Assembly: GCA_011364975.1 (NCBI GenBank)
Contig: RDOE01000001.1
Coordinates: 32,001 to 96,000, forward strand
Direction: 5' to 3'
Source of the DNA: Promethearchaeota archaeon
GTDB lineage: Archaea; Asgardarchaeota; Lokiarchaeia; Sigyniarchaeales; SOKP01
DNA length: 64,000 nt
Positions 1-64,000 of this stretch are shown here, piece by piece. The notes below the pieces were generated by a model, which had not been told where the DNA came from, did not search any database, and saw only the letters and a list, made by a program, of their open reading frames with translations. A program made the translations under genes and the position numbers. How positions within the stretch are numbered: position 1 is the stretch's first letter; each line of letters begins with the position of its first letter.

Positions 1-158
1 GATAATCTTTCCCATCATTTTGTGAGGATTCATTCATAATGTAATAAAGTTGTGATTAATTTTAGGATATATTATAAGTTTGTATAGATGAGTTATTAAA
101 CTATAAGTTTTAATGAAACAAATAGCAAAATTGAAAAACCAGTAATAAAATTTAGATC

Positions 159-839
159 TTATTTATCTAAATTTGTTGTTAATAAATTTAAAACCCATTT
201 TTTAATCTGCATTAAGTTTTTTAGGAGTCCGGCTACATAATTTTCTGGAAAGGGCTTTTCATGGTCAAAAGTTTGAACTATGGTCATCCATTTGTTTAAT
301 GCGAGCTGAACCAAACTAGAGCCCTCCGCTTCCATAAACATAGGTACTACAGCTGCGCTTTCTCGAGCGTCTCCTATACTAAAATAGACTTTTCTATTGA
401 TATCTTTGAGCATAACATAATTAGCACACTCATCGAGCTTCCTTTCTACTAAAATGGTTTTAAGTAATGCTAATTTTAACTCTATATTCTTTATTGCGAA
501 TAATTCTTTTCTTCTTTTTAATTTTGGATAAATATCATTAATTAATTTATCACCCGAACTTCCTTCAGGAAAATACTTTCTAGCTCTTAAGCAATCATCA
601 AATGTTTCAATTGAGAGAAATTTTTTAGTATTTGAATAGAAGATCGCTTGAGAGCCACCAGTTGTCTCACTTTGAGATAATTTAATCATGATATTCCTCA
701 TTCCGATAGAATTACACGTATGATATGCTAATTCAAACAATTCTCGGGGAGTTAAGGGATGATAGGGTTCTTCAAATTCGTTATATGGCCACTGTATTGA
801 TATTACGTTATTAAACTGGTTTAAAAGGAGATTTTCCAT
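159..839 (-). CDS. Hypothetical soluble protein (226 aa), downstream of SepSecS
   Basis: Long ATG-TAA ORF, co-oriented with SepSecS; no motif recognised. Confidence 0.75.
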   Translation of the reverse strand: MENLLLNQFNNVISIQWPYNEFEEPYHPLTPRELFELAYHTCNSIGMRNIMIKLSQSETTGGSQAIFYSNTKKFLSIETFDDCLRARKYFPEGSSGDKLINDIYPKLKRRKELFAIKNIELKLALLKTILVERKLDECANYVMLKDINRKVYFSIGDARESAAVVPMFMEAEGSSLVQLALNKWMTIVQTFDHEKPFPENYVAGLLKNLMQIKKWVLNLLTTNLDK

Positions 840-936
840 TATTGCTCCAATAAGTTATTTTTATTATAATATAGTACTTCTAGTTTTTATTATTTTTTAT
901 CATTTTGAAAATAAGATTTGATTTCGAATGATATAA

Positions 937-2313
937 TTATTTTTGAGTTACCTGTTGGTATGCTTTTTCTAATCGTTCAACAGCGGAGTGAATATCCTCT
1001 GTAGATGCTCCAATCGCTGCATTCATTACAATATAAGGAGTTTTATAATCAGAAGTACAAGTACCAAATACATTTTTCTCAGGATTATAGACGCGAGGTC
1101 CTGTTACGCGGAGATTATACAATGCACCCCCTAATGCGAACAATTGCTCCGACTTCATATTATTTAATGACATCGCAACCGCAACAGGGTTAAATACTTT
1201 TAAAATTCTCTCATTATATTTTTTAGCTATAATTTTTAATTTATCTTCAAGATCTCTTCGGTTACGTTTTTGGTCTGCTAATAGTTTTTCATATCCATCA
1301 ATTCCCAATGAAAGCATGGAGATTAAAAAATTAACAATTGGGGTAGCTGAAGCTCTTCCAGCATATGCTTGGCTGATTCTTGTGATTGTCTCTTCATTGG
1401 GAGAAGCTATAATTGCTCCTCCTATAGGGGTAAGAGCATTTTTATCGGTTGATTGGATAATAGCATCAATTCTTCCTGCATCTATTCCAGTTCTAATCAA
1501 TTTCATCCACTCAGGACTTTGGACACCATATGCATTAATTACAATATGCACAAGATCATTTTCTTTAGCGAATTTACTTATCTCCTTAATATCATCATTT
1601 TCACGTGGGGGGAAAAAACTAGTAAGGGAAATGACTCCAAAACAATTTTTATCTAAGCTCTGTTGTATATCTTCAATAGGGATTCGTACTGCATCTCCAA
1701 ATATCTTACCTTTAACAGTTTTACGTCTTATACCCATTAAATCTAATCCTTTGATTAAAGATTTATGATCGATCTGCGGAACAATTACAGTTCTTTTATG
1801 CAATAATTTGTCGTCATTCCAATCAGGCCTCAGTGCACCAACAGTTAAGGCTAAAGCCATTCCAGTACATAGAGGTACAGTAATAGCACTTTTAATATTG
1901 GGAACACCGAATTTTTTAAGGAAGTTTAGGGCTAAGTAATTGGTTATATCATACATTATTGAACCTCCTGGAGCTTTAGGCTGCGGAGCTGTTAGGAATC
2001 CGCTTCGACCAACGCCATGACAAAATCCAGCAGAGGTTTTTTTGTGGAGATTTGAAGCAATTCTAGCTTCTCTTTCTCCAACTCTTGATGCTAAATTATC
2101 TTTATCTGTATCCATTTTAGAAAGCATTTGAAGAAAAAATTCAATTTGTTCCTCCGACCATGATGATTTAGGTAGATTTTTTTGTTCAAATAATATTTTG
2201 AGTGGTTTTAAGAAATTGTTAAAAACTAATTGTCCTCTATCTAATATATTTTGAGGAATTGTAGAATTCTTGAAAAATTCAATCAAATTATTAAAATCCA
2301 TTGAATTATTCAC
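937..2313 (-). CDS. spcS: O-phosphoseryl-tRNA(Sec) selenium transferase (SepSecS)
   Basis: Motifs VGEREAR, HGVGRSG...QPKAPGGS, QIDHKS, NAYGVQS, QSTDKN (PLP lysine), YAGRAS; adjacent to tRNA-Sec. Start may be the ATG at 2301. Confidence 0.97.
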   Translation of the reverse strand: MNNSMDFNNLIEFFKNSTIPQNILDRGQLVFNNFLKPLKILFEQKNLPKSSWSEEQIEFFLQMLSKMDTDKDNLASRVGEREARIASNLHKKTSAGFCHGVGRSGFLTAPQPKAPGGSIMYDITNYLALNFLKKFGVPNIKSAITVPLCTGMALALTVGALRPDWNDDKLLHKRTVIVPQIDHKSLIKGLDLMGIRRKTVKGKIFGDAVRIPIEDIQQSLDKNCFGVISLTSFFPPRENDDIKEISKFAKENDLVHIVINAYGVQSPEWMKLIRTGIDAGRIDAIIQSTDKNALTPIGGAIIASPNEETITRISQAYAGRASATPIVNFLISMLSLGIDGYEKLLADQKRNRRDLEDKLKIIAKKYNERILKVFNPVAVAMSLNNMKSEQLFALGGALYNLRVTGPRVYNPEKNVFGTCTSDYKTPYIVMNAAIGASTEDIHSAVERLEKAYQQVTQK

Positions 2314-2337
2314 TCTCTTTTTTAATTGAATTAAAAT

Positions 2338-2460
2338 TGGCGGCCCTCGAGGGGAATCGAACCCCTATCCCTCCGCAGGATAACTAGGTTTGAAGCCTAG
2401 CGTCAGAGACCACTTATCGTTAAAAATCTATAAGATTTTCAATTCCGACCGTCAAGGGCC
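2338..2460 (-). tRNA. selC: tRNA-Sec (anticodon UCA), 9/4 fold, CCA encoded, with a 30-nt intron (2414-2443)
   Basis: Hand-folded: 9-bp acceptor GGCCCTTGA/TCGAGGGCC, G discriminator then CCA, 6-bp anticodon stem GCTAGG/CCTAGT with loop CT-TCA-AA, long variable arm, 4-bp T-stem GGGG/CCCC with TTCGATT loop; 7-bp D-stem GTCGGAG-TGGT-CTCTGAC forms after intron removal. Confidence 0.97.
2414..2443 (-). other. Archaeal tRNA intron with canonical bulge-helix-bulge motif
   Basis: Central helix GTCG/CGAT, 3-nt bulges GAA and AAG, intron hairpin TTGAAAATCT-TAT-AGATTTTTAA; cutting after the 2nd nt of each bulge restores the D-stem exactly. Confidence 0.9.
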
Positions 2461-2471
2461 ACTTTATTAAG

Positions 2472-2515
2472 AGATTTCCTTAATAAGGATATCTGTTATT
2501 ACTTTATATTTTCAG
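2472..2515 (-). promoter_or_regulatory. Putative BRE/TATA promoter of selC-spcS with a 23-bp palindrome over the start site
   Basis: Minus strand CTGAAAA-TATAAAGT (2515-2501); palindrome AGAT-t-TCCTTA-a-TAAGGA-t-ATCT at 2472-2494. Confidence 0.5.
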
Positions 2516-2584
2516 AGTTAAATGAATTTTATTATTATTGAATATTTATTTTGTTTGGATTGAATGTTTTAAAAGATACCAAAA

Positions 2585-3607
2585 TTAGTATATTGTCAAT
2601 ATCTCTTTATCCACAAACTTTCCTTTATCGATAATAAGATTATCGTCAAACCAAAGAGAACATTCCTTCATAATTCCATCCACATGCCCTTTTGATGCCC
2701 AATGTGCGCCTGTTTTATCGGGATAAGGGTTTCCAAAAGCAATGTGCACTCCTGGAAATTTCTCATCCTGCAATAAATTACTTATTAAATCCTTCAGCGC
2801 AATATTAGTACCACAGGCAAATTCTCCTACTCTGTTAGCATTTTCATCATGTTGTAAATACTTTTTAAATTCAAGGAGTAGATCGTTGTTCTCACAGGAA
2901 ATTTTTTCAACTTCTGCTCTTGAATTATTAATTGGAATAGTAACTGGGGTTTTTTCTAAATTACCATATTTTTGATTAAAAAAATCACCAAGAGTTCCAT
3001 CTACGACCATTACACCATTTATTGATTCTGGACAGGTATACACCTCTCCAGCAGGTAAATTCCCCCAAACACCCCTATACCACAACAAACCTGTATCTGG
3101 AACCCACTTTAAATTTCTTGAAAGAGTGATTTGTAAATTTGTTCCATTTAAGGTTGTTACTTTAGCGGTTTTTGACTTAACCGCAATACTCATAATTAAA
3201 AGCGTTAACCCAGCTATCTTATAATAATCTGCTTGCATTCCAGTTTGCATAATTTTAGTATTTATATTCGGCATATGGATTTCTCTGCCAGACATTGTTG
3301 CTAAACCAACTACTGGCCCCCGAAAGTTCTGGAGTTCCCCTTTTTTTGATGTGGCTGCATAATAAGTAATATTACTTTTCCTTATATCTTTCTTAATCTC
3401 TTTAGGAACGAAATCTAAAGGTCTATTACCATAATCCTCAACAATATGATAATAAACTTGATTTGTAATTAACTCGGCATATTTTTCGATTATAGCCCCA
3501 ATATGGGCTGTTTCTTTATCCGTTATGATTGTAACTTTCTCATAAGACTTTAATTGAGAACAAATCTCTACTATTGTTTTTCCTGCGTTTTCAATTAGAT
3601 TATTCAT
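2585..3607 (-). CDS. Aminopeptidase, M29/AmpS-like
   Basis: GNLPAGEVYTCP, VGEFACGTN, DEKFPGVHIAFG and HVDG motifs. Confidence 0.85.
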   Translation of the reverse strand: MNNLIENAGKTIVEICSQLKSYEKVTIITDKETAHIGAIIEKYAELITNQVYYHIVEDYGNRPLDFVPKEIKKDIRKSNITYYAATSKKGELQNFRGPVVGLATMSGREIHMPNINTKIMQTGMQADYYKIAGLTLLIMSIAVKSKTAKVTTLNGTNLQITLSRNLKWVPDTGLLWYRGVWGNLPAGEVYTCPESINGVMVVDGTLGDFFNQKYGNLEKTPVTIPINNSRAEVEKISCENNDLLLEFKKYLQHDENANRVGEFACGTNIALKDLISNLLQDEKFPGVHIAFGNPYPDKTGAHWASKGHVDGIMKECSLWFDDNLIIDKGKFVDKEILTIY

Positions 3608-3656
3608 TTTGGTTTCCTCTTTAAATAATTTTAAAATAATACTATCATAATTTAAT

Positions 3657-4325
3657 TCACTTTATTATTCGATCTTTAATATCTACACATGTGATTCTCC
3701 TACATCCCGGTGTCATTAGACCGAGATTATATATAGTATCGAGAAAGTTGACGATTATATGTGACGTTGCCCCAAATATTACGTAAAGTTTATTCTCTGG
3801 AGATCTATAATTAAATTTACCTACTCCAATTAAATCATTTCCAAGTTTATACGTTTTTTCTTTAAAATTTTTTTTATTAGCAAAAAATGTTATAGGTATT
3901 TTCACGATCTCCTTTACTTCATCTTCTGCCCTTATCATTTTTTGATTTTCATTAACGTAGCAAACAAAAGCCGTTATTATAAATCCTTTTGGTGTAAGGT
4001 GGTCATCTATACATCCTAAAATTTTTACTTTTTTTTTTGGAATCCCTAATTCTTCCTCTAATTCCCTTAAGGCTGTATCTAAGTAAGAGTGATCAATCTG
4101 AGGATCGAATTTTCCACCAGGAAAGGACATCTCACCAGAGTGCTTATCATTTATGTGTTTTGTTCTCCGAATTAAAACTAAATCAAACGGTTTCGCTATA
4201 TGGGGAATAATCAAAAAAGTAATTGCAGAATTGATAAAATTTTCATACTGCATAGAGATTCGATCTGGAGAATCGAATTTTTTTAGTTTTTGACTGATTA
4301 ATTCCTCATTAAAAATGAAATCCAT
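3657..4325 (-). CDS. Nudix CoA pyrophosphatase (NUDT7/Pcd1-like)
   Basis: HSGEMSFPGG, Nudix box TALRELEEELG, IFGAT. Confidence 0.9.
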   Translation of the reverse strand: MDFIFNEELISQKLKKFDSPDRISMQYENFINSAITFLIIPHIAKPFDLVLIRRTKHINDKHSGEMSFPGGKFDPQIDHSYLDTALRELEEELGIPKKKVKILGCIDDHLTPKGFIITAFVCYVNENQKMIRAEDEVKEIVKIPITFFANKKNFKEKTYKLGNDLIGVGKFNYRSPENKLYVIFGATSHIIVNFLDTIYNLGLMTPGCRRITCVDIKDRIIK

Positions 4326-4348
4326 TTAAACCAATAAATTGTATAATT

Positions 4349-5059
4349 TTAAAATTTATTTGTGACTTGATTACGATATTTGATATATTCTTTTAAATCT
4401 CTAATTTTTTCTAATTTAAATCTCTTTAATCCCAAATTTGACATAGTAATACCATATATTGTTTCGATAAACGTTGAAATCATATAAGCGGTTGCCCCCC
4501 AAATAGTATACTTTTGTTGAGTTTGCGGTTCTTTAAAATTAAAATAAAACACTGGGAATTTATTTCCGCTCATTTCTATCGCTTCTTCATTGAAATTTTG
4601 CTTATTTACAAAAAAATCTATGGGTACTTTTACAATTTCTTGTACTTCTCTGTCATCTTTAATTAGTTTTTCATCCTTTTTTATTATGGCTACAAAAGGA
4701 GTTATTATATATTTGGTCATTGTCGGAAAATCATCTAAACAACCAATTATTCTAATATTTTCTCTTTTTACACCTATCTCCTCTTCAGCTTCTCTTAACG
4801 CAGTATCCTTTAATGATTTATCCTTTCCAGTTTCAAATTTTCCGCCGGGAAACGACATTTCTCCTCTATGTCTTGTTCCTCGGTTGGTTCTGTGTATTAA
4901 TACTAAATCATAAGGTTTATCTTTATATGGTATAATAGAAAAAAGCACCGCAGAACTTGTGAAGAAATCATCCTTTAATTTGATTCTAGATAGTGAGTCA
5001 CATTGATGAAGATTCTTTTTAATGATCTCTTCATTAAATATTAAGTTTAATGAATCCAT
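4349..5059 (-). CDS. Nudix CoA pyrophosphatase (NUDT7/Pcd1-like), tandem paralog
   Basis: HRGEMSFPGG, TALREAEEEIG, IWGATA. Confidence 0.9.
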   Translation of the reverse strand: MDSLNLIFNEEIIKKNLHQCDSLSRIKLKDDFFTSSAVLFSIIPYKDKPYDLVLIHRTNRGTRHRGEMSFPGGKFETGKDKSLKDTALREAEEEIGVKRENIRIIGCLDDFPTMTKYIITPFVAIIKKDEKLIKDDREVQEIVKVPIDFFVNKQNFNEEAIEMSGNKFPVFYFNFKEPQTQQKYTIWGATAYMISTFIETIYGITMSNLGLKRFKLEKIRDLKEYIKYRNQVTNKF

Positions 5060-5143
5060 GCGATGTTAGTAAAATTTTAAGTTGTTAAATAATTAAAAAT
5101 CATAATATTTAATCCTAATAAAATTTTTAGAAAGAGATTAAAA

Positions 5144-5446
5144 ATGAAGCTCCCGAAAGATCTAAGAGAAAAAGGAGATTTAAGTAGTACGGCGAGTAAG
5201 GGTAAAGAATGCTCAATTAAAGGTTGTGGAGAAACAGCAATAAGATCTTTATCAGAAAATAAATGGAAAACTTATGTTGATAAAGCAAATTTAACATACA
5301 CTGAAAATAAGCAGCATAAAATCTATCTTTGTAAGCGACACTATAAAGATGTAAATAAATTCAGAAAATCACAAGAAAAGCAATTTCAAAAGAAAGGATT
5401 TTTAGAAGACGAAAAAGGGATTGCTAAAGGAAAGAGATGGGATTAG
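5144..5446 (+). CDS. Small basic putative zinc-binding protein
   Basis: CSIKGC...YLCKRHY (C-x4-C / C-x2-H). Confidence 0.7.
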   Translation: MKLPKDLREKGDLSSTASKGKECSIKGCGETAIRSLSENKWKTYVDKANLTYTENKQHKIYLCKRHYKDVNKFRKSQEKQFQKKGFLEDEKGIAKGKRWD

Positions 5447-5465
5447 CACTTAAAGGTATAATTAT

Positions 5466-5591
5466 TTAAGGGATAATTGCCATCTGTTTATATAGAGAAT
5501 TTATTAATAAATATTCTCCATTAATTAGCCCTATTGTTAATAAAGATAAAGCAACAAGAAATATGATAAAGCCAATTAACTTTTTTCTCAT
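5466..5591 (-). CDS. Small single-pass membrane protein (41 aa), not in the ORF track
   Basis: Hand translation MRKKLIGFIIFLVALSLLTIGLINGEYLLINSLYKQMAIIP*; basic N-terminus then hydrophobic helix; fills the gap between neighbours. Confidence 0.55.
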   Translation of the reverse strand: MRKKLIGFIIFLVALSLLTIGLINGEYLLINSLYKQMAIIP

Positions 5592-5642
5592 AGTTATCAT
5601 TCATTATAATATGTGAAGTCAATTAAAGATTTAGTATCAAAA

Positions 5643-6494
5643 TTATTTTATTAAATCTTCTAAAGTTTTAATTTTTATATCAATTTTTTTTAACTTGAGA
5701 TCGTAGTCTTTAGCTTTCTCATTATAATCTGTTTCTGAAATTTCTTTTGCTGAAAATCTTCCTTTGTTAAGATTAAGGTCTGCTTGTAGTTCAGCTTTCT
5801 CTAATTTTAATTCTTTTATCCATAATTTCATCCCTTCAATTAAATTTGTCCTTTCGACTTCTAAATCTTCTTTTTCTTGTTTATATTTTCCTTTTAATTT
5901 TTCAAAACTTTCCTCATCAACTTTCTTTAATTTATATTCTTTTGTAAGATTTTTAAGCTGAAAGATTTTCTTCTCAATATCATCTTGAATTCTCTGAACA
6001 ATGAATGGTTTTTCCATTTTTACTTCAATTTCTGATTCTTTTTGCTTTAATTCTGCTATTAATGTTTTAATTGCATCTAATTTCACAGTGATGGTTTTTT
6101 TATAATCCATTTCAACATCATATCTTGGATCTTTTAAAGAATTCTGGACATCTTTTAATTTTTCTGCTAAAATTTTTTTATTTAGTTGTATATCATTAAA
6201 TTCAATATAGAGAATCATTTGTTCTTTTACTTCAAAAGGAAGTGGCTTTTCACCGGATTCGAATTCTTTTTTCTTTTTATCCTTTTTATTTTTTTTTGTT
6301 CTCTTTAGATCTTCTACTTCCTCTTCCTCATAATCTTTTTCTATAGGTTCAGGTTCTACTTCAACCTTTCTAAATTTCGGTTCAGGTTTAGTTTGTGGTT
6401 TTGATAAGTTTGTTAATACTGGTTTACCACAGATAATACAATACTTATCAGTTTCTTTTAAAGGATTTCCACAAAATACACAGTATTTACTCAT
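5643..6494 (-). CDS. Zinc-ribbon plus coiled-coil protein (CdvA-like helical region)
   Basis: CVFCG...YCIICG ribbon; helical repeats KKVDEESFEKL and GRFSAKEISETDY. Confidence 0.6.
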   Translation of the reverse strand: MSKYCVFCGNPLKETDKYCIICGKPVLTNLSKPQTKPEPKFRKVEVEPEPIEKDYEEEEVEDLKRTKKNKKDKKKKEFESGEKPLPFEVKEQMILYIEFNDIQLNKKILAEKLKDVQNSLKDPRYDVEMDYKKTITVKLDAIKTLIAELKQKESEIEVKMEKPFIVQRIQDDIEKKIFQLKNLTKEYKLKKVDEESFEKLKGKYKQEKEDLEVERTNLIEGMKLWIKELKLEKAELQADLNLNKGRFSAKEISETDYNEKAKDYDLKLKKIDIKIKTLEDLIK

Positions 6495-6676
6495 AATTTC
6501 TCACTCGAAAGATTTTTTGAATGGGATATAAAAAATGGCTATTAAGTTGAAAATACAATATATCTAATTAAATTTTATTGGAGTCCAATTATTATTGTAT
6601 TTAATTCGAGTATTTTTTAAATTTTGAATATTTTTTTAATTAATTACAAATAAAATTGAAGTATTGTAAGAATTAT

Positions 6677-8119
6677 ATGGTTAATATTATTGAAAAAATT
6701 CCCGTACATATTGGGTTGTTTGGTCATATTGACAGTGGAAAGACAGCCATTGCAGCTGTCCTAAGTGAATTTATTTCTACTGCAGGAATTGATGCTCATC
6801 CTCAGAGTAAGGAAAGAGGAATAACCATAGATTTAGGATTTACCAGCTTTATTTTAGGAGATTATTTAATCACTTTAGTTGATGGTCCAGGTCATTCTGA
6901 TTTGATTAAGATAAGCGCATCTTCAGTTGAAATTATTGATTGTGCACTATTAGTAATTGATATTACTAAAGGCCCTCAAGTTCAGACTGGTGAACACTTA
7001 ATTATGATTGAATCTCTAAATATCCAGAATATTATTGTTGTTTTAAATAAAATTGACCTTTTTAAGGGAAATATTGGTAAAGAAATTGAAAAAATACGAA
7101 AATTTTTTGATTCAACATCATTTGGAGCTAATATTCCAATTTATGCTGTTTCTGCGAAATTAAAAACTGGATTTGAAGAGTTAAAGGAAGGAATTTTGCA
7201 TAAAATTCAATCCTTAGAGATTGAAAGGAATACTGAAGGAAATCTAATAATCCCTATCGATCATCATTTTTCTATTAAAGGTAGAGGATCAGTGGTGACT
7301 GGGACAATTTTAAATGGTAGAATAGCAATAAATCAAATCCTTCATATATTACCCATTGATACTTCGGGTAGGGTTAAATCTATTCAAATTTTTCATAATA
7401 ATGTCCAAAATGCTGAAGCTGGAGATAGAGTGGGAATAAATTTTAAGGGGATCGATTTAAAAAGTGTTTATAGAGGTTGTTATGCGACAAACAATAAACA
7501 AGCATTTGATTATGCAAATATTTTAGATTTAGAAATTAAAAAGAATAAATTATTCAAGCATGAAACGCGTTTCGGAACTCAAGTTCATGTAACCATTGGT
7601 ATGGTTACTTCAGTAGGTTATGTTTTTCCTTACTATAAATTAAATCAAAAAAGAGTACAGATTGATGTAATTGAAGGAAAAAGTAATTTTAATGCTTTCT
7701 TATGGTTAAATGAAAAGGTATTAGTTAATAAAGTAAAAAATTTAATGCTAATTAGTCGATTAGATTTACCTCCAACAACTCTAAGGATATTAGGAGCTGC
7801 AACAATTCTAAATGTTCTTAAAGACCCCCCCACACTATATAAATTTAAAATTAAAAAAGGAATCATTACGAATCCCCAACATTCACAAGGAATTATTTGT
7901 TCTGGTTTAGCAAATAGCCTCGAAGGAGCAAAAAAAATTATAGGTAGAGCTTTAGAAACCCCTTACACGAAAGTAATAAGCCCATTTGGTACTAAAGGTG
8001 CAGTAATTGTCGGGGTAAAGGATAATATAAGCAAAATAGAGAAGGGTGATTTTGTTGTATTAAAAGATCTAAGGAGTTTTAAATTAAATCCAAAAAAATA
8101 TTTAAAAGGTCAAAGTTAA
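6677..8119 (+). CDS. selB: Selenocysteine-specific elongation factor (aSelB/eEFSec)
   Basis: GHIDSGKT, STAGIDAHPQSKERGITIDLGF, DGPGH, NKID, IDHHFSIKGRGSVVTG, C-terminal domain IV with PFGTKG; ATG at 6677 preferred to TTG at 6656. Confidence 0.93.
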   Translation: MVNIIEKIPVHIGLFGHIDSGKTAIAAVLSEFISTAGIDAHPQSKERGITIDLGFTSFILGDYLITLVDGPGHSDLIKISASSVEIIDCALLVIDITKGPQVQTGEHLIMIESLNIQNIIVVLNKIDLFKGNIGKEIEKIRKFFDSTSFGANIPIYAVSAKLKTGFEELKEGILHKIQSLEIERNTEGNLIIPIDHHFSIKGRGSVVTGTILNGRIAINQILHILPIDTSGRVKSIQIFHNNVQNAEAGDRVGINFKGIDLKSVYRGCYATNNKQAFDYANILDLEIKKNKLFKHETRFGTQVHVTIGMVTSVGYVFPYYKLNQKRVQIDVIEGKSNFNAFLWLNEKVLVNKVKNLMLISRLDLPPTTLRILGAATILNVLKDPPTLYKFKIKKGIITNPQHSQGIICSGLANSLEGAKKIIGRALETPYTKVISPFGTKGAVIVGVKDNISKIEKGDFVVLKDLRSFKLNPKKYLKGQS

Positions 8120-8146
8120 TTTATTATATTAAAAGAGGTATTAAAA

Positions 8147-8581
8147 ATGGAGAGAATTCGAAGTTCAGAGCTTGATATCGATCCAGACATTTTAGCGGAT
8201 TTAATGAAAAATCTAGAGCAATTAGAAAGCTCAACTGATTTAGAGGGAACGGCAATTGTTTCAAAAACCGGTTTAAGAATCGCAAGTTCTGAAACTGCCG
8301 ATGTAGTTGCTGATATTTATAGTGCTAGTCCAGCTACACTAATCTCACTTGGAGAAAAAATAAGCACTGGATTAGGTCAGGGTGAACTTAGAGAAATTGT
8401 AATTAAAGGAATAAAGGGATATACTATAATTCTAGTTGGTGATGCGGGAAATAATTTCATGCTTTTTACTAATTGTAAAAAAGGTTATAAATTAGGGTAT
8501 TATTTCCATAAAATAAGAAAAGCTTTTAAAGAAATGGAACCAGTATTAATGAAAATTGAAAGTTCGAGTTTACATACGTAA
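8147..8581 (+). CDS. Roadblock/LC7 (MglB/LAMTOR-like) domain protein
   Basis: LEGTAIVSKTGLRIAS...LGQGELREIVIKGIKGYTIIL...KLG pattern. Confidence 0.85.
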   Translation: MERIRSSELDIDPDILADLMKNLEQLESSTDLEGTAIVSKTGLRIASSETADVVADIYSASPATLISLGEKISTGLGQGELREIVIKGIKGYTIILVGDAGNNFMLFTNCKKGYKLGYYFHKIRKAFKEMEPVLMKIESSSLHT

Positions 8582-8589
8582 TCTTTCCT

Positions 8590-8976
8590 TTATGCAACTC
8601 TTTCCCATTTTACCAGATCACCATCATTTAAAGAATATACTGCGGCTCCAACTCCAGGACTGTAATTATTTACTAAATAAATCCAACTACCTCCTACCCC
8701 ATCTATAATTCTAACTATTATTCCCCATCCAAAATCCTCGTATTCAATATCACACCACTTGTTAAGTGCATCAAAAGCAGTAGTCTTTCCTCCTTCAAGA
8801 GTAAAATTGTATTGTTCTTTTATTGTTCCGTTGTTATAATCTACGATTAATGAAATATTTTCCACAATAGACAGAGTTTGGGGTCGTTCATAGAGAGAAA
8901 AGTTAAACATAAGTAAAATTGTAAAAAAGGAAAACCCAATTATAGCTAGTAAGAAAAATTTAACCGATTTTTTCAT
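8590..8976 (-). CDS. Membrane-anchored DUF4430 (transcobalamin C-terminal-like) protein
   Basis: N-terminal TM helix; TAFDAL...GIIVRIIDGV...WIYLVN...GAAVYSLNDGDLVKW. Confidence 0.8.
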   Translation of the reverse strand: MKKSVKFFLLAIIGFSFFTILLMFNFSLYERPQTLSIVENISLIVDYNNGTIKEQYNFTLEGGKTTAFDALNKWCDIEYEDFGWGIIVRIIDGVGGSWIYLVNNYSPGVGAAVYSLNDGDLVKWERVA

Positions 8977-9000
8977 TGGATACTCCTAACAATATATAAA

Positions 9001-10407
9001 TTATAAATCTGATTTGATTCTTCTCTTTAGGTTCATGATAATAAATGCGATTGAAACTCCAAAGAAAGCCAATATAACTATCATTGGAAATGAATCTATT
9101 TGATTATCTGGTTGCTCTGGTGGATTTTCAATTTGAGGTGGCGTAAATTCTTCAATACTCATCTCTAAAATATATGGATTAATATAAGTTGAAGCCCATA
9201 ATAATAATCCAGTTCTCTTTTCATAGATTAAATGAGTACTTTGTTCAAAACCTCCTATTTGATCATAATAGAATCCTATCGTTAATTCAGTCTCCTTGAT
9301 AGAAACTTCTCCTGGGTTAGCAGAATTCAATGCTATTTCGTTTAACAAGGTAATGTTATCTATTATAGGGCTTAAAAACCCAGTCTGAAAGCCTAAGAAT
9401 CCTATACCCATTTGTAATGCAGCTTCTCGGTTTGATATATTTGTGAATGAGATTATTGGTCCAATTGGTCCAAAATAACCCTTATAAAAAATTTCGATAT
9501 CAAACCAAGCTCTCATGATATCAAGTGAAAAAGCATCTAGCGACCAATTAGGTTCATTAACATCTCTTGGATAGAAACCTGTGAAGTTGATGGTTACAAA
9601 GCCGCCAGGATTAGTAGTCCATGTATCTATATAATTAAAGTCCCAGTCATACCAAAAAGCAGATCCTTCGAATTTTAAGATATCATAGACATAAAGAGTA
9701 TCTAAGTCTAAAGAATAATTAGTTAATGACATCTCCAGTTTATATCCAAGTGGATTAGTAATTGGAATCATTTCGGTATACGCCCAAATAAGTAATCCGG
9801 TTGCTTTATCATAAATCAATGTTGTGTTTTGAGCACCAGAATCTTGCCGAAAATCAAATGATATAAAATTGTATGTTTCTTCAACACTGACAGTCCCAGG
9901 CATAAATCCTGAATCTTGCGCTAAAGCTAATTCCTTTAATTCAGTGAAATTATTTAATGCAATAAGGAATCCAGATTGAAAAGCGTTGTACCCCAGGAGC
10001 ATATTAAAAGCCGCTTCTCCATTTGAAACATTATAGAATGTGTGATTTGATATTAACGTACCGAAGTCATTTTTAACAAACTCTAAGTTCATATAAGGCA
10101 TAGGACTACCAAATAGATTAAATACGTCGTTAGAATCTTTATCATAAAAGCCAGTGAAGTTTACAATTATTTGCCCTCCAAAATTAGTTGAAAGATTATA
10201 TTTTGATGCCCAGTCAAATCCAATCCAGTTCAAATCTCCTCCAAATTGAGTGACATTATATACATACGTAGTGTTTAGATTTAGATTCTGAGAATAATTA
10301 GCTGGAATTTCGTGATCTGCTCTGGAAGTCGTTATAACAATGAAATCGATGCTTGTAATAAGCAATAAAGAACTGAATATTATGGAAATAACTTTGTTTT
10401 TCCTCAT
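9001..10407 (-). CDS. Secreted surface protein with two tandem ~190-aa domains and a Loki-CTERM/PGF-like C-terminal anchor
   Basis: Signal peptide from MRKNKVISII (ATG 10407); repeated YVY..GG...NFTGFY..SNxEAA..FQxGFL..LIYxKxTGLLxWA..LEMS; Pro-rich linker, IDSF, TM helix, KRRIK tail; many N-x-S/T sites. Confidence 0.8.
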   Translation of the reverse strand: MRKNKVISIIFSSLLLITSIDFIVITTSRADHEIPANYSQNLNLNTTYVYNVTQFGGDLNWIGFDWASKYNLSTNFGGQIIVNFTGFYDKDSNDVFNLFGSPMPYMNLEFVKNDFGTLISNHTFYNVSNGEAAFNMLLGYNAFQSGFLIALNNFTELKELALAQDSGFMPGTVSVEETYNFISFDFRQDSGAQNTTLIYDKATGLLIWAYTEMIPITNPLGYKLEMSLTNYSLDLDTLYVYDILKFEGSAFWYDWDFNYIDTWTTNPGGFVTINFTGFYPRDVNEPNWSLDAFSLDIMRAWFDIEIFYKGYFGPIGPIISFTNISNREAALQMGIGFLGFQTGFLSPIIDNITLLNEIALNSANPGEVSIKETELTIGFYYDQIGGFEQSTHLIYEKRTGLLLWASTYINPYILEMSIEEFTPPQIENPPEQPDNQIDSFPMIVILAFFGVSIAFIIMNLKRRIKSDL

Positions 10408-10439
10408 ATTAAAATTACCTATCATACTTCTTGTGTTTA

Positions 10440-10493
10440 TTAAGTTACAAAATTTAATCTCTCCTAACATTTAAAATTAGCCAAATTACCCTA
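10440..10493 (-). promoter_or_regulatory. Left copy of a 54-bp inverted repeat (putative operator plus TATA)
   Basis: Minus strand TAGGGTAATTTGGCTAATTTTAAAT-N10-ATTAAAT-N4-TAACTTAA; 45/54 identical to 10816-10869. Confidence 0.75.
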
Positions 10494-10815
10494 TATATAA
10501 TATTTATCGATCTTAGGATTATTAAGGAATATACATACCTTATTTTCATAAATCTTACTATTTTCTGTAGGGTGGTTTCTATATTTAAGTAATTTAAGAC
10601 TAATTTTGTTTAATTGTTGAATTTGTATTTAGTTGATATAAAAGAATATATTAATAATTATTTTTGTTAAAAATTAATAAAGTATTATTTCTTTATATGG
10701 AAGAAATCTAAAGGTTTATTCTTGATTTTTTATATCCACCCTAATAAGATAGGATTGCTTTTTCACATAGAGAGCCAATTATATTGATAATTTTATGATA
10801 TCGAATTTTTCTCAC

Positions 10816-10869
10816 TAGGGTAATTTGGCTAGTTTTAAATTGAAGTGGATATTAAATATTATAACTTAA
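10816..10869 (+). promoter_or_regulatory. Right copy of a 54-bp inverted repeat (putative operator plus TATA)
   Basis: TAGGGTAATTTGGCTAGTTTTAAAT-N10-ATTAAAT-N4-TAACTTAA; core 24/25 identical to the left copy. Confidence 0.75.
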
Positions 10870-10901
10870 GCAGCAATAAAAACAAAAAATTTGAGTAAAT
10901 T

Positions 10902-11519
10902 GTGATTACAGAGGAAACTATAAAAAAAGATAATATTGAACATTTGAATCATTCGGTATGGTTAAGAAAGCAATCTGTTCGATTTGCGTTGATTGCAACT
11001 TTTTCAGCGCTGTCTGTAGTCTTAGGTTATATGTTAGCTTATATCCCTAATATCGAAATTTTTACTCTAATGATATTTCTTTCTGGCTTTATTATGGGAA
11101 AAAGGGATGGAATGATTATAGGTTTGTTAAGCTCCGCAATTTTCACATTTTTAAATCCTTTAGGCCCGTCTCCATTACCTCTTTTTGCATACCAATTAGC
11201 TCATTATTCTTTAACAGGATTATCTGGTGCCCTGACAAGAAGTTATCTGAATAATAAGGATTTTTTTAAGCCTAAGGAAGATTTATATTTACTCAAGATT
11301 ATTATTATTTTTGGTATAACAGGTGGACTACTCACTTTTACATATGATATTTTAAGTACCTTTTTTGGAGGATTAATTGTTTCTCCTAAAATAGAATACT
11401 TCATTATAACATATTTTTCTGGAATAATATTTACAAGTATTCATTTAATCGGAAATATTCTAGGTTTTATATTCATTTTACCAGGATTAATCCAACTAGT
11501 ATTAAGACTTTTAGACTAA
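10902..11519 (+). CDS. ECF transporter S-component (CbrT-like, probably corrinoid)
   Basis: ALIATFSAL (AxxxA motif), IPNIE, about 6 TM helices, C-terminal HLIGN. Confidence 0.8.
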   Translation: MITEETIKKDNIEHLNHSVWLRKQSVRFALIATFSALSVVLGYMLAYIPNIEIFTLMIFLSGFIMGKRDGMIIGLLSSAIFTFLNPLGPSPLPLFAYQLAHYSLTGLSGALTRSYLNNKDFFKPKEDLYLLKIIIIFGITGGLLTFTYDILSTFFGGLIVSPKIEYFIITYFSGIIFTSIHLIGNILGFIFILPGLIQLVLRLLD

Positions 11520-11565
11520 TATAGAATACTATAAAAAAAGAGTGATTATGTTCAAATTTATTCAT

Positions 11566-12054
11566 CTATTCATTCTGTGTTAGTAAGGTAACCTTTCCAC
11601 CAACAGCTTCTATTTTTTCGATTGCTTGTTTAGATGCCTTATTTACAGAGAGATTAATTTTTTTATTAATTTCTCCTCGGCCTAAAATTTTTTGAACATT
11701 AATATCTTTTAAATTAATTGTAAAAGTATTGCCTGATTTTGTTGCGATATTATCTTGTACCAATAGTTCTATTTTTAAATCTAAATCTTTCACATTTAAA
11801 GTATTTACTTGATGTATACGTTTCATATCCTGAGGTCTATTGAAACCCTTGAAACCTAATTTCCAGTTAGGATCCGGGAATCCTAATTCTTTTTGCTTAT
11901 AATAATAAGATTTCATACTTTTATTCCATTGGGTAGTGGTTCCCCTACCAGCCCGTTGACCAGTTTTTCGGTGTTGGCCTACACGTCCATAGCCAATTGT
12001 GCGAGTTCCTCGCTTTTTTCGTATTTTTTTAGCAAATTTTCTCAATTTTAACAC
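11566..12054 (-). CDS. rpl15: 50S ribosomal protein uL15
   Basis: RGTRTIGYGRVGQHRK, KILGRG, ASKQAIEKIEAVGG. Confidence 0.95.
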   Translation of the reverse strand: MLKLRKFAKKIRKKRGTRTIGYGRVGQHRKTGQRAGRGTTTQWNKSMKSYYYKQKELGFPDPNWKLGFKGFNRPQDMKRIHQVNTLNVKDLDLKIELLVQDNIATKSGNTFTINLKDINVQKILGRGEINKKINLSVNKASKQAIEKIEAVGGKVTLLTQNE

Positions 12055-12064
12055 ACCTTAGGAA

Positions 12065-12610
12065 TTATATCATTTTATGTATTATTTCGTTTATATGGGA
12101 TTCAACATAACCTAGCGTTCCTCCCTCGGTATAATGCTTTTTAATTGAACCTCGATGTCCCTTAATTGGGGGATGAAGTCGAAACACTGGTTTAATCTTT
12201 TTTATATCTTTAGAGTTATATTTTATCTTTCCGGATAATAAAGCTTTGGCAAATTCCTTAATGCCTTTAAATGGAGTTAAATTTTTAATATGTTCGTCGT
12301 TGAGTGGTTTATTACCTTCTATTCTTCCTCTTACTCTTAATAAACGTACTAAAGTTTTTTCATCAATTTCTCCATAAGCAATATAATCCTTGCATTTTTG
12401 AAGCATACCGCGATAACTTTGATCACCCCAAAGTAAAACTCCATGGTTTAATTTATGCATTCTTAGCATTTTCAATGTATCTTCTATAGAACGTTTCATT
12501 CCAGGAGCTCCTCTAATACGTATTGCAAAATACAATACTGCAGGGTTTTCTTCTTTTACTTTAGTCTTCTTTTTCATAATAATTTTATCTTCTGCCATCA
12601 TTTTCTCCAC
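12065..12610 (-). CDS. rpl30: 50S ribosomal protein uL30
   Basis: AIRIRG, DYIAYGE, FRLHPP..G, GGTLG. Confidence 0.95.
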   Translation of the reverse strand: MEKMMAEDKIIMKKKTKVKEENPAVLYFAIRIRGAPGMKRSIEDTLKMLRMHKLNHGVLLWGDQSYRGMLQKCKDYIAYGEIDEKTLVRLLRVRGRIEGNKPLNDEHIKNLTPFKGIKEFAKALLSGKIKYNSKDIKKIKPVFRLHPPIKGHRGSIKKHYTEGGTLGYVESHINEIIHKMI

Positions 12611-12617
12611 TCATCCG

Positions 12618-13232
12618 TTATAAATTAAAATTATATTTATGAGCATTTTTTAAGGCATCAAAAGTTGCCTTAACTAAATTTTCACTTGTTCTCGTATCAC
12701 CGAAGGTTTTGCTCCAAATATCTTCAATACCTGCTAATTTTAAAACTTGCTTTACTTTATCTGCAGAAGCTAATCCAACGCCAGCAGGAGCAGGGATTAA
12801 ACGTATCCTCACCGATCCACATTTCCCTTCAACTTTAAAGGGAATACTATGAGTATGCCCGCAACCACATTCTTTGCTTCCGCAGCCTCTTAGAATAGGA
12901 ATAACGGATAACTTAGCTTTATCAATAGCTTTTCTAATAGCTGGTCCTACCTCTCTACTTTTAGCAGAACCAACACCGATAAAACCTTCAGAACCAACGA
13001 GAACAACAGCTTTAAACTTTGATCTTTGTCCACTTGCTGACATTTGCTGAACCATTTTAATATGTACAACAGATTCTTCTAATTGTGGTAAGAGAATGTC
13101 AATAATTTCTTTTTCTTTAACAGGAAGGTTATTTTCAAAAATCTTATCTATCGTAATAAGGCCTTCTCTCACCAGTTCACCTAATTTTGTCTTAGGTATC
13201 CAAGTATCTTCAATATTTCTTGATCGACTCAT
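12618..13232 (-). CDS. rps5: 30S ribosomal protein uS5
   Basis: WIPKTKLG, GKCGSVRIRLIPAPAGVGL, NLVKATFDAL. Confidence 0.97.
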   Translation of the reverse strand: MSRSRNIEDTWIPKTKLGELVREGLITIDKIFENNLPVKEKEIIDILLPQLEESVVHIKMVQQMSASGQRSKFKAVVLVGSEGFIGVGSAKSREVGPAIRKAIDKAKLSVIPILRGCGSKECGCGHTHSIPFKVEGKCGSVRIRLIPAPAGVGLASADKVKQVLKLAGIEDIWSKTFGDTRTSENLVKATFDALKNAHKYNFNL

Positions 13233-13244
13233 CTATTTTCACTT

Positions 13245-13838
13245 TTAAGCATTATTTGTTATAGTTTTTAATGTTTCGTTAAAAATTTGACTAATTTTTA
13301 ACGGATTTATTTTATTTTTTTTAATATATCCTGAAAAAGTTTGATTATATTTTTCAGGATCTTCATTCTTTAAAAGATTGGCATATTCCTCTATATGAGT
13401 TCCATTTATACGACCATTTAAGCCCTCTGGGAAAAATTCATCTCGATAAGGAATATCAACTTCTGCTTTGAGTAGTCCTTGAAAAGCTGCAAGTACTCGA
13501 TTTCGATGATAGAAAATACCTAAATCAAGAATAGCTTCTTTGATATTGTTCTTTTTTGCCCTTAAACCTGCAAGATATCCAGTTAAATAAGACGCAGGAA
13601 TATTTTTTGTATTCGCCTTCCATCCAAATTTCTTTCCTAACTCCTTTGAATGAGCAGAGATTAAAATCTTATCCCCACCAAGCTTTGATTCAATAAACTG
13701 CACTATAATATGATTATTTGAAGCTCTTATGACGGCCCTAATTTTTTTAGATTTTAACAATTTTAATCGTTTAGAATAATTTGTTCTTCCTTCTCCTCTT
13801 CTTCGAAGTGGTCTTCTATAGCGTGGACCTTTTGCCAT
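13245..13838 (-). CDS. rpl18: 50S ribosomal protein uL18
   Basis: RRRGEGRTNYSKRLKLL, NIPASYLTG. Confidence 0.96.
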   Translation of the reverse strand: MAKGPRYRRPLRRRGEGRTNYSKRLKLLKSKKIRAVIRASNNHIIVQFIESKLGGDKILISAHSKELGKKFGWKANTKNIPASYLTGYLAGLRAKKNNIKEAILDLGIFYHRNRVLAAFQGLLKAEVDIPYRDEFFPEGLNGRINGTHIEEYANLLKNEDPEKYNQTFSGYIKKNKINPLKISQIFNETLKTITNNA

Positions 13839-13841
13839 TTC

Positions 13842-14297
13842 TTATCTTCCTCTCCTTATTAATTCTTTTTCTTTGATATAACGATGCATTTGAGCAACAC
13901 TATTAAACATCCCACCCTTCGCATTTTTATATAATTTTCTATAAGTTGTGGTGGTGATTAGTTTTCTATCTCGTAATTTTTTTAATTCACGCCTCTGTGG
14001 ACGAATTCTTTTCATCCAACCTTCTTTCTTTGGAGACCGTGAATGTTTGGTGCCTTTTCTTTTACCTAACCCGCTAGCTCTGCCTTTTTTCTTCCTCTCA
14101 TGATGTAAGTTTTTTCTGTATTTTGAAATACCCTTTTTGTATTTCTTTTGAATTATTCCTTCTTTTATTAAATTGCGAATATCATCTCTAGTGATAGCCA
14201 TTTTAATTTCTTCAATCAAATATGGGTCAAATAATACACGATTTTCTCCACATTTTAAAATTTCTGCGGCTATTCGTTTTTGGGCTTTTAAACTCAT
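13842..14297 (-). CDS. rpl19e: 50S ribosomal protein eL19
   Basis: QKRIAAEILKCGENRV, WMKRIR, AKGGMF. Confidence 0.97.
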   Translation of the reverse strand: MSLKAQKRIAAEILKCGENRVLFDPYLIEEIKMAITRDDIRNLIKEGIIQKKYKKGISKYRKNLHHERKKKGRASGLGKRKGTKHSRSPKKEGWMKRIRPQRRELKKLRDRKLITTTTYRKLYKNAKGGMFNSVAQMHRYIKEKELIRRGR

Positions 14298-14322
14298 TTT
14301 TAATCACATCATCTTTTATTAT

Positions 14323-14796
14323 TTACTGTTCCTCTTCTTCGATAAAATCCTCATCAAAATCTTCAATCGAAGATTCAAGTATTGATTCTAAGCTTTCTAA
14401 TTCTGCTTGGGAAATTCCTATATTAAGAATCTTAAAACCTCTATTTTGAGCATAATCAATTAAAGCAATTCTTTTTTTAGCGCCTATTCTTCCTGATAAT
14501 TTTAGAGCATGCTTTTTGTTATTCAATCCTTTAATATCATTAATATTAAAGACTCTTACTTCCTCATATCCAGATGGATGTACCCCTCTTACTTTTTTAG
14601 GGCTTCTATACCCCACTGATGGAGATTTAACTCCTGATTTTTCTTTCATACGTGTTTGGGAATCAATTCCACGAGCTTTTCTCCATGGATCTTTAACTCT
14701 TTTGTATCTCCATGATTCTACTCGCCTAAAGGATGGGCGCTTTTTACTTAATTTTTTTCTTATATCCATTAATCTTTTTTGTTCCATGAGAATCAC
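14323..14796 (-). CDS. rpl32e: 50S ribosomal protein eL32 with an acidic C-terminal tail
   Basis: RPSFRRVESWRYKR, WRKARGIDS, RGVHPSG. Confidence 0.96.
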   Translation of the reverse strand: MILMEQKRLMDIRKKLSKKRPSFRRVESWRYKRVKDPWRKARGIDSQTRMKEKSGVKSPSVGYRSPKKVRGVHPSGYEEVRVFNINDIKGLNNKKHALKLSGRIGAKKRIALIDYAQNRGFKILNIGISQAELESLESILESSIEDFDEDFIEEEEQ

Positions 14797-14801
14797 CTTA
14801 A

Positions 14802-15380
14802 TTATTTAATTTGCCAGAGAATTTCTTCTCCAAGTTGTATCTTATAGACATATACTCCATCTTGAAAGACTCTTGGATCCTTTTTTCGGATTCGGCATGC
14901 ACGTTTGAGATTTGCCGCGGTTTGTCCTAATGCCTCTTTATCCGGTCCAATTAAAATGACATCATCACCTTGAACTTTAACTTCTACATGATCTTGGTAT
15001 TTGGTCTTTCTAGGAGCTCTCTCACCAAGAAAATTAACAACATGAATTTCTTGTCTATTCTGTTTAACTTCAACTGTACATGGAAAGTGACTATAACATA
15101 CCTTACAAATATATTTATAGTTAGTTTGAACACCTACAATTAAATTTTTAATGATATTGTAAATTGTATTAGTCAGCGCAAGAGTATTACCCTTTGGAAA
15201 ATGGGTTGAAAAAATTAGTTTATTTTTTTCTTTTAAGAACTTTATTCCTCTAATATGTGAGAAATCTTTCGTTATTGTTCCATTTGGGCCTTTTACAGTG
15301 ATAACATGTTCCTCACTAAAATCTACTTCAACGCCTTTAGGGATCTCCAATACTTCTTCATAAAATGCTGTTTTTACCAT
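14802..15380 (-). CDS. rpl6: 50S ribosomal protein uL6
   Basis: VKGPNG, YSHFP, NFLGE, DPRVFQDGVY. Confidence 0.97.
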   Translation of the reverse strand: MVKTAFYEEVLEIPKGVEVDFSEEHVITVKGPNGTITKDFSHIRGIKFLKEKNKLIFSTHFPKGNTLALTNTIYNIIKNLIVGVQTNYKYICKVCYSHFPCTVEVKQNRQEIHVVNFLGERAPRKTKYQDHVEVKVQGDDVILIGPDKEALGQTAANLKRACRIRKKDPRVFQDGVYVYKIQLGEEILWQIK

Positions 15381-15405
15381 AATCTCTCACCTTTTTAATT
15401 CTAAA

Positions 15406-15789
15406 CTAATAAATAAAACAGAGGGTCATTCCTCCAATATTTTTATCTTCTGCTTCTGACATTGTCATTATACCTTGATTCGTAGTTAAAACTATTATGC
15501 CCAACCCAGGAGCAGGAAGTAACTTACGCTCTAAAGCCTCGAATTGATTAACTTTATAATTTAATCGCATTAATCCAGAACATTCATTAATTTTACCAAG
15601 TAGGGCAATTTTAAATTTTCCCTGTCTTCCATCATCGTATCTTTCAAATTCTCCAATATACGCATACTGTTGGAAAATACGTAGAACTTTTTGTAATTCT
15701 TTTGAAGCAGGGCTGATCATTACCTCTTTTTTTCTTGCTCTTTCTGCATTCTTAAGCATATTACACGCATCAGTAATAGTATTTACCAT
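15406..15789 (-). CDS. rps8: 30S ribosomal protein uS8
   Basis: YIGEFE, LLGKINEC, LTTNQGIM. Confidence 0.96.
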   Translation of the reverse strand: MVNTITDACNMLKNAERARKKEVMISPASKELQKVLRIFQQYAYIGEFERYDDGRQGKFKIALLGKINECSGLMRLNYKVNQFEALERKLLPAPGLGIIVLTTNQGIMTMSEAEDKNIGGMTLCFIY

Positions 15790-15812
15790 ATTTTTTACAC
15801 CTTATCATTTTT

Positions 15813-15959
15813 TTAATCAAATCTATGAAAGCCAATTTCTTTGCCAATCTCATAAAAACACCGTCGGCATATATAAAGACCATACCTTCTTATTAAACCT
15901 CTATGAGTATGGCATCTTCTGCATTCTCTCTTGCCTTTTCCCATTTTTCCTTGCGGCAT
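15813..15959 (-). CDS. rps14: 30S ribosomal protein uS14 (zinc type), not in the ORF track
   Basis: Hand translation [48 protein letters not shown]; canonical position between uL5 and uS8. Confidence 0.96.
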
Positions 15960-15980
15960 AATTATCATGATTTTGTTTAA

Positions 15981-16586
15981 TTATGTGTATTCTAAATTTA
16001 GTTTTTCTACAATATCAACATCAAATTTTTTTTGAAGGAAGTATTGTGATTCGAGTTTGGAAACATAATGATGTTTTGGAACTTTTGCTTTATGCTTTCT
16101 TCTATATCTTACTCTCATTCCAGGTCTTACAATTCTTCCGATAACATCAAGACCCCAGATTCCAATTAAATTATCATAATCGATACCTGGTATAGTAATA
16201 TGTTCTGTAATACCAAATCCAAAATTTCCATAATTATCAAAGCTATGTCTTAAAATTTTATCATTATTTACTAATAATAGCCTTTTAAGTAACTTTTCAG
16301 CTTCTTTTCCTCGAATAGTGACCTTTACTCCTATAGGTCTTCCTTTTCTTAAATTAAATTCTTTAATATTTTTTTTTGAAAGTGTTTTAACGGGTTCTTT
16401 TCCTGCGATGGTTTTTAAAACGGTTGTGGCCCTTTCTAATTCCTCGCCTCCAGAACCGACTCCAATATTTAATACAATCTTTTCTAAAAATGGTTTTTTC
16501 ATTGGATTAGTCCATAGTTCATCAAATTCTTTTTCAATTTCTTTTTGTGCCTTTTTATTCGCTTTTCTTTCAGCTCGACTTGACAT
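15981..16586 (-). CDS. rpl5: 50S ribosomal protein uL5
   Basis: KIVLNIGVG, PIGVKVTIRG, GNFGFGITEHI. Confidence 0.97.
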   Translation of the reverse strand: MSSRAERKANKKAQKEIEKEFDELWTNPMKKPFLEKIVLNIGVGSGGEELERATTVLKTIAGKEPVKTLSKKNIKEFNLRKGRPIGVKVTIRGKEAEKLLKRLLLVNNDKILRHSFDNYGNFGFGITEHITIPGIDYDNLIGIWGLDVIGRIVRPGMRVRYRRKHKAKVPKHHYVSKLESQYFLQKKFDVDIVEKLNLEYT

Positions 16587-16609
16587 TATTTTTCACATCC
16601 TCTCATTAC

Positions 16610-17362
16610 TTATTCCATAATTGGTAAATTAATTTCAGATTGTTCTTCTCCAATAATAAATGTATAATCATATAATGTTTCAGTATGTTCAGAATTATGT
16701 TGAATTGAAACTCTACTTGCTTTTGGACCAAACCTTTTCAGAATGTTTATTATTTTTCCAACTTGCCCGATATTTTTACCTGACATAATTAATGCTAAAT
16801 TCCCTTCTTTAAACTTCAATACCTTCAATATTTCTTGTTCTGGGATTGAAATCTTTAAAACATCCATTCTGTTATATACGTCTTCTTTTGGGTTCTTAGG
16901 ATCTTTTACTCTTATAAGAATATTCCTTCCGTCGTGAAGATTTAACTGAAGATGGCCTCCTTTAATCGTGCTTTTTTGGTTAATTCGGCATAACTTAAAA
17001 TTACTTTCTGATTGTGTTATTTCATATAAGATTAAACCATGATGGGAATCAGGTAATATTCTAAAATGTTTATTGGATCCTTCAATACTTAATACATCCA
17101 TCAGACCTACAGGATAACCTTTATCTTTTACAACCTTACCATCAATTTTAAAATTACCTAATCCAATCAATTTTTTTGCTTCCCTATGGTTATCAACGAT
17201 TTGTAGAAGATCTCGAACGATATGTAATAGGGGTAAACTAAATCGTGAAGGATGTGGGCCAGGGGATGGTTTTACAAAGAATTTACCATGTTTTCTCTTA
17301 ATCTGTAAAAATTTTGGGGTATTTAACCTTTTTAATGTCTTTTTTTCTCCATGACGTGTCAT
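16610..17362 (-). CDS. rps4e: 30S ribosomal protein eS4
   Basis: LKRLNTP, PSPGPH, YPVGLMDV, LHDGRN. Confidence 0.97.
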   Translation of the reverse strand: MTRHGEKKTLKRLNTPKFLQIKRKHGKFFVKPSPGPHPSRFSLPLLHIVRDLLQIVDNHREAKKLIGLGNFKIDGKVVKDKGYPVGLMDVLSIEGSNKHFRILPDSHHGLILYEITQSESNFKLCRINQKSTIKGGHLQLNLHDGRNILIRVKDPKNPKEDVYNRMDVLKISIPEQEILKVLKFKEGNLALIMSGKNIGQVGKIINILKRFGPKASRVSIQHNSEHTETLYDYTFIIGEEQSEINLPIME

Positions 17363-17368
17363 TTAATA

Positions 17369-17797
17369 TTACTCCTCCGATTTTTTTCCTTTTTTTGGTG
17401 ATATTAGTCCTTCTTCCTTGAAACCGTAAAGAGCTTTTCTATCAATAATTTTTGCTCTCCAAGGATCTAACTTTTTCTCTTTTTCTAATTTTGTAATAAC
17501 TATTTTTGATATATGAACAGTAGGATGAAATTGAGTTCCATCAGCTTTATCAAAAGTTACCTCCTTGATTTGTACTCTTAAATCATTCGTAACTTCAATA
17601 ACTTCTCCCTCAAAATCCTTAAATTCTCCTTTTACTACTCTAACTTGATCCCCTACTCTAATAGGTAATGATTTAATACCATATTCCTCTCTTACAAAAT
17701 CGGCTACTCTAGTGGATAATAAATTTGATCTATTGTGATTTTTAAAATTAAATAATGCCTTTCTTTGCTTCCGAGGTTGTTTTGATTGTATTTTCAT
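17369..17797 (-). CDS. rpl24: 50S ribosomal protein uL24
   Basis: SKQPRKQRK, KOW motif GDQVRVVKGEFK. Confidence 0.96.
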   Translation of the reverse strand: MKIQSKQPRKQRKALFNFKNHNRSNLLSTRVADFVREEYGIKSLPIRVGDQVRVVKGEFKDFEGEVIEVTNDLRVQIKEVTFDKADGTQFHPTVHISKIVITKLEKEKKLDPWRAKIIDRKALYGFKEEGLISPKKGKKSEE

Positions 17798-17818
17798 TCC
17801 ATAACACTTCCATTTCCA

Positions 17819-18244
17819 TTAAATTATTAATGATGAGATCGATGCTAATCGGGGAAATAATTCTGCGGCTTCCCTCGCAATAGGACCTCTAATTTCGGTC
17901 CCTTTGGGATCTCCTTCTTTTGTTATTAATACACCCGCATTATCTTCAAAACATAATCGAGTTCCATCTAATCTTCTATATACCATTTTCTGTCGAACTA
18001 TAACCGCTTTCATAATTGTTCCACGTAAATCTGGACGTCCTTTTTTAATGGTCACAGAACAAACAGATCCTACAGTTGCTTGAGGTAATCTTCTAAGACG
18101 TGTTTTTGCATGATCAACATTTATTATTTGAGCGATTTTTGCGCCAGAATTATCTGTGATAAACATTTGAGTACCATTTTGTAATCCATAGCTTGTTCTT
18201 GCTCTCACTTGCTTCTTTTTTCCTGTTTTTCTTCGCGTTCCCAT
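17819..18244 (-). CDS. rpl14: 50S ribosomal protein uL14
   Basis: DNSGAK, AVIVRQ, FEDNAGV, KGTEIRGP. Confidence 0.97.
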   Translation of the reverse strand: MGTRRKTGKKKQVRARTSYGLQNGTQMFITDNSGAKIAQIINVDHAKTRLRRLPQATVGSVCSVTIKKGRPDLRGTIMKAVIVRQKMVYRRLDGTRLCFEDNAGVLITKEGDPKGTEIRGPIAREAAELFPRLASISSLII

Positions 18245-18595
18245 TTATTCAGCACCACTCTCAATTTTATCCAATAATATGAATGCCTTTGTTTTAGAGA
18301 TTTTTCTGCTTTCACCTATGCGTACTAAATCTCCTATATTAATTTCGTTTCTTAGGCATGATGGTAAATGACATGGTAGACGTGAATTACGTCTTTCATA
18401 TCTTTGATATTTTCTAACAAATTGAACGTAATCTTGCCTTATTATGACAGTGTTTCGAGACTTTTTACTAACTACTACTCCCTTAGTTATTTTTCCCCTT
18501 ATTCTGGTACTGCCATGAAAAGGACAATATTTATCATCACATTCTCTTACTCGAGGGGGATTCACTCCCGGGATTCCTATATTTCTAACACTCAT
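18245..18595 (-). CDS. rps17: 30S ribosomal protein uS17
   Basis: CDDKYCPFHG, KYQRYERR, GESRKISKTK; ATG at 18595 overlaps the rnp1 stop (TAATG). Confidence 0.96.
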   Translation of the reverse strand: MSVRNIGIPGVNPPRVRECDDKYCPFHGSTRIRGKITKGVVVSKKSRNTVIIRQDYVQFVRKYQRYERRNSRLPCHLPSCLRNEINIGDLVRIGESRKISKTKAFILLDKIESGAE

Positions 18596-18888
18596 TATTT
18601 TTTTAACCACTTCTTCTTTTTTAAACTTCTCAATCTATTTTCAGGAATACCAATAATATTAATTCCATCAACCTCCAACATTCCTTCCTTAAGAACAAAG
18701 CGAAAAATATAATCTTTTTTAATATATTTTTTCATTTCATGATTTTTTATAGTTATTAGCAAATTTTGAGTGTCATCGATTATGCTTCCGATATCTAAAA
18801 ATCCTTCATTGGTCTTTTTGAACTTAGCTTTTGCATAAACTTTAAATCCAATTAAATCATGATATATTAAGTATTTGGGACTAATCAT
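18595..18888 (-). CDS. rnp1: Ribonuclease P protein component 1 (Rpp29/Pop4)
   Basis: HDLIG, GSIIDDT, PENRL; conserved position before uS17. Confidence 0.88.
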   Translation of the reverse strand: MISPKYLIYHDLIGFKVYAKAKFKKTNEGFLDIGSIIDDTQNLLITIKNHEMKKYIKKDYIFRFVLKEGMLEVDGINIIGIPENRLRSLKKKKWLKK

Positions 18889-18899
18889 TTTTGTTCACT

Positions 18900-19109
18900 T
18901 CACTTCTTTTCATTTTTTACAGTAAGAATTCGAGCAATCTGCTTTCTTATCATTTTAGCTTTAGCAGGATTATCTGCAATTCCCCCTCCAGTCTGTTGAC
19001 TGAAAAGCATCATTAATTCTTCTCTTAATGAGAGTAAAGTTCTTTCTCTCTCTCTCTCATCCATTTCTCTAACTTTTTGAGCTGTAATTAAATCTGTCAT
19101 TATTTGCAC
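18900..19109 (-). CDS. rpl29: 50S ribosomal protein uL29
   Basis: LREEL, IRKQIARILT. Confidence 0.93.
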   Translation of the reverse strand: MQIMTDLITAQKVREMDERERERTLLSLREELMMLFSQQTGGGIADNPAKAKMIRKQIARILTVKNEKK

Positions 19110-19127
19110 CTTTAATTAAATTATAAA

Positions 19128-19919
19128 TTACTCTCCTTCTTGTTCTTCTTCATCGGGTTCTAATGAGATTTCAGATACATCCTCTTCTTCAACATCTTCA
19201 AATAATTCTCTCTCTTCGTCAGTAGGTTCTCGCTCATCCTCAGCAATCTCATATTCACGTTCTATTCTTGTCTTTCCCTTTTTAGCTATTATCTGAGCTT
19301 GGGCTTTAGCTAATGCTTCCTCATCGATTTTCACGGTATCACCCATTTTCGTATCGGCTCGCATAATTTTTACAATTATTCCTAATACTCCACTTTTTTG
19401 AATACATTGGGCAACACCTTTATCAACACCTACTTGTGCAGGCTGACCTGATTTAGACATCGTACCTGCTCGAAAGATACTAGTACGTGCTCGCTGAGAA
19501 GTTACTTTTCCTGAGACAACTACTTCACACCCTCTTGCTCCCGCATCCATTACCTTTCTTAAAATATAATAACCTGCTCTACGATAATGTCTTCCTCTAT
19601 CAAGAGAATAAGCTAATCTCTCGGCCATAATTTGAGCATCTAAATCGGGATTAGGAACTTCCTCAACCTCTATCTGTGGCATTTCAAGACCGAATTTTTC
19701 TTGTAATACATCAGTAATTTCTTGAATTCGCTTTCCGCCCTTACCAATGACGAGTCCCGGACGGCTTGTCTTAAGCGTTATTCTCACACCTAAGGGGGTT
19801 TTTTGGAGTTCTACTCCAGCAAATCCTGCTCTTACTAATTCTGAACGTAAATATTCATTAATTTGCATCATCTTGATACCTTGTTCAATGAAATGTTTGG
19901 CTAGTGGCAATTGTTTCAA
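19128..19919 (-). CDS. rps3: 30S ribosomal protein uS3 with an acidic C-terminal tail
   Basis: KH motif RPGLVIGKGG, GARGCEVVVSGK, GVLGIIVKIM. Confidence 0.97.
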   Translation of the reverse strand: MKQLPLAKHFIEQGIKMMQINEYLRSELVRAGFAGVELQKTPLGVRITLKTSRPGLVIGKGGKRIQEITDVLQEKFGLEMPQIEVEEVPNPDLDAQIMAERLAYSLDRGRHYRRAGYYILRKVMDAGARGCEVVVSGKVTSQRARTSIFRAGTMSKSGQPAQVGVDKGVAQCIQKSGVLGIIVKIMRADTKMGDTVKIDEEALAKAQAQIIAKKGKTRIEREYEIAEDEREPTDEERELFEDVEEEDVSEISLEPDEEEQEGE

Positions 19920-19962
19920 CCTGAGTTTTTTTTATATTTATTTTATATTTTTTATATTTCAA

Positions 19963-20442
19963 TTAACTTGGAAATTCATAAATGACAATTTCAACATGAC
20001 TTAAATGCCTAAATTTAGCGGTGGATCTACCATGTGCGCGAGGGATATAACGTTTTATAATTCTTCCTTTATGAGCAGCAGCGTGGATAATTCGGCATTG
20101 TTCGATATCTAAACCTTTATATTCTGCATTAGATTCTGCAGAAGTTAAAATTTCATATACTCTGGCTGCCGCTTTTTGGGGATATCTTCCCGCATACCAT
20201 TTAAATGGCTTAAGATCTTTTTTGTGTGCTTGTTTTTTCTTATATCTACGAAATGGAACTGATTGTTTTAATTGAATAACCTTTTCTAAGAATGTCTTTG
20301 CTTGCTCAACTTTCATACCTTTTATTACTGCACAGATTTCTCTCGCATGTTTAGGCTTTATCCTAAGATCTCTACCTGATGCTTTTGCCAATCTATCAGC
20401 ATCATACTTTTGTTCTGCAAAAGAGTAACCCCAATTAGGCAT
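19963..20442 (-). CDS. rpl22: 50S ribosomal protein uL22
   Basis: KHAREIC, GRYPQKAA, PRAHGR. Confidence 0.97.
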   Translation of the reverse strand: MPNWGYSFAEQKYDADRLAKASGRDLRIKPKHAREICAVIKGMKVEQAKTFLEKVIQLKQSVPFRRYKKKQAHKKDLKPFKWYAGRYPQKAAARVYEILTSAESNAEYKGLDIEQCRIIHAAAHKGRIIKRYIPRAHGRSTAKFRHLSHVEIVIYEFPS

Positions 20443-20556
20443 CTTTTATCACTTATATTTGAAATTTTTGTTAATTTTTATTGATTGTTGTAATTTTTTA
20501 TTAATTGATTTTTAATCCGAATTTTTTTAATTCAATACTGGGTAGAGTAGATGACT

Positions 20557-21090
20557 TTACTTTAATGGCACATATTTACTGGATCTAGTAGCACCAATTC
20601 CGGGGGATCCATGCTGTACTCGTTTGCGTGTCAAAGAGAATTCTCCTAAATAATGGCCAATCATTTCAGGTTTGATTTCAACAGTTTCATAGCTCCTTCC
20701 ACTATAAACTCCTATTTTTAGACCCACCATTTCTGGAAAGATTAACATATCTCTTACGTGAGTGCGTGTTAGTATATCTTTTCCTCTCTTTTTTGCCCGG
20801 TAAGCTCGTCTCAATCTTTCTAATAATTTCTTTTGCCGGGGAGGTAACCCTCTTTTTAAAGATCTCCGTGCTCTTGCAGGAAGTAACTGTATAAATTCAT
20901 CCATGCTCATCTTTTTAAGATCTTCAATCGTAAAACCTCTATAATGGAATTTAAGCCTATCTCGTTCAGCCTCTAAATCTAATTCATCTAGGTCTTCTTC
21001 TTCTTCAATTTCTTCTGATGATTCCTCTATTTCTTCTTCAAGTTCTTCTTCCTCATGATCCTCTTCTTCTAATTCCTCATCCGGAGTCAT
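20557..21090 (-). CDS. rps19: 30S ribosomal protein uS19 with a long acidic N-terminal extension
   Basis: [33 protein letters not shown]. Confidence 0.97.
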
Positions 21091-21322
21091 TTTTCCACCA
21101 AGTAACTTGTTTTATTTATCTAATTTTAATATTTATTTGCGATTTTATTTTGACGTTGTAAGGAAATTAGTTATCTATTAAATTTTAATTTTATTAAAAC
21201 AAGGGAAGTAAAAAGCATAAAATTTAAAAGGTTGTAATGTGAACTTCGAGGAAACCTAATAAATCACATATAATTTTTTTTTATCGAGAAATATAGCATC
21301 GATTTGATCCTATAGAAGCACA

Positions 21323-21997
21323 TTAAATATAATTATTTGGATTATAGACCCTTTCAATATCCTTCTCATCGAATTTACCACTCCATTCTTCATGAATCTT
21401 GACAAAAGCCTCAGGATCCTTATTTGGGTTTATAACACAATGATACATGTTTATTCCATTAACGAATTTATATACATTCTCAACATAATACCATACATTA
21501 TTTCCATTAATTATTATAGGTTTTCCTGCAAGTATTTCCCATTTTTCAGATCTCTGAGAATGAATTTGAATAGAAATCCCCATTTCAGGTTTGATAAATA
21601 TTAAATTATGATCAGGATATGTGAATTTTATACTATACCATTTAGATAATGTATCTATATACCCATTAGGAACATTATATTTTTGAGCAAACAATTCTGG
21701 GTCAAAATTTTCCTGTTTTGAATGTTCATATTTATAGGGATTATATATGACTTCATGAGTTGAAATATCATCATTATATTGTACTTTAACCACCGTATTC
21801 TTCTTGTTTATAATCATATAGAATTTATGAGGGTCTATAGATAAATGTGTGAGGTTTAAATTTTTTGTTATGAATTTGGTATGATTAATAATAAAGAGGT
21901 TATCTAAGTCCTCAGAATCAAAAGATATTTTGAGTAATTTAGATCCATTTTTCCTAAGTTCAGACCCCCTCTCTGATCCTATCACTTCCTCATACAT
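21323..21997 (-). CDS. Protein with a C-terminal type II mannose-6-phosphate isomerase-like cupin
   Basis: ISIQIHSQRSEKW...YHCVINP...EKDIERV pattern. Confidence 0.6.
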   Translation of the reverse strand: MYEEVIGSERGSELRKNGSKLLKISFDSEDLDNLFIINHTKFITKNLNLTHLSIDPHKFYMIINKKNTVVKVQYNDDISTHEVIYNPYKYEHSKQENFDPELFAQKYNVPNGYIDTLSKWYSIKFTYPDHNLIFIKPEMGISIQIHSQRSEKWEILAGKPIIINGNNVWYYVENVYKFVNGINMYHCVINPNKDPEAFVKIHEEWSGKFDEKDIERVYNPNNYI

Positions 21998-22980
21998 TAA
22001 CGCTCATCTCCTTTAAGGCTTTTATTATATTCGTTAAATCGCATTTCAATTTCATTTTTAAATGGCATAGATTCTTGAGCACCTGTTTTTGTTACTGCAA
22101 TTGATGCTGCTGATATAGCATATTTTACAGAATTGATAATATTCTCCCCTTGAGAAAGTTTGCTGGCTAAAACTCCATTGAAGCAATCACCGGCGCCTAC
22201 CGTATCAAGAGCTTTAACTTTAAATGCAGGTAATTTCATAAAAAAATTTTCTTCAATTTGATAAATGACCGCTCCTTTTGGACCTAGAGTAGTAATTATA
22301 TTTTTAACACCCAATTCAGAAATATTTTTTGATGCCTGAAGTATTCTTTTTTTCGGATCATCGGATAATGGTTTTAGTTTAAGTAATGAATTTAGTCTGA
22401 ATAACTCTCCTTCATTAGGAATTATTAAATCAAGTTTTTTCAAAATTTCTAAAGGAATAGGCTTTAAGGGAGCAGGATTAAGAATCTTAATAACTTTACC
22501 GGTATTCGCTATTTCGAAAATCTCTAAAATGGTCTCTATGGGAATTTCCATTTGAACTATTAGTACAGAAGCGTTTTTTATTATATTCTCCTTTTTTCGT
22601 ACATCTTCTGGAGTTAAGTTAAAATTAGCCCCTGGAGCCACACTTATAATATTTTCTCCATGTTTATCGATAATAATAAAAGCTATTCCACTTGATTCGT
22701 GAGGATCTCTAAAAATGTGTGAGGTATCAATTCCTTCCTTTATTAATTGTGAAATCATTTGCTCTCCGCAAATATCCGTTCCAATCTTTCCAATAAAAAT
22801 AGTTTCTGATCCAGATCTCTTACATGCAACCGCTTGATTAGCCCCTTTCCCCCCTAGGTATTGCTTAAATTTACCACCTGTTATAGTTTCACCCGGTTGA
22901 GGTAATCTATCTAAATATATATTGAAATCCATATTACTTGAACCAATTATTAGCACATAATTACTACTAACATCCATCAT
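21997..22980 (-). CDS. rbsK: Ribokinase (PfkB family)
   Basis: GGKGANQAVA, LNPAP, PNEGE, DTVGAGDCF, GAQESMP. Confidence 0.9.
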   Translation of the reverse strand: MMDVSSNYVLIIGSSNMDFNIYLDRLPQPGETITGGKFKQYLGGKGANQAVACKRSGSETIFIGKIGTDICGEQMISQLIKEGIDTSHIFRDPHESSGIAFIIIDKHGENIISVAPGANFNLTPEDVRKKENIIKNASVLIVQMEIPIETILEIFEIANTGKVIKILNPAPLKPIPLEILKKLDLIIPNEGELFRLNSLLKLKPLSDDPKKRILQASKNISELGVKNIITTLGPKGAVIYQIEENFFMKLPAFKVKALDTVGAGDCFNGVLASKLSQGENIINSVKYAISAASIAVTKTGAQESMPFKNEIEMRFNEYNKSLKGDER

Positions 22981-23167
22981 TAATTCACCTAATTCTTCAA
23001 ATTCAAGAGATAATTTTAATTATTATCATAGAACTAGATACTATCACAAATAAATCTAAATAATTCTTACCGAATGGTTTTAATTTAATATATGTTTAAA
23101 AATAATATTAAGCAAAATAAACTTGCTTCAAACTATACTTAAATAAAAAAGATTAGAATTCACAGAG

Positions 23168-23503
23168 GTGTTCAAAATCGCAAAAGATAAAATAATCGGA
23201 GCTCTAGTTATGATTCTTGGCTTCCTTATTGCGATTATCTATACCATGGGAAGTATTGTTGATTTATTCTTCCGCACATGGGGCGGAAATCCAAATTGGG
23301 CACTTGATCTATTTGGACCAATTGGCAATCTTCTTGATTGGAGACTCTTTGTAGTCGTACCTTTATGGATTATCGTATTATTAATAGCTATCATAGGAAT
23401 TTGGATAGGATATAGCATGCTAACCACTCCAGCGCCAGTTCCCTTAGAAGAACTCGAAGAGGAACTCGCAGCGGAAGAGGAAGCTGCTGAATCTGAAGAA
23501 TAA
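23168..23503 (+). CDS. Small two-TM archaeal membrane protein with an acidic tail
   Basis: Two hydrophobic helices; WIGYSMLTTPAPVPLEE. Confidence 0.7.
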   Translation: MFKIAKDKIIGALVMILGFLIAIIYTMGSIVDLFFRTWGGNPNWALDLFGPIGNLLDWRLFVVVPLWIIVLLIAIIGIWIGYSMLTTPAPVPLEELEEELAAEEEAAESEE

Positions 23504-23587
23504 ATAATTATCCTTTTTTTTCTTTATTTCTTAACAATTTTAACAATTATTTAAATACAAGACATAAAAAAATAATGAATGATTTAA

Positions 23588-24100
23588 CTATATTAAACAT
23601 ACTAGCCCAAATCTAAAGATATGATTTTTTGGTGGCCATTCGATATCTATTTGAATTTTTCGGACAGTTTCAGTGACATTTATCCCTACTGCTTCCATAG
23701 AATACTTTATATCATCTGGATATCTACAAGGAATCCCTTCGTCAATAGTACACTTTTTTCCTTCTTTTTGACAAATTCTGCAATGTCCATCCCATAAAAT
23801 TTTAATTTCATTATAATCATTTTTGTTTTCTTTTATAAATCGGGCTACCTCTTCTTCTATATCATCCCTCATAAACTCATATCGCTTAAAATATGCATTT
23901 TTATTTTTGATTAACTCTTTTTTTACATAAATTAGGAAAAATTTCTTAAATTGCAGTATTTGCTCTTCAAGATATGGCGCTTTAGGGGGACAAGCCCATG
24001 AATGATTATAATTAGGGCATTTAAACTTCGGATTATTGCAATAAGTTTGTACTTCTGGATCAAAAACAATTGTATCCTTATTAATCTCTATCCATGGCAT
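23588..24100 (-). CDS. DUF2284 metal-binding protein
   Basis: CPNYNHSWACPP, GHCRIC...C...CRYP, SMEAVGINV. Confidence 0.85.
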   Translation of the reverse strand: MPWIEINKDTIVFDPEVQTYCNNPKFKCPNYNHSWACPPKAPYLEEQILQFKKFFLIYVKKELIKNKNAYFKRYEFMRDDIEEEVARFIKENKNDYNEIKILWDGHCRICQKEGKKCTIDEGIPCRYPDDIKYSMEAVGINVTETVRKIQIDIEWPPKNHIFRFGLVCLI

Positions 24101-24291
24101 AAAAATGGCGTTTTAAAATAATCTCGTTATCATAAAAAAGGTTTCTTTAAAGAAAAGATTTTTTCTTATAAAAAGCATTGAATTCTTATGAGATTTAGCT
24201 TATTAATGCCAATTATAGATTAGGATGTATTTTATAATGCTCATCTAAATTCAACTAAGAGTTTTTATAGTCAGATGAAAATAGATAGGTA

Positions 24292-24912
24292 ATGATCATT
24301 AATGAAGTAGAAGCAACCATTCATAGTAAGATTGTTTATGTAGGTCCTGCGATGTCAGGGAAAACTACTACCTTGAAAGTGCTTTCAGAATATTATAGGG
24401 ATAAAGTTGTAAATGATTTTTTGAGTATTGAGAATACATCTGGTAGGACATTATATTTTGATTATCTACTTCTATTTTTTAAGAAGAAAAGATACTCTCT
24501 TAAAACTCATGTTTATTCTACGACAGGACAAGATTTTTATGCTATTACAAGACCTGATACAATTAGAAACTTAGATGGTGTAGTATTTATTGCAGATTCT
24601 GTCGAAGAAGCATTATCTCGTAATATTTCTTCTTGGAAAGAACTGGAACATTATCTCGGTAATGATTATTTATTTCTTCCCAAAGTAGTAGTATTTAATA
24701 AGCAAGATTTATCACCCAAATTTGATAAAAATATATTTTTAACCGCTATTAGAAGTTATAAATACACTAATTTTGAAACCACAGAATCAATTGCTACAGA
24801 AGGGGAGGGCGTTATTGAATCATTTAGGATAATATTGAGATTAATATTAGAAACTTCACCTTATTTAAATCCATCTTATCTCAAGCCTAAAAAAAAGCAA
24901 GTATTAACTTAA
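24292..24912 (+). CDS. Small GTPase, MglA/Arf-like
   Basis: G1 GPAMSGKTT, G2 RTLYFD, G3 STTGQ, G4 NKQD, SIA..GEGV. Confidence 0.88.
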   Translation: MIINEVEATIHSKIVYVGPAMSGKTTTLKVLSEYYRDKVVNDFLSIENTSGRTLYFDYLLLFFKKKRYSLKTHVYSTTGQDFYAITRPDTIRNLDGVVFIADSVEEALSRNISSWKELEHYLGNDYLFLPKVVVFNKQDLSPKFDKNIFLTAIRSYKYTNFETTESIATEGEGVIESFRIILRLILETSPYLNPSYLKPKKKQVLT

Positions 24913-24928
24913 TTATTAATATTCAGTG

Positions 24929-25894
24929 TTAATGCATCCATAATTCTTCAAGATCATCTAAAGCTTGTTCTTTTGCCCATATGATTTCTAGACAAAAATA
25001 ATCCTTTATTATTTCTGAAAGATAATAAAGATAATCCCGGTTTATCTTGAGGTTCAAGTTTTGGTAAAGAAATTTTATTAATCTTCTAGCAGTAACAGGT
25101 TTTGTAATTCCAATATTTTTCAAATATTCGCATATTCTCTGAGCTAACAATATATCAATTTCTTGAAAGTTTAAGTTTTCAGGTTCAATATCAGAGATAA
25201 TAATATCGATTTTATGATAATTTTTTGGATTGAGATTATCATCTATCTGGCAAATAAATGAATGTTCACATATTTTGAATTTGGGGACAAATATGCTTAT
25301 ATAAGTTTTATCTATGTTTAGTTTGCTTAAAGGAATTCTTAGTTTATCTTTTTTCCTGCAATATGGACATTCCACTGTAATTGTTTTCCAATTTTCACTT
25401 TCAAATCGAATGATTTCTGGATATAATAATTTGAAATAATTATTATAAATGTTCAGAAATTCTGCTTGATATCCAGGTGATACTAAACTTAGAGCCGTTT
25501 TTCGAAAATTTTTATCTTTAATATTGAGAAATTGAGGTAACCAACTAAGTTTTTTCAAATCATTAGCAAAATCTGAAAGAATGGATTGTTTTGATTTAAG
25601 GAATTTAAAAATATCAATATATTCATTTTTAAGATTATCCTCCTTAATAATATACGAGATAAGCATTTGTTCATAACCCCCTCGCGAAAAATTCGAGTTA
25701 ATTAAGAAAGAATAATTAATTGTATGATATTTTTCATTTGCCAGAATAATACAATGTTCTCTTGTGTTGAAATCTAGTAATTTATCAAATTCAATTGGCT
25801 GGTGATCATTTAAATTTTCGTTAGAATGAAAAATTGAGGGGCCAATTATCTGATCGAAATAAGATATAACTAAAAACCAAGAAATTTGCTTCAT
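24929..25894 (-). CDS. Longin/uDENN-like N-terminal domain plus zinc-ribbon protein
   Basis: YFDQIIGP and SRGGYEQMLISY motifs; CPYC...ICEHSF zinc site. Confidence 0.55.
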   Translation of the reverse strand: MKQISWFLVISYFDQIIGPSIFHSNENLNDHQPIEFDKLLDFNTREHCIILANEKYHTINYSFLINSNFSRGGYEQMLISYIIKEDNLKNEYIDIFKFLKSKQSILSDFANDLKKLSWLPQFLNIKDKNFRKTALSLVSPGYQAEFLNIYNNYFKLLYPEIIRFESENWKTITVECPYCRKKDKLRIPLSKLNIDKTYISIFVPKFKICEHSFICQIDDNLNPKNYHKIDIIISDIEPENLNFQEIDILLAQRICEYLKNIGITKPVTARRLIKFLYQNLNLKINRDYLYYLSEIIKDYFCLEIIWAKEQALDDLEELWMH

Positions 25895-26000
25895 ACATAT
25901 CAGTTAAGTTTTAGATAATATTTCTCTAAATTCTGCTATTTATAGTTCGCTTAAAATTGGAAGGGAGTCGGTTAAGCTATTAGAACAAATAGATAATACT

Positions 26001-26744
26001 TTAAATAGAAAGTGAATTGAAATTAATACTTAGGGTTTTTAAATCGATGGTAATTAACGAATAATTATCAATTTCTGTAGAATTTGCTTTTATGGGAGTA
26101 GTGGATACAAAAATAGTATTTTTATCTTTATTTATAAATAAAGTATGATGTCTCCCATTAAAATTAGAATTATGATAATTAACAACATGACATTCATTAG
26201 CATTGAATAAAAATGCATTTGCTCCTGCTCCTATTTTAACGCGTTTGAATAAATATTCTAAAGATTCTTTTAAAGTATAGTTCTTTTGAATTTTGTCAAT
26301 AAGATGGCAGAGATATTTTCTTGTATCAAGGGTTGTATTCTTATTAATTATGTCTAATTTAGGATTACATAATTTATTTTCCGGAAAATACTTTATAATT
26401 CCATTATGAGTAATTAGGTATTTTTCATGAATACTAATTGGATGGATGCTACTAAAACTTTTATTCCATGGTTTAGCTTTTCTTGCATGAACCAATAAGA
26501 ATCTAGTTTTAATAGTAGCAAGTTTTTTCCAATCTGAATGATATATAGGATTTATATCTCTTTTTATGATGAGAGAATTGTTATTATGATCATCAATGTA
26601 AGCGAAACCCCATCCAAGGTTATGATGACCAAATAAATCATATTTATGTAGATATCTCCAATGACAAGTTTTAATAAATTTTTTCAAAATACTCGAATCT
26701 ATAGTTAACGGTTCTGTAGAACACTGAAAAAACATACGACACAT
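26001..26744 (-). CDS. Class II glutamine amidotransferase (Ntn hydrolase, EgtC/YafJ-like)
   Basis: N-terminal MCRM, GWGFA, HARKA, IHP, HNG. Confidence 0.85.
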   Translation of the reverse strand: MCRMFFQCSTEPLTIDSSILKKFIKTCHWRYLHKYDLFGHHNLGWGFAYIDDHNNNSLIIKRDINPIYHSDWKKLATIKTRFLLVHARKAKPWNKSFSSIHPISIHEKYLITHNGIIKYFPENKLCNPKLDIINKNTTLDTRKYLCHLIDKIQKNYTLKESLEYLFKRVKIGAGANAFLFNANECHVVNYHNSNFNGRHHTLFINKDKNTIFVSTTPIKANSTEIDNYSLITIDLKTLSINFNSLSI

Positions 26745-26780
26745 TAATTGTTATTAATTAATGCAAAGTCAAAAAGGTAA

Positions 26781-27899
26781 TTAATCCATAGAAATACGAT
26801 AAGCATTAATGTATCCATTATCATGGCAAGTAATTAGAATGTTTGAAACTTTATCAAATTCAAAATCATTAATACATGAATTGTGATTAATTTGAAATAA
26901 AATTTCACCATTTAACTCGTTTATTAGAAATAATTCTCCCTTTGTACTGCCAACAAGAACAATTTTAATTCCAAACACTTCAATATAATCGATCTTTTCA
27001 ACATTTACGTTTTTTAGGTTCCACATTATGTTAAATTTTTGGTCTAAAGCGATAACTTCTGAGGTAAATTGAATGCTTTGTATTGGAATATTCTCGTCAA
27101 GAAAGTCAAAAGAATAGGTACTTACTAATAATTTATTATTGAAAATATATGGATATGATAAGCTTTTCCAGACATAATCTACCATCATTAGAGTTTTAAT
27201 TTCTTCTTTTCTTTCAAGTTCTAATATATGCAATTTTTTATCATCTCCGCCACAGACAATAAAGTTATCTTTTTCGTCCCTCACATAAGAGATCGTTCTA
27301 ACTTTATTATCAAATTGTTTAAACCAAAGTAAATCACCTTTAAGAGAATCAAAAGATCTAATAGTTCCATCATTACTTGAAGCTATTACTTCAATTTTTT
27401 CAACATTATCCAAGCTTGTGAAAATTATTGCGTCAGAAACTCCTTCCTCAAACAATTGTCCCCATATTAAAGCTCCACTGTATGGATTTAATACACGAAT
27501 ACTTTTATCTAAGGAATAAGCGATTATTTCATTTAAACCATCGTTATTTATATCACTAATTAATATACCACTAATAGATGCACCAAATTGGTGTGCCCAA
27601 TAAGGTATTAATTGAAAATCGTCACTACATTTAAAGATCCTTAATAATCCATCTATTCCACCTAAAATTATTTCCCCTTTATTATCCTTATCGATGTCTT
27701 CAATAATTCCATCCCAAATTGCCATTTTTTCCGCAACAATGTCATCGAGTAGTAAATTACCACTAAGGGAGAATAGGAGTATTTTCCCTGATTTGGTGTA
27801 TGCTAAAACATGTTTTTCTTGACCTTTAATTAGATTTCCTATGGCAATTCCCATTACTTGATCCTTAGTATTGAACTTCCAGAAATTTGTGACTTTCAA
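26781..27899 (-). CDS. WD40/FG-GAP beta-propeller protein
   Basis: DIDKDNKGEII, DINNDGLNEII; repeated GGxDGxLR / SxDGTIRSFD blades. Confidence 0.8.
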   Translation of the reverse strand: MKVTNFWKFNTKDQVMGIAIGNLIKGQEKHVLAYTKSGKILLFSLSGNLLLDDIVAEKMAIWDGIIEDIDKDNKGEIILGGIDGLLRIFKCSDDFQLIPYWAHQFGASISGILISDINNDGLNEIIAYSLDKSIRVLNPYSGALIWGQLFEEGVSDAIIFTSLDNVEKIEVIASSNDGTIRSFDSLKGDLLWFKQFDNKVRTISYVRDEKDNFIVCGGDDKKLHILELERKEEIKTLMMVDYVWKSLSYPYIFNNKLLVSTYSFDFLDENIPIQSIQFTSEVIALDQKFNIMWNLKNVNVEKIDYIEVFGIKIVLVGSTKGELFLINELNGEILFQINHNSCINDFEFDKVSNILITCHDNGYINAYRISMD

Positions 27900-28014
27900 G
27901 ATTATTAATTTGTTTTCTAAAAATTTACACTTTTATTCACTAATAATAAAAAATAATACAATTTATTTACTTTTAAAACCTAATTATAATCTAAAAACTA
28001 ATTTTATGATCAAA

Positions 28015-28449
28015 ATGTCCGCTGAGAGAAAGATTGATATATTTTCTGGATTAATATTGTTACTTAGTTTTATCGCTTTTATAATGGTGATAATCGGTCC
28101 TTTTGCTTATGCTTTTATAGGTGGTTATACATATTATTATTCATGCTTAGACTGCGAAAATAGCACTCCTGGTGATTATAGTTCACAAATATTTATCTTG
28201 GTTCTTTTAATTCTTCAAATAATTATTGCTATTAATGAATTACTTCCAAATAAATTCATTAAAAAAGACACTACAAAATATGGTTTATTCATTGCATTCT
28301 TAACATTACTTTTTACTATTGTAGGAATTGTATCTTTTGGAACGGCTTATATTGCTTATGATTGGTGGGCAGATATTGGATTTTATGGACCACTTGTCGC
28401 TGGAATCCTAAACATACTTTTCTCTTATTTCAAACTTAAAAATAAATAA
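28015..28449 (+). CDS. Four-TM membrane protein
   Basis: Four hydrophobic segments, CLDC in the first loop; start moved to ATG 28015 to avoid overlap with the divergent gene. Confidence 0.7.
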   Translation: MSAERKIDIFSGLILLLSFIAFIMVIIGPFAYAFIGGYTYYYSCLDCENSTPGDYSSQIFILVLLILQIIIAINELLPNKFIKKDTTKYGLFIAFLTLLFTIVGIVSFGTAYIAYDWWADIGFYGPLVAGILNILFSYFKLKNK

Positions 28450-28635
28450 TTATCTTTATTTTCTTTTTTTATGTCGCAATTATAAAAAGATTTTGTATTT
28501 ATCTTTTTTAGAGAATTATTAAAAAAAAATTATAAAATAAGAAAGAAATTTAAATTTTTTAGACTATTCTCAATCATACTATTAATCATTCATACAATCA
28601 AACAATATAATTAAAAAACAACAAAGGTATGAAAA

Positions 28636-28833
28636 ATGTCATTTGGAATCGAAATTGATAAGGATGCTTGCACTGGTTGTGGTACATGCTACGAGGTTTG
28701 TCCAAGTGAGTGCTTTGGAGAGCCGGAAGGAGGAAAGGTTAACGTTATTGAGGAAAACCGAGATGACTGTGTAGGATGCAGAGCTTGTGAAACTCAATGT
28801 CCAGAAGAAGCTATTACCATTACTGAAGATTAA
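28636..28833 (+). CDS. 2x[4Fe-4S] ferredoxin
   Basis: CTGCGTCYEVCP and CVGCRACETQCP. Confidence 0.95.
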   Translation: MSFGIEIDKDACTGCGTCYEVCPSECFGEPEGGKVNVIEENRDDCVGCRACETQCPEEAITITED

Positions 28834-28906
28834 ATAATTCTTCGAAATATTACCTTTTCATTATCATTCTTTTTTTTATTTTTATAACTAGTTCTTTTTT
28901 ATTGTC

Positions 28907-30874
28907 TTATTTAAGTATTTTAACATTTTCTAATGGAATCCAACCACGTTCCCCCGTTTCTGAACTAACCCAAGCCCAACCACTTTCTTCCTTTTCAATT
29001 GTAAACTCTTGATCCTTAAAGGCTGTCATTTCAGTTGCATCATAATCCTTTAGCATTAAAGCTTTTTTCCCGTCTATTTTTATAAAATTTTTAGGGACCC
29101 AACCTGATTTATCAGAATCAATAATCGCCCAAATCCAACCCGACCATTCAGATTGTTTTTCTTCTACTCTTAAATTATCCCCTTTGTTTAAGATTAAGGG
29201 ATCAGGAAATGATGACACGAAATCCTTTATTACTCTACACCGTCTTTTCTTCATTTTCTCTTCAAAATATTCTTTCAACAAGAAATAAGGTAAATCCCCA
29301 CTTTTGAGAATTGTATCATGAAAGAACTTTAAATTGAAATTATTACCCATTCTTTCTTCCACTTCCCGTCGTAAATCTGCAATTAGGAGCTTTCCAACGA
29401 GATACGACAATTGGTATCCTGGAGTTGTTGTCCATCCCACTACCGCTGCTTTAGCTGCTCCCTCTCCCATTTGGAGTATATTCATTAACATCTTACTAGC
29501 ATCCGCTATTGATCGTTGCTTACAGTGCAATTGGATATCCAATATGATTTCCATTGCTTCCTGTAATTGCATTCCTGATAATAATTGTTGAGTTTTAATT
29601 GGATCATGATGAAATCCTTCTTTTAGCATTAATTCTTCACAATAAAGAGCCCATCCTTCAATAGTTTCATAACTTGGGGACATTTCTAACCCTAACAATC
29701 GGATGAGAGGTGCATAAGTGTTATTGCAAGTAAAATCCAGATGATGACCAGGATAGGCTTCATGAGTCATCCAATAAGATATACTTGTATAAGAATGGCG
29801 TTCCTTTTGTGTAGGAGAGATCATAAAAATTCCAGGTTGTTCTCGATTAAAATAAGGAGGCGCATCATAGGCAGCAAGAGCAATGATTGGTATAAGGTGG
29901 AGAGGAGTTTCAATAATAACTAGCTTCTCTTGAGGGATAGTAGCAAGGTCATGATTTTCTATAAATTCTTTTGCTCGCTCTGCTTCACTCCGAGTGTATT
30001 CAAGCACATTCTCAAACGTCGGTATTAGATCTTCTTTAAAAAACTCTTCAATTCCCTCATTAAGCGTTTTAGTAGGATATCTCTCTTTGAGAATTCGTTT
30101 CATTTGTTTAAATCCAGAGTTAAATAGCTTAGTTCCCTTTTTCATAAGTGTGTTTCGGTCCCAAGGAAGTTTCCTTAAGCTTAATAATTTATCGAATTTT
30201 TCAGGTCCTAAAGCCCAAGCAAATTCATCATTATCTACTGGTAAACTTTTTATCCATTCAATATGGGGCTGGATAACCAAGTTAATCTCTTTAATAGCTT
30301 TTAGAAGTGTATCTTTAAGAGATTCAGCAACTTCTGATGTTTTACTATAAGTTTCAGCCAGAATATGTAAAAATTTAGGAGTTGTTTGTATTTGTTCTAA
30401 AGCTAAATCTCTCCATACTAGTGGGATCGGAGTCTCATCAAAACGAGATTGAAAATCCTTTAAATAATTTGGTAAATTTGTTAAATGGACTATGAGAGCT
30501 TCTGCTACATCGTTAGTTGGGCCCTTTCGTTGGAATAAAAGATAAGCAATTTCTTGAAAATACGCAAATCCATTAGGGTCTTTTTTCCATAAGGGAAATG
30601 CTTCATGCATAAACCGGTTAATATTATGATTGTATTCCATTGCTTTTAGTGAAATTTGGTTTTCGAAATTTAATTTTTCACCGTCTAATTCTTTAATTTC
30701 ATCAATCCATTGACGGAACCATTTAAGATTGTCCTCTATGTGTTCTTTCGTTCCTGATTCTACTACTTTTTCATATTCTTCTTTACCAAATTTGACAGCA
30801 ATTCTAGGATTACGCTTAAAGTACTCTTCTATCCCTCTATTGACTAATTTTTCGAATTTTTGGTTCTCATCCAT
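28907..30874 (-). CDS. DUF885 putative metallopeptidase fused to tandem SH3 domains
   Basis: THEAYPGHH, EGWALYCE, PGYQLSYLVGK, FHDTILKSG; C-terminal GWIW...GWVP and GWAW...GWIP. Confidence 0.85.
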   Translation of the reverse strand: MDENQKFEKLVNRGIEEYFKRNPRIAVKFGKEEYEKVVESGTKEHIEDNLKWFRQWIDEIKELDGEKLNFENQISLKAMEYNHNINRFMHEAFPLWKKDPNGFAYFQEIAYLLFQRKGPTNDVAEALIVHLTNLPNYLKDFQSRFDETPIPLVWRDLALEQIQTTPKFLHILAETYSKTSEVAESLKDTLLKAIKEINLVIQPHIEWIKSLPVDNDEFAWALGPEKFDKLLSLRKLPWDRNTLMKKGTKLFNSGFKQMKRILKERYPTKTLNEGIEEFFKEDLIPTFENVLEYTRSEAERAKEFIENHDLATIPQEKLVIIETPLHLIPIIALAAYDAPPYFNREQPGIFMISPTQKERHSYTSISYWMTHEAYPGHHLDFTCNNTYAPLIRLLGLEMSPSYETIEGWALYCEELMLKEGFHHDPIKTQQLLSGMQLQEAMEIILDIQLHCKQRSIADASKMLMNILQMGEGAAKAAVVGWTTTPGYQLSYLVGKLLIADLRREVEERMGNNFNLKFFHDTILKSGDLPYFLLKEYFEEKMKKRRCRVIKDFVSSFPDPLILNKGDNLRVEEKQSEWSGWIWAIIDSDKSGWVPKNFIKIDGKKALMLKDYDATEMTAFKDQEFTIEKEESGWAWVSSETGERGWIPLENVKILK

Positions 30875-31038
30875 TATCTTTTCATCTCATAAAAAAATAT
30901 TGATTTAAAAAGCAGAGTTCTTTATTTTAGATTCAAACCCATATATACATTAAAGTAAAGATATATTTAAATTTTGTAGAAAAATTAATTTTGAAAGAGA
31001 GAAATACAAGAAAGGAAATAATACGTTTTATACGAATC

Positions 31039-31087
31039 TTCGTGAAACCTCTCTTTCACGAAATTTGATGCATATCCTCTTGATATG
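31039..31087. repeat. Two adjacent hairpins in an intergenic region
   Basis: TTCGTGAAA-cctctc-TTTCACGAA (31039-31062) and CATATC-ctctt-GATATG (31071-31087). Confidence 0.6.
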
Positions 31088-31141
31088 GTGATATATCTCG
31101 AAATATTATTTAGATGTTCTAAAAAAAGAAAGAGTTTTACT

Positions 31142-32431
31142 TCAAAGATCAGCACATAAAAAAATTATTAATTCCTTTATATAAATTAAAACTTCTTTTA
31201 ATCGAATATTCTCGTTTACACCATGTTCATTAGAACCAGTGTTTCCTAATCCATGGAAAATTATATCATCGGTTTTAAGGATCTCTGAAACGAATCCCAT
31301 ATCGGTAGAACCAGAAGCTCCTATTATTCTAATCTCATCTTCACTGATTTTTTGAACTTCCATCATAACTTTCTTTAATCGTGTAATATCTGGAGCATTT
31401 GGATTAGTTACCATTGGAGGATACCCCAGATTAAAAGCCACTTTTACATTGAGTAAACTACTTTTAATTTTACCTTTTTCAATAGCTTCCATAATTTCCT
31501 TTATCACATCATCAATGTTTTCATCAGGAATATATCGTCTATTAATTGTTAGAGTACAAAGGCCTGGAACAATGTTAGCTTTGGTTCCTGAATGGATAAT
31601 ATCCAAATTAAACATAGGATACATGTTTCTCTTCTCTCCAGTTCCCAAACGTGGTAATCCGGGAATATTTTTGCTTTCACGCTTCTCAACAATCTTTTTT
31701 AATTTCATCAATTCATTAAGAATAGGAATAGTCTCTTCTAAAGCATTAATCCCCATAAAATTCATTCCAGAATGACAACTTCTCCCTATTGACTCTACTA
31801 CCACGTTTATAGCTCCAGCAGTGCCGATAGGAATAACAGGGATTGTGACACCTTCCATACAGAAGACTGTACCTTTAATATACCCTTTTTCAGCAAGATA
31901 TCTAACTCCTGGCCAAACACCTATTTCCTCATCTGTACAATTTACTATGGTAATATTATACTTTGGAGTTAGATGCAATTTTTCCATAATTTGTAAGGCT
32001 AAAATTAAACACACCATAGCCCCTTTCATATCAGATGTTCCTCGCCCGTAAATTTTTCCACTTTTAATCATTGTCGCTTCAAAAGGAGGGAAACGCCATT
32101 TTTCTTTTCCATCATTAGGAGCAGGAACTACATCCATATGACCATAAAACGTTATATCTTTATCTTGATTATAATTTTTGGTGGCAATTAAATTAATTCT
32201 CGGTCCCACTAAAGGTTCAGGAGTTTGTTTTACGAGATCTTCTGGGACAATTACCTCTTCCAAGGAAAATCCTAACTTTTTAAAATAAGTGGTTAATATA
32301 TCCACATATTCACGATATGAGTTCCCAGGAGGAACAGTTGTATCAATAGCAATTAAACTTTTCATTAGATTCATAATATGATCTCTTGCTAAATTATCCA
32401 CTTCAAGATAAATCTCGTCTAAATTTACCAT
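31142..32431 (-). CDS. M20 metallopeptidase (DapE/ArgE family)
   Basis: GHMDVVP, GRGTSDMKG, DEEIG, GRSCHSG, HGVNE. Confidence 0.9.
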   Translation of the reverse strand: MVNLDEIYLEVDNLARDHIMNLMKSLIAIDTTVPPGNSYREYVDILTTYFKKLGFSLEEVIVPEDLVKQTPEPLVGPRINLIATKNYNQDKDITFYGHMDVVPAPNDGKEKWRFPPFEATMIKSGKIYGRGTSDMKGAMVCLILALQIMEKLHLTPKYNITIVNCTDEEIGVWPGVRYLAEKGYIKGTVFCMEGVTIPVIPIGTAGAINVVVESIGRSCHSGMNFMGINALEETIPILNELMKLKKIVEKRESKNIPGLPRLGTGEKRNMYPMFNLDIIHSGTKANIVPGLCTLTINRRYIPDENIDDVIKEIMEAIEKGKIKSSLLNVKVAFNLGYPPMVTNPNAPDITRLKKVMMEVQKISEDEIRIIGASGSTDMGFVSEILKTDDIIFHGLGNTGSNEHGVNENIRLKEVLIYIKELIIFLCADL

Positions 32432-32516
32432 TTTAGTATAACCCTTCTATAATGTTATTTTTATAATTTTAAAAAAGTATTATTGCAAAATGAAATCTCA
32501 CTCTGCTTAAAAAACC

Positions 32517-33803
32517 TTAGAAATCCCCACAAAGAAAAGCAAGAATTTCCTTGATGAATTTTTTCATATCCTTGATTCTAATATTTTCATTAACACCATG
32601 AGTATTTGATCCACCATATGTTACCCCCCGAATTATAATATTCTGAGTATTTAATAATTGAGCTACAAACCCAACATCAAACGTAATAGCCATACCTTGT
32701 TTCCGAATTTTATTTTCTGGAATATTATGAACCTTTATGATGATATTTTTAATTTTTTGGACATCAGGGGAATTAATATCAACTTTAAATGAAGGATAAG
32801 AATAATCAAACCGAACTTTGACATCCAGTGCATTACTCTTCTCTTTACCTCTCTCTATTGCATCCAATATTTCCTTTTTAACGTCTTCATATTTTTCATC
32901 AGGGATAATTCTCCTATTTATAATTAAATGACAGATTCCGGGGATGATGTTAGATTTTTGGCCAGCTTTTATTACGTCTAAGTTTAATAGAGGAGTTAAA
33001 TTCTTTTTTTGAGCGACTATTGAATCTGGAAACCCTGGGATATCCTTACTTTGGCGAGATTCCACATTTTTCTTCAGTTTTAGTAGTTCAACTAAGATAG
33101 GAACCATAGCTTCCAAAGCGTTAACACCCATAAAGCTTAATCCTGAATGAGAACTTCGTCCTATAGTTTCAATTTCAACATCTAAATTTCCTGCAGAGCC
33201 CATAAGTAGGATAGGATCAACTGAAAAATCCATACAAAAAATTGCTCCTTTCGCATAACCCTTTTCTGCCAAGTATCTGGCGCCGGGGTAAAATCCAAGT
33301 TCTTCATCGGTACAACTTAGTACATTGATATTATAGTTCGGAACAATGTTAAAATCTTTTATAATTCGAAGTGCTAAAATTAAGCAAACCATTGCTCCTT
33401 TGTTATCGCCAACACCTCGCCCAAAAATTTTTCCACCTTTTAATGTAGGTTTAAAGGGAGGGAATTTCCATTTATCATCTCCTTGATCAACCGCTGGAAC
33501 AACATCCATGTGACCAAAAAATGAAACTTCTTGTTTTTGCCCAAAATCTTTTGTTGCTACAAGATTAATTCGAGAGCCTTCAATATTGTAGGGTATTTGG
33601 TTTATCAAATTATTTGGAAGGATAACCTCTTCTAATGTATATCCTAATTCTTCAAATATTGGACAGATTGCATCAATATATTCCCTATATGAATTTCCTG
33701 GTGGAACAGTAGTGTCAATGCTACATAATGTTGTTATTAATGACATAATAGTCTGTTTATCGATCTTATCGACTTCTTCAAAAAGATTTTCTAAGCTAAT
33801 CAT
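32517..33803 (-). CDS. M20 metallopeptidase (DapE/ArgE family), tandem paralog
   Basis: GHMDVVP, GRGVGDNKG, DEELG, HGVNE. Confidence 0.9.
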   Translation of the reverse strand: MISLENLFEEVDKIDKQTIMSLITTLCSIDTTVPPGNSYREYIDAICPIFEELGYTLEEVILPNNLINQIPYNIEGSRINLVATKDFGQKQEVSFFGHMDVVPAVDQGDDKWKFPPFKPTLKGGKIFGRGVGDNKGAMVCLILALRIIKDFNIVPNYNINVLSCTDEELGFYPGARYLAEKGYAKGAIFCMDFSVDPILLMGSAGNLDVEIETIGRSSHSGLSFMGVNALEAMVPILVELLKLKKNVESRQSKDIPGFPDSIVAQKKNLTPLLNLDVIKAGQKSNIIPGICHLIINRRIIPDEKYEDVKKEILDAIERGKEKSNALDVKVRFDYSYPSFKVDINSPDVQKIKNIIIKVHNIPENKIRKQGMAITFDVGFVAQLLNTQNIIIRGVTYGGSNTHGVNENIRIKDMKKFIKEILAFLCGDF

Positions 33804-33918
33804 GATTTTATAATAATTATAAAGTTTATGTAGAGAAAACGTAAGATTTTTTTAATATTTAATTAATCGAAAGAATTTGCTTTATTTTATGACAAGGTTT
33901 ATAAAAGTAATTTATTTT

Positions 33919-35028
33919 TTACCATAATAATATTTTACCACATTTTTTACAAATTCCTTCATTAATTTGCATATTAAGACAATTTTGGTGATACTGAGTA
34001 CCACAAGATTGGCATTTATAAATCTTACCAGTATAATCGCCAAAATCATAACCACAATACTCACACTTATTTGCAAAAGAAAAATTGTTATCGTTTAAAT
34101 TAACTTCTACAATTTGAGTGGTCCCTGTTAATGCTGAGTTAGCATTAGAAGGAATAAGGTATTGATCATTTTGAGGCATTTGTGCCCATTGATGTTGTTG
34201 CGAAGGTTGATCTTGCTCCCAATTAGAAACATAACCGGGAGCTGGTTTTTTGGATATCCCTATCTTCTGAGAGATTTTCTCGTCTAAAATGTTAGTTAAA
34301 ATTAAAGCTGAAGCGTATTTACCTTTAACACCCCCTTTTTGTAAGTGAGTATGGGAAATCATATGAATCACACGCCCACCTGTCTTTCCATAATCAAAAT
34401 AACAAAATACAGGAGCTTCACCCCATTTTTGTTTGATTTCCCAAGATACAATTAATACCTTAACTTCAGGATTTAGTACTTGAATTGGAAATGATCTCGT
34501 TTCAAGCCACCATTTGAATTCAGCGTTTTTAGCATTTTTTGATACTCCTTTTTGCCATTTATCTTGCTGTATTTCACTTATAACTCCTTCTAAAAAAGGG
34601 TGATTTTGCTCAAGAATTTGACATGATACTACAGCATCTGCAGTTTTTGCACCATTCCATCTTATAAAACCAGGAAAAATTACTTCAACAATGTGTTTAA
34701 TTGCCCAATCTGTCGTAATTAACCACCCTCCTTTAAGTGAAACATACTCACTAACTCTTGGTAATGCAGAGCTAGGAATTTGATCTCCAGGGCATCCTAT
34801 CAAAACAACATCAAAGTCACCAAGATTGTATTTCATAATTTCCGTTGGTTTGATTGTTTCATGCTTTGCAGCATACATATGGTCTACCACTTTTTTTGGT
34901 TTCTCATAACGACCTTCGATTGCTAAGATTTTACCGTGTTTTTCAACAGCCTCTACAACATCTTTCTTATTTAAAGCTTCCATTTTCCGTTTTTTTACTT
35001 CAGAGTATAAATCCTTCCAGCTACTCAT
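33919..35028 (-). CDS. GATase-I-like domain protein with a C-terminal C4HC3 (PHD/RING-variant) finger
   Basis: VLIGCPG, GGWLITTDWA, WWLE; C-x2-C-x13-C-x2-C-x4-H-x2-C-x9-C-x2-C at the C-terminus. Confidence 0.65.
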   Translation of the reverse strand: MSSWKDLYSEVKKRKMEALNKKDVVEAVEKHGKILAIEGRYEKPKKVVDHMYAAKHETIKPTEIMKYNLGDFDVVLIGCPGDQIPSSALPRVSEYVSLKGGWLITTDWAIKHIVEVIFPGFIRWNGAKTADAVVSCQILEQNHPFLEGVISEIQQDKWQKGVSKNAKNAEFKWWLETRSFPIQVLNPEVKVLIVSWEIKQKWGEAPVFCYFDYGKTGGRVIHMISHTHLQKGGVKGKYASALILTNILDEKISQKIGISKKPAPGYVSNWEQDQPSQQHQWAQMPQNDQYLIPSNANSALTGTTQIVEVNLNDNNFSFANKCEYCGYDFGDYTGKIYKCQSCGTQYHQNCLNMQINEGICKKCGKILLW

Positions 35029-35120
35029 TTATTCATCATCTATTTTAATGTTATAAAGAATTTAATGTTATTTTTATAAGTAATAAAAGATATTACATAT
35101 TTATATTTTCATGGAAGTCG

Positions 35121-36632
35121 TTGAATATGGAAAATTTAAAAGAACTAGGAGATCCTCAAGAATTTTGGGAATATATTTACGCTATATCCAAAATTCCACG
35201 ATGTTCTGAACATGAGGAGCATATAAGGAATTTTGTCTTAAATGAGGCTGAAAAGATGGGTTTTGTTGCTGAAAGGGATGAAATTGGAAATATTGTAATA
35301 AGAGTTCCTTATCCCTCAGCTATCGAAAAAGCTACTCTAAAAGTTGTGTTACAATGCCATATGGACATGGTTTGCGAAAAAAATGAAGGACTTGACCATG
35401 ATTTTTCTAAAGATCCTTTAAAATTAAAGTTAATTGAAATTGAAGGTGAAAAATGGTTAACTGCTGAAGGAACTACTCTCGGGGCGGATAATGGTGTAGG
35501 GATTGCATACAATCTTGCTATTATGAAAAAAGTGTATGAAGGGAGTTTAGATCTAGGACCTCTTGATTTAGATTTATTATTCACAGTTGATGAAGAACAA
35601 GGGCTAACTGGTGCTAGTAAAATGAATAAAGGCTTAATAAGCGGAAAGTATTTGTTAAACCTTGACTCTGAAGAAGATGATAAATTTACAATTGGTTGTG
35701 CTGGAGGTAGAGTTTTTACAATTGAAACTAAGCTCGAAGAAGAACAACTAATTGAGATTCAAGAAAGTCTAACAGGGATGAGAATTGATATTTTTGGACT
35801 GATTGGAGGACATTCAGGTACTGATATCAATAAAAGAAGAGGAAATGCAATAAAAATATTAGTAGAGATCTTATGGAAACTCAATACCAAATTTTCAATT
35901 TATATCCAATCATTAGAGGGTGGAAATAAATCTAATGCTATTCCAAGAGAAACTCATGCTATTTTATATATTAACAAAGCACAATCTACTAAAATAAAAG
36001 AGTTTATTGAGGAGATTTTCTCGAATATTAAAAAATTATATTTTGGCACTGAATCAAACTTAGCTATATCTATTGAAGAATTAGATGAAATTGATGGAAC
36101 AACGGTGTTCAGTAAGCAATTCCAACTTAAATTCATAAATATTTTACATCTAATGCCGAATGGCCCTGTTTACTTACATCCTACTAGTAATGGATTAGTA
36201 CATACTTCTTTAAATTTAGCTTCTATTCATACTTTAGAAAATTCTATAAAAATACAAATTAGCACTCGAAGTTTAACCGAGTATGATAAGGATGTGTTAT
36301 TTGAAAAAGTTCAAACACTTTTAGGATTATCTCACTTAGATGCAAATATAATTATTAATACAGTATATCCTTCCTGGCCTCCAAATTTTCAATCTGAACT
36401 GGTAAAAAAATCAAAAAAGATATACTATGAAATCTTTAATGAAGAAGTTACAATCCAAGCGATTCACGCGGGATTGGAATGTGCATATTTTGCGGATTAT
36501 TTTCCAAAAATGGAAATGATCTCACTTGGTCCAAATGTAATTGGAAATCATTCTCCAGATGAAAGATTGAATGTTCAAAGTGTGGTAAAAGTATGGAAAT
36601 ATTTGATAGCGTTATTAAAAAACTTGATTTGA
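35121..36632 (+). CDS. pepD: Aminoacyl-histidine dipeptidase (M20C)
   Basis: LQCHMDMVCEK, TTLGADNG, DEEQGLTGA, NLDSEE, GGHSG, IHAGLEC, HSPDE. Confidence 0.93.
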   Translation: MNMENLKELGDPQEFWEYIYAISKIPRCSEHEEHIRNFVLNEAEKMGFVAERDEIGNIVIRVPYPSAIEKATLKVVLQCHMDMVCEKNEGLDHDFSKDPLKLKLIEIEGEKWLTAEGTTLGADNGVGIAYNLAIMKKVYEGSLDLGPLDLDLLFTVDEEQGLTGASKMNKGLISGKYLLNLDSEEDDKFTIGCAGGRVFTIETKLEEEQLIEIQESLTGMRIDIFGLIGGHSGTDINKRRGNAIKILVEILWKLNTKFSIYIQSLEGGNKSNAIPRETHAILYINKAQSTKIKEFIEEIFSNIKKLYFGTESNLAISIEELDEIDGTTVFSKQFQLKFINILHLMPNGPVYLHPTSNGLVHTSLNLASIHTLENSIKIQISTRSLTEYDKDVLFEKVQTLLGLSHLDANIIINTVYPSWPPNFQSELVKKSKKIYYEIFNEEVTIQAIHAGLECAYFADYFPKMEMISLGPNVIGNHSPDERLNVQSVVKVWKYLIALLKNLI

Positions 36633-36719
36633 ATTTCTAACAACATTTTCTTTTCAAGAAAAAAATTTTAATGCTAAAAAAGTTTATAGAATTAAGAGGA
36701 AAAAATATTTAAAATTATT

Positions 36720-37235
36720 ATGCAGAAACAAACATCAAATAAAGAAGAAGTAAGTGGATCAGAAACGATCTTTGAAAAAATAAAGGATAAAACACCTTGG
36801 ATTTTTGGAAAAACCTTAAAAAAACCAAAAATTTTATTTCCTAGAATGAATAGAGGGAAAATGGATATCCCGTTACCAGGTAAATCTATAGCTGTGATTG
36901 CTGTTTATGTTGTATTGTTTCTTCTCCAAACAGGGATCGTTTATTTAATTTATCGTGATCCTCCTGCGTTAGGAGCAGATCCTACTACAGGTGATCCCCT
37001 TTTTCTCTATCCTGATATTAATGAATCATTTATTATCGAAGGAATTGTAGCTTCAATATTTATATTTCTTTGTTCTGCAGGATTTATAATGCTATATCAA
37101 GCATCTAAATATGTGTACAATAAAGCTATAGCAATAAGAATTTTGGTTGTGGGAATAGTTTTGATCTTAGCTGCTTTTGGAGCTTTACAAGCAATGACGA
37201 GTATAAAATTGGGTGAAAGACTCTTCAACATCTAA
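36720..37235 (+). CDS. Oligosaccharyltransferase accessory subunit, OSTC(DC2)/OST3-OST6-like
   Basis: Three TM helices; PPALG...FLYP...FIIEGIVAS matches the PPSxG...QYIxEG pattern of OSTC. Confidence 0.7.
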   Translation: MQKQTSNKEEVSGSETIFEKIKDKTPWIFGKTLKKPKILFPRMNRGKMDIPLPGKSIAVIAVYVVLFLLQTGIVYLIYRDPPALGADPTTGDPLFLYPDINESFIIEGIVASIFIFLCSAGFIMLYQASKYVYNKAIAIRILVVGIVLILAAFGALQAMTSIKLGERLFNI

Positions 37236-37380
37236 TTTTTGACTTTGTTCTCTTTTTAATATAAAGTTAGATATTTTTATCTAAAATAGTGTAAGGAGTA
37301 AATCTTAATTTGATAAGATGGGTCGAGAAATAAAAAAAAAGAAAAAATTGGTATTTCACTAAAAAAAATTTGAATGATTT

Positions 37381-37782
37381 TTAACCTAATGTTGCAATAT
37401 ACTTCTCATAATCTGATTTAGAAAGTAAATTACCTTTTTCAGATCCCCAATTCGAGGGTTCAATTTTATAGAGCCAAGCCGCAAAAGCATCTTCATTTAT
37501 TTTTTCTGGTTCATCCATTAAGGCGCTATTGATTTCAGTTACATTACCGCTAACGGGGGAATAGATGTCTCCAACCGCTTTTGAGGATTCTACAGTCGCA
37601 TCTATTGGATCTGAAGTTGGTTCATCGCCATCCATAGTTATTTGTTCGAGAGTTGCACCATCAAGAGCATCTAAATCAACAAAACTTATTTCTCCCAGCT
37701 GCTCAGCAGCATAAGGAGTAAGTCCTACCGCAAATGTTTCATCATCAAACCATTGATGAGTTTTTGTAAACCATTTCGCCAT
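37381..37782 (-). CDS. gcvH: Glycine cleavage system H protein (lipoyl carrier)
   Basis: VGLTPYAAEQLGEISFV, VESSKAVGDIYSPVSG (lipoyl lysine), PEKINED. Confidence 0.92.
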   Translation of the reverse strand: MAKWFTKTHQWFDDETFAVGLTPYAAEQLGEISFVDLDALDGATLEQITMDGDEPTSDPIDATVESSKAVGDIYSPVSGNVTEINSALMDEPEKINEDAFAAWLYKIEPSNWGSEKGNLLSKSDYEKYIATLG

Positions 37783-37915
37783 AAATTATCCATCTCTTTC
37801 TGATTAATTTTAAAATTATTAAATAATTGAATTTATGTGAATAATAGAATTAATTATATCAATAATATAAAATTTTTTTATTAAATTAAATCTCATTAAA
37901 CAATTTTTCAAAGGT

Positions 37916-38749
37916 ATGGTCCAAAATAATATCGAAAAATTAAATTTTTATCCTCAATTTAAGAAATGGTATTTCAAAATATTACGAGCCTTTAAATTTG
38001 ATTATCAAGACGATATTCGTGCCGCTGAAATTTTATCAGAAATACTTAATGAAAAAAGTAAGTTCTGGAATCCGTTGGAGGTGTTTAATTCGTTTCAGAA
38101 TTATATTCAATCGAAAAAAATGTTATTTATTTATGGATGTGGACCTAGCCTTGAAAAGACAGTAATAAAACTAAGAAAAGTTTTAGGGGACAATTTTTTT
38201 TCTAATGTAATAAATTTCGCGGCAGATGGTGCTTCAGTATTTTTAAGAGAGAATCAAATTCCTCTTGATGCAATTTTTACTGATTTAGATGGGATCTCAA
38301 AAAGGGAGTTTGAATTAGCGCAATATGTAGTTATACATGCTCATGGAGATAATATCGATAAAATTATTAAATTTAAGGATGAAATTCTTAAATTCAAAAA
38401 CCTAATAGGTACTGTACAAGTAAACCCAACAAATATTACAATAAATCTTGGAGGATTCACTGATGGAGATAGAATTCTCTTCTTTTTAAGACCTTTATTA
38501 TTACCTTATCATAAAATATTCTTAATCGGTATGGACTTCAATAGTTGGGTAGGAAAATATTCTAAACCTGAATATAAAAAGATTCAAAAAGCAACAAGTA
38601 TAAAACGAAAGAAGCTTAAATATGCCTTAAAATTATTAAAATGGCTTCAAGGGTTAATTAAAAACGAATTAATTTTTATAAATTCAAACTTAAAATCAAA
38701 AAAGTTTAGAAATATATCAATTGAAGAATTTATTAAATCTTGGAGTTAA
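37916..38749 (+). CDS. mptE: 6-hydroxymethyl-7,8-dihydropterin pyrophosphokinase (DUF115)
   Basis: GCGPSL, AADGA, TDLDG, HAHGDN, GGFTDGDR, GMDF. Confidence 0.88.
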   Translation: MVQNNIEKLNFYPQFKKWYFKILRAFKFDYQDDIRAAEILSEILNEKSKFWNPLEVFNSFQNYIQSKKMLFIYGCGPSLEKTVIKLRKVLGDNFFSNVINFAADGASVFLRENQIPLDAIFTDLDGISKREFELAQYVVIHAHGDNIDKIIKFKDEILKFKNLIGTVQVNPTNITINLGGFTDGDRILFFLRPLLLPYHKIFLIGMDFNSWVGKYSKPEYKKIQKATSIKRKKLKYALKLLKWLQGLIKNELIFINSNLKSKKFRNISIEEFIKSWS

Positions 38750-38761
38750 TTAAGATATTAT

Positions 38762-39559
38762 TTAAATTTTGTAATCTTTAACACCACTTTTGGTTATTTT
38801 ATATAATACTTTTTTTTCTGGAAACATGGAAGATTTAACATAATGAATATACCCTTTGTCTTCTTCTTTATAACTTAAATATAGAAACTCTGAAAAGAAA
38901 TGATTTAAAAATTGTTGACCAACAGGAATTTCTTTAATATTCGAATCTGCTGAGAAACTAGGAGATATTTGAGCCGTCAAAAGTGTTATTAAATTATATT
39001 TATTAGTAAGATTATTAACTTGTTCCAAGATACCATAAAAAAGAGATTTAGTTTGATAATTTGAAAAATGTTTGCTACCAATATCCAATCTATAATAGTT
39101 ATTTATTGAGTCAATTATTAGTAATTGAATCTTATGACTAATTATAATATTTTCTAACTCATTTAATTTTAGTTGTAATGCATTATTACTTAGAATTTTT
39201 GATACTAAAATATTTTTTAAAACATCTTCACTTTTAAGGTTTCTAGTTAATGATAATTCGTTAACTCTTTCGGGGCGAAAAGTATTTTCAGTATCTAAAA
39301 AAACTGACTTAATAGAATTATAATAAGCTTGAACACAAATATGGTGACAGATTTGTGTTTTACCGGTCTTATTTGCACCAAAGATTATATATGAATTTTG
39401 AGGATAAAATCCTCCGTTAAGAACATTATCAATATTTTTTGATCCAAACTTGATATAAGGTATATGTTCTTCATTTTTTTGGATATTATTGAGCATAATT
39501 TTTTCAGTATATACTTGAGTATGCTTCAAATCACGTAAAAAAACATTATTGTAATTCAT
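38762..39559 (-). CDS. RadA/Rad51 paralog lacking the N-terminal domain
   Basis: IDNVLNGG, GANKTGKTQICH, LDTENTFRPER, LLIIDS. Confidence 0.85.
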   Translation of the reverse strand: MNYNNVFLRDLKHTQVYTEKIMLNNIQKNEEHIPYIKFGSKNIDNVLNGGFYPQNSYIIFGANKTGKTQICHHICVQAYYNSIKSVFLDTENTFRPERVNELSLTRNLKSEDVLKNILVSKILSNNALQLKLNELENIIISHKIQLLIIDSINNYYRLDIGSKHFSNYQTKSLFYGILEQVNNLTNKYNLITLLTAQISPSFSADSNIKEIPVGQQFLNHFFSEFLYLSYKEEDKGYIHYVKSSMFPEKKVLYKITKSGVKDYKI

Positions 39560-39751
39560 TTTATATTACAATCTTAATTTTTCCTTTTTCCTATTTTAAA
39601 TATAGGTTAATGATTATTAAAATATTAAAGATAGATCAATAGACTAAATTTAAATAGAAAAATTAATTTTAGAGTAATTCTAAAATAATAATTATAGTAT
39701 TGTTCAATTATTAATTTAAATTTTCTAAATAAAATTTAATAACTTTTAAAA

Positions 39752-40363
39752 ATGGCAAAAAAAAAGAAGGAAGTCTGTCCTTATTGTGGAAATAGTTTTG
39801 CTTATCTAAGTCGCCATAAATGTAAAGTAAAAGATAGAGTTGAAGGTTCAGAAGATTCTGATAAATCAGACGTAGAACGAAGAGAAGAACGGAGAGAGGA
39901 AAGAAAAAAAGAAGAAGGACGAAATCTTCGAAGAAGTGAAAAAACGGTATTAGATATTATTTCTAAAGAAAAGGAAGTTTATTTTGAAGATTTATTAAAT
40001 TTAACTAATTTAAATCTTATCGAGCTTGATAAAATATTAGATGTTTTAGAACTTCAATCAAAAATAAAAGTAAATCGAGAATTAATAGATGCCTCATGGA
40101 CAAAGCATATTTCATTAATCGAAGAGATTAATGTAGATGTTAAAGATCTTAAAATAGATCCTAATAAAATAGATTTCATTTTAGATATTTTCTCATATCA
40201 ACCGTGCTTAACTTGCCCTTTTTCAAGTAAATGCAATGATACAAATGTGGATCAATTTAATCCTCACCATTGTATATGGCTTTCAGAATGGATTAATGAG
40301 GCCCTAGAAGGAAGAGTTTATAGAGTAAATTTTGATGAAATTCAAACAGAATTAGTAGAATAA
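39752..40363 (+). CDS. RPC34/hRPC39-like (TFE-beta) protein: winged helix plus C-terminal Fe-S motif, with an N-terminal zinc finger
   Basis: PCLTCPFSSKC...NPHHCIWLSEW matches the RPC34 PCxxC-x5-C...PxxCxxxxEW motif; N-terminal CPYC..HKC. Confidence 0.75.
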   Translation: MAKKKKEVCPYCGNSFAYLSRHKCKVKDRVEGSEDSDKSDVERREERREERKKEEGRNLRRSEKTVLDIISKEKEVYFEDLLNLTNLNLIELDKILDVLELQSKIKVNRELIDASWTKHISLIEEINVDVKDLKIDPNKIDFILDIFSYQPCLTCPFSSKCNDTNVDQFNPHHCIWLSEWINEALEGRVYRVNFDEIQTELVE

Positions 40364-40999
40364 TTATTTTTTTTTTAAGCCTATAAGATAAATCTCATTA
40401 CTTTTTTTATTTGAAGCCCTAGGTTTAAAGCTTTTCACAATTACAAAAGTTTCTTTCATTTTTTTGAAGAAGTTGTCAAAATCAGCACCCTGAAATAATT
40501 TAACCACTAAGCTTCCTCTAACTCTTAAATATTTAGAGAGTTTAATAATTTCAAGACATAAATTTACCTGTCTTGATTGATCACTGAACTTATTACCAGA
40601 TTTATTGATACTTGCGTCAGAAATTATCAGATCAATCTGGTTTTCATTAAAATATGTTTCAATCTCATTTTTAAATTGAGGATTAGTTAAATCCATCTTT
40701 ATTACTTTAATACCCTCAATAGGAGTTATATTCTTTGTATCCACTCCCATTATTTTATAATGATCTCTATGATAGTATTGATCTTTATATCTCCCAATAT
40801 TGTCTTCGGCATATTTTTTAGCAACCTGTAACCATGATCCGGGAGCACTACCTAAATCTAATATATAAAAAGACCTTTTAAAAATATTAAATCTATTTTG
40901 TAAATCTATAAGTTTATAAGCAGAGCGTGCTCTATAACCTTCTTTCTTAGCTTTATTATAATGGTATTCTTGTCCATGTTCTTGAGGATTTTTTGACAT
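40364..40999 (-). CDS. rlmE: 23S rRNA 2'-O-methyltransferase RlmE/FtsJ
   Basis: GYRARSAYKL, DLGSAPGSW, ISD, KLFQG, KPRAS..SNEIY. Confidence 0.93.
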   Translation of the reverse strand: MSKNPQEHGQEYHYNKAKKEGYRARSAYKLIDLQNRFNIFKRSFYILDLGSAPGSWLQVAKKYAEDNIGRYKDQYYHRDHYKIMGVDTKNITPIEGIKVIKMDLTNPQFKNEIETYFNENQIDLIISDASINKSGNKFSDQSRQVNLCLEIIKLSKYLRVRGSLVVKLFQGADFDNFFKKMKETFVIVKSFKPRASNKKSNEIYLIGLKKK

Positions 41000-41008
41000 T
41001 TTTAACTA

Positions 41009-42274
41009 TTATTTAAAATGATTGGTATGAAATAAATTCTTTAAATCAAAGATATTTAAGTTTGTTTTAATCGATGTGAAATCAAAATGAGTCCGTGAGG
41101 CTTGATATCCTAAATTTCTAATGCCTTCAATTATATTTTCTAATTTCGGTACTACCTTTATTTTAAGCTCCTTACATAATTTATGGACATTATAATAAGA
41201 AAAGGGCATATTAATCTCTTCTCCTATGTAATTTAGAATTTTAGCCAATCTTTTTTTATTTGGCAGATTTAACTCTTGATTTAATTCTGATATCAATTCT
41301 ATAAATTCTTTTTGATGAATCTCTCCGACCCATAAAGGACCCGCATAAGATATATCATTTTGAGAATTACAACATAAGCATTCCAATTCGGTGTTAATAA
41401 TATTATAATTTAGGATTCTTCGAAATCCACATTTATTACAATGAATGATATAACCATAATTATCAAAAGATTCATTAATTTTTTTGATGTTTTTAAAAGT
41501 TAAACAGAAAATGCGTATGAAATGTTGGGAATAGAAGGTTAATAGGGGAATTATTCCTAATCTATTTACATTAGCTATTCTTGCTGTAAAATGTAGTAAA
41601 ATTCTTGCCCCAATTTCTTTAGAATACTCATTGTAAAGCGATTTTGATAAATATTTACGAAAGCATGCATCCGGTTTAATTCCAAACAAAACTGCTGTGT
41701 CAGTAGCAGTTATACAAATAAGACTCATGCTTTTTTTGAGTGCTTTAAATGCTGCATCAAGATATATATTTGGTGTCCCAAATGGATCAATTGAAATAAC
41801 GTCTGCTTTCCCCGAATTATCTGATTTTAACATGTGGTTCTGATTAATTTCTGAAAATAAGAAATTGGCATCTTTATTTGATATAACAATCTCTATATTT
41901 GAATTATTTAATTGATTTAGATGTAAATTCTTTTCTATTAGATTTAGAGTAATTGGATTCATATCATTTATGTAAATTTTCTTAATTCCTTTACATTCTA
42001 ATGATATTCTTATTGATCCGATTCCTGAAGCAGCCATAGAATCAACTATAGTTATTGGTTTTTGATTGTATAAGTTTTGATAAGCCAACAAAGATAAAAT
42101 AGTTATATCTCTATTTATTATCATTCTTTTGTTATAAAATACATTCATAGATTTGGAAGGAATTTGTTCTGCATCATTCTTATGAATATAAAAATTGGCT
42201 AATCCTTCCTTTATTTTAATATAGTTTTGATTATCCATAGTTTTGAGATCAATATATGAAATTCTAAAAATCAA
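41009..42274 (-). CDS. trm1: tRNA (guanine26-N2)-dimethyltransferase
   Basis: VFYNKRM..NRD, ASGIGSIR, IDPFGTP, ITATD, GPLWVG, SRTHF. Confidence 0.93.
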   Translation of the reverse strand: MIFRISYIDLKTMDNQNYIKIKEGLANFYIHKNDAEQIPSKSMNVFYNKRMIINRDITILSLLAYQNLYNQKPITIVDSMAASGIGSIRISLECKGIKKIYINDMNPITLNLIEKNLHLNQLNNSNIEIVISNKDANFLFSEINQNHMLKSDNSGKADVISIDPFGTPNIYLDAAFKALKKSMSLICITATDTAVLFGIKPDACFRKYLSKSLYNEYSKEIGARILLHFTARIANVNRLGIIPLLTFYSQHFIRIFCLTFKNIKKINESFDNYGYIIHCNKCGFRRILNYNIINTELECLCCNSQNDISYAGPLWVGEIHQKEFIELISELNQELNLPNKKRLAKILNYIGEEINMPFSYYNVHKLCKELKIKVVPKLENIIEGIRNLGYQASRTHFDFTSIKTNLNIFDLKNLFHTNHFK

Positions 42275-42289
42275 TAATTAATTTAATCT

Positions 42290-43276
42290 TTATAATTTTA
42301 AAAAGAGGCCAACTGCTTTCTTGTTGCCGAGTAGTCCTCCACAAGTCTGAGTATGAATTTTTGAAACATTAAATTTTGTTAATAATTCTACGTCATTTAT
42401 GTATTTCACATTATCTTGTTCTTCAATTATAAAAAATTCACCACCGAGTGTTTTTATAATAAAAGCTAATGGTAGCCACTCATAGTAGAGTCTTATTTTT
42501 GCTTTTCCATTCTGTAAAAAATAAGAATAAATTCCACCATAATTTATTATGGCATGGAAATCACCTACGAAACTTCCACTATACCTATCTTTAAATTGTT
42601 TTTTAATTAACTGTTGTTCATATTCTTGACATTTCTGACTCCATAATCGTGAATCTCCTCCTAAACATCTTATTCCTCCTTGAGCAATATCGGGTAAAGA
42701 TTTTAATTCTTGAAAGACATAGTGATAAAATGTCATACTATAAGGGGAATTATCAAGAATGAATTCTGCTACTATTTCATTTATTGCTAAAATCAAGTTA
42801 GTAAAAATACCATACAGTACGTAAAAACTACATATTATTTGTCCTTGTTCATTATAGATGCCGACAATCGTTCCAACGGTCCTATTAACTTTAACATTCG
42901 ATGATCCATCAACTGGGTCTACTGAAATACCAAATTTACCATCTCCTAATACTGGTTCTGCCTCTTCAGAAGCAATAAACAGAAAGTCATTATCACTCTC
43001 TTGAAGAGCTTTCAGTATTATACTGTGAGTTAAAATATCTTCATGAATTTGCTCTTCTTCATAAATATTCTTTCCTTTTTCACTTGTCTTTTTAATGTTC
43101 ATTCTATGTTCAATTTCTCGTGAAGTAATACCTCGTTCTAATAATCCTCGAATAGGAATAGTTGCTTCGGCAATTGTTTCAATAATATTAATCAAGGAAT
43201 TTCTATACGCTATCTTTTGGGGGACATTTTTATCTAACCACTTTGATAATTTAACTTTTTCACTAGTTTGAGGCAT
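42290..43276 (-). CDS. fbp: Fructose-1,6-bisphosphatase class I
   Basis: ASEE, DPVDGSSN, TVGTIVGIY, RYSGSFVGDFH..GGIY, RLYYE. Confidence 0.85.
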   Translation of the reverse strand: MPQTSEKVKLSKWLDKNVPQKIAYRNSLINIIETIAEATIPIRGLLERGITSREIEHRMNIKKTSEKGKNIYEEEQIHEDILTHSIILKALQESDNDFLFIASEEAEPVLGDGKFGISVDPVDGSSNVKVNRTVGTIVGIYNEQGQIICSFYVLYGIFTNLILAINEIVAEFILDNSPYSMTFYHYVFQELKSLPDIAQGGIRCLGGDSRLWSQKCQEYEQQLIKKQFKDRYSGSFVGDFHAIINYGGIYSYFLQNGKAKIRLYYEWLPLAFIIKTLGGEFFIIEEQDNVKYINDVELLTKFNVSKIHTQTCGGLLGNKKAVGLFLKL

Positions 43277-43426
43277 CTTATTATTTCATTTAAGTAAGTA
43301 ATTTTAATTCAAAAATTATCATTTAGTATTATATAATATTCAAACCTATTTCTAATTTTTATATGGAAATTTACAAACCGAAATCTCTCAAAATCTTTAA
43401 CCTTAGAACTAATAATTACCACTTTT

Positions 43427-44116
43427 TTAATTATTAAAACCATTAGAACGAAGAGTTTGCGTAAATTCATCTTTAGAATGGTTATTTTTATCAAAAAGAA
43501 TAAATTTTCGTTCATTGAGCCTGTTAGTTCTTTCAATTTTCATAGAATGGGGCACCCAGTAATCCATTACGTTTCCACCAGCCTCAACTTGTATTATTTC
43601 ACCATCAACTGATTTCTTACTCATTTCATTAATAATGACTATATTAATTCCATAATTTTTATTCAAATAAGCAAGATTACCTAAAATCGTATTCAACTTA
43701 TAATTTAAAATGAAGTTTTTATCTTTTTTTTCTTGGTTTAATTCTAATCGATACAAATCAGTAAGTGAATCGATTAGGATTAAGTTGATTTGTTTATCCT
43801 TGCTTTTATTATTCTGAAGTACATAAAATTCTAAATTAAAGGAAAGTTGATAAAGATCATTAAAATCAATAGAATTAATCAATAATATCTCTGATAATAC
43901 TTCTTTTAGTTGTTGTCCGAATACATTTTTAATTTTCATAAAAGGAAGATTAGGTTTACTATAGATAAAAATACTTTTATAATTGTTTATTTTATTTTGG
44001 AGTAAAAGTTGTAAGGATAATATCGTTTTTCCTACTCCAAAATCGCCCCAAATTGAAAAAATTCTCTGGTTTCCTTTTTGGATTCCAATAAGATTTTGAA
44101 AAATTTTTTGGAGCAT
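43427..44116 (-). CDS. RadB-like RecA-family ATPase
   Basis: WGDFGVGKT, ILIDSLTDLYRLE, AGGNVMDYW. Confidence 0.8.
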   Translation of the reverse strand: MLQKIFQNLIGIQKGNQRIFSIWGDFGVGKTILSLQLLLQNKINNYKSIFIYSKPNLPFMKIKNVFGQQLKEVLSEILLINSIDFNDLYQLSFNLEFYVLQNNKSKDKQINLILIDSLTDLYRLELNQEKKDKNFILNYKLNTILGNLAYLNKNYGINIVIINEMSKKSVDGEIIQVEAGGNVMDYWVPHSMKIERTNRLNERKFILFDKNNHSKDEFTQTLRSNGFNN

Positions 44117-44164
44117 AATTCTAAATACAAATTTTTAATTTTATCATTGATTTATATAATTAAT

Positions 44165-45016
44165 TTGAGTAAGAAACCTTTATATATCTTAACAGAGAAT
44201 CTTAATTTTTTTTATAGATTAAAAAAGGAACTAGATAGAAATAACATCAAATATAAGATTTTAAATATTGGAGGGAAGGTCCCAGCTTTTTCTTCAATCA
44301 TTCTTTCCACTTTAGATGAAACTTCTTATTGTTATGATGAAATAAATGATCTTGTTGTGCTTCCTTATTCAAAAACTCAAAACTTTGAGCAATATATTTT
44401 ACAAGTAGTTGCGGCCTATAGAATTGGTTATAAAGAACAGTATTCAAATGTGATGTTTTCGATTGATCCTGGTACTAAATATATTGGTGTTGCTACCTTC
44501 ATAGATGATTATTATTTAGAATCTCGTACATTTTATACCAAAGAAGATACAGTTGCATATATTAGAAAAATTTCAAATTTACTTCGATTTAGTGGTTCAA
44601 AACCAGTAGAACTTTATTTTAAATTTGGAAGTGGTGTTTTAGGACTAAGTTATGAGATCATTCAAGAGTTATTTTCTAAATTGAATAAGGAAGCCATAAA
44701 AAATGTCTACTTAGTAGATGAGATCAGTACTTCTAAGAATAGATTGACACTTAATAATAAAAAGGTTCCTAAACATGAATCAGCAGCAATCCAGCTTGCT
44801 TTAAGAGGGGGGTTAAAGATTAATGAGTCGAATTTTGATCAAATCTTTAAAAAGGTTAAATATGAGCAAATTAAGAACTTTTCTGTAAAAAAAGATTATT
44901 TTAACCGGTTGAAGGATCAAAATATCGATATTAAACTTATTGCTGAAAAAATATTGAATGGTAATTTATCTCTTAGTGAAGCAATGAACATCATTAATAG
45001 TTATTTTATAGAATAG
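44165..45016 (+). CDS. YqgF/RNase H-like fold protein
   Basis: SIDPGTKYIGVA, VDEISTS, HESAAIQLALR; start TTG 44165 chosen to avoid overlap with the divergent gene. Confidence 0.6.
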   Translation: MSKKPLYILTENLNFFYRLKKELDRNNIKYKILNIGGKVPAFSSIILSTLDETSYCYDEINDLVVLPYSKTQNFEQYILQVVAAYRIGYKEQYSNVMFSIDPGTKYIGVATFIDDYYLESRTFYTKEDTVAYIRKISNLLRFSGSKPVELYFKFGSGVLGLSYEIIQELFSKLNKEAIKNVYLVDEISTSKNRLTLNNKKVPKHESAAIQLALRGGLKINESNFDQIFKKVKYEQIKNFSVKKDYFNRLKDQNIDIKLIAEKILNGNLSLSEAMNIINSYFIE

Positions 45017-45184
45017 CAAATATTTAATTTGATGAATTAATACTTATGGTTAAATAAATCGATTTTTAATTTTGATCTGATTGATTTATTTTATTAGGGG
45101 ATTTTTTAAATACAGTTTGATAAATAATTAAGCCCCAAATATGATATTCGTTATTTAAAAATATATTACTTTGAGTTTGCTGAA

Positions 45185-46318
45185 ATGATCCGATTTAAAG
45201 GGATTGACATTTTTAGAGGTCTTTGTATTTTTTACATGACTTTCGGGCACATGCTACATTGGTGGCTTTCAAAAACAGATTTTTGGCTTTATGAGTTTCT
45301 ATGGAATATTGGGGCGCCTATTGGGGGTGGAGGATTTTTATTAGTCTCTGGTTTAAGTGCTTCACTCTCATATAGAAAGCAAATTGCAAAAGCACAAAAT
45401 TCTAATGAATATGATATAAAAAGAGCTAGAAATGAATACTTGTTGAGAGCTGTAGAAATTTTTATAATATCTACAATTTGGAATACGTTTGGTTATCTTT
45501 ATTTAGGATTACCAGGAATTTGGTTATGGTTTGTGCTACAAACAATATCGGTTTCTCTTTTAATGGCATGGCCTTTATTTAAAACTACTAAATCGTTCAG
45601 GCTATTAATTTGCTTCTGTTTTTGGATAGGAAACGAAATAATTCTTGGTTTATTATCACCTCATTCTGGTGAAGAGAATGTTCTTGGGGTTTTCTATTTT
45701 ATTTTATATAACAGTCCAGAACAAAATGTAATTTTAGGATATTTTCCATTTCTTCTTTTAGGAACCATTTTGGGGGATATCTTATTTGAAGCAAGCAATA
45801 TTAAAGATCCAACTGCACAATCAATTTTTTTAAAGGCTAAATTCATTAAAACTAATGGATTTAGCGGATTAGTTTTAATTTTATTAGGGATTTTTCTAAA
45901 TTATCCTGCTTTTATGAATAAAGAGACTTTCTCCTCTCACATGTTCATAGTTGGGATTGAACTCATTATTATTTCATTCTTGATATATCTAAAAGATCTT
46001 AAAAATTATAGGTTTAGAAAGAAATTTACTTTTTTTGAGTATTATTCATACTACTCCTTTACGATTTTTCTTCTTCACCATCTTCTATTCTTTTTATTTC
46101 AACCGCAGTTTAATGCTTTGGAAATTTGGTTATACATTGTCCCAATCATGAGTTTGTGGACGATATTATTTCGGTTTATTTATAAAAAGGTGGGGAAATA
46201 TGCTTCTGTTAAATTTATATTTAACAAAATAGCAGTTAATTTAGCTAAAAAAATGGAAACAATTAGTCTTGGTAATTTGAGGAAGTTAAAATCTATAAAG
46301 AAAATTGAGTTTGTTTAA
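45185..46318 (+). CDS. HGSNAT/DUF1624-like multi-TM acyltransferase (1 of 3)
   Basis: RFKGIDIFRGLCIFYMTFGH, FLLVSGLS, VLQTI, YSFTIFLLH. Confidence 0.8.
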   Translation: MIRFKGIDIFRGLCIFYMTFGHMLHWWLSKTDFWLYEFLWNIGAPIGGGGFLLVSGLSASLSYRKQIAKAQNSNEYDIKRARNEYLLRAVEIFIISTIWNTFGYLYLGLPGIWLWFVLQTISVSLLMAWPLFKTTKSFRLLICFCFWIGNEIILGLLSPHSGEENVLGVFYFILYNSPEQNVILGYFPFLLLGTILGDILFEASNIKDPTAQSIFLKAKFIKTNGFSGLVLILLGIFLNYPAFMNKETFSSHMFIVGIELIIISFLIYLKDLKNYRFRKKFTFFEYYSYYSFTIFLLHHLLFFLFQPQFNALEIWLYIVPIMSLWTILFRFIYKKVGKYASVKFIFNKIAVNLAKKMETISLGNLRKLKSIKKIEFV

Positions 46319-46396
46319 ATTTTTTGAACTCTGTGATTTTTTTAAATTGAATCTAATTTATTTTATTGAAAAAAGTTAAAAAGTGAAAATGAGTAA

Positions 46397-47518
46397 TTGA
46401 AACTTATGAAATTTAAACCCAGAAGATTTAAGAGTATAGATATATTCCGAGGGATGTGTATGGCTTGGATGTTTTTAGGCCATTTACTCGATTGGTGGCT
46501 TAAACCTGAATACTTTTTCATTAGAAATTCAGCTCACATGTTATTAGATTCAATTGGAGCTTCTGGGTTCTTATTTATTTCAGGAGTGAGTATTACCTTA
46601 TCTTATAGGAACCAGATGTATAGAGTTGAAACGTTAAAGAGAATCTCATATTTTCGAATTAGACTTTCATATTTCATCCGTAGTTTATTATTACTTTTGA
46701 TAGCCTTTTTATATAATACTGCTATTGCAGTTTCAATAAAAAATCTTTCTTGGATTTGGAGTTGGTTTATTTTGATGACTGCTGCCTTTTCTTTGATGAT
46801 GATGTGGCCACTTTTTAAAACTCCAAAACTTGTTAGGATATTAATAGGATTTTTTTTATGGTTCTTGAGTGCTTATCTTTATAGTATTTTATCCCCTTAT
46901 CAAGGCAACTCAAATTTATCAGGTATTTTCTACCATATCCTTTTTAACACTGTCGATCAAGATCCCTTTATAAATTTCTTCTCATTTTTCTTGTTTGGAA
47001 CTATTTTTGGAGAAGTTCTCTCATCTTCTAATTTTGAAGCAGATAATGAAAAATTTAAAAGATATTTAAATAAACATATCATCAAGCCTTCCTTATTAAT
47101 CGGTCCTTTGTTAATTTTAACCGGAGTCGCCCTAGTTTTCCCTAGTTTTCTAATAAGAAGTAGTCTATCTTGGTTAATCTACACTTTAGGAATTGATATT
47201 ACTATTTTAGTGATATTGATTTTTTTTGAAGAAAATGGATTTTTCAATACTAAGAAAAGTTATAGATTTTTGTTTTACTACTCATATTATTCATTTACTG
47301 TTTATTTAGGACATCATCTATTATTCTTTGTTTGTGTCAATTGTTTTAATGCTGTAAGCATATGGATCGCCGTTATTTTGACATTCATTTTATTTGGTTT
47401 AATCTTAAAACAGATATATAAACTATGGGGTTGGAAAGCGTCAATAAAGTCAATAATTGGCCGTTTAAGTGCTTATCTCGCTAAGAGAATTGATTTAAGT
47501 AGAAATAATTCCTTCTAA
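46397..47518 (+). CDS. HGSNAT/DUF1624-like multi-TM acyltransferase (2 of 3)
   Basis: RFKSIDIFRGMCMAWMFLGH, FLFISGVS, YSFTVYLGH. Confidence 0.8.
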   Translation: MKLMKFKPRRFKSIDIFRGMCMAWMFLGHLLDWWLKPEYFFIRNSAHMLLDSIGASGFLFISGVSITLSYRNQMYRVETLKRISYFRIRLSYFIRSLLLLLIAFLYNTAIAVSIKNLSWIWSWFILMTAAFSLMMMWPLFKTPKLVRILIGFFLWFLSAYLYSILSPYQGNSNLSGIFYHILFNTVDQDPFINFFSFFLFGTIFGEVLSSSNFEADNEKFKRYLNKHIIKPSLLIGPLLILTGVALVFPSFLIRSSLSWLIYTLGIDITILVILIFFEENGFFNTKKSYRFLFYYSYYSFTVYLGHHLLFFVCVNCFNAVSIWIAVILTFILFGLILKQIYKLWGWKASIKSIIGRLSAYLAKRIDLSRNNSF

Positions 47519-47596
47519 TTTTTGAATTAAATTTATATCGTTATTATTATTTAATATGCTTACTGTTAAAATAATGAATATAGAGACGGGGAATTC

Positions 47597-48724
47597 ATGG
47601 AGAGAATTAATAGCATAGACAGTGTTCGTGGCATGTGTATGTGGATAATGATCTACGGCCACATGTTAGATTGGTGGATAAATCCAGCAGATATATGGTT
47701 TAGAAATTGGTTATATGCATTCTTAGAACCAATTGGAGCCACAGGATTTCTATTTGTTTCAGGAATTAGTACAAGTTTAGCATTTAGGAGTAGTTACATA
47801 AAAAGAGAGACTTCAAATAACTTCAATGTTAAATTAACTAAATATTCTTATTTCTTTAGAGCTTTTTTGATTCTTTTAATTGGTTTCGTTGTTAACTCAT
47901 TTTCTCTTTTAATGTTGAAGGGTTCTATTTTTGATATTTGGAGTTGGCTTGTCTTACAAACTATTGCTATCTCATTAATTTTTTCTTGGCCATTCTTAAA
48001 TAAATCTAAGCTTTTTCGAATAATTTTAGGACTCTCCCTTATATCAGTAAATCAAATCATACTAACTTACCTTGATCCTTTTAAAGGACAATTTAATCTT
48101 TATGGGGTATTATTTCATTTTTTATTTAATCCGCTAAGTCAATATATAATTTTATTATATTTTGGTATCTTTTTAATCGGTACTGTTCTAGGTGAACTAA
48201 TATTCAATATTAATATCTCAAAGACCCAACAGGAAAGATTATATAACTTTAAAAACAAACTTTTTAAGAAATCCTTATTATTTGGAGGTATTTCAATAGG
48301 ATTTGGATTAATTTTTGCTTTTCCGAATTTCTTAATTTTAAATACCTTATCTTCCATTATCTATTCTATGGGAATAATATTAGTGTTGATAACATTACTA
48401 ATTTATAGAGAATTAGCTGAAAAAATTAAGCTTAAAAGAAGTTATCGATATCTTTATTTTTATTCTTATTATTCTTTTACTATATATTTAGGACATTATG
48501 TTATCTACTCCTTATTTTTGGATCAACTTAATTGGATAATATTCATGATTCTAGTATTTGGTGTTGCAAATGCAATTACTACCTTTTTATTAAGAACAAT
48601 ATATATAAAATTAGGGAGTAAATTTTCTTTGAAAACGGGGATAAATACAATGAGTTTTATGTTAGCTATGAAAATTGTAAAAAGAAAACAGCATAAAACA
48701 ATTAGTCTCGCAACAGATATATAG
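47597..48724 (+). CDS. HGSNAT/DUF1624-like multi-TM acyltransferase (3 of 3)
   Basis: RINSIDSVRGMCMWIMIYGH, FLFVSGIS, VLQTIA, YSFTIYLGH. Confidence 0.8.
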   Translation: MERINSIDSVRGMCMWIMIYGHMLDWWINPADIWFRNWLYAFLEPIGATGFLFVSGISTSLAFRSSYIKRETSNNFNVKLTKYSYFFRAFLILLIGFVVNSFSLLMLKGSIFDIWSWLVLQTIAISLIFSWPFLNKSKLFRIILGLSLISVNQIILTYLDPFKGQFNLYGVLFHFLFNPLSQYIILLYFGIFLIGTVLGELIFNINISKTQQERLYNFKNKLFKKSLLFGGISIGFGLIFAFPNFLILNTLSSIIYSMGIILVLITLLIYRELAEKIKLKRSYRYLYFYSYYSFTIYLGHYVIYSLFLDQLNWIIFMILVFGVANAITTFLLRTIYIKLGSKFSLKTGINTMSFMLAMKIVKRKQHKTISLATDI

Positions 48725-48850
48725 AATTAAATAATGTCCGCAAAACTATATTAATAAACTCAATTCACATAATAATATATGTTTTTAAGAAGAAATATAA
48801 ATTTGGATGTTTTTTGATCTGAAATGAATTAATATTAACTTCACGAAGAA

Positions 48851-49624
48851 ATGAAAGAAAGATTAGATTTACTAGTAGTAGAACGCCGTTTAGTAGAAAG
48901 CAGAAGTAAAGCACATTGGTTAATTAGAGAGGGTTTAGTCTCTGTGGATGGTAAAATAATTATTAAACCAGGAAAGTTAATTCATAATTATTCCAAAATC
49001 GAATTGATAAAAGAATTTCCGTATGTTGGTCGGGGCGGTTTGAAATTAGAAGCTGCTTTAAAAAATTTCACAATATTACCTAAAGATAAAGTTTGTGTTG
49101 ATATAGGAGCCTCAATTGGTGGTTTTACCGATTGTTTACTAAAGCACGGAGCGTCTAGAGTATATGCGATTGATAGTGCCACTGGTTTACTCCATCCTTC
49201 TTTAGTATGTAAACCTGAAAAGGTAATAAAACTTCTTGGAGTCGATGCTCGAAATGTAAACACATTAAATGAAAAGATAGATATAGTCACTATAGATATT
49301 ACTTTTGCTTCACTTAAATCAATACTACCGAATGTCTTAAACTTCTTGAAAAAAGATGGAGATATTATTGTTTTAATTAAGCCTATTTTTGAAACTGATT
49401 TCCATAATTTAAATAAATTTAAAATTATTACAGACCCCAAATTATTGATTAGAATATTGGACGATTTGTTCAAATGGTGTATCGACAATGGGATCTATCT
49501 TAAAAATATTATGAAATCTCCTATTCCAGGTAAAGGAGGCTCTATTGAATTTTTAGCTCATTTTAAAATGGAAAAATTACCTAATTTTAAATATGAGAAT
49601 ATTTTAAAGAATATAGTAAAATAG
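48851..49624 (+). CDS. tlyA: TlyA-family rRNA methyltransferase (S4 plus FtsJ domains)
   Basis: RLDLLVVER..SRSKA, YVGRGGLKL, DIGASIGGFTD, LIKPIFE, SPIPGKGG. Confidence 0.9.
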   Translation: MKERLDLLVVERRLVESRSKAHWLIREGLVSVDGKIIIKPGKLIHNYSKIELIKEFPYVGRGGLKLEAALKNFTILPKDKVCVDIGASIGGFTDCLLKHGASRVYAIDSATGLLHPSLVCKPEKVIKLLGVDARNVNTLNEKIDIVTIDITFASLKSILPNVLNFLKKDGDIIVLIKPIFETDFHNLNKFKIITDPKLLIRILDDLFKWCIDNGIYLKNIMKSPIPGKGGSIEFLAHFKMEKLPNFKYENILKNIVK

Positions 49625-49638
49625 CTTTTATTTATAAT

Positions 49639-50808
49639 TTAATGATTAGGGTAAGAACGGAAGAGTTTTCCCCAATCAGTCTTAAAAAATTCCTTTATCC
49701 TCTTTCTTCCGATTGAAGGATACCAAAACATATCATGATAAACTAAAGATAACATAATTGGTACGGTGAAGAATAGTTCGTTCCTCATTAGTGGGTTTAA
49801 AAATTGAAGTGTGCCTTTTCTAACCATTTGATCACCCCAAATTACTAAACTACGTTTAACTTGAAATTTCCAGTCTATATCTGAAACATTCTCTCCAATT
49901 ATATCTATCTGATCAACATCTCCACATCCCAATCCTTCATCATGGGCGAGTTTGATTGCGGGTAACTTTAAAGGTTCAAAACCCATCATTTTAGCGACAA
50001 CCGCATCTACCGCTACTTGGTCATATCCTGCTAAAAGATAATTTTTTATACGTGGAATCATGGTTCTCGGTCCAGCACCATCTCCGCATACTGTGCCATC
50101 TACGATGGCTAATATGTGCGGATGAATCTGTTTTTGAATGATAAGCAAATCCACCAATACTTCAGACATATATTGATGGCTAAAGTGTCTCCTCTTTGTC
50201 AATAATCCACCGAAAGCATTTTTCATTGCGCATGTTATTCCTCCATTTTTCATTTCACCTTCCGTATGTTTTAGGTCACCTCCTAAAGCGCCTGTATGCC
50301 CGTGTGTTTTCATAGTTGGAAGGTGGATAATTGGTTTACCAACATAAAATTTTGGAATTTTAAATCCTTCCGGAAATATTTTTGAATCGAGAACATGAAG
50401 ATTTGTAGCTTTAAGATTAATAAATTTAGATCGTAGAGATTCATAAGGCACGAAAGGAATGCGTGTTAGAGGGACAAATCTCACCCCATATTTTTTAATA
50501 ATTGGATTCCATTTATTACCTTTCAATCCTTTTTCAATATTAGTAACGACTGTTCTATTTTCAGCAGTAAATAAATTTTTGGGAGAGTATCCATCTTCTA
50601 TTAAGGTTTTGAGTACCCCTTCAAGTTGCCAAGGGGGACTGGAACAAGAGGGAAAGAATTTTGACCAACTTAAGTTTAATTTAATAATAATTTTATCTGT
50701 AGTATTAAAAAAATTCTGATAGTTTGCTAAATGTATTAGGTTTCTATAATCATTTAGGATATTCTCAGGTGAGGTTTTTAGTATAAATATTTTAGATTGA
50801 TTAGTCAT
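49639..50808 (-). CDS. DUF362 family protein
   Basis: KLNLSW, HLPTMKTH, AMKNAFGG, DGTVCGDGAGP, DQVAVDA. Confidence 0.85.
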   Translation of the reverse strand: MTNQSKIFILKTSPENILNDYRNLIHLANYQNFFNTTDKIIIKLNLSWSKFFPSCSSPPWQLEGVLKTLIEDGYSPKNLFTAENRTVVTNIEKGLKGNKWNPIIKKYGVRFVPLTRIPFVPYESLRSKFINLKATNLHVLDSKIFPEGFKIPKFYVGKPIIHLPTMKTHGHTGALGGDLKHTEGEMKNGGITCAMKNAFGGLLTKRRHFSHQYMSEVLVDLLIIQKQIHPHILAIVDGTVCGDGAGPRTMIPRIKNYLLAGYDQVAVDAVVAKMMGFEPLKLPAIKLAHDEGLGCGDVDQIDIIGENVSDIDWKFQVKRSLVIWGDQMVRKGTLQFLNPLMRNELFFTVPIMLSLVYHDMFWYPSIGRKRIKEFFKTDWGKLFRSYPNH

Positions 50809-50964
50809 AATTACTAATAAAAATACTTTATAATTTATGTTTTTTTTTAATCTCTCTAAAATTGAAATCAGAATAAAAAAATTAAACTAGTTCAAGATAA
50901 TATGTGTTTACCGCATTAAACTAATGAAATAAAGAATAAAAGTTATAAAAATAAATAATTTTAA

Positions 50965-52014
50965 TTAATCTGAGATATATTCCATTCCTTCATAAGATTT
51001 TTTTTCGGATCTCATTGGATTACAATACATGTAATGATCTCCGCCTAAATCTATTTTTACAGGGTTCCTTAAACCACATCCTTCATGATCAGATACTTCT
51101 GGACATCTTGGATGAAATGCACATCCAGAGGGAGGGTTTATAGGACTAGGTACATCTCCTTTAAGAATAACTCGATTTATTCTAGATTCTGGATCGAATG
51201 TAGGTCTTGCCGATAAGAGGGCTTTTGTATAAGGATGTGTAGAATTATAGAATACTTCTTCTATATTTCCGCCTTCGACAAATTTCCCTAGATACATTAC
51301 TTCGATACGATCACCTATATGTTGAATAACACTTAAATCATGTGTTATAAAAAGATAGGATAAGTCGAATTCTTTTTGTAAATCCTTCAGTAGATTTAAA
51401 ATTTGAGCTTGAACAGATACATCAAGAGCTGAAGTTGGTTCATCTAGTATTATAATTTCTGGATTACAAGCTAATGCTCGAGCAATTACAATCCTTTGTT
51501 TTTGTCCACCAGAAAATTCATGAGGATATCTATCCAAATGTTCATTTTTCATAGAAACTGTTTCAAGGAGTTCTAAGACACGTTTTCGAATTTCTCTTCT
51601 CTTTTTCATTCCCATAAGCAGACGTAGTGGTTCTCCCACAATATTTACTACTTTCCATCTGGGATTAAGGGAAGAGTCAGGATCTTGAAAGACCATTTGA
51701 ATTTTTTTCCTATATTCTTTTGTAAAATTGTTGTCTATTCTTTTTCCTTTATACCAGATTTCCCCTGCTGTTGCTGGAACAAGGTTTAATATAGTATTTC
51801 CAATAGTAGTTTTACCGCATCCACTTTCACCTACTAATCCAAGAGTCTCTCTTTTATAAAGATTAAAAGATACTCCGTCGACTGCTCTAACTTCTCCAAT
51901 TTTTCTTTTAAGAATTCCACCATAGATTGGATAGTATGTTTTTAAATTCTTTACTGAAAGAATTATATCTTCAGATTTATGTGAATCAATCGGTATTTCT
52001 TCACTTATTGTCAT
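50965..52014 (-). CDS. oppF: Oligopeptide/dipeptide ABC transporter ATPase
   Basis: GESGCGKTT, FSGGQKQR, DEPTSALD, HPYT, PPSGCAFHPRC. Confidence 0.93.
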   Translation of the reverse strand: MTISEEIPIDSHKSEDIILSVKNLKTYYPIYGGILKRKIGEVRAVDGVSFNLYKRETLGLVGESGCGKTTIGNTILNLVPATAGEIWYKGKRIDNNFTKEYRKKIQMVFQDPDSSLNPRWKVVNIVGEPLRLLMGMKKRREIRKRVLELLETVSMKNEHLDRYPHEFSGGQKQRIVIARALACNPEIIILDEPTSALDVSVQAQILNLLKDLQKEFDLSYLFITHDLSVIQHIGDRIEVMYLGKFVEGGNIEEVFYNSTHPYTKALLSARPTFDPESRINRVILKGDVPSPINPPSGCAFHPRCPEVSDHEGCGLRNPVKIDLGGDHYMYCNPMRSEKKSYEGMEYISD

Positions 52015-52046
52015 TTTCTTTTCCTCTTTAAGTTTTAAGTTAGTTT

Positions 52047-53318
52047 TTATACTTTACCTGATAATTCAAACTCTTCTTCTTCCCACTCATATTTAGGTGA
52101 GTCTTTATATTCTGGATCATATAAGTGGCAAGCAATATAATATTTATCTGCTATTTCGAGAAACCTTGGTTTAACTTTATCGCATACCTCAAGTCTAAAA
52201 TCACATCTTGGATGAAATCTACAACCTGAAGGCGGATAAATTAGATTTGGGACCATTCCTCTAATAGTCTTTAACTTTTGATCCCTTTTTTCTATACTTG
52301 GAATAGCACCAATTAGTCCTTGAGTATATGGATGTTTTGGTTTTTTAAATAATTCAACTGCTGTTGCATATTCAACAATATTACCGCTATACATTACCGC
52401 AACGCGATCACACAAATCTGCAATAATGCCTAGGTCATGAGTGATCATCAAAATAGAAGTCTGAAATCTGTCTTTTAAATCTTTCATTAAATCAAGAATT
52501 TGAGCTTGAATTGTAACATCGAGCGCAGTAGTAGGCTCATCAGCGCATAGAAGGACGGGATTACAGGTTAATGCCATAGCAATCATAACTCTTTGTCGCA
52601 TTCCACCACTTAGTTCGTGAGGATATCTTTTTAAAATCCCCTTTGCATCAGCAATTCCGACTTCATTAACTATTTTTTCAGCCTCTTCCAAAACTATAGT
52701 TTTTATAGTTATAGCGCCTTTCATCTTTTCCTTAATAGATTCAATTTTCTCATTGATTTCATTTATTTCTTCAGTGTTTAATCTTTCCGCTTCATCTTTT
52801 AGCTTTTTTTGAAGTTCTCTTACTTCTTTCATCCGTACTCTTCTGGTCTCCCTACGTTCTTGTAAAACACCTTTTATTCTGTCCTTTTGATGTAAAAGGA
52901 ATACTTCTCCAATTTGATTTCCCACCGTCATAACTGGATTAAGAGAATTTAAAGGATCTTGGAAAATCATAGTAATTTTATTTCCACGATAATTCCTCAT
53001 TTCTTTTCTACTTAATCCAACTAGATTTTTGCCATTTAGGGAAATAGTACCCTCCATAATTTTTCCAGGAGCTCTAACTAATCCAAGGATTGAAAGTGCA
53101 GTTACTGATTTTCCGCAACCAGTTTCTCCAACTAGTCCAAGAACTTCATTCTTGTAAATATCAAAAGAAACGCCGTCAACAGCCTTTACAATCCCCTCTT
53201 CTGTAAAGAAGTAAGTTTTTAAATTTCTTACTTCAATAAGAGGTTTCCTTATCTCTTCCTCTTTTTCTTCAAATTCTTCAATACTTTCTGCTTCCTTTCC
53301 ATTTTCTGAATCGATCAT
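52047..53318 (-). CDS. oppD: Oligopeptide/dipeptide ABC transporter ATPase with a coiled-coil insertion
   Basis: GETGCGKS, LSGGMRQR, DEPTTALD, GCRFHPRC. Confidence 0.93.
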   Translation of the reverse strand: MIDSENGKEAESIEEFEEKEEEIRKPLIEVRNLKTYFFTEEGIVKAVDGVSFDIYKNEVLGLVGETGCGKSVTALSILGLVRAPGKIMEGTISLNGKNLVGLSRKEMRNYRGNKITMIFQDPLNSLNPVMTVGNQIGEVFLLHQKDRIKGVLQERRETRRVRMKEVRELQKKLKDEAERLNTEEINEINEKIESIKEKMKGAITIKTIVLEEAEKIVNEVGIADAKGILKRYPHELSGGMRQRVMIAMALTCNPVLLCADEPTTALDVTIQAQILDLMKDLKDRFQTSILMITHDLGIIADLCDRVAVMYSGNIVEYATAVELFKKPKHPYTQGLIGAIPSIEKRDQKLKTIRGMVPNLIYPPSGCRFHPRCDFRLEVCDKVKPRFLEIADKYYIACHLYDPEYKDSPKYEWEEEEFELSGKV

Positions 53319-53352
53319 CGATTAAATCCTTTGTAGTTTATTTTAAACAATT

Positions 53353-54354
53353 CTATAAATTCCTAAGACGTGGATCAAGAGCATCTCTTAAACCATCCCC
53401 AACCAACATGAATCCAAGAACAGTTATTAATATCATAAGACCCGGCCATAGGGATGCATAAGGCGCCATAACGATATGCCCTCTGGCAATATCGATATCT
53501 CGACCCCATTCTATTAAATTTACATCGCTATACCCTAAAAAGGCTAATCCCGCAAGGCTTAATATTATTCCTCCAATATCAAATGTAAATGATATAATTA
53601 TAGGTTGTATACAATTGGGCAAGATGTGTCTAAACATTATTCTCCAATTTCCAGCACCCGCAACTCTCGCCGCTTCAACATAAGGTAAGGCTCTTGCTTG
53701 AAGAACAGATCCCCGAATTAATCGTGAATAATATGGTATACCTAAAATACCATATGCAAGCATGATATATTCCATTCTTTGACCCCAAATAGCAATAAAT
53801 ACCATCGCTAAAATTAATCCAGGAAATGCTAAGAAGATATCAATAATTCTCATGATAATAGAATCAATCCAACCCCCATAGTAGGCAGCGACAACCCCCA
53901 CAATAACTCCAAAAATAACACTAAACGTAATTGCAGGGAGAGCAATCGTCAATGAGGCTCTCGCGCCGTATATCATACGTGATAATACATCTCTTCCAAA
54001 TTCCGTTTGACCGAGAGGATAATTTATTGAGGGAAGCCCCCACGAATTACCTGGGAGTCCATTAGCTTGTTCAAATGTATAAGGAGCGATCCATTCAGGG
54101 AATACCGCTAAAGTTACTACAACAAATACAATCCCTATACCTGTAAGGGTAAGGACAGATTTGAGCCTTCGTATAAATTTTCTTTTACTTATTGATTTTT
54201 CATATTCAAGTTCTCTTAAAGATAACTCATCTATTCGTGCTCCAGGTATTAATAGAAATTTCAGATTTGAAAATAGCCATTTTAGCATTGTTTTAATTAG
54301 GTTTTCTTTTTTTTCTTCTTTTTCCAATCTTGTTTCATATACTTGTTCTGTCAT
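53353..54354 (-). CDS. oppC: Oligopeptide ABC transporter permease
   Basis: GRDVLSRMIYGARASL, EAA loop YVEAARVAGA, GDGLRDALDPR. Confidence 0.93.
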   Translation of the reverse strand: MTEQVYETRLEKEEKKENLIKTMLKWLFSNLKFLLIPGARIDELSLRELEYEKSISKRKFIRRLKSVLTLTGIGIVFVVVTLAVFPEWIAPYTFEQANGLPGNSWGLPSINYPLGQTEFGRDVLSRMIYGARASLTIALPAITFSVIFGVIVGVVAAYYGGWIDSIIMRIIDIFLAFPGLILAMVFIAIWGQRMEYIMLAYGILGIPYYSRLIRGSVLQARALPYVEAARVAGAGNWRIMFRHILPNCIQPIIISFTFDIGGIILSLAGLAFLGYSDVNLIEWGRDIDIARGHIVMAPYASLWPGLMILITVLGFMLVGDGLRDALDPRLRNL

Positions 54355-54372
54355 TTTTTACCAACTCATATT

Positions 54373-55389
54373 TTAATATCTAATTCTTGGATCTATAAAT
54401 CCATATATTAAATCTATTCCGAGATTTATTACGATAAAGACAATTGTGGTTAAAAATACAATTGCATTAAGGAGCCAATAATCGGTGTTTTGTATAGCTT
54501 GGATCAAAGCTTCACCCATACCATGTAAATTGAAGGTCGTTTCAGTTAAAACAGCACCTGAAAGTAACCCACCAAAATTCAATCCAATGACAGTGACCGT
54601 CGGGATCAAAGCATTTTTACGCGCGTGCGTGTTAATCACATCTCTTTCTTTACATCCTTTGGCTCTAGCCGTTCTAACATAGTCTTGTTCTAAAACTTCT
54701 AACATACTAGAACGTGTCTGTCTGGTAATTGAAGCAATTGTAATGAAGGATAGGCAAAAGACGGGTAAAATTAAATGATGTAAGTAGTCTGTAATTAAAT
54801 ACATTCTTCCTGATAATAAGGAATCAAATATTCGGTTGAGAGTAATCACTGGGGGATCACCAATTCCCGCAGTTTTATAATTTGCTGTTGGAAACCAATC
54901 AAGTTGATACGCTAGAAAATATTGCAAAATGAGGCCCATCCAAAAAACTGGAATCGATACACCAATTAATGCAATACCCCGTAAAACCGTATCTTTCCAT
55001 CTATTTCGATTAGTTGCTGAAATAACTCCCGTTTTCAATCCGATTATTGAAGCTATTATAATGGCAAAAATTGCGATATCAAAAGTGCGAGGAAACCTTT
55101 CCATAACAATTACCCAGACGGGTTGTCCTTGAGCAAGGACAAACGAAGTCCCCCAATCTCCCACAAACAATCTACCAATATATAGGAAATACTGCTGTAT
55201 GATTGGTAAATGTAAACCAAGTCTTTCATATGCGATTCGATAATCTTCGGGGTCAAATCTATCTGGTAAAGACGCTAAAACAGGGTCACCAGGCATTAAT
55301 CGTGATAATATGAAGGTTATTGTCAATACCCCAAATAAAACAGGGACCGCTGCTAATACTCTCCTAAGAATATATTTAAGCATACTCAT
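54373..55389 (-). CDS. oppB: Oligopeptide ABC transporter permease
   Basis: MPGDP, DYVRTARAKG, IDPRIRY. Confidence 0.93.
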   Translation of the reverse strand: MSMLKYILRRVLAAVPVLFGVLTITFILSRLMPGDPVLASLPDRFDPEDYRIAYERLGLHLPIIQQYFLYIGRLFVGDWGTSFVLAQGQPVWVIVMERFPRTFDIAIFAIIIASIIGLKTGVISATNRNRWKDTVLRGIALIGVSIPVFWMGLILQYFLAYQLDWFPTANYKTAGIGDPPVITLNRIFDSLLSGRMYLITDYLHHLILPVFCLSFITIASITRQTRSSMLEVLEQDYVRTARAKGCKERDVINTHARKNALIPTVTVIGLNFGGLLSGAVLTETTFNLHGMGEALIQAIQNTDYWLLNAIVFLTTIVFIVINLGIDLIYGFIDPRIRY

Positions 55390-55448
55390 AAAGTTTTAAA
55401 TCACCCACAATTTTTTAATATTTTTATAATATTCATTAATTTTTTTAT

Positions 55449-55928
55449 TTAAAGTTCGATTGTTTTAATTCTTGCGACAAATTCTTTATACTTTTGCTTC
55501 GCAAAAGCACCCAGGATTGCACTTACTAAATTTATGCCTAAGAGTGTAAGTATTGTGATATAACTCTCGATACTGCCAAAGTATAATGCAAACATTTCAC
55601 CAGTTAATTGAAAGAAATCGCGTTGAAAACTATTTATAAATATATACCAGATCCAAGACTCAATAGTGATAACCGCAATAAGCCAAATACTATTTTTAAT
55701 CCCATATTCAAAGAATTGTTCCCTAAAAGACATATAAAAAACAATTAGAACCAGAATTATCAGAGATAAAATAGAGGCTGGATTAAAAAGCACTTGATAA
55801 AGAAATAGAACTCTATTCCCTATCGATTTTTCATAGATATTGCTAATATATCCAAAGAATACAAAATGAATCATCAAAACGGCAAGTACGAAATTTCCCT
55901 GCCTACCTATGTCAATCTTATTTCTCAT
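55449..55928 (-). CDS. Hypothetical four-TM membrane protein inside the opp cluster
   Basis: Four hydrophobic segments; start overlaps the upstream stop by 4 bp. Confidence 0.75.
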   Translation of the reverse strand: MRNKIDIGRQGNFVLAVLMIHFVFFGYISNIYEKSIGNRVLFLYQVLFNPASILSLIILVLIVFYMSFREQFFEYGIKNSIWLIAVITIESWIWYIFINSFQRDFFQLTGEMFALYFGSIESYITILTLLGINLVSAILGAFAKQKYKEFVARIKTIEL

Positions 55929-56806
55929 AATAAATGCTCTAAATTTATTTTACTTAATTTAAAATTTTTTATAGAAAAATCTTGGTTATTTTTTTCAATA
56001 TTTGATCTTTTATTAATTATTCCTTTGTTGTTCCAAATCATAGTATCTATAGGCGCTTGGTTTTCTTCGTCTAACAATTTTTTGTTGTAAGCAAAGCAAT
56101 CAAAAAGATCGTCGTATATTAAATAAGGCACGAATGTCAATTTATTAACTTTATTCTTTTTTTTATGTTCTACTTCGATGGGAATTATATCGGGGTAATA
56201 TTTCCCTTTTTTTTCACGATATAACTTAACTTCTTTTAGTTGTCCCCTTTCAATTATTTGAATCTTGTTGTTCTCTATTTTTTCCTTAAAATATTTAATA
56301 TTAGTTTCACAATAATCAAGGTTTTTTAAAATATATTCTTCTGATCCAATTTTAATGCTTTCATTTTCGATGGAGATATAAAATTTTAAATATTCACTGA
56401 TTAAGAAATAAAAATCTTGCCTCAAACTTGGGATTTCGGATTCTAGATTGATAGAGCTATCAAACCATTTTAATAACGTGGCAAAACTAAGCTCCCGATA
56501 TGTAATTTCCTTATATTTTCTTTTGCCATAAATTATTAAATTCTTTAATCCTTCAATATAAAATTTAGTTAAATTAAAAGATAAGTCTAGCTCGTCAAGA
56601 GTATTTTCAAGAGCATTCAAATTAGGGATTAGGATAAAGATCGATTCCCCATTGGAAAGTCTGTCTATTCTCATAGGAAGAGGCATAATAGGAGTTCTAA
56701 ATAAATCAGTAGAAAAAATATCAAAATAAAATAACGTAGGGGCAAGATCGTTTTTAAAGGATTTTAATTTTGCAGGAGGACTTGCTACTCCTAATCTTGG
56801 ACACAT
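55925..56806 (-). CDS. Hypothetical soluble protein inside the opp cluster
   Basis: 293-aa ORF; no motif recognised. Confidence 0.75.
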   Translation of the reverse strand: MCPRLGVASPPAKLKSFKNDLAPTLFYFDIFSTDLFRTPIMPLPMRIDRLSNGESIFILIPNLNALENTLDELDLSFNLTKFYIEGLKNLIIYGKRKYKEITYRELSFATLLKWFDSSINLESEIPSLRQDFYFLISEYLKFYISIENESIKIGSEEYILKNLDYCETNIKYFKEKIENNKIQIIERGQLKEVKLYREKKGKYYPDIIPIEVEHKKKNKVNKLTFVPYLIYDDLFDCFAYNKKLLDEENQAPIDTMIWNNKGIINKRSNIEKNNQDFSIKNFKLSKINLEHLL

Positions 56807-56880
56807 AATAGTATTATATTATTAGATATTTTAACAAAATACAAAAAAAAAAAAAATTTAATTTTTGCTCTTATCCCAGT

Positions 56881-58629
56881 TTATTGGGCATAGAGCGTTG
56901 CATCATCCCAATAAACAGGATAGAAGTAAGCTCTACCCATAGCATTAGAGGGATAACCTTTTACTTTAATGTTCCAGGCATCATTATTGATTCCAGTATA
57001 ACCATAAGCCCATGGCATATCCTCTTCAACAAGAAGTTGTTGGATTCTGTCATAGTAGCCTTGTCTTGTAGGTCCATTTGGCTCTAATAGTGCAGTTTCC
57101 ATTAATAACTGAACGTTGTCATCTAAGAGAAGTGGGTCTCTGCCAGCTTCAATTGCCGATAAATAACCATTATATTTCGCACCGTTCGATGCAACAGATC
57201 GATTGGTGAATAATGGGTTTATGTAGTTACTTGGGTCGTTGTAATCGGGGATCCATCCGAGCCAGTAAATTTGAACTTGATCTCTAAATCGACCACCTAA
57301 TTCGTATAAGCTGTAAATGAAGTTCGCCCAAGTACCACCGGCATCTTCAACTGCAACACCTATCATACCTAAATTATCAGTTAACACGCTTAACATATTT
57401 TCACGCATGTCATTTCCGATATTATAGGTATAGTTAAATGTGGCAAATGGAGTAGTTGAGGCGGCAGTTGTCCATTGAGCATCAGTCCAAGCCATACTTC
57501 CATAACCCATGCCAACCATAAGTTCTCTTGCTTTCGTTACATTGAAAGTAGCAACATTATAGCCGTCATTGGCGTATGTTATACCATTTGGAATAGGTGA
57601 TTTCAATCGGACCGCTTGCCCTTCTAACAATTCCTCAATTATGAAGGAATAGTTAAGAGCGTATGAGAACGCTTTTCTGAAGGTGGTATTAATCCAGAAG
57701 GAGTTCATACCAAGATATTGTACACTTAATCCAGGGTTCGGATCAGTATATAGCTCAACATCTGGCTCTGCGGCAAATGTAGATAACATTGAGCCCATAG
57801 GATCTAATAAAATATCAATATCCTCAGAAAGTAATGCATTATTTCTGATTTGAGCATCATTGATAACGGAAAAGATTAAAGTATCAATTTTTGCTCTTGG
57901 TCTATAATAATAATCCCATGCGTGAAATCGGATTTCAACACCAGCTTCATACCCATCATAGACGAATGGTCCAGTTCCTACTAAATCACCTGTTGCAGTA
58001 TCAAGTACTTCATCAAAAGGTGTTGCGGTAGGCGAAACCATATACATAGCATTAAAGCTAAGAATGGCTTCAATAGGACCATATTGTACATTACAGGTTA
58101 TATTTAGACTATAATCACCAGTTTTAGTCACTGAATCGATAATGTTAATAAAGTCATCAGTGGCAGGGTCATAATATTCATACAATTCAGCAGCTTTAGC
58201 TAAACCAAGGTCCATTAAATTAGCATAGCGGTCAAGATTCCATTTTGCAGCTGTAGCGTCAAATTTGGTACCATCATGAAACCATACATCTTGTCTTAAA
58301 TCAATTTGATATACTGGTTTTGAACCTGTAAGATCCCAGCTACCTTTAGCAGCCGCAAGCGCGGGAACAATAGCCAAATCTGGATCCGTTAAATTATAAA
58401 GGTACAAACCTTCACAGACTTGATCATGAACATTAGAGGAAGCACTATCCCATGCATCCATTGGATCGAGATCTGCGGGTCCTGACATTGTGCCAAAAAC
58501 AAGCGTTACGCCCAAATCTGGAGGTTGTTGAGCAGTAGGCAAGAGAAGAAGGATGCCATTTCCTGCTATGGACGCAACCGCTAGCACCGCTAAAATAATG
58601 ATTGCCCAGTCTTTTTTTTCCAAATCCAT
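56881..58629 (-). CDS. oppA: Oligopeptide ABC substrate-binding protein (family 5), N-terminally anchored
   Basis: DLDP, VCEGLY, LRQDVWFHDGTKFDA, GTGPF, GWIPDYNDP. Confidence 0.92.
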   Translation of the reverse strand: MDLEKKDWAIIILAVLAVASIAGNGILLLLPTAQQPPDLGVTLVFGTMSGPADLDPMDAWDSASSNVHDQVCEGLYLYNLTDPDLAIVPALAAAKGSWDLTGSKPVYQIDLRQDVWFHDGTKFDATAAKWNLDRYANLMDLGLAKAAELYEYYDPATDDFINIIDSVTKTGDYSLNITCNVQYGPIEAILSFNAMYMVSPTATPFDEVLDTATGDLVGTGPFVYDGYEAGVEIRFHAWDYYYRPRAKIDTLIFSVINDAQIRNNALLSEDIDILLDPMGSMLSTFAAEPDVELYTDPNPGLSVQYLGMNSFWINTTFRKAFSYALNYSFIIEELLEGQAVRLKSPIPNGITYANDGYNVATFNVTKARELMVGMGYGSMAWTDAQWTTAASTTPFATFNYTYNIGNDMRENMLSVLTDNLGMIGVAVEDAGGTWANFIYSLYELGGRFRDQVQIYWLGWIPDYNDPSNYINPLFTNRSVASNGAKYNGYLSAIEAGRDPLLLDDNVQLLMETALLEPNGPTRQGYYDRIQQLLVEEDMPWAYGYTGINNDAWNIKVKGYPSNAMGRAYFYPVYWDDATLYAQ

Positions 58630-58934
58630 ATTATAATCACTTAATATATTTAAAGTTTTTTAACGAATTTTTTATTAGATTTGTTGTTAAATAACTACTT
58701 AATTAGGAATACTTATAAGTTTTTTCATTTTTTATCCTTAATTCCATGATCTGTTAAAAAATGGACATGAAATTTTATTGTAAACGAGAATTGGATGAGG
58801 TAAATTAACGAAAGATATTTTTTTTAAAGTACCTAAAACTTAGTGATTTATTAAATTTTAATGATTTTTTTAATAATTTGAAAGAAAATAAAAAAAAAAA
58901 GAATTATATTTTGAATTTATTTAACACTATCAAT

Positions 58935-60692
58935 CTATTGGGAATAAAGCTCTGGAAGCTTCCAATAGCATGGATAGAAGTATACTTTTTGCATCGCATT
59001 TCCTGGATGACCGGCTAAATCTTTATTATAGCAATCGTTATTTTTACCAGTGTATCCGAAGACCCATGGCATATCCTCTTCAACTAATAGTTGTTGAATT
59101 CTATCATATTGTGCTTCTCTTGATACAGGATCTGTATTTAAAATTGCAGCTTCCATTAAAAGTTGCACATTATCGTTGATATCAAAAGGATCTCTGCCTG
59201 CTTCTATCGCAGATAAATATCCGTTATAAATTACACCGTTAGAAGCGGTGGATCGATTTGTAAATTCTGGGTTCACGTAATTGCTAGGATCGTTATAATC
59301 CGGAATCCATCCAAGCCAGAATATTTGGTTCATTTCTCGATATAAGCCAGCGAGATCGTAAGTACTTAATATATATTGCGCCCATGTGGTACCCGCATCT
59401 TCAACCTCAATACCAACAGCTCCAAGATTAGCTCTTAGTAAGATGAGAAGATTTTCACGAATTGGATTTCCGATGTTGTAAGTATAGTTAAATGTAGCAA
59501 AGGTTGAAGCTTCCCAAGCAGCATCATCAGTCAATGATAATGATGCTCCAAAACCCATACTTTGCATGATTTGCCTTGCTTTGGTAACATTATAGGTTGC
59601 TGCATTAAAGCTGTCATTAGCATACGTGATACCATTTGGAATATTAGATTTTAATCTAACGGCTTGATCTTGCATTAGTTCATGGATAAGGAAGGAATAG
59701 TTGAAAGCGTATGAAATAACTTTTCTGAAGGTAGAATTTATCCAATAGTTAACCATGCCTAAGTATTGAACGCTTAAACTTATACCAACTTGTTCTCGGA
59801 TAATATCCGGCTCAGCGTCAAATGTGGATAACATTGCTGGGGTAGGATCATCTAGAAAATCAATATCACCAGAAAGCAATGCATTATTTCTTATTTGGGC
59901 ATCATTGATAACGGAAAAGATTAATGTATCGATTTTAGCTCTTGGTTTATAGTAATAATCCCATGCGTGAAATCGGATTTCAACACCAGCTTCATAACCA
60001 TCATAAACAAATGGTCCAGTACCTACTAGGTCTCCTGAAGCGGTGTCAAGAACATCATCAAATGGCGTTGATGTGGGTGAAACCATATACGCCGCATTGA
60101 AACATAAGAGTGGTTCAAACGCACCATATGGTGTATTAAGCACAAATTTTAAAGTATAATCATCAACAACTTCCGTTCTGTTAATGATAGGCGCCATAAT
60201 AGCGGCAGTTTCACCAGTTGTTATGTTAATCACATCAGTTCTTACATAATATTCAAATAATTCTCCTGCTTTTGCTAAACCATGCTCCATTAAATAAGCT
60301 AATCGATCAAAGTTCCATTTGGCAGCAGTAGCGTCAAATTTGGTACCATCGTGAAACCATACATCTTGTCTAAGTTCAACAGTATAGTTATTACTACTCC
60401 AAACACCATAATCCGCTGCCAATTTAGGAATTATTTTTAAATTAGGATCAGTAAGATCATATCCAAATAAACCTTCACAAACCTGATCTTGTACATCAGC
60501 GGAAGCACTATCCCATGCATCCATGGGGTCCAAATCTGCAGGCCCATCTGAGGTTCCAAAAACAAGAACAATTCCCAAATCTGGAGCAGTAGGAGCATTA
60601 GGAAGGATTAAAAGTACACCATTACCGGCGATTGAAGCTACAGCCAAGATTGCTAAAATAATAATTGCCCAATCTTTTTTTTCTAAATCCAT
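58935..60692 (-). CDS. oppA: Oligopeptide ABC substrate-binding protein (family 5), tandem paralog
   Basis: Same motifs; identical N-terminus MDLEKKDWAIIILA. Confidence 0.92.
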   Translation of the reverse strand: MDLEKKDWAIIILAILAVASIAGNGVLLILPNAPTAPDLGIVLVFGTSDGPADLDPMDAWDSASADVQDQVCEGLFGYDLTDPNLKIIPKLAADYGVWSSNNYTVELRQDVWFHDGTKFDATAAKWNFDRLAYLMEHGLAKAGELFEYYVRTDVINITTGETAAIMAPIINRTEVVDDYTLKFVLNTPYGAFEPLLCFNAAYMVSPTSTPFDDVLDTASGDLVGTGPFVYDGYEAGVEIRFHAWDYYYKPRAKIDTLIFSVINDAQIRNNALLSGDIDFLDDPTPAMLSTFDAEPDIIREQVGISLSVQYLGMVNYWINSTFRKVISYAFNYSFLIHELMQDQAVRLKSNIPNGITYANDSFNAATYNVTKARQIMQSMGFGASLSLTDDAAWEASTFATFNYTYNIGNPIRENLLILLRANLGAVGIEVEDAGTTWAQYILSTYDLAGLYREMNQIFWLGWIPDYNDPSNYVNPEFTNRSTASNGVIYNGYLSAIEAGRDPFDINDNVQLLMEAAILNTDPVSREAQYDRIQQLLVEEDMPWVFGYTGKNNDCYNKDLAGHPGNAMQKVYFYPCYWKLPELYSQ

Positions 60693-60988
60693 TTTTTAAT
60701 CACTTGCGTTTTTTAAAGGGTTAATTTTTATTTAGATGTATTGTTAAATATGAACTCATCAATGTCAACTTTTAAGGTTTGTTAATATATTCATTGTGTT
60801 TTTGATTGTCAATTTTTAAAGAGAAGTATTTTAAATGTTCTAATTATTTTTTTTTCTATCTGATATGAATATTAGGGATTTCTTCGAATAATTATTAAAT
60901 AGAGGGAAAAGAATGGGAAACACGTCTAACATTTAATTTGAGATTACATTTTAAAAATGTCCTAATTGAAGAAAAGATAGAAATAATC

Positions 60989-61939
60989 TTAAATCCCAAA
61001 GATTTCAAGTACGGTTTCCAAGTAAAAGGAATAGAAGATAATGATAAATAAGAATATTCCAGCAATAATTATCCCTTTATCAAAAAAAGCTCGTTCAGTT
61101 CTACGAGCAATTTCGGGTTTTGCTGAGGTTAAATACATATAACGCATAATAATATAGAGCGATATGGGAATAGTAAAAATTACAATATATTGATGGATTA
61201 GTACTTGCTCTAAATCAAATAGGTTAAATTTTAATATCAAATATAGAGAGTATGTCATGAAAAGCGATGCTGCTATCATTACATGAAATTGATCTAATAA
61301 TTTAAGAGAATATTGATCATATACTTTCTTATGTTCGATTGCTTTGTCCTTCCCTAAGAAAAATAGATCTCCTTTTCTTTTTGCTATGCTTAAAAACATG
61401 GCAATTTCAAAAATCGCTAAAAATAACCAAGGAGAAACATATTCATTAATAATGATACAACCTGCTAAAGCTCTCCATAAATATCCTGTTGATAAAATAA
61501 GAATATCAATAAATGCGTGATTTTTAAAAAGATGATTATAAAGCTGTCCCGTTATAATTATTAAAATAATCATGGAAATAAAAAGAATATTTGGGATTAA
61601 GAAGATTAATGAAAAAATCATTAAGCCCGTAATTGCTATTAAAAGAATTATAGCATAGGAAAGGGGCAGTTGACCAGAAGCTAATGGTTTCTTTTTCATT
61701 TTTTCAGGATGTTTTTTATCATGCTCAATGTCTATAATATCATTTATTATGTAATTGAATGAGGAAGCGCAACATAAAATAATAAATCCTAAAACTAAGG
61801 GCAAATAAAGCGTTGTTTCAAATAATCGCTCACTGAAAAATGTGCCCACAAAAATTAAAACATTCTTATAGTACTGTCTTATCCGTAATAGATGCAATAA
61901 ACTTCTTAATTTGCTCATATAAGTTTTAAAACTGCTCAT
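60989..61939 (-). CDS. UbiA-superfamily prenyltransferase (decaprenyl-phosphate phosphoribosyltransferase-like)
   Basis: RIRQYYKN, YIINDIIDIEHDKKHP, PLASG, KRKGDL. Confidence 0.85.
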   Translation of the reverse strand: MSSFKTYMSKLRSLLHLLRIRQYYKNVLIFVGTFFSERLFETTLYLPLVLGFIILCCASSFNYIINDIIDIEHDKKHPEKMKKKPLASGQLPLSYAIILLIAITGLMIFSLIFLIPNILFISMIILIIITGQLYNHLFKNHAFIDILILSTGYLWRALAGCIIINEYVSPWLFLAIFEIAMFLSIAKRKGDLFFLGKDKAIEHKKVYDQYSLKLLDQFHVMIAASLFMTYSLYLILKFNLFDLEQVLIHQYIVIFTIPISLYIIMRYMYLTSAKPEIARRTERAFFDKGIIIAGIFLFIIIFYSFYLETVLEIFGI

Positions 61940-61954
61940 ATAAATTAAATTTTA

Positions 61955-64000
61955 TTATAGATAGAAAATTCGTTGTGGTTTGAATCGCTTTAATAATTTG
62001 TAGCCTAATTTACTAAAATAACTTGTTTCAGCTTTCATTTGAATACTTACCGTTTTATATTCAAATGAGATCAATTCAAGTTCATTGTATGGTATTTTCA
62101 CAATTTTATTAAAAATATTTCTGATGATCAAAAAACTCTCCTTTTCAATTAACTCATCTTGAGATTTATTATTAGTAGCCTTAAATATCAAATTTAATTC
62201 ATCAATATATCCAATCTCCATATTATTAACGGGCTTTTTTAGATGGTAGTAAGCTCTTAGTTGTTTTGACTTTATCCAGTCAATAAGGGATAATTCCTCG
62301 TTTCGAGAGAGTTTAGTTTTCCTAATTTGAAAATAAATTTCTCTTGGTTTAATGATTAAATCTTTTAATTTAAAAGTAAGATTTTCTTTCTCTCCGCTAG
62401 AACTTTTTTCTCTTAACCTCAAACATGACTCTTTGAAATCATTAAGTATTTTCACGGTCTCACAGCTATAAATTCTTATACTTCCTTTTAATTTAAGAAA
62501 AACATCGGTATTTTCGAGATCTTCTAATAAGCTAATAGGATTTGGCATTTTTATTTTAGCTAAATTTTTGATGACCTTATTTTGATGTAAATCTAAAAAT
62601 ACCAAATTTCCCTCAGTATTATTTGAATTAAACTCCACATTTATTAACTTTAAAAGACCCTCTTTTTCAAAGTAATATTGGTCATGCAGGGAAATCCATG
62701 TTTTTTCAAAAAAAGATGCATTCAGTTCAATTTGTTCATTATTGGTTGAATTATTAATAATATAAATATCCTTGTCGCATACATCGTTCTGGAACTTTAT
62801 ATCTAAAATTTTTCCTAAATTAAATGTTCGATCAATTTTATTTTTAAAAAGAAACTGTTTTCCGATATCTAATTGATATAATTCTTTTCTCTTTATTTTG
62901 ATTAGAAAATCAGAAATATTTTCTATTTGAAATAGTTCTTTAAATTTATTAGTTGCGATGGTTTTAAATTCTAAGCGGGATTTTTCAAAAACTGCAGCAT
63001 ATTTATTACGTTTTGAGTTTTTAAGGCAAATAAAGGGTAAAAGTGCTTCTTTAGTAGGTTTTAATTCCTTATCTAAAACTGCGGCAATTCGATAATAGGT
63101 GGGGGGGTGAGAATTAAGTAAATTGCTTAAAAGGGACAATCTTGAGGGTTTTATGATCGATTTATTAAGATAGTCTGCGGTATCTATGTAATTGATTATT
63201 TTATTGTATTCTGTAATCCGTTCATCACATAATAGCATCGTATTCAAACCAATTTCACGTCCAGTTGCATAAAAACTTTCTAAATTATAGAGAGCTTTTA
63301 TTAATTCCTTTGAATATCCGATCTTTTTAGTTTTTAAATCTGCTTTCCCTTCTAAAATTCTCACAAAGATAAAAAGTATGATATAAATTCCAATATTTAG
63401 TATAATAAATCCTAATAATGGAATCTGGGGATTACCAAAGGTATAATCGTAAAAGGTGGCAGGAATTCCTAATAACATTCGAAAAACTAAATCTGCAGAG
63501 GTTATTAGAGTTAATATTAAAGTATGTTTTCCTTTAGTGTGAGACAATTCATGGGCAATAATGCCTTTGATCTCGTCTCTAGGGAGATTATTTATATCTT
63601 CAGCGATAATCGCAATCCTTTTATCTAGAAATGAACCATATGCCATCGCATTGATGATGGGATATGTTCCAAAACCAGCTTTTACCTTCCCCTTGATTCC
63701 CACATCGTTTTTGACATCATCTACTATTTTCAATAATTCAACATCTTCAATACTTTTGATTCCTAGCATTGAATCTAAAATTGGTCCTGAAATGAAGTAT
63801 ATTATCCAATTGACTAATATTAAAATAAAGTAGATATTGAGAAAAATTTCTGTAAAATTGAATTCAGAAAAGAGTAAAGCTTTTTGGCCGATAAAGTTAA
63901 TAGGGGTATATTCATCTATAAAGGCTACTGCTAACCATGCAATAATGTATAGGAACAATGTCAGATATTCTGGTGACATAAACCGCCAAATTACTAAATA
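61955..64000 (-). CDS. M48/HtpX-family zinc metalloprotease with a long C-terminal region (5' end probably outside the window)
   Basis: INAMA, AHELSH, EGKAD, SHPPTYYRI; frame stays open from 63979 to the window edge. Confidence 0.85.
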   Translation of the reverse strand, partial: YLVIWRFMSPEYLTLFLYIIAWLAVAFIDEYTPINFIGQKALLFSEFNFTEIFLNIYFILILVNWIIYFISGPILDSMLGIKSIEDVELLKIVDDVKNDVGIKGKVKAGFGTYPIINAMAYGSFLDKRIAIIAEDINNLPRDEIKGIIAHELSHTKGKHTLILTLITSADLVFRMLLGIPATFYDYTFGNPQIPLLGFIILNIGIYIILFIFVRILEGKADLKTKKIGYSKELIKALYNLESFYATGREIGLNTMLLCDERITEYNKIINYIDTADYLNKSIIKPSRLSLLSNLLNSHPPTYYRIAAVLDKELKPTKEALLPFICLKNSKRNKYAAVFEKSRLEFKTIATNKFKELFQIENISDFLIKIKRKELYQLDIGKQFLFKNKIDRTFNLGKILDIKFQNDVCDKDIYIINNSTNNEQIELNASFFEKTWISLHDQYYFEKEGLLKLINVEFNSNNTEGNLVFLDLHQNKVIKNLAKIKMPNPISLLEDLENTDVFLKLKGSIRIYSCETVKILNDFKESCLRLREKSSSGEKENLTFKLKDLIIKPREIYFQIRKTKLSRNEELSLIDWIKSKQLRAYYHLKKPVNNMEIGYIDELNLIFKATNNKSQDELIEKESFLIIRNIFNKIVKIPYNELELISFEYKTVSIQMKAETSYFSKLGYKLLKRFKPQRIFYL

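Follow-up and report, generated by a model that had tools for sequence, protein, structure and literature searches.

Non-canonical bulge-helix-bulge (BHB) introns in archaeal tRNAs were reportedly described by Marck and Grosjean in 2003 and by Sugahara in 2008. The BHB motif is called 'transplantable' to stems and loops beyond the anticodon loop, and the two-subunit EndA lenient, in the available text of a review (Yoshihisa 2014, PMC4090602), which names the intron positions 3/4, 20/21, 22/23, 25/26, 29/30, 30/31, 45/46, 53/54, 56/57 and 59/60, followed by 'etc.'. For tRNA-Sec, the available text of three publications (Mariotti et al. 2016, PMC4989117; Santesmasses et al. 2017, PMC5330540; PMC9499178) describes a 31-nt T-loop intron in Lokiarchaeota, which agrees with the T-arm position given for it when the DNA analyzed here was read from sequence alone (hereafter the sequence-only reading), and the last of the three, a review, calls this case the only archaeal tRNA-Sec intron.

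Asgard archaea are also known to carry D-arm introns in tRNAs. The accessible text of a 2024 study reporting Sec tRNAs and 228 tRNA introns in three genomes (PMC11291895) and that of a 2026 preprint (bioRxiv 10.64898/2026.10.13.758758) describe introns that resemble the one characterized below in being missed by a standard annotator, in their canonical BHB motifs, in their repeated gains and losses, and in that two EndA paralogues are common. Unlike our case, these works center on Atabeyarchaeia, Freyarchaeia and Jordiarchaeia, and their main text, as far as accessible, is without tRNA-Sec introns. The full-text literature searched held no description of a D-arm intron in tRNA-Sec, although the supplementary tables of these two works may list some, and the word 'intron' is absent from the text of the Asgard selenoproteome paper; within this literature, the T-loop intron is the only tRNA-Sec intron in print. 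Because Asgard D-arm BHB introns and the Lokiarchaeota tRNA-Sec intron had both been published, a D-stem intron in tRNA-Sec comes as no surprise.

A tRNA-Sec gene with a D-stem intron

The gene lies in a 64-kb stretch of DNA (the window, to which coordinates refer unless stated otherwise) from a Promethearchaeota archaeon, an Asgard archaeon of the Loki type (GCA_011364975.1, contig RDOE01000001.1, positions 32,001-96,000). In its precursor form, the tRNA-Sec(UCA) gene covers 123 nt of the minus strand (2338..2460), with a discriminator G and CCA encoded. By comparison with intronless genes, exon 1 (2444..2460) holds the 9-nt 5' strand of the acceptor, a 2-nt linker, and nucleotides 1-6 of the D-stem 5' strand, and exon 2 (2338..2413) holds nucleotide 7 of the D-stem, the D-loop UGGU, the D-stem 3' strand, the anticodon arm with anticodon UCA at 2391..2393, and the variable arm, the remainder of this exon consisting of the T-arm, the acceptor 3' strand, and GCCA. 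Between the exons is a BHB intron of 30 nt (2414..2443), which can slide by one A (2415-2444) with the product unchanged. The intron site, between nucleotides 6 and 7 of the 7-bp D-stem, corresponds to standard position 15/16.

The joined exons (2460-2444 plus 2413-2338) are called by ARAGORN as a tRNA-SeC(tca) of 93 nt. The ARAGORN drawing and RNAfold give a 9-bp acceptor stem, a 7-bp D-stem and a 4-nt D-loop, and the RNAfold structure (-46.7 kcal/mol) has a 6-bp anticodon stem, a long variable arm with a 6-bp stem, and a 4-bp T-stem. The features of archaeal tRNA-Sec of the 9/4 type are thereby present, including the discriminator G and a 6-bp anticodon stem whose 7-nt loop holds UCA, and the archaeal 7-bp D-stem and 4-nt D-loop arise only once 2443-2414 is removed. 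The sequence-only reading had taken 2338-2460 for a tRNA-Sec gene that attains the 9/4 fold only after intron removal; the call on the joined exons and the intronless orthologues agree with the identification, and ARAGORN's tRNA-SeC call, obtained on the joined exons only, agrees with the dependence on removal. The GCCA encoded at the 3' end (2338-2341) is also found in 27 of the 30 Asgard tRNA-Sec genes listed; archaeal tRNA-Sec genes are said not to encode CCA in the available text of the review PMC9499178.

Judged from the available descriptions, this tRNA resembles that of Lokiarchaeota, which belongs to the same phylum-level group, in its UCA anticodon, G73, 9/4 fold and long variable arm, in the 7-bp D-stem and 4-nt D-loop given in the legend to Fig. 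2 of PMC4989117, in a similar synteny with EFsec a few kb off on the opposite strand, and in having an archaeal-type intron at a non-canonical position. It differs in that its intron is at D-stem 15/16 and no T-loop intron accompanies it, while many relatives have both: the T-arm is uninterrupted, and the insert of the Lokiarchaeota type (59/60) is absent. With the non-canonical archaeal BHB introns in the available text of PMC4090602 it shares the 4-bp helix and two 3-nt bulges, along with the cut by EndA and joining by RtcB that these predict, here as read from sequence. Unlike the cases listed there, among which 15/16 is not named, the host tRNA is tRNA-Sec.

Intron boundaries and the two folds of the D-arm

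Searching 61 relatives with RF01852 gave uninterrupted tRNA-Sec genes of 87-89 nt above the cut-off in 35 genomes, 15 of them of the same genus. The joined exons are identical to intronless 89-nt genes of the genus letter for letter through the D-arm, and the sole difference from the gene of one relative (G007) is one compensated T-stem pair. Comparison with intronless orthologues therefore sets the extra stretch at exactly 30 nt and fixes its boundaries without any motif.

The site was also scored with a strict motif rule, which demands a central helix of 4 bp, each strand of it followed on the 3' side by a bulge of 3 nt, with no fewer than 2 bp in either flanking helix, and places the cut after the second bulge nucleotide. 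Here the central helix pairs the exon strand GUCG (2446..2449, minus strand, as for all parts of the motif) with the intron strand CGAU (2416..2419) in four of four pairs; the same four exon nucleotides pair with UGAC in the mature D-stem, and the intron strand covaries with them. The 5' bulge GAA (2443..2445) has its predicted cut between 2444 and 2443, and the 3' bulge AAG (2413..2415) between 2414 and 2413. The inner helix is the intron hairpin (2420..2442), with 10 contiguous pairs and a 3-nt loop. Cuts after the second bulge nucleotide recreate the intronless orthologue exactly. When the intron letters were shuffled, 496 of 200000 shuffles kept the 4-bp central helix and at least two inner pairs at the site; the outer helix is only 2 bp long (C-G and G-U), and the strict scan over whole genes yields many spurious motifs elsewhere. 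The motif match alone is weak, and we therefore rely on the alignment to intronless genes. With all motif parts present and the boundaries fixed by orthologues, the canonical BHB intron at D-stem 15/16 claimed from the sequence alone is upheld, and the EndA cut it placed after the second nucleotide of each bulge is consistent with the canonical geometry in the available text of PMC4090602, where the first two anticodon nucleotides of a 37/38 intron sit in the central helix.

We conclude with high confidence that this is a working single-copy tRNA-Sec gene whose 30-nt BHB intron at D-stem 15/16 is removed by EndA/RtcB splicing. The mechanism is very likely ordinary BHB splicing; cleavage, ligation, and the conformer used in the cell are what we infer from sequence. 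The primary transcript would take a fold in which the D-stem nucleotides GUCG are paired to CGAU of the intron, at least when enzyme-bound, and this BHB conformer, captured by EndA, would offer the enzyme two 3-nt bulges to be cut after the second nucleotide of each. RtcB would ligate the exons, and the released GUCGGA together with the first G of exon 2 would pair with CUCUGAC into the 7-bp D-stem with its 4-nt D-loop. SerRS, PSTK and SepSecS would then act on the spliced tRNA; the gene for SepSecS lies next door.

Nearest-neighbour folding of the naked precursor prefers a non-BHB conformer by 4.9 kcal/mol. The minimum-energy fold (-48.3 kcal/mol, z = -3.2 against shuffles) forms six of the seven D-stem pairs around the intron hairpin, and mature-like D-stem pairs have a probability of about 0.87; the BHB conformer is at -43.4 kcal/mol, with an ensemble probability of about 0.09 for the pairs of the BHB helix. 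Such a fold is what one would expect if the 30 nt were retained as an extra hairpin in an enlarged D-loop of the mature tRNA, and the sole matching contigs from RNA libraries do carry the insert. We consider retention very unlikely, because the CGAU strand covaries with GUCG and 42 distinct sequences preserve the 3-nt bulges, two traits that a loop insert would not need, because the intron has constant ends around an interior that is free to vary, and because sister species have the same tRNA without the insert. The D-arm is, moreover, an identity element for PSTK according to the available text of the review PMC9499178.

The covariation involves both helices. We tallied the motif over 50 complete D-intron gene copies, taking the best of 15 candidate start positions per gene: all four central pairs form in 48 copies and three of the four in 2, every copy has an outer helix of 2 bp or more, and 40 have an inner helix with 2 or more contiguous bp. 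The D-stem obtained by splicing measures 7 bp in 48 copies and 6 bp in the other 2. In an alignment of 42 distinct precursors, with six pairs counted for each alternative helix (252 cells), the BHB pairs are formed in 250 cells and 15 cells are changed on both sides, a value reached by 0 of 500 shuffles (mean 2.2), although shuffle controls overstate significance because relatives share ancestry and are not independent. Slid controls had 1-53% of cells paired. An exon C to U change is matched by G to A in the intron in 7 rows, and GUCG/CGAU is replaced by GUUG/CAAU in several genera and by GCAG/CUGU in another family. For the D-stem pairs built on the same 5' nucleotides, the count is likewise 250 paired cells of 252, and both partners have changed in 10 of the cells. 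Both helices covary, so nucleotides 2449-2446 are selected to pair with two partners, one before and one after splicing, and the 5' D-strand of tRNA-Sec is under double selection, for its intron partner first and for the 3' D-strand later. The sequence-only reading had the intron holding the 5' D-strand, such that precursor and mature folds exclude each other. The exclusion stands, as neither helix can form alongside the other and covariation is seen in each, but folding favors the mature-like D-stem over the hold by the intron.

Sequencing data for the locus came from 17 DNA runs with at least half of the sampled words and from four RNA-library runs, three with a small word share (0.13) and one from the study of a run rich in these words. 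The exon-exon joint across 2414-2443 was not seen in the four RNA-library runs; RNA libraries of this kind rarely hold mature tRNA. One of them, a wetland metatranscriptome (X18), yielded a single 151-nt contig that spans 2337-2461, has the intron and shows 8 differences. It covers the whole unspliced gene, has no T-loop insert and differs in its flanks, and comes from a relative with the same layout of a D-stem intron alone. A second run (X20) gave one contig over 2367-2466, also from a relative, with a longer intron, and the other two (X19, X24) gave none. Because these are 151-nt pieces with genomic flanks, the matching contigs may be library DNA or primary transcript, and they have no bearing on splicing.

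Selenocysteine machinery and detection of the gene

The gene lies among genes for selenocysteine use. SepSecS (O-phosphoseryl-tRNA(Sec) selenium transferase; 937..2313, minus strand; PF05889, E 1.1e-109) begins 25 nt downstream of it and adjoins tRNA-Sec in all 37 other genomes of the genus that yielded the gene with its flank. The archaeal selenocysteine-specific elongation factor SelB/EFsec (6656..8119, plus strand; GTP_EFTU, aSelB_III and GTP_EFTU_D2 domains) is about 4 kb away. Elsewhere in the genome (3.74 Mb in 200 contigs), SelD (G000:C76:9141-9941, L098; 188 bits) contains a single in-frame TGA, located in its N-terminal HGUSCK loop, and is a selenoprotein dependent on this tRNA. A PSTK-like gene scores 166 bits, below the curated cut-off of 290.5. 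No second tRNA-Sec gene was found in this genome, which is rated 99% complete; there is one locus only. As the sequence-only reading had proposed, splicing must be a precondition of Sec decoding, given the in-frame TGA of SelD and a sole tRNA-Sec gene found to read it.

Enzymes for splicing are encoded as well, namely RtcB (553.7 bits) and two EndA-domain genes (102.9 and 66 bits). The first EndA paralogue (G000:C126, L086 1453-2055; 200 aa) is closest to the chains 3p1z_B, 3ajv_B and 2zyz_B, which are listed simply as 'tRNA-splicing endonuclease' and which we take to be catalytic subunits of crenarchaeal two-subunit EndA enzymes. The second (G000:C191, L087 1423-2040; 205 aa) is, by eye, without the catalytic Tyr and His. 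The two paralogues suggest a two-subunit (alpha-beta)2 enzyme, a type present in 44 of 60 Asgard genomes according to the accessible text of the 2026 preprint (bioRxiv 10.64898/2026.10.13.758758).

Standard tools overlook the gene. ARAGORN found 0 tRNAs in the 64-kb window, and none at default settings in the stretch of the unspliced gene, where its intron option produced a single false tRNA-Tyr call at the most permissive setting only. Rfam at gathering scores reported nothing in the window. At a permissive threshold, RF01852 (tRNA-Sec) matches the unspliced gene at 2428-2342 with 40.3 bits (E 6.6e-07) against a gathering score of 47; the alignment is proper only for the 3' two thirds of the gene (anticodon arm, variable arm, T-arm and acceptor 3' strand), its 5' end being forced onto intron letters, and intronless orthologues reach 57-68 bits, with 57.7-63.9 bits for near-identical ones. 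The suspicion that standard scanners may miss this gene is thus borne out for both ARAGORN and the Rfam gathering threshold.

A single copy that neither Rfam nor ARAGORN calls could also be a pseudogene, with tRNA-Sec inactivated by an insertion while the lineage gives up Sec. This is extremely unlikely, given that the exons are intact and equal to working-looking orthologues, that the splicing motif around the insert is perfect and shows both conservation and covariation, and that SepSecS, SelB, SelD with its in-frame TGA, and the PSTK-like gene are all intact.

Over the whole genome, ARAGORN with the intron option finds 22 tRNA genes, for 20 anticodons and 15 amino acids, 13 of them with anticodon-loop introns; without this option it finds 10, though completeness is rated 99%. 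Many tRNA genes of this genome are probably interrupted at positions invisible to ARAGORN. The accessible text of the 2026 preprint (bioRxiv 10.64898/2026.10.13.758758) reports D-arm introns missed by tRNAscan-SE, and an Asgard Sec survey ran Secmarker and tRNAscan-SE at default settings, according to its available text (PMC11227280).

Distribution and evolution of the intron

We took a census of intron positions in relatives. Within the genus, the 123 nt were searched by blastn over 42 genomes. For the family, we built a 57-position covariance model spanning the D-stem site to the T-loop site, which matched in 140 of 151 genomes of the class. All 94 matches from beyond the genus were retrieved and classed by the lengths of their 5', core and 3' parts; 89 of these belong to the 82 other family genomes that gave a match (87 searched).

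The 42 genomes of the genus comprise 16 with no intron, 11 with both a D-stem and a T-loop intron (in one of which the gene is truncated where its contig ends), 10 with anticodon-loop (37/38) and T-loop introns, 4 in which no gene was found, and one, the genome described here, with the D-stem intron only. Among the 82 matched genomes of the rest of the family, 38 have no intron, 14 a D-stem intron only, 20 D-stem and T-loop introns, 3 a T-loop intron only, 2 an anticodon-loop intron only, and one anticodon-loop and T-loop introns; one has two genes, intronless and with D-stem plus T-loop introns, respectively, and 3 are cut by contig ends, with the D-stem intron visible in two. The D-stem intron, identical in site and in its conserved ends, is thus carried by 12 of the 42 genomes in the genus and by 37 of the 82 further family genomes that gave a core match. 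It occurs in 10 of the 13 family genera sampled with matches, always at this site; its ends are conserved and the remainder diverges freely.

The T-loop insert is present in 21 of the 42 genus genomes and 25 of the 82 others. Relatives' inserts of about 30 nt, at T-loop 59/60 (the published Lokiarchaeota position) and at anticodon loop 37/38, combine with the D-stem intron in four main layouts (L040-L044, L056-L065, L067-L076; L106-L199). Two genomes of another family have three inserts: the one at the D-stem site is 46-48 nt long, the anticodon-loop insert 24 nt and the T-loop insert 27-28 nt. For the clade with anticodon-loop and T-loop inserts (L067-L071: G061, G035, G014, G015, G012), the strict T-loop motif would leave a 5-nt T-loop, and the register that leaves the usual 7-nt T-loop has three of four central pairs; this insert may have a relaxed motif, or the T-loop may be unusual. 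Two tRNA-Sec copies occur in each of four genomes (G118, L131 and L188; G114, L152 and L158; G142, L150 and L151; G076, L109 and L110), and in G118 one copy is intronless and the other has D-stem and T-loop introns. Such pairs may be true duplicates, mixed strains in the MAG, or exchanged alleles.

The sequence-only reading had considered the intron a rare and independent gain, and had proposed comparing intron positions across relatives. The census, which made this comparison, contradicts the claim, as the D-stem intron is common rather than private. That this genome is the only one of 42 in its genus with the D-stem intron alone, and that 16 members of the genus are intronless, would fit a recent gain private to it. 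We give this little credence, next to none: the same site, conserved ends and related hairpins recur in 11 other genomes of the genus, the intron is present in most of the sampled genera, the D-only layout is found in 14 further genomes of other genera, and carriers are scattered among non-carriers on the SepSecS tree.

The latter is a midpoint-rooted maximum-likelihood tree of 38 rows, 37 from the genus and one outgroup, which left out G027 (no flank) and G057 and G058 (partial). Carriers of D-stem plus T-loop introns are split over five positions, interspersed with intronless genes, the genes with anticodon-loop and T-loop introns form one clade (100/99), and this genome is sister (92/91) to a clade of D-stem plus T-loop and anticodon-loop plus T-loop genes. 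With carriers so widely distributed and scattered, the D-stem intron would therefore be old and repeatedly lost, or exchanged as whole alleles. By these sequence comparisons it is an old, shared, polymorphic feature of the family, not a private gain.

The intron itself is most similar to that of a D-only gene of another genus (best 25 of 30 identities), with 24-25 identities to several D-stem plus T-loop genes; being short and AT-rich, it cannot date the D-only state by such similarity. We also considered a simple loss of the T-loop intron in this genome and dropped it, since the similarities are split between D-only and D-stem plus T-loop genes. In a blastn-short search of the genome with the 30-nt intron, its own locus was the sole full-length match among the matches listed, the next best of these being 17 nt long (E 0.003), so that the listed matches give no hint of a repetitive element. 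The T-stem is GGAG/CUCC in most D-stem plus T-loop genes and GGGG/CCCC mostly in intronless and D-only genes, including this one. This split cuts across genera, which hints at two old allele lineages or lateral exchange.

Close relatives switch among layouts with no intron, the D-stem intron only, D-stem and T-loop introns, and anticodon-loop and T-loop introns. A more speculative account, which we think doubtful, is that introns are lost as a set, by way of reverse-transcribed spliced tRNA or interspecies exchange of whole tRNA-Sec alleles, with the D-stem intron serving as a conformational gate. If true, the gate would bar unspliced tRNA-Sec from SerRS and PSTK and would couple selenoprotein synthesis to splicing capacity.

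On the reading we prefer, ordinary BHB splicing of an old family intron, the finding is a modest extension of known biology, and its value is mainly in gene finding and in the series of intron polymorphism. Surveys of Sec use in Asgard archaea need a detected tRNA-Sec gene, and about 40% of the tRNA-Sec genes in this family bear the D-stem intron, many of them with a second intron. Since ARAGORN and Rfam miss the gene and the D-stem intron is this frequent, Sec use may be under-called in the family. Three BHB positions segregate among close relatives in one essential single-copy tRNA, which makes these genomes a natural series for the gain and loss of archaeal introns.

Follow-up and report, generated by a model that had tools for sequence, protein, structure and literature searches.

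A predicted operator-promoter module in inverted copies between divergent Asgard archaeal genes for likely vitamin B12 uptake

Several archaeal regulators, among them TrmB/TrmBL1, SurR, NrpR, MDR1 and the Lrp-type proteins, use operators located on or beside the BRE and TATA elements, and their action depends on the position of the site. In these systems a short dyad receives a dimeric factor, overlap with BRE/TATA leads to repression, placement upstream of BRE leads to activation, and the regulon is defined by its motif. The locus described here would resemble them in all these respects but differs by its Asgard host and by its predicted targets, which concern corrinoid uptake and use. To our knowledge, gene-specific regulation in Asgard archaea is almost unexplored, no B12-responsive archaeal transcription factor has been characterised, and the palindrome presented below, TAGG-N8-CCTA, matches no archaeal regulator motif that we could name. 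A 2003 study by Rodionov et al. (J Biol Chem) is reported to have proposed a 'CBL-box' as the possible DNA signal of a hypothetical archaeal B12 regulator; as here, control of archaeal B12 genes would then rest with a protein and its DNA site and not with a riboswitch. That study predates the Asgard genomes. A literature search returned no match to the term 'CBL-box' and no archaeal B12 regulatory signal of this kind.

In bacteria, the cobalamin riboswitch (RF00174) serves comparable targets, namely BtuF-type binding proteins, ECF-CbrT-type transporters and salvage genes. It is RNA-based, whereas the element found here is a palindrome that keeps a fixed distance to TATA, occurs on either strand and has the appearance of a double-stranded DNA site. 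The control of DNA binding by a protein that uses a corrinoid, as proposed here, has a parallel in CarH and LitR, light-responsive and B12-dependent repressors which are MerR-type fusions with a B12-binding domain. On the transport side, the closest system is the ECF-CbrT vitamin B12 transporter of Lactobacillus delbrueckii, described under entry 6FNP (Santos et al. 2018). The present locus resembles it by a solitary, putative S component of about 180-205 aa; here, however, the S-component gene is paired with genes for a surface protein and a transcobalamin-like DUF4430 protein. Within the window, that is, the whole 64,000-nucleotide stretch of DNA analysed, these genes are arranged as follows.

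8590 to 8976, minus strand: DUF4430 protein of 128 aa, second gene of the left operon, assigned by profile and fold
9001 to 10407, minus strand: surface-anchored protein of 468 aa with two beta-rich domains, first gene of the left operon, assigned from orthologs and a structural model
10902 to 11519, plus strand: putative ECF-type S component of 205 aa, right-hand gene, with a weak likeness to CbrT

The S component matches PF12822 with E = 1.9e-5 and 25.2 bits, under the cut-off of 30.7, and TIGR04518 with 18.9 bits for a cut-off of 60. A profile built on 15 orthologs retrieved 6fnp_A as its sole PDB match, a weak one (E = 0.0057, 19.7 bits). Three genes for the T component (EcfT/CbiQ) are found elsewhere in the genome. 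The DUF4430 protein matches PF14478 with E = 1.1e-5 and 26.3 bits, over the cut-off of 23.8. Its model (pLDDT 85.8) gave 18 PDB matches at E <= 0.001 with Foldseek, and those listed are transcobalamin, haptocorrin and intrinsic factor, with the exception of one Ruminococcus DUF4430-type protein; the target-normalised TM-score against an isolated transcobalamin-family beta domain is 0.70. As modelled, the protein has the transcobalamin beta-domain fold. The model of the 468-aa protein (pLDDT 85.3) found no convincing PDB match (TM-scores <=0.3), LolA-like half-barrels being retrieved for single domains only. Since its orthologs measure 466-471 aa and align from residue 1, the start of this gene was placed at ATG 10407 and not at 10470, and a 489-aa gene call that extends across the left promoter probably overstates the length of the gene. 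A fusion to DUF4430 is seen in homologs of about 590 aa. The left and right genes are linked to B12 by the DUF4430 fold, by these fusions and by an S-component profile that retrieves CbrT only, and they likely constitute a B12 uptake system.

The two transcription units are separated by 494 nt, in which a long inverted repeat is found.

10440 to 10525, minus strand: left arm of an 86-nt inverted repeat, a duplicated operator-promoter module, identified by repeat search, direct count and shuffles
10784 to 10869, plus strand: right arm of the same repeat, identified in the same way
10526 to 10783, no strand: spacer between the arms, including the inner pair TAGGGTGG/CCACCCTA, with no gene or structured RNA detected

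A preliminary description had reported this mirror symmetry, and its measurements were all reproduced. The repeat search delivers arms of 86 nt, 73% complementary, with 258 nt between them; by direct count, the whole arms match at 63/86 positions, the cores (10469-10493 on the minus strand, 10816-10840 on the plus strand) at 24/25 and the extended 54-mers at 45/54. After the core, both arms share the layout N10-ATTAAAT-N4-TAACTTAA, and the start codons (CAT/ATG 10407 and GTG 10902) are each located 62 positions from the end of their own core. The alignment of one half with the reverse complement of the other scores 31.5, against 11.0 +/- 1.5 for shuffled sequences, none of 200 reaching this value (z = 13.4). 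The repeat is real and not an assembly artefact, a point that had been flagged for verification: the layout is unchanged in three independent assemblies, positions 10000-11300 being unbroken in contigs from three runs of three studies that differ by 3-6 substitutions, with no indels and no joints. Both operator cores are without substitution in these assemblies.

Two secondary features of the preliminary description are present but ordinary. The inner 8-bp pair, TAGGGTGG (10568-10575) and CCACCCTA (10736-10743), has its axis 1 bp off that of the outer arms, but a mirrored run of at least 8 within a shift of +/-3 arises in 458 of 5000 shuffles. Mirrored identity across the central 322 nt is likewise within chance (63/161 against 53.3 +/- 5.5, reached by 95 of 2000 shuffles). 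The supposedly very AT-rich core has a GC content of 20.5%, a usual value for intergenic DNA of this genome, whose upstream regions are 75-80% A+T; the innermost 160 nt fall to 13.8% GC. The spacer contains no ORF longer than 31 aa, no Rfam match, no marked RNA fold (z = -0.69) and, in 41 other genomes of the genus, no similar DNA except short A/T-rich pieces. A sigma-70 and terminator scan of this central segment carries no meaning for an archaeon.

An invertible segment and a replication origin had been offered as alternatives, and neither gained support. A short non-coding segment flanked by inverted repeats could be the 258-322-nt middle of a switch, flipped by a recombinase acting on the arms. 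One orientation was nevertheless present in 3/3 assemblies, with no joints (contigs drop rare variants), five neighbouring genes were scanned and none is a recombinase, and the intergenic regions of relatives, as short as 128-190 nt, are without such a segment. Besides, flipping the middle would change nothing because the predicted promoters face outward from the arms, and the probability left to this explanation is minimal. An origin, in which an A/T-rich unwinding element would lie between inverted initiator-binding boxes, deserves hardly any credence either. Its layout resembles that of archaeal origins and the low GC content of the innermost 160 nt would fit, but the three Orc1/Cdc6-type genes (Cdc6_C matches) are on other contigs only (C124, C52 and C50), the spacer as a whole is not unusual in its A/T content, and relatives keep the boxes as promoter-proximal sites in their 128-190-nt regions and before unrelated B12 genes. 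No skew turn is centred here, in what is a weak test since the profile of the window is dominated by gene strand. A miniature transposable element (MITE) with the arms as terminal inverted repeats was also considered and is very improbable. The 430-bp unit is indeed bounded by inverted repeats ending in TTAAGTTA / TAACTTAA, and relatives have cargo DNA between similar repeats. Against this, neither the genome nor the 41 genomes of the genus contain a further copy, the best conservation is internal and not terminal, and no transposase is present, the cargo ORFs of relatives matching no transposase family.

The conserved parts of the arms can be resolved into three pairs of elements.

10816 to 10831, plus strand: right copy of the predicted operator TAGGGTAATTTGGCTA, a 16-bp imperfect dyad identical to the left copy
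10478 to 10493, minus strand: left copy of the predicted operator, the same 16-mer TAGGGTAATTTGGCTA
10833 to 10840, plus strand: putative TATA-like box TTTTAAAT, one base past the right operator
10469 to 10476, minus strand: putative TATA-like box TTTTAAAT, one base past the left operator
10851 to 10869, plus strand: ATTAAAT (10851-10857) and TAACTTAA (10862-10869), both identical between the arms
10440 to 10458, minus strand: their mirror copies, TAACTTAA (10440-10447) and ATTAAAT (10452-10458), by direct count

In this genome, TATA-like hexamers peak 51-80 nt ahead of start codons. Because the TATA-like box begins one base after the operator, the BRE position falls inside the operator, an arrangement that suits repression more than activation; the activator position first attributed to the site is thus replaced by a repressor-type placement. 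We read ATTAAAT and TAACTTAA as a putative proximal element and initiation region, or else ATTAAAT as a second TATA candidate. Either TTTTAAAT or ATTAAAT may be the TATA box; with ATTAAAT, the site would be 19 nt upstream, nearer to an activator-type placement. The distance from TATA to the start of transcription in archaeal promoters is usually about 26 nt, from which a right start site near 10862-10866 is predicted. A single strain variant, at 10868, affects the right promoter boxes in the three assemblies.

An inverted duplication of one operator-promoter module accounts best for the mirror symmetry. None of the 41 genomes of the genus has the same intergenic region, and in the closest relatives (75-77% protein identity, metagenome) it measures 177-181 nt and carries two differing sites, the S-proximal one being a variant that resembles the dyad of this genome. 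A shuffle test detected significant long inverted repeats at this intergenic region in 4 of 25 loci. In one of them (L070) the arms reach about 400 nt and include a pseudo-copy of the 3' end of a gene, so that the cause there is duplication and not convergent constraint. Such inverted duplications, which arise at this region with no need for function, also raise the possibility of a neutral relic, in which a segmental duplication copied promoter DNA and the likeness of the cores reflects recency. The distance of the dyad from the genus consensus and the failure to find a further target elsewhere in the genome, both detailed below, would agree with it. Decay of the arms is however uneven, with one mismatch in the 25 positions of the core and 22 in the 61 elsewhere (39/61 identical; Fisher p = 0.0024). 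The blocks that persist match the operator and the core-promoter boxes, which relatives also keep, and the cores are unchanged in three strains. Moreover, both genes need a promoter and nothing else is conserved in the 494-nt region. A relic is accordingly judged improbable at this locus.

The conservation of the duplicated operator was followed in relatives. Across 20 orthologous loci of the genus, TAGG-N8-CCTA occurs 14 times exactly and 18 times with one mismatch in 6,261 intergenic positions, against 0 and 9 times in 61,746 positions of flanking DNA, the palindrome having been defined on the very intergenic regions in which it was then counted. A site is present at 20/20 of these loci, although the intergenic DNA is otherwise unalignable between genus genomes, and at 8/8 metagenome loci with both genes; a genome of another family has a 16.4-bit site 71 nt ahead of the homolog. 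At most loci, an A/T box follows the S-proximal site within 0-4 nt. The proposal of a transcription-factor site by a TATA-like box is in this way strengthened. The weak palindrome first described, TAG-N3-AATT-N3-CTA, is dyad-symmetric indeed, but relatives conserve TAGG-N8-CCTA instead, with the symmetric matrix T-A-G-G-W-W-A-n-n-T-W-W-C-C-T-A. The dyad TAGGGTAATTTGGCTA has one mismatch to TAGG-N8-CCTA, GCTA replacing CCTA, and to judge by its sequence is a local variant of this genus palindrome; it differs from the full genus consensus at 3 positions, with a matrix score of about 9 bits.

Exact matches to the pattern TAGGWWANNTWWCCTA number 33 in 30 other genomes of the genus, and 25 of them are in promoters of B12-linked genes. 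Twelve belong to the ECF S-component / DUF4430 locus, eight are upstream of corrinoid-protein genes, with one more at a probable gene cut by a contig end, and four precede BtuF-like genes, as two tandem sites each in two genomes, with a CbiZ-domain gene adjoining. The remaining eight are within ORFs or at genes that show no link to B12. The reversed-pattern control gave 29 sites; since the pattern is no commoner than its control, the argument rests on the location of the sites and not on their number, and the genomes of one genus being kin, the counts overstate independence. Sites before several functionally linked genes occur together in single genomes of relatives (for instance G003, G007 and G042). 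The neighbours of relatives' sites comprise a nucleotidyltransferase/HepT pair, a TFIIS-type protein, a cupin, a LigB-type enzyme, URO-D methyltransferases, CbiZ and proteins without family. Two geometries are apparent. All BtuF sites have an A/T box within 0-4 nt, and an activator-type placement, with 22 nt between the site and TATA, is restricted to the corrinoid operons, where, counted from the end of the site, a TATA-like heptamer is 22 nt away in 7/9 promoters and 21 and 24 nt away in the remaining two. A B12-linked regulon under a shared, predicted operator holds for the genus on this evidence of location. Nothing ties the site to cobalt itself, which had been included in the regulon first suggested.

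The signal behind such an operator could also be a methylated or methoxylated substrate, or another methyltransferase cue, with the same co-regulation; the uptake genes would be co-expressed only because the methyltransferase enzymes need much cofactor. Methanogens have substrate-specific regulators for their methyltransferase operons, 9 of the 21 sites outside the locus front corrinoid-protein genes, several beside genes of URO-D-family methyltransferases, and one corrinoid cluster adjoins a LigB-type aromatic ring-opening enzyme. However, the BtuF/CbiZ and DUF4430/ECF-S targets represent uptake and salvage, not catabolism, and the present genome keeps both sites though it is without close orthologs of the regulated corrinoid operon. 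A substrate signal is rather unlikely, B12 itself being the preferred one.

The B12 regulon that is apparent in relatives, before corrinoid-protein, BtuF-like/CbiZ and DUF4430/ECF-S genes, does not extend to other genes of this genome, in which a scan for the motif had been suggested. Only two exact copies of TAGGGTAATTTGGCTA exist in its 3.74 Mb, both at this locus, and blastn-short found no other copy of the intergenic region or arms. Two matches with 2 mismatches to the 16-mer (on C86 and C165) are in GC-richer, apparently coding sequence, and the best match to the genus matrix (C128:2613) is in the first codons of an ORF. Matches of at least 12 bits number 80, against 119 in a reversed-sequence control, and strict TAGG-N8-CCTA is present in 11 copies, fewer than neighbouring spacings. 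An upstream site is found at 0/5 of the corrinoid-protein paralogs, and tblastn detected no match to the BtuF-like, CbiZ or ArsR proteins of relatives. In line with the earlier proposal, no cobalamin riboswitch was found: RF00174 has no match in 9500-12000 at E <= 1, and none in the whole genome (99% complete), while a control search matched 7/14 genomes.

No regulator gene conserved beside the sites was found among their neighbours in relatives. An ArsR gene by the corrinoid operon of one relative is preceded by a different palindrome of its own, while the TAGG box at that place faces the opposite way. Nine ORFs of this genome contain a B12-binding domain; those inspected, some of the nine, are enzymes or corrinoid proteins, and no MerR-type fusion was seen among them. 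A 264-aa ORF of this set on C84 belongs, by eye and from sequence and NCBIfam names, to a putative aminomutase gene pair. Upstream of one relative's site is a gene for a protein of 185 aa that weakly matches a winged helix in its C-terminal part, and this protein has a homolog in this genome.

Taken as a regulatory unit, the region would contain one module in two inverted copies, each an archaeal promoter facing outward and both repressed by a corrinoid-responsive dimeric factor bound to the dyad, a reading that we hold to be fairly probable. Each copy would comprise, in order, the 16-bp dyad operator, the TATA-like box one base on, the A/T proximal box, the initiation region and a leader of about 36-40 nt. 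The left copy would drive the operon for the surface protein and the transcobalamin-like DUF4430 protein, and the right copy the CbrT-like ECF S component. With the dyad lying over the BRE position and next to the TATA box, the bound factor would most likely block TFB/TBP and repress both units together. After duplication of the module, selection would have kept the operator and the core-promoter boxes while the remainder decayed. In relatives, like sites may control other corrinoid genes, repressing where they abut the A/T box, as at the BtuF-like genes, and acting in an activator-type manner in the corrinoid-protein/methyltransferase operons, with the site fixed 22 nt upstream of TATA. In the simplest logic, a corrinoid-responsive factor would shut off uptake and turn on corrinoid-dependent enzymes when B12 is available, and it would do the job of the cobalamin riboswitch in bacteria.

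A broader and more tentative proposal, for which the odds are somewhat unfavourable, is that throughout the genus and in at least one neighbouring family a DNA-binding corrinoid sensor replaces the riboswitch. TAGG-N8-CCTA would there repress uptake genes at BRE/TATA and activate methyltransferase operons from 22 nt upstream, and the palindrome would seed inverted duplications that leave each side of an interrupted divergent promoter with its own copy. The locus offers a defined predicted operator, a short list of targets and a candidate B12-capture system made of a surface protein, a transcobalamin-like protein and an ECF S component. The two promoter geometries predict opposite effects, and the operator could be used as bait for the factor from cultured relatives.

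The stretch belongs to an Asgard archaeon. The source genome comprises 3.74 Mb in 200 contigs (99% complete, 30.6% GC), homologs of the neighbouring proteins appear in public records under Promethearchaeota or Lokiarchaeota archaeon, and the window also contains, besides a Roadblock/LC7 gene, an archaeal SelB. SelB (Pfam aSelB_III) lies near an ORF resembling by eye an O-phosphoseryl-tRNA(Sec) selenium transferase (window 937-2313 and 6656-8119), and the organism probably uses selenocysteine. The region under study is a 494-nt divergent intergenic region carrying a long inverted repeat, organised as follows:

8590-8976, minus strand: second gene of the left unit, 128-aa DUF4430 protein (PF14478 above cut-off)
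9001-10407, minus strand: first gene of the left unit, 468-aa surface protein, modelled as two beta-rich domains plus one helix at the N-terminus and one at the C-terminus
10440-10525: left arm of the inverted repeat
10784-10869: right arm of the inverted repeat
10902-11519, plus strand: right unit, 205-aa membrane protein with a weak match to ECF S-component families

In a mechanical ORF list the left gene starts at 10470 and encodes 489 aa. Its orthologs measure 466-471 aa and are alignable from the ATG at 10407, so that the public 489-aa calls are likely over-extended; the start is probably 10407, as in the preliminary description. The 489-aa ORF covers the left promoter boxes (window 10408-10470). 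In the two closest relatives, a TTG occupies the position of the S-component gene's GTG at 10902.

The products of these genes fit a link with vitamin B12. Structure comparison of the DUF4430 model (pLDDT 85.8) gave 18 matches at E <= 0.001 and placed it with the beta domain found in transcobalamin, haptocorrin and intrinsic factor. In many homologs of the 468-aa protein (many Asgard records, P0080-P0120), DUF4430 is fused into one polypeptide of about 590 aa; for the two-domain model of the 468-aa protein itself (pLDDT 85.3), no solved structure matched convincingly. With a profile built from 15 S-component orthologs, the single PDB match was chain A of 6FNP (E = 0.0057), an entry described as the ECF-CbrT B12 transporter. 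EcfT-type genes are present elsewhere in the genome, which contains nine ORFs with a B12-binding domain, yet no BtuF or CbiZ homologs. A gene pair at G000:C84:1022-3392, in the same genome, encodes a smaller product with a B12-binding domain and, by eye and family names, resembles lysine-5,6-aminomutase.

The two arms, delimited by a repeat search, are 86 nt long and 73% complementary (63/86). Recounting reproduced the identities first reported for the 25-nt core (24/25) and for the 54-mer (45/54), as well as the equal spacing by which each core ends 62 positions from its start codon. The left half of the intergenic region aligned to the reverse complement of the right half with a score of 31.5, against 11.0 +/- 1.5 for shuffled sequences, none of which (0/200) reached it. 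Mismatches are unevenly distributed, with one in the 25-nt core and 22 in the other 61 positions of the arms (Fisher p = 0.0024). Two subsidiary features fared less well. The inner pair TAGGGTGG/CCACCCTA is indeed present, but a mirrored run of that length occurs in 458/5000 shuffles, and the centre described as very AT-rich does have 20.5% GC, but this is normal in a genome whose upstream DNA is 75-80% A+T. The 322-nt centre is only marginally mirror-like (63/161, reached by 95/2000 shuffles).

An assembly artefact had been put forward as what would undo the observation. Positions 10000-11300 are found in one piece, with 3-6 substitutions and no joints or indels, in contigs of three runs from three studies, and this common layout shows that the structure is not an artefact. 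None of the four intergenic substitutions among the three runs falls inside a core. Separately, a 121-nt contig of run X2 (record 4) contains a 59-nt segment of the left arm (window 10436-10494) with 3 differences and unrelated flanks, one of which ends in a start codon much nearer the arm; it may derive from a related organism sharing the promoter module.

An S-component homolog was detected in 24/24 sampled genomes of the genus, and the order large-protein gene (minus), intergenic region, S-component gene (plus), uL15 (minus) is kept in 16/19 of the relatives' loci fetched. These intergenic regions are not alignable as DNA, yet each contains a 16-bp palindrome, TAGG-N8-CCTA, a putative transcription-factor site. 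At least one copy is present in 20/20 loci, the source genome included, and many have two. Exact and one-mismatch copies number 14 and 18 in 6,261 intergenic positions versus 0 and 9 in 61,746 flanking positions, a locus count that is not an independent test since the palindrome was defined by eye on the same intergenic regions in which it was then counted. The genus matrix, built with the source genome left out, reads T-A-G-G-W-W-A-n-n-T-W-W-C-C-T-A. The site was also found in 8/8 metagenome loci having both genes, and a 16.4-bit site stands 71 nt before the homolog in one genome that belongs to another family of the order. The dyad of the source genome, TAGGGTAATTTGGCTA, has one outer-tetramer mismatch to TAGG-N8-CCTA, scores about 9 bits against the genus matrix, and is by its sequence a variant of the genus palindrome. 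Relatives also show the right halves GCTA, TCTA or ACTA at this locus, and the S-proximal site of the two closest ones, TTGGTTAACTTACCCAA, has a GGGTAA-TT core in common with the dyad, on the other strand.

Two other explanations of the region, a replication origin and an invertible segment, had been offered as alternatives. The orthologous intergenic region is just 128-190 nt long in 7/16 relatives' loci, which leaves no room for either a conserved origin or an invertible cassette, and the three Orc1/Cdc6-type genes are all on contigs other than that of the locus. A multicopy element is ruled out, since neither the intergenic region nor its arms have a second copy in the source genome or any copy in 41 other genomes of the genus. 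The centre contains no ORF longer than 31 aa and no Rfam match, and its predicted fold is not unusual (z = -0.69). The stated lack of a riboswitch was borne out: no cobalamin riboswitch was found in the region or the whole genome.

As an independent test, the palindrome was then searched as TAGGWWANNTWWCCTA in 30 other genomes of the genus. The 33 sites obtained, versus 29 for the reversed control pattern, represent no bulk excess. Their positions, nevertheless, are not random.

Positions of the 33 palindrome sites in 30 other genomes of the genus
12 sites, 10 genomes: orthologous large-protein/S-component locus
8 sites, G003 (twice), G004, G007, G015, G017, G024 and G042: about 100 nt upstream of genes for corrinoid proteins of ~207 aa (B12-binding_2 + B12-binding)
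1 site, G012: promoter layout of the corrinoid type, gene cut by the contig end
4 sites, G005 and G009 (close kin): two tandem pairs with a 7-nt spacing, immediately ahead of BtuF-like Peripla_BP_2 genes
8 sites: inside ORFs, or before a CoA-transferase, a polymerase small-subunit-like gene, a Roadblock/ThiF pair and unknown genes

Promoters of corrinoid-linked genes thus hold 25/33 sites, out of several thousand genes per genome. Several of the eight corrinoid-protein genes adjoin genes for URO-D-family methyltransferases, and a CbiZ-domain gene lies just upstream of the BtuF-like genes. The B12 regulon proposed in the preliminary description is therefore supported in the relatives, but the source genome offers no further targets: its dyad has no other copy there, the genus matrix detects no additional site, and close orthologs of the other regulon members were not found. 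In this organism the system is accordingly confined to the control of a single divergent gene pair. No regulator gene travelling with the sites was seen among the neighbours checked in relatives.

In the relatives' loci L056, L057, L061 and L041, the palindrome is followed by operons for a corrinoid protein and URO-D-family methyltransferases; one of them adjoins a gene for a LigB-type ring-opening enzyme, a hint of demethylation of methoxylated aromatics. At L023 (1290-1651, from G012), an ArsR-family gene is divergent from the corrinoid-protein operon, and copies of another 12-bp palindrome, ACTTATATAAGT, one near the start of the ArsR gene and another beyond the TATA box of the operon, on its downstream side, suggest a second regulator on the same promoter.

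The position of the site relative to the promoter differs between targets. In corrinoid-protein operons, a TATA-like heptamer, mostly TTTAAAT with purines before it, begins exactly 22 nt after the site in 7/9 cases, and 21 and 24 nt after it in the other two. This is a placement known for archaeal activators, with the centre of the site some 30 nt ahead of the TATA box and in constant phase with it. Before the BtuF-like genes and at most S-proximal sites, including that of the source genome, an A/T box follows within 0-4 nt, so that the site covers the BRE position, a placement known for repressors. Both arms of the source genome have the same order:

operator, one base, TTTTAAAT, 10 nt, ATTAAAT, 4 nt, TAACTTAA, 32 nt, start codon

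If TTTTAAAT serves as the TATA box, the start site would coincide with TAACTTAA and ATTAAAT would occupy roughly -12 to -6, with a leader of some 36-40 nt, and the activator position initially assigned to the site would give way to that of a repressor. This assignment agrees with the genome-wide pattern, in which TATA-like hexamers peak 51-80 nt before start codons and Shine-Dalgarno-like motifs are at -20 to -11. Should ATTAAAT be the TATA box instead, the site would lie 19 nt upstream of it.

The operator accounts for 16 bp of the mirror, and the shared core-promoter boxes for some more. An extent of 86 nt at 73% points to a common descent of the two arms. In the closest relatives (75-77% protein identity), the intergenic regions measure 177-181 nt and have two unlike sites, of which the large-protein-proximal one is separated from the start codon by just some 21 nt. 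By this comparison, the left promoter of the source genome appears to be the S-type module copied in inverted orientation, in a region grown by about 300 nt. A systematic test detected significant long inverted repeats in 4/25 intergenic regions, those of the source genome, L009, L070 and L074. In the metagenome locus L070 (800-2452), arms of about 400 nt with 81-86% identity lie on either side of an LRR-protein gene inserted there, and the 3' end of this gene recurs in the arms as a pseudo-copy. In the metagenome locus L074 (509-2405), a 27-nt perfect inverted repeat contains the two operator copies, each the exact reverse complement of the other, and encloses 1.8 kb in which there are two ORFs, of 232 and 150 aa, neither matching a Pfam family; L019 resembles this locus without the interruption. 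The mirror of the source genome would represent an older inverted duplication of the same kind, after which only the parts under selection would have stayed alike; a mechanism such as template switching at the palindrome is speculation.

From gene content only, the regulatory signal is inferred to be corrinoid or something tied to methyltransferase systems. In its working the system resembles the position-dependent operators described for other archaeal regulators, and it takes the part that the cobalamin riboswitch plays in bacteria without belonging to that family. No named regulator family could be tied to TAGG-N8-CCTA. A candidate archaeal 'CBL-box' was reportedly proposed in 2003; the term was absent from the literature searched. 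What we rate as new is a putative operator motif, together with a regulon in Asgard archaea that is linked to B12 and a promoter that was duplicated locally.
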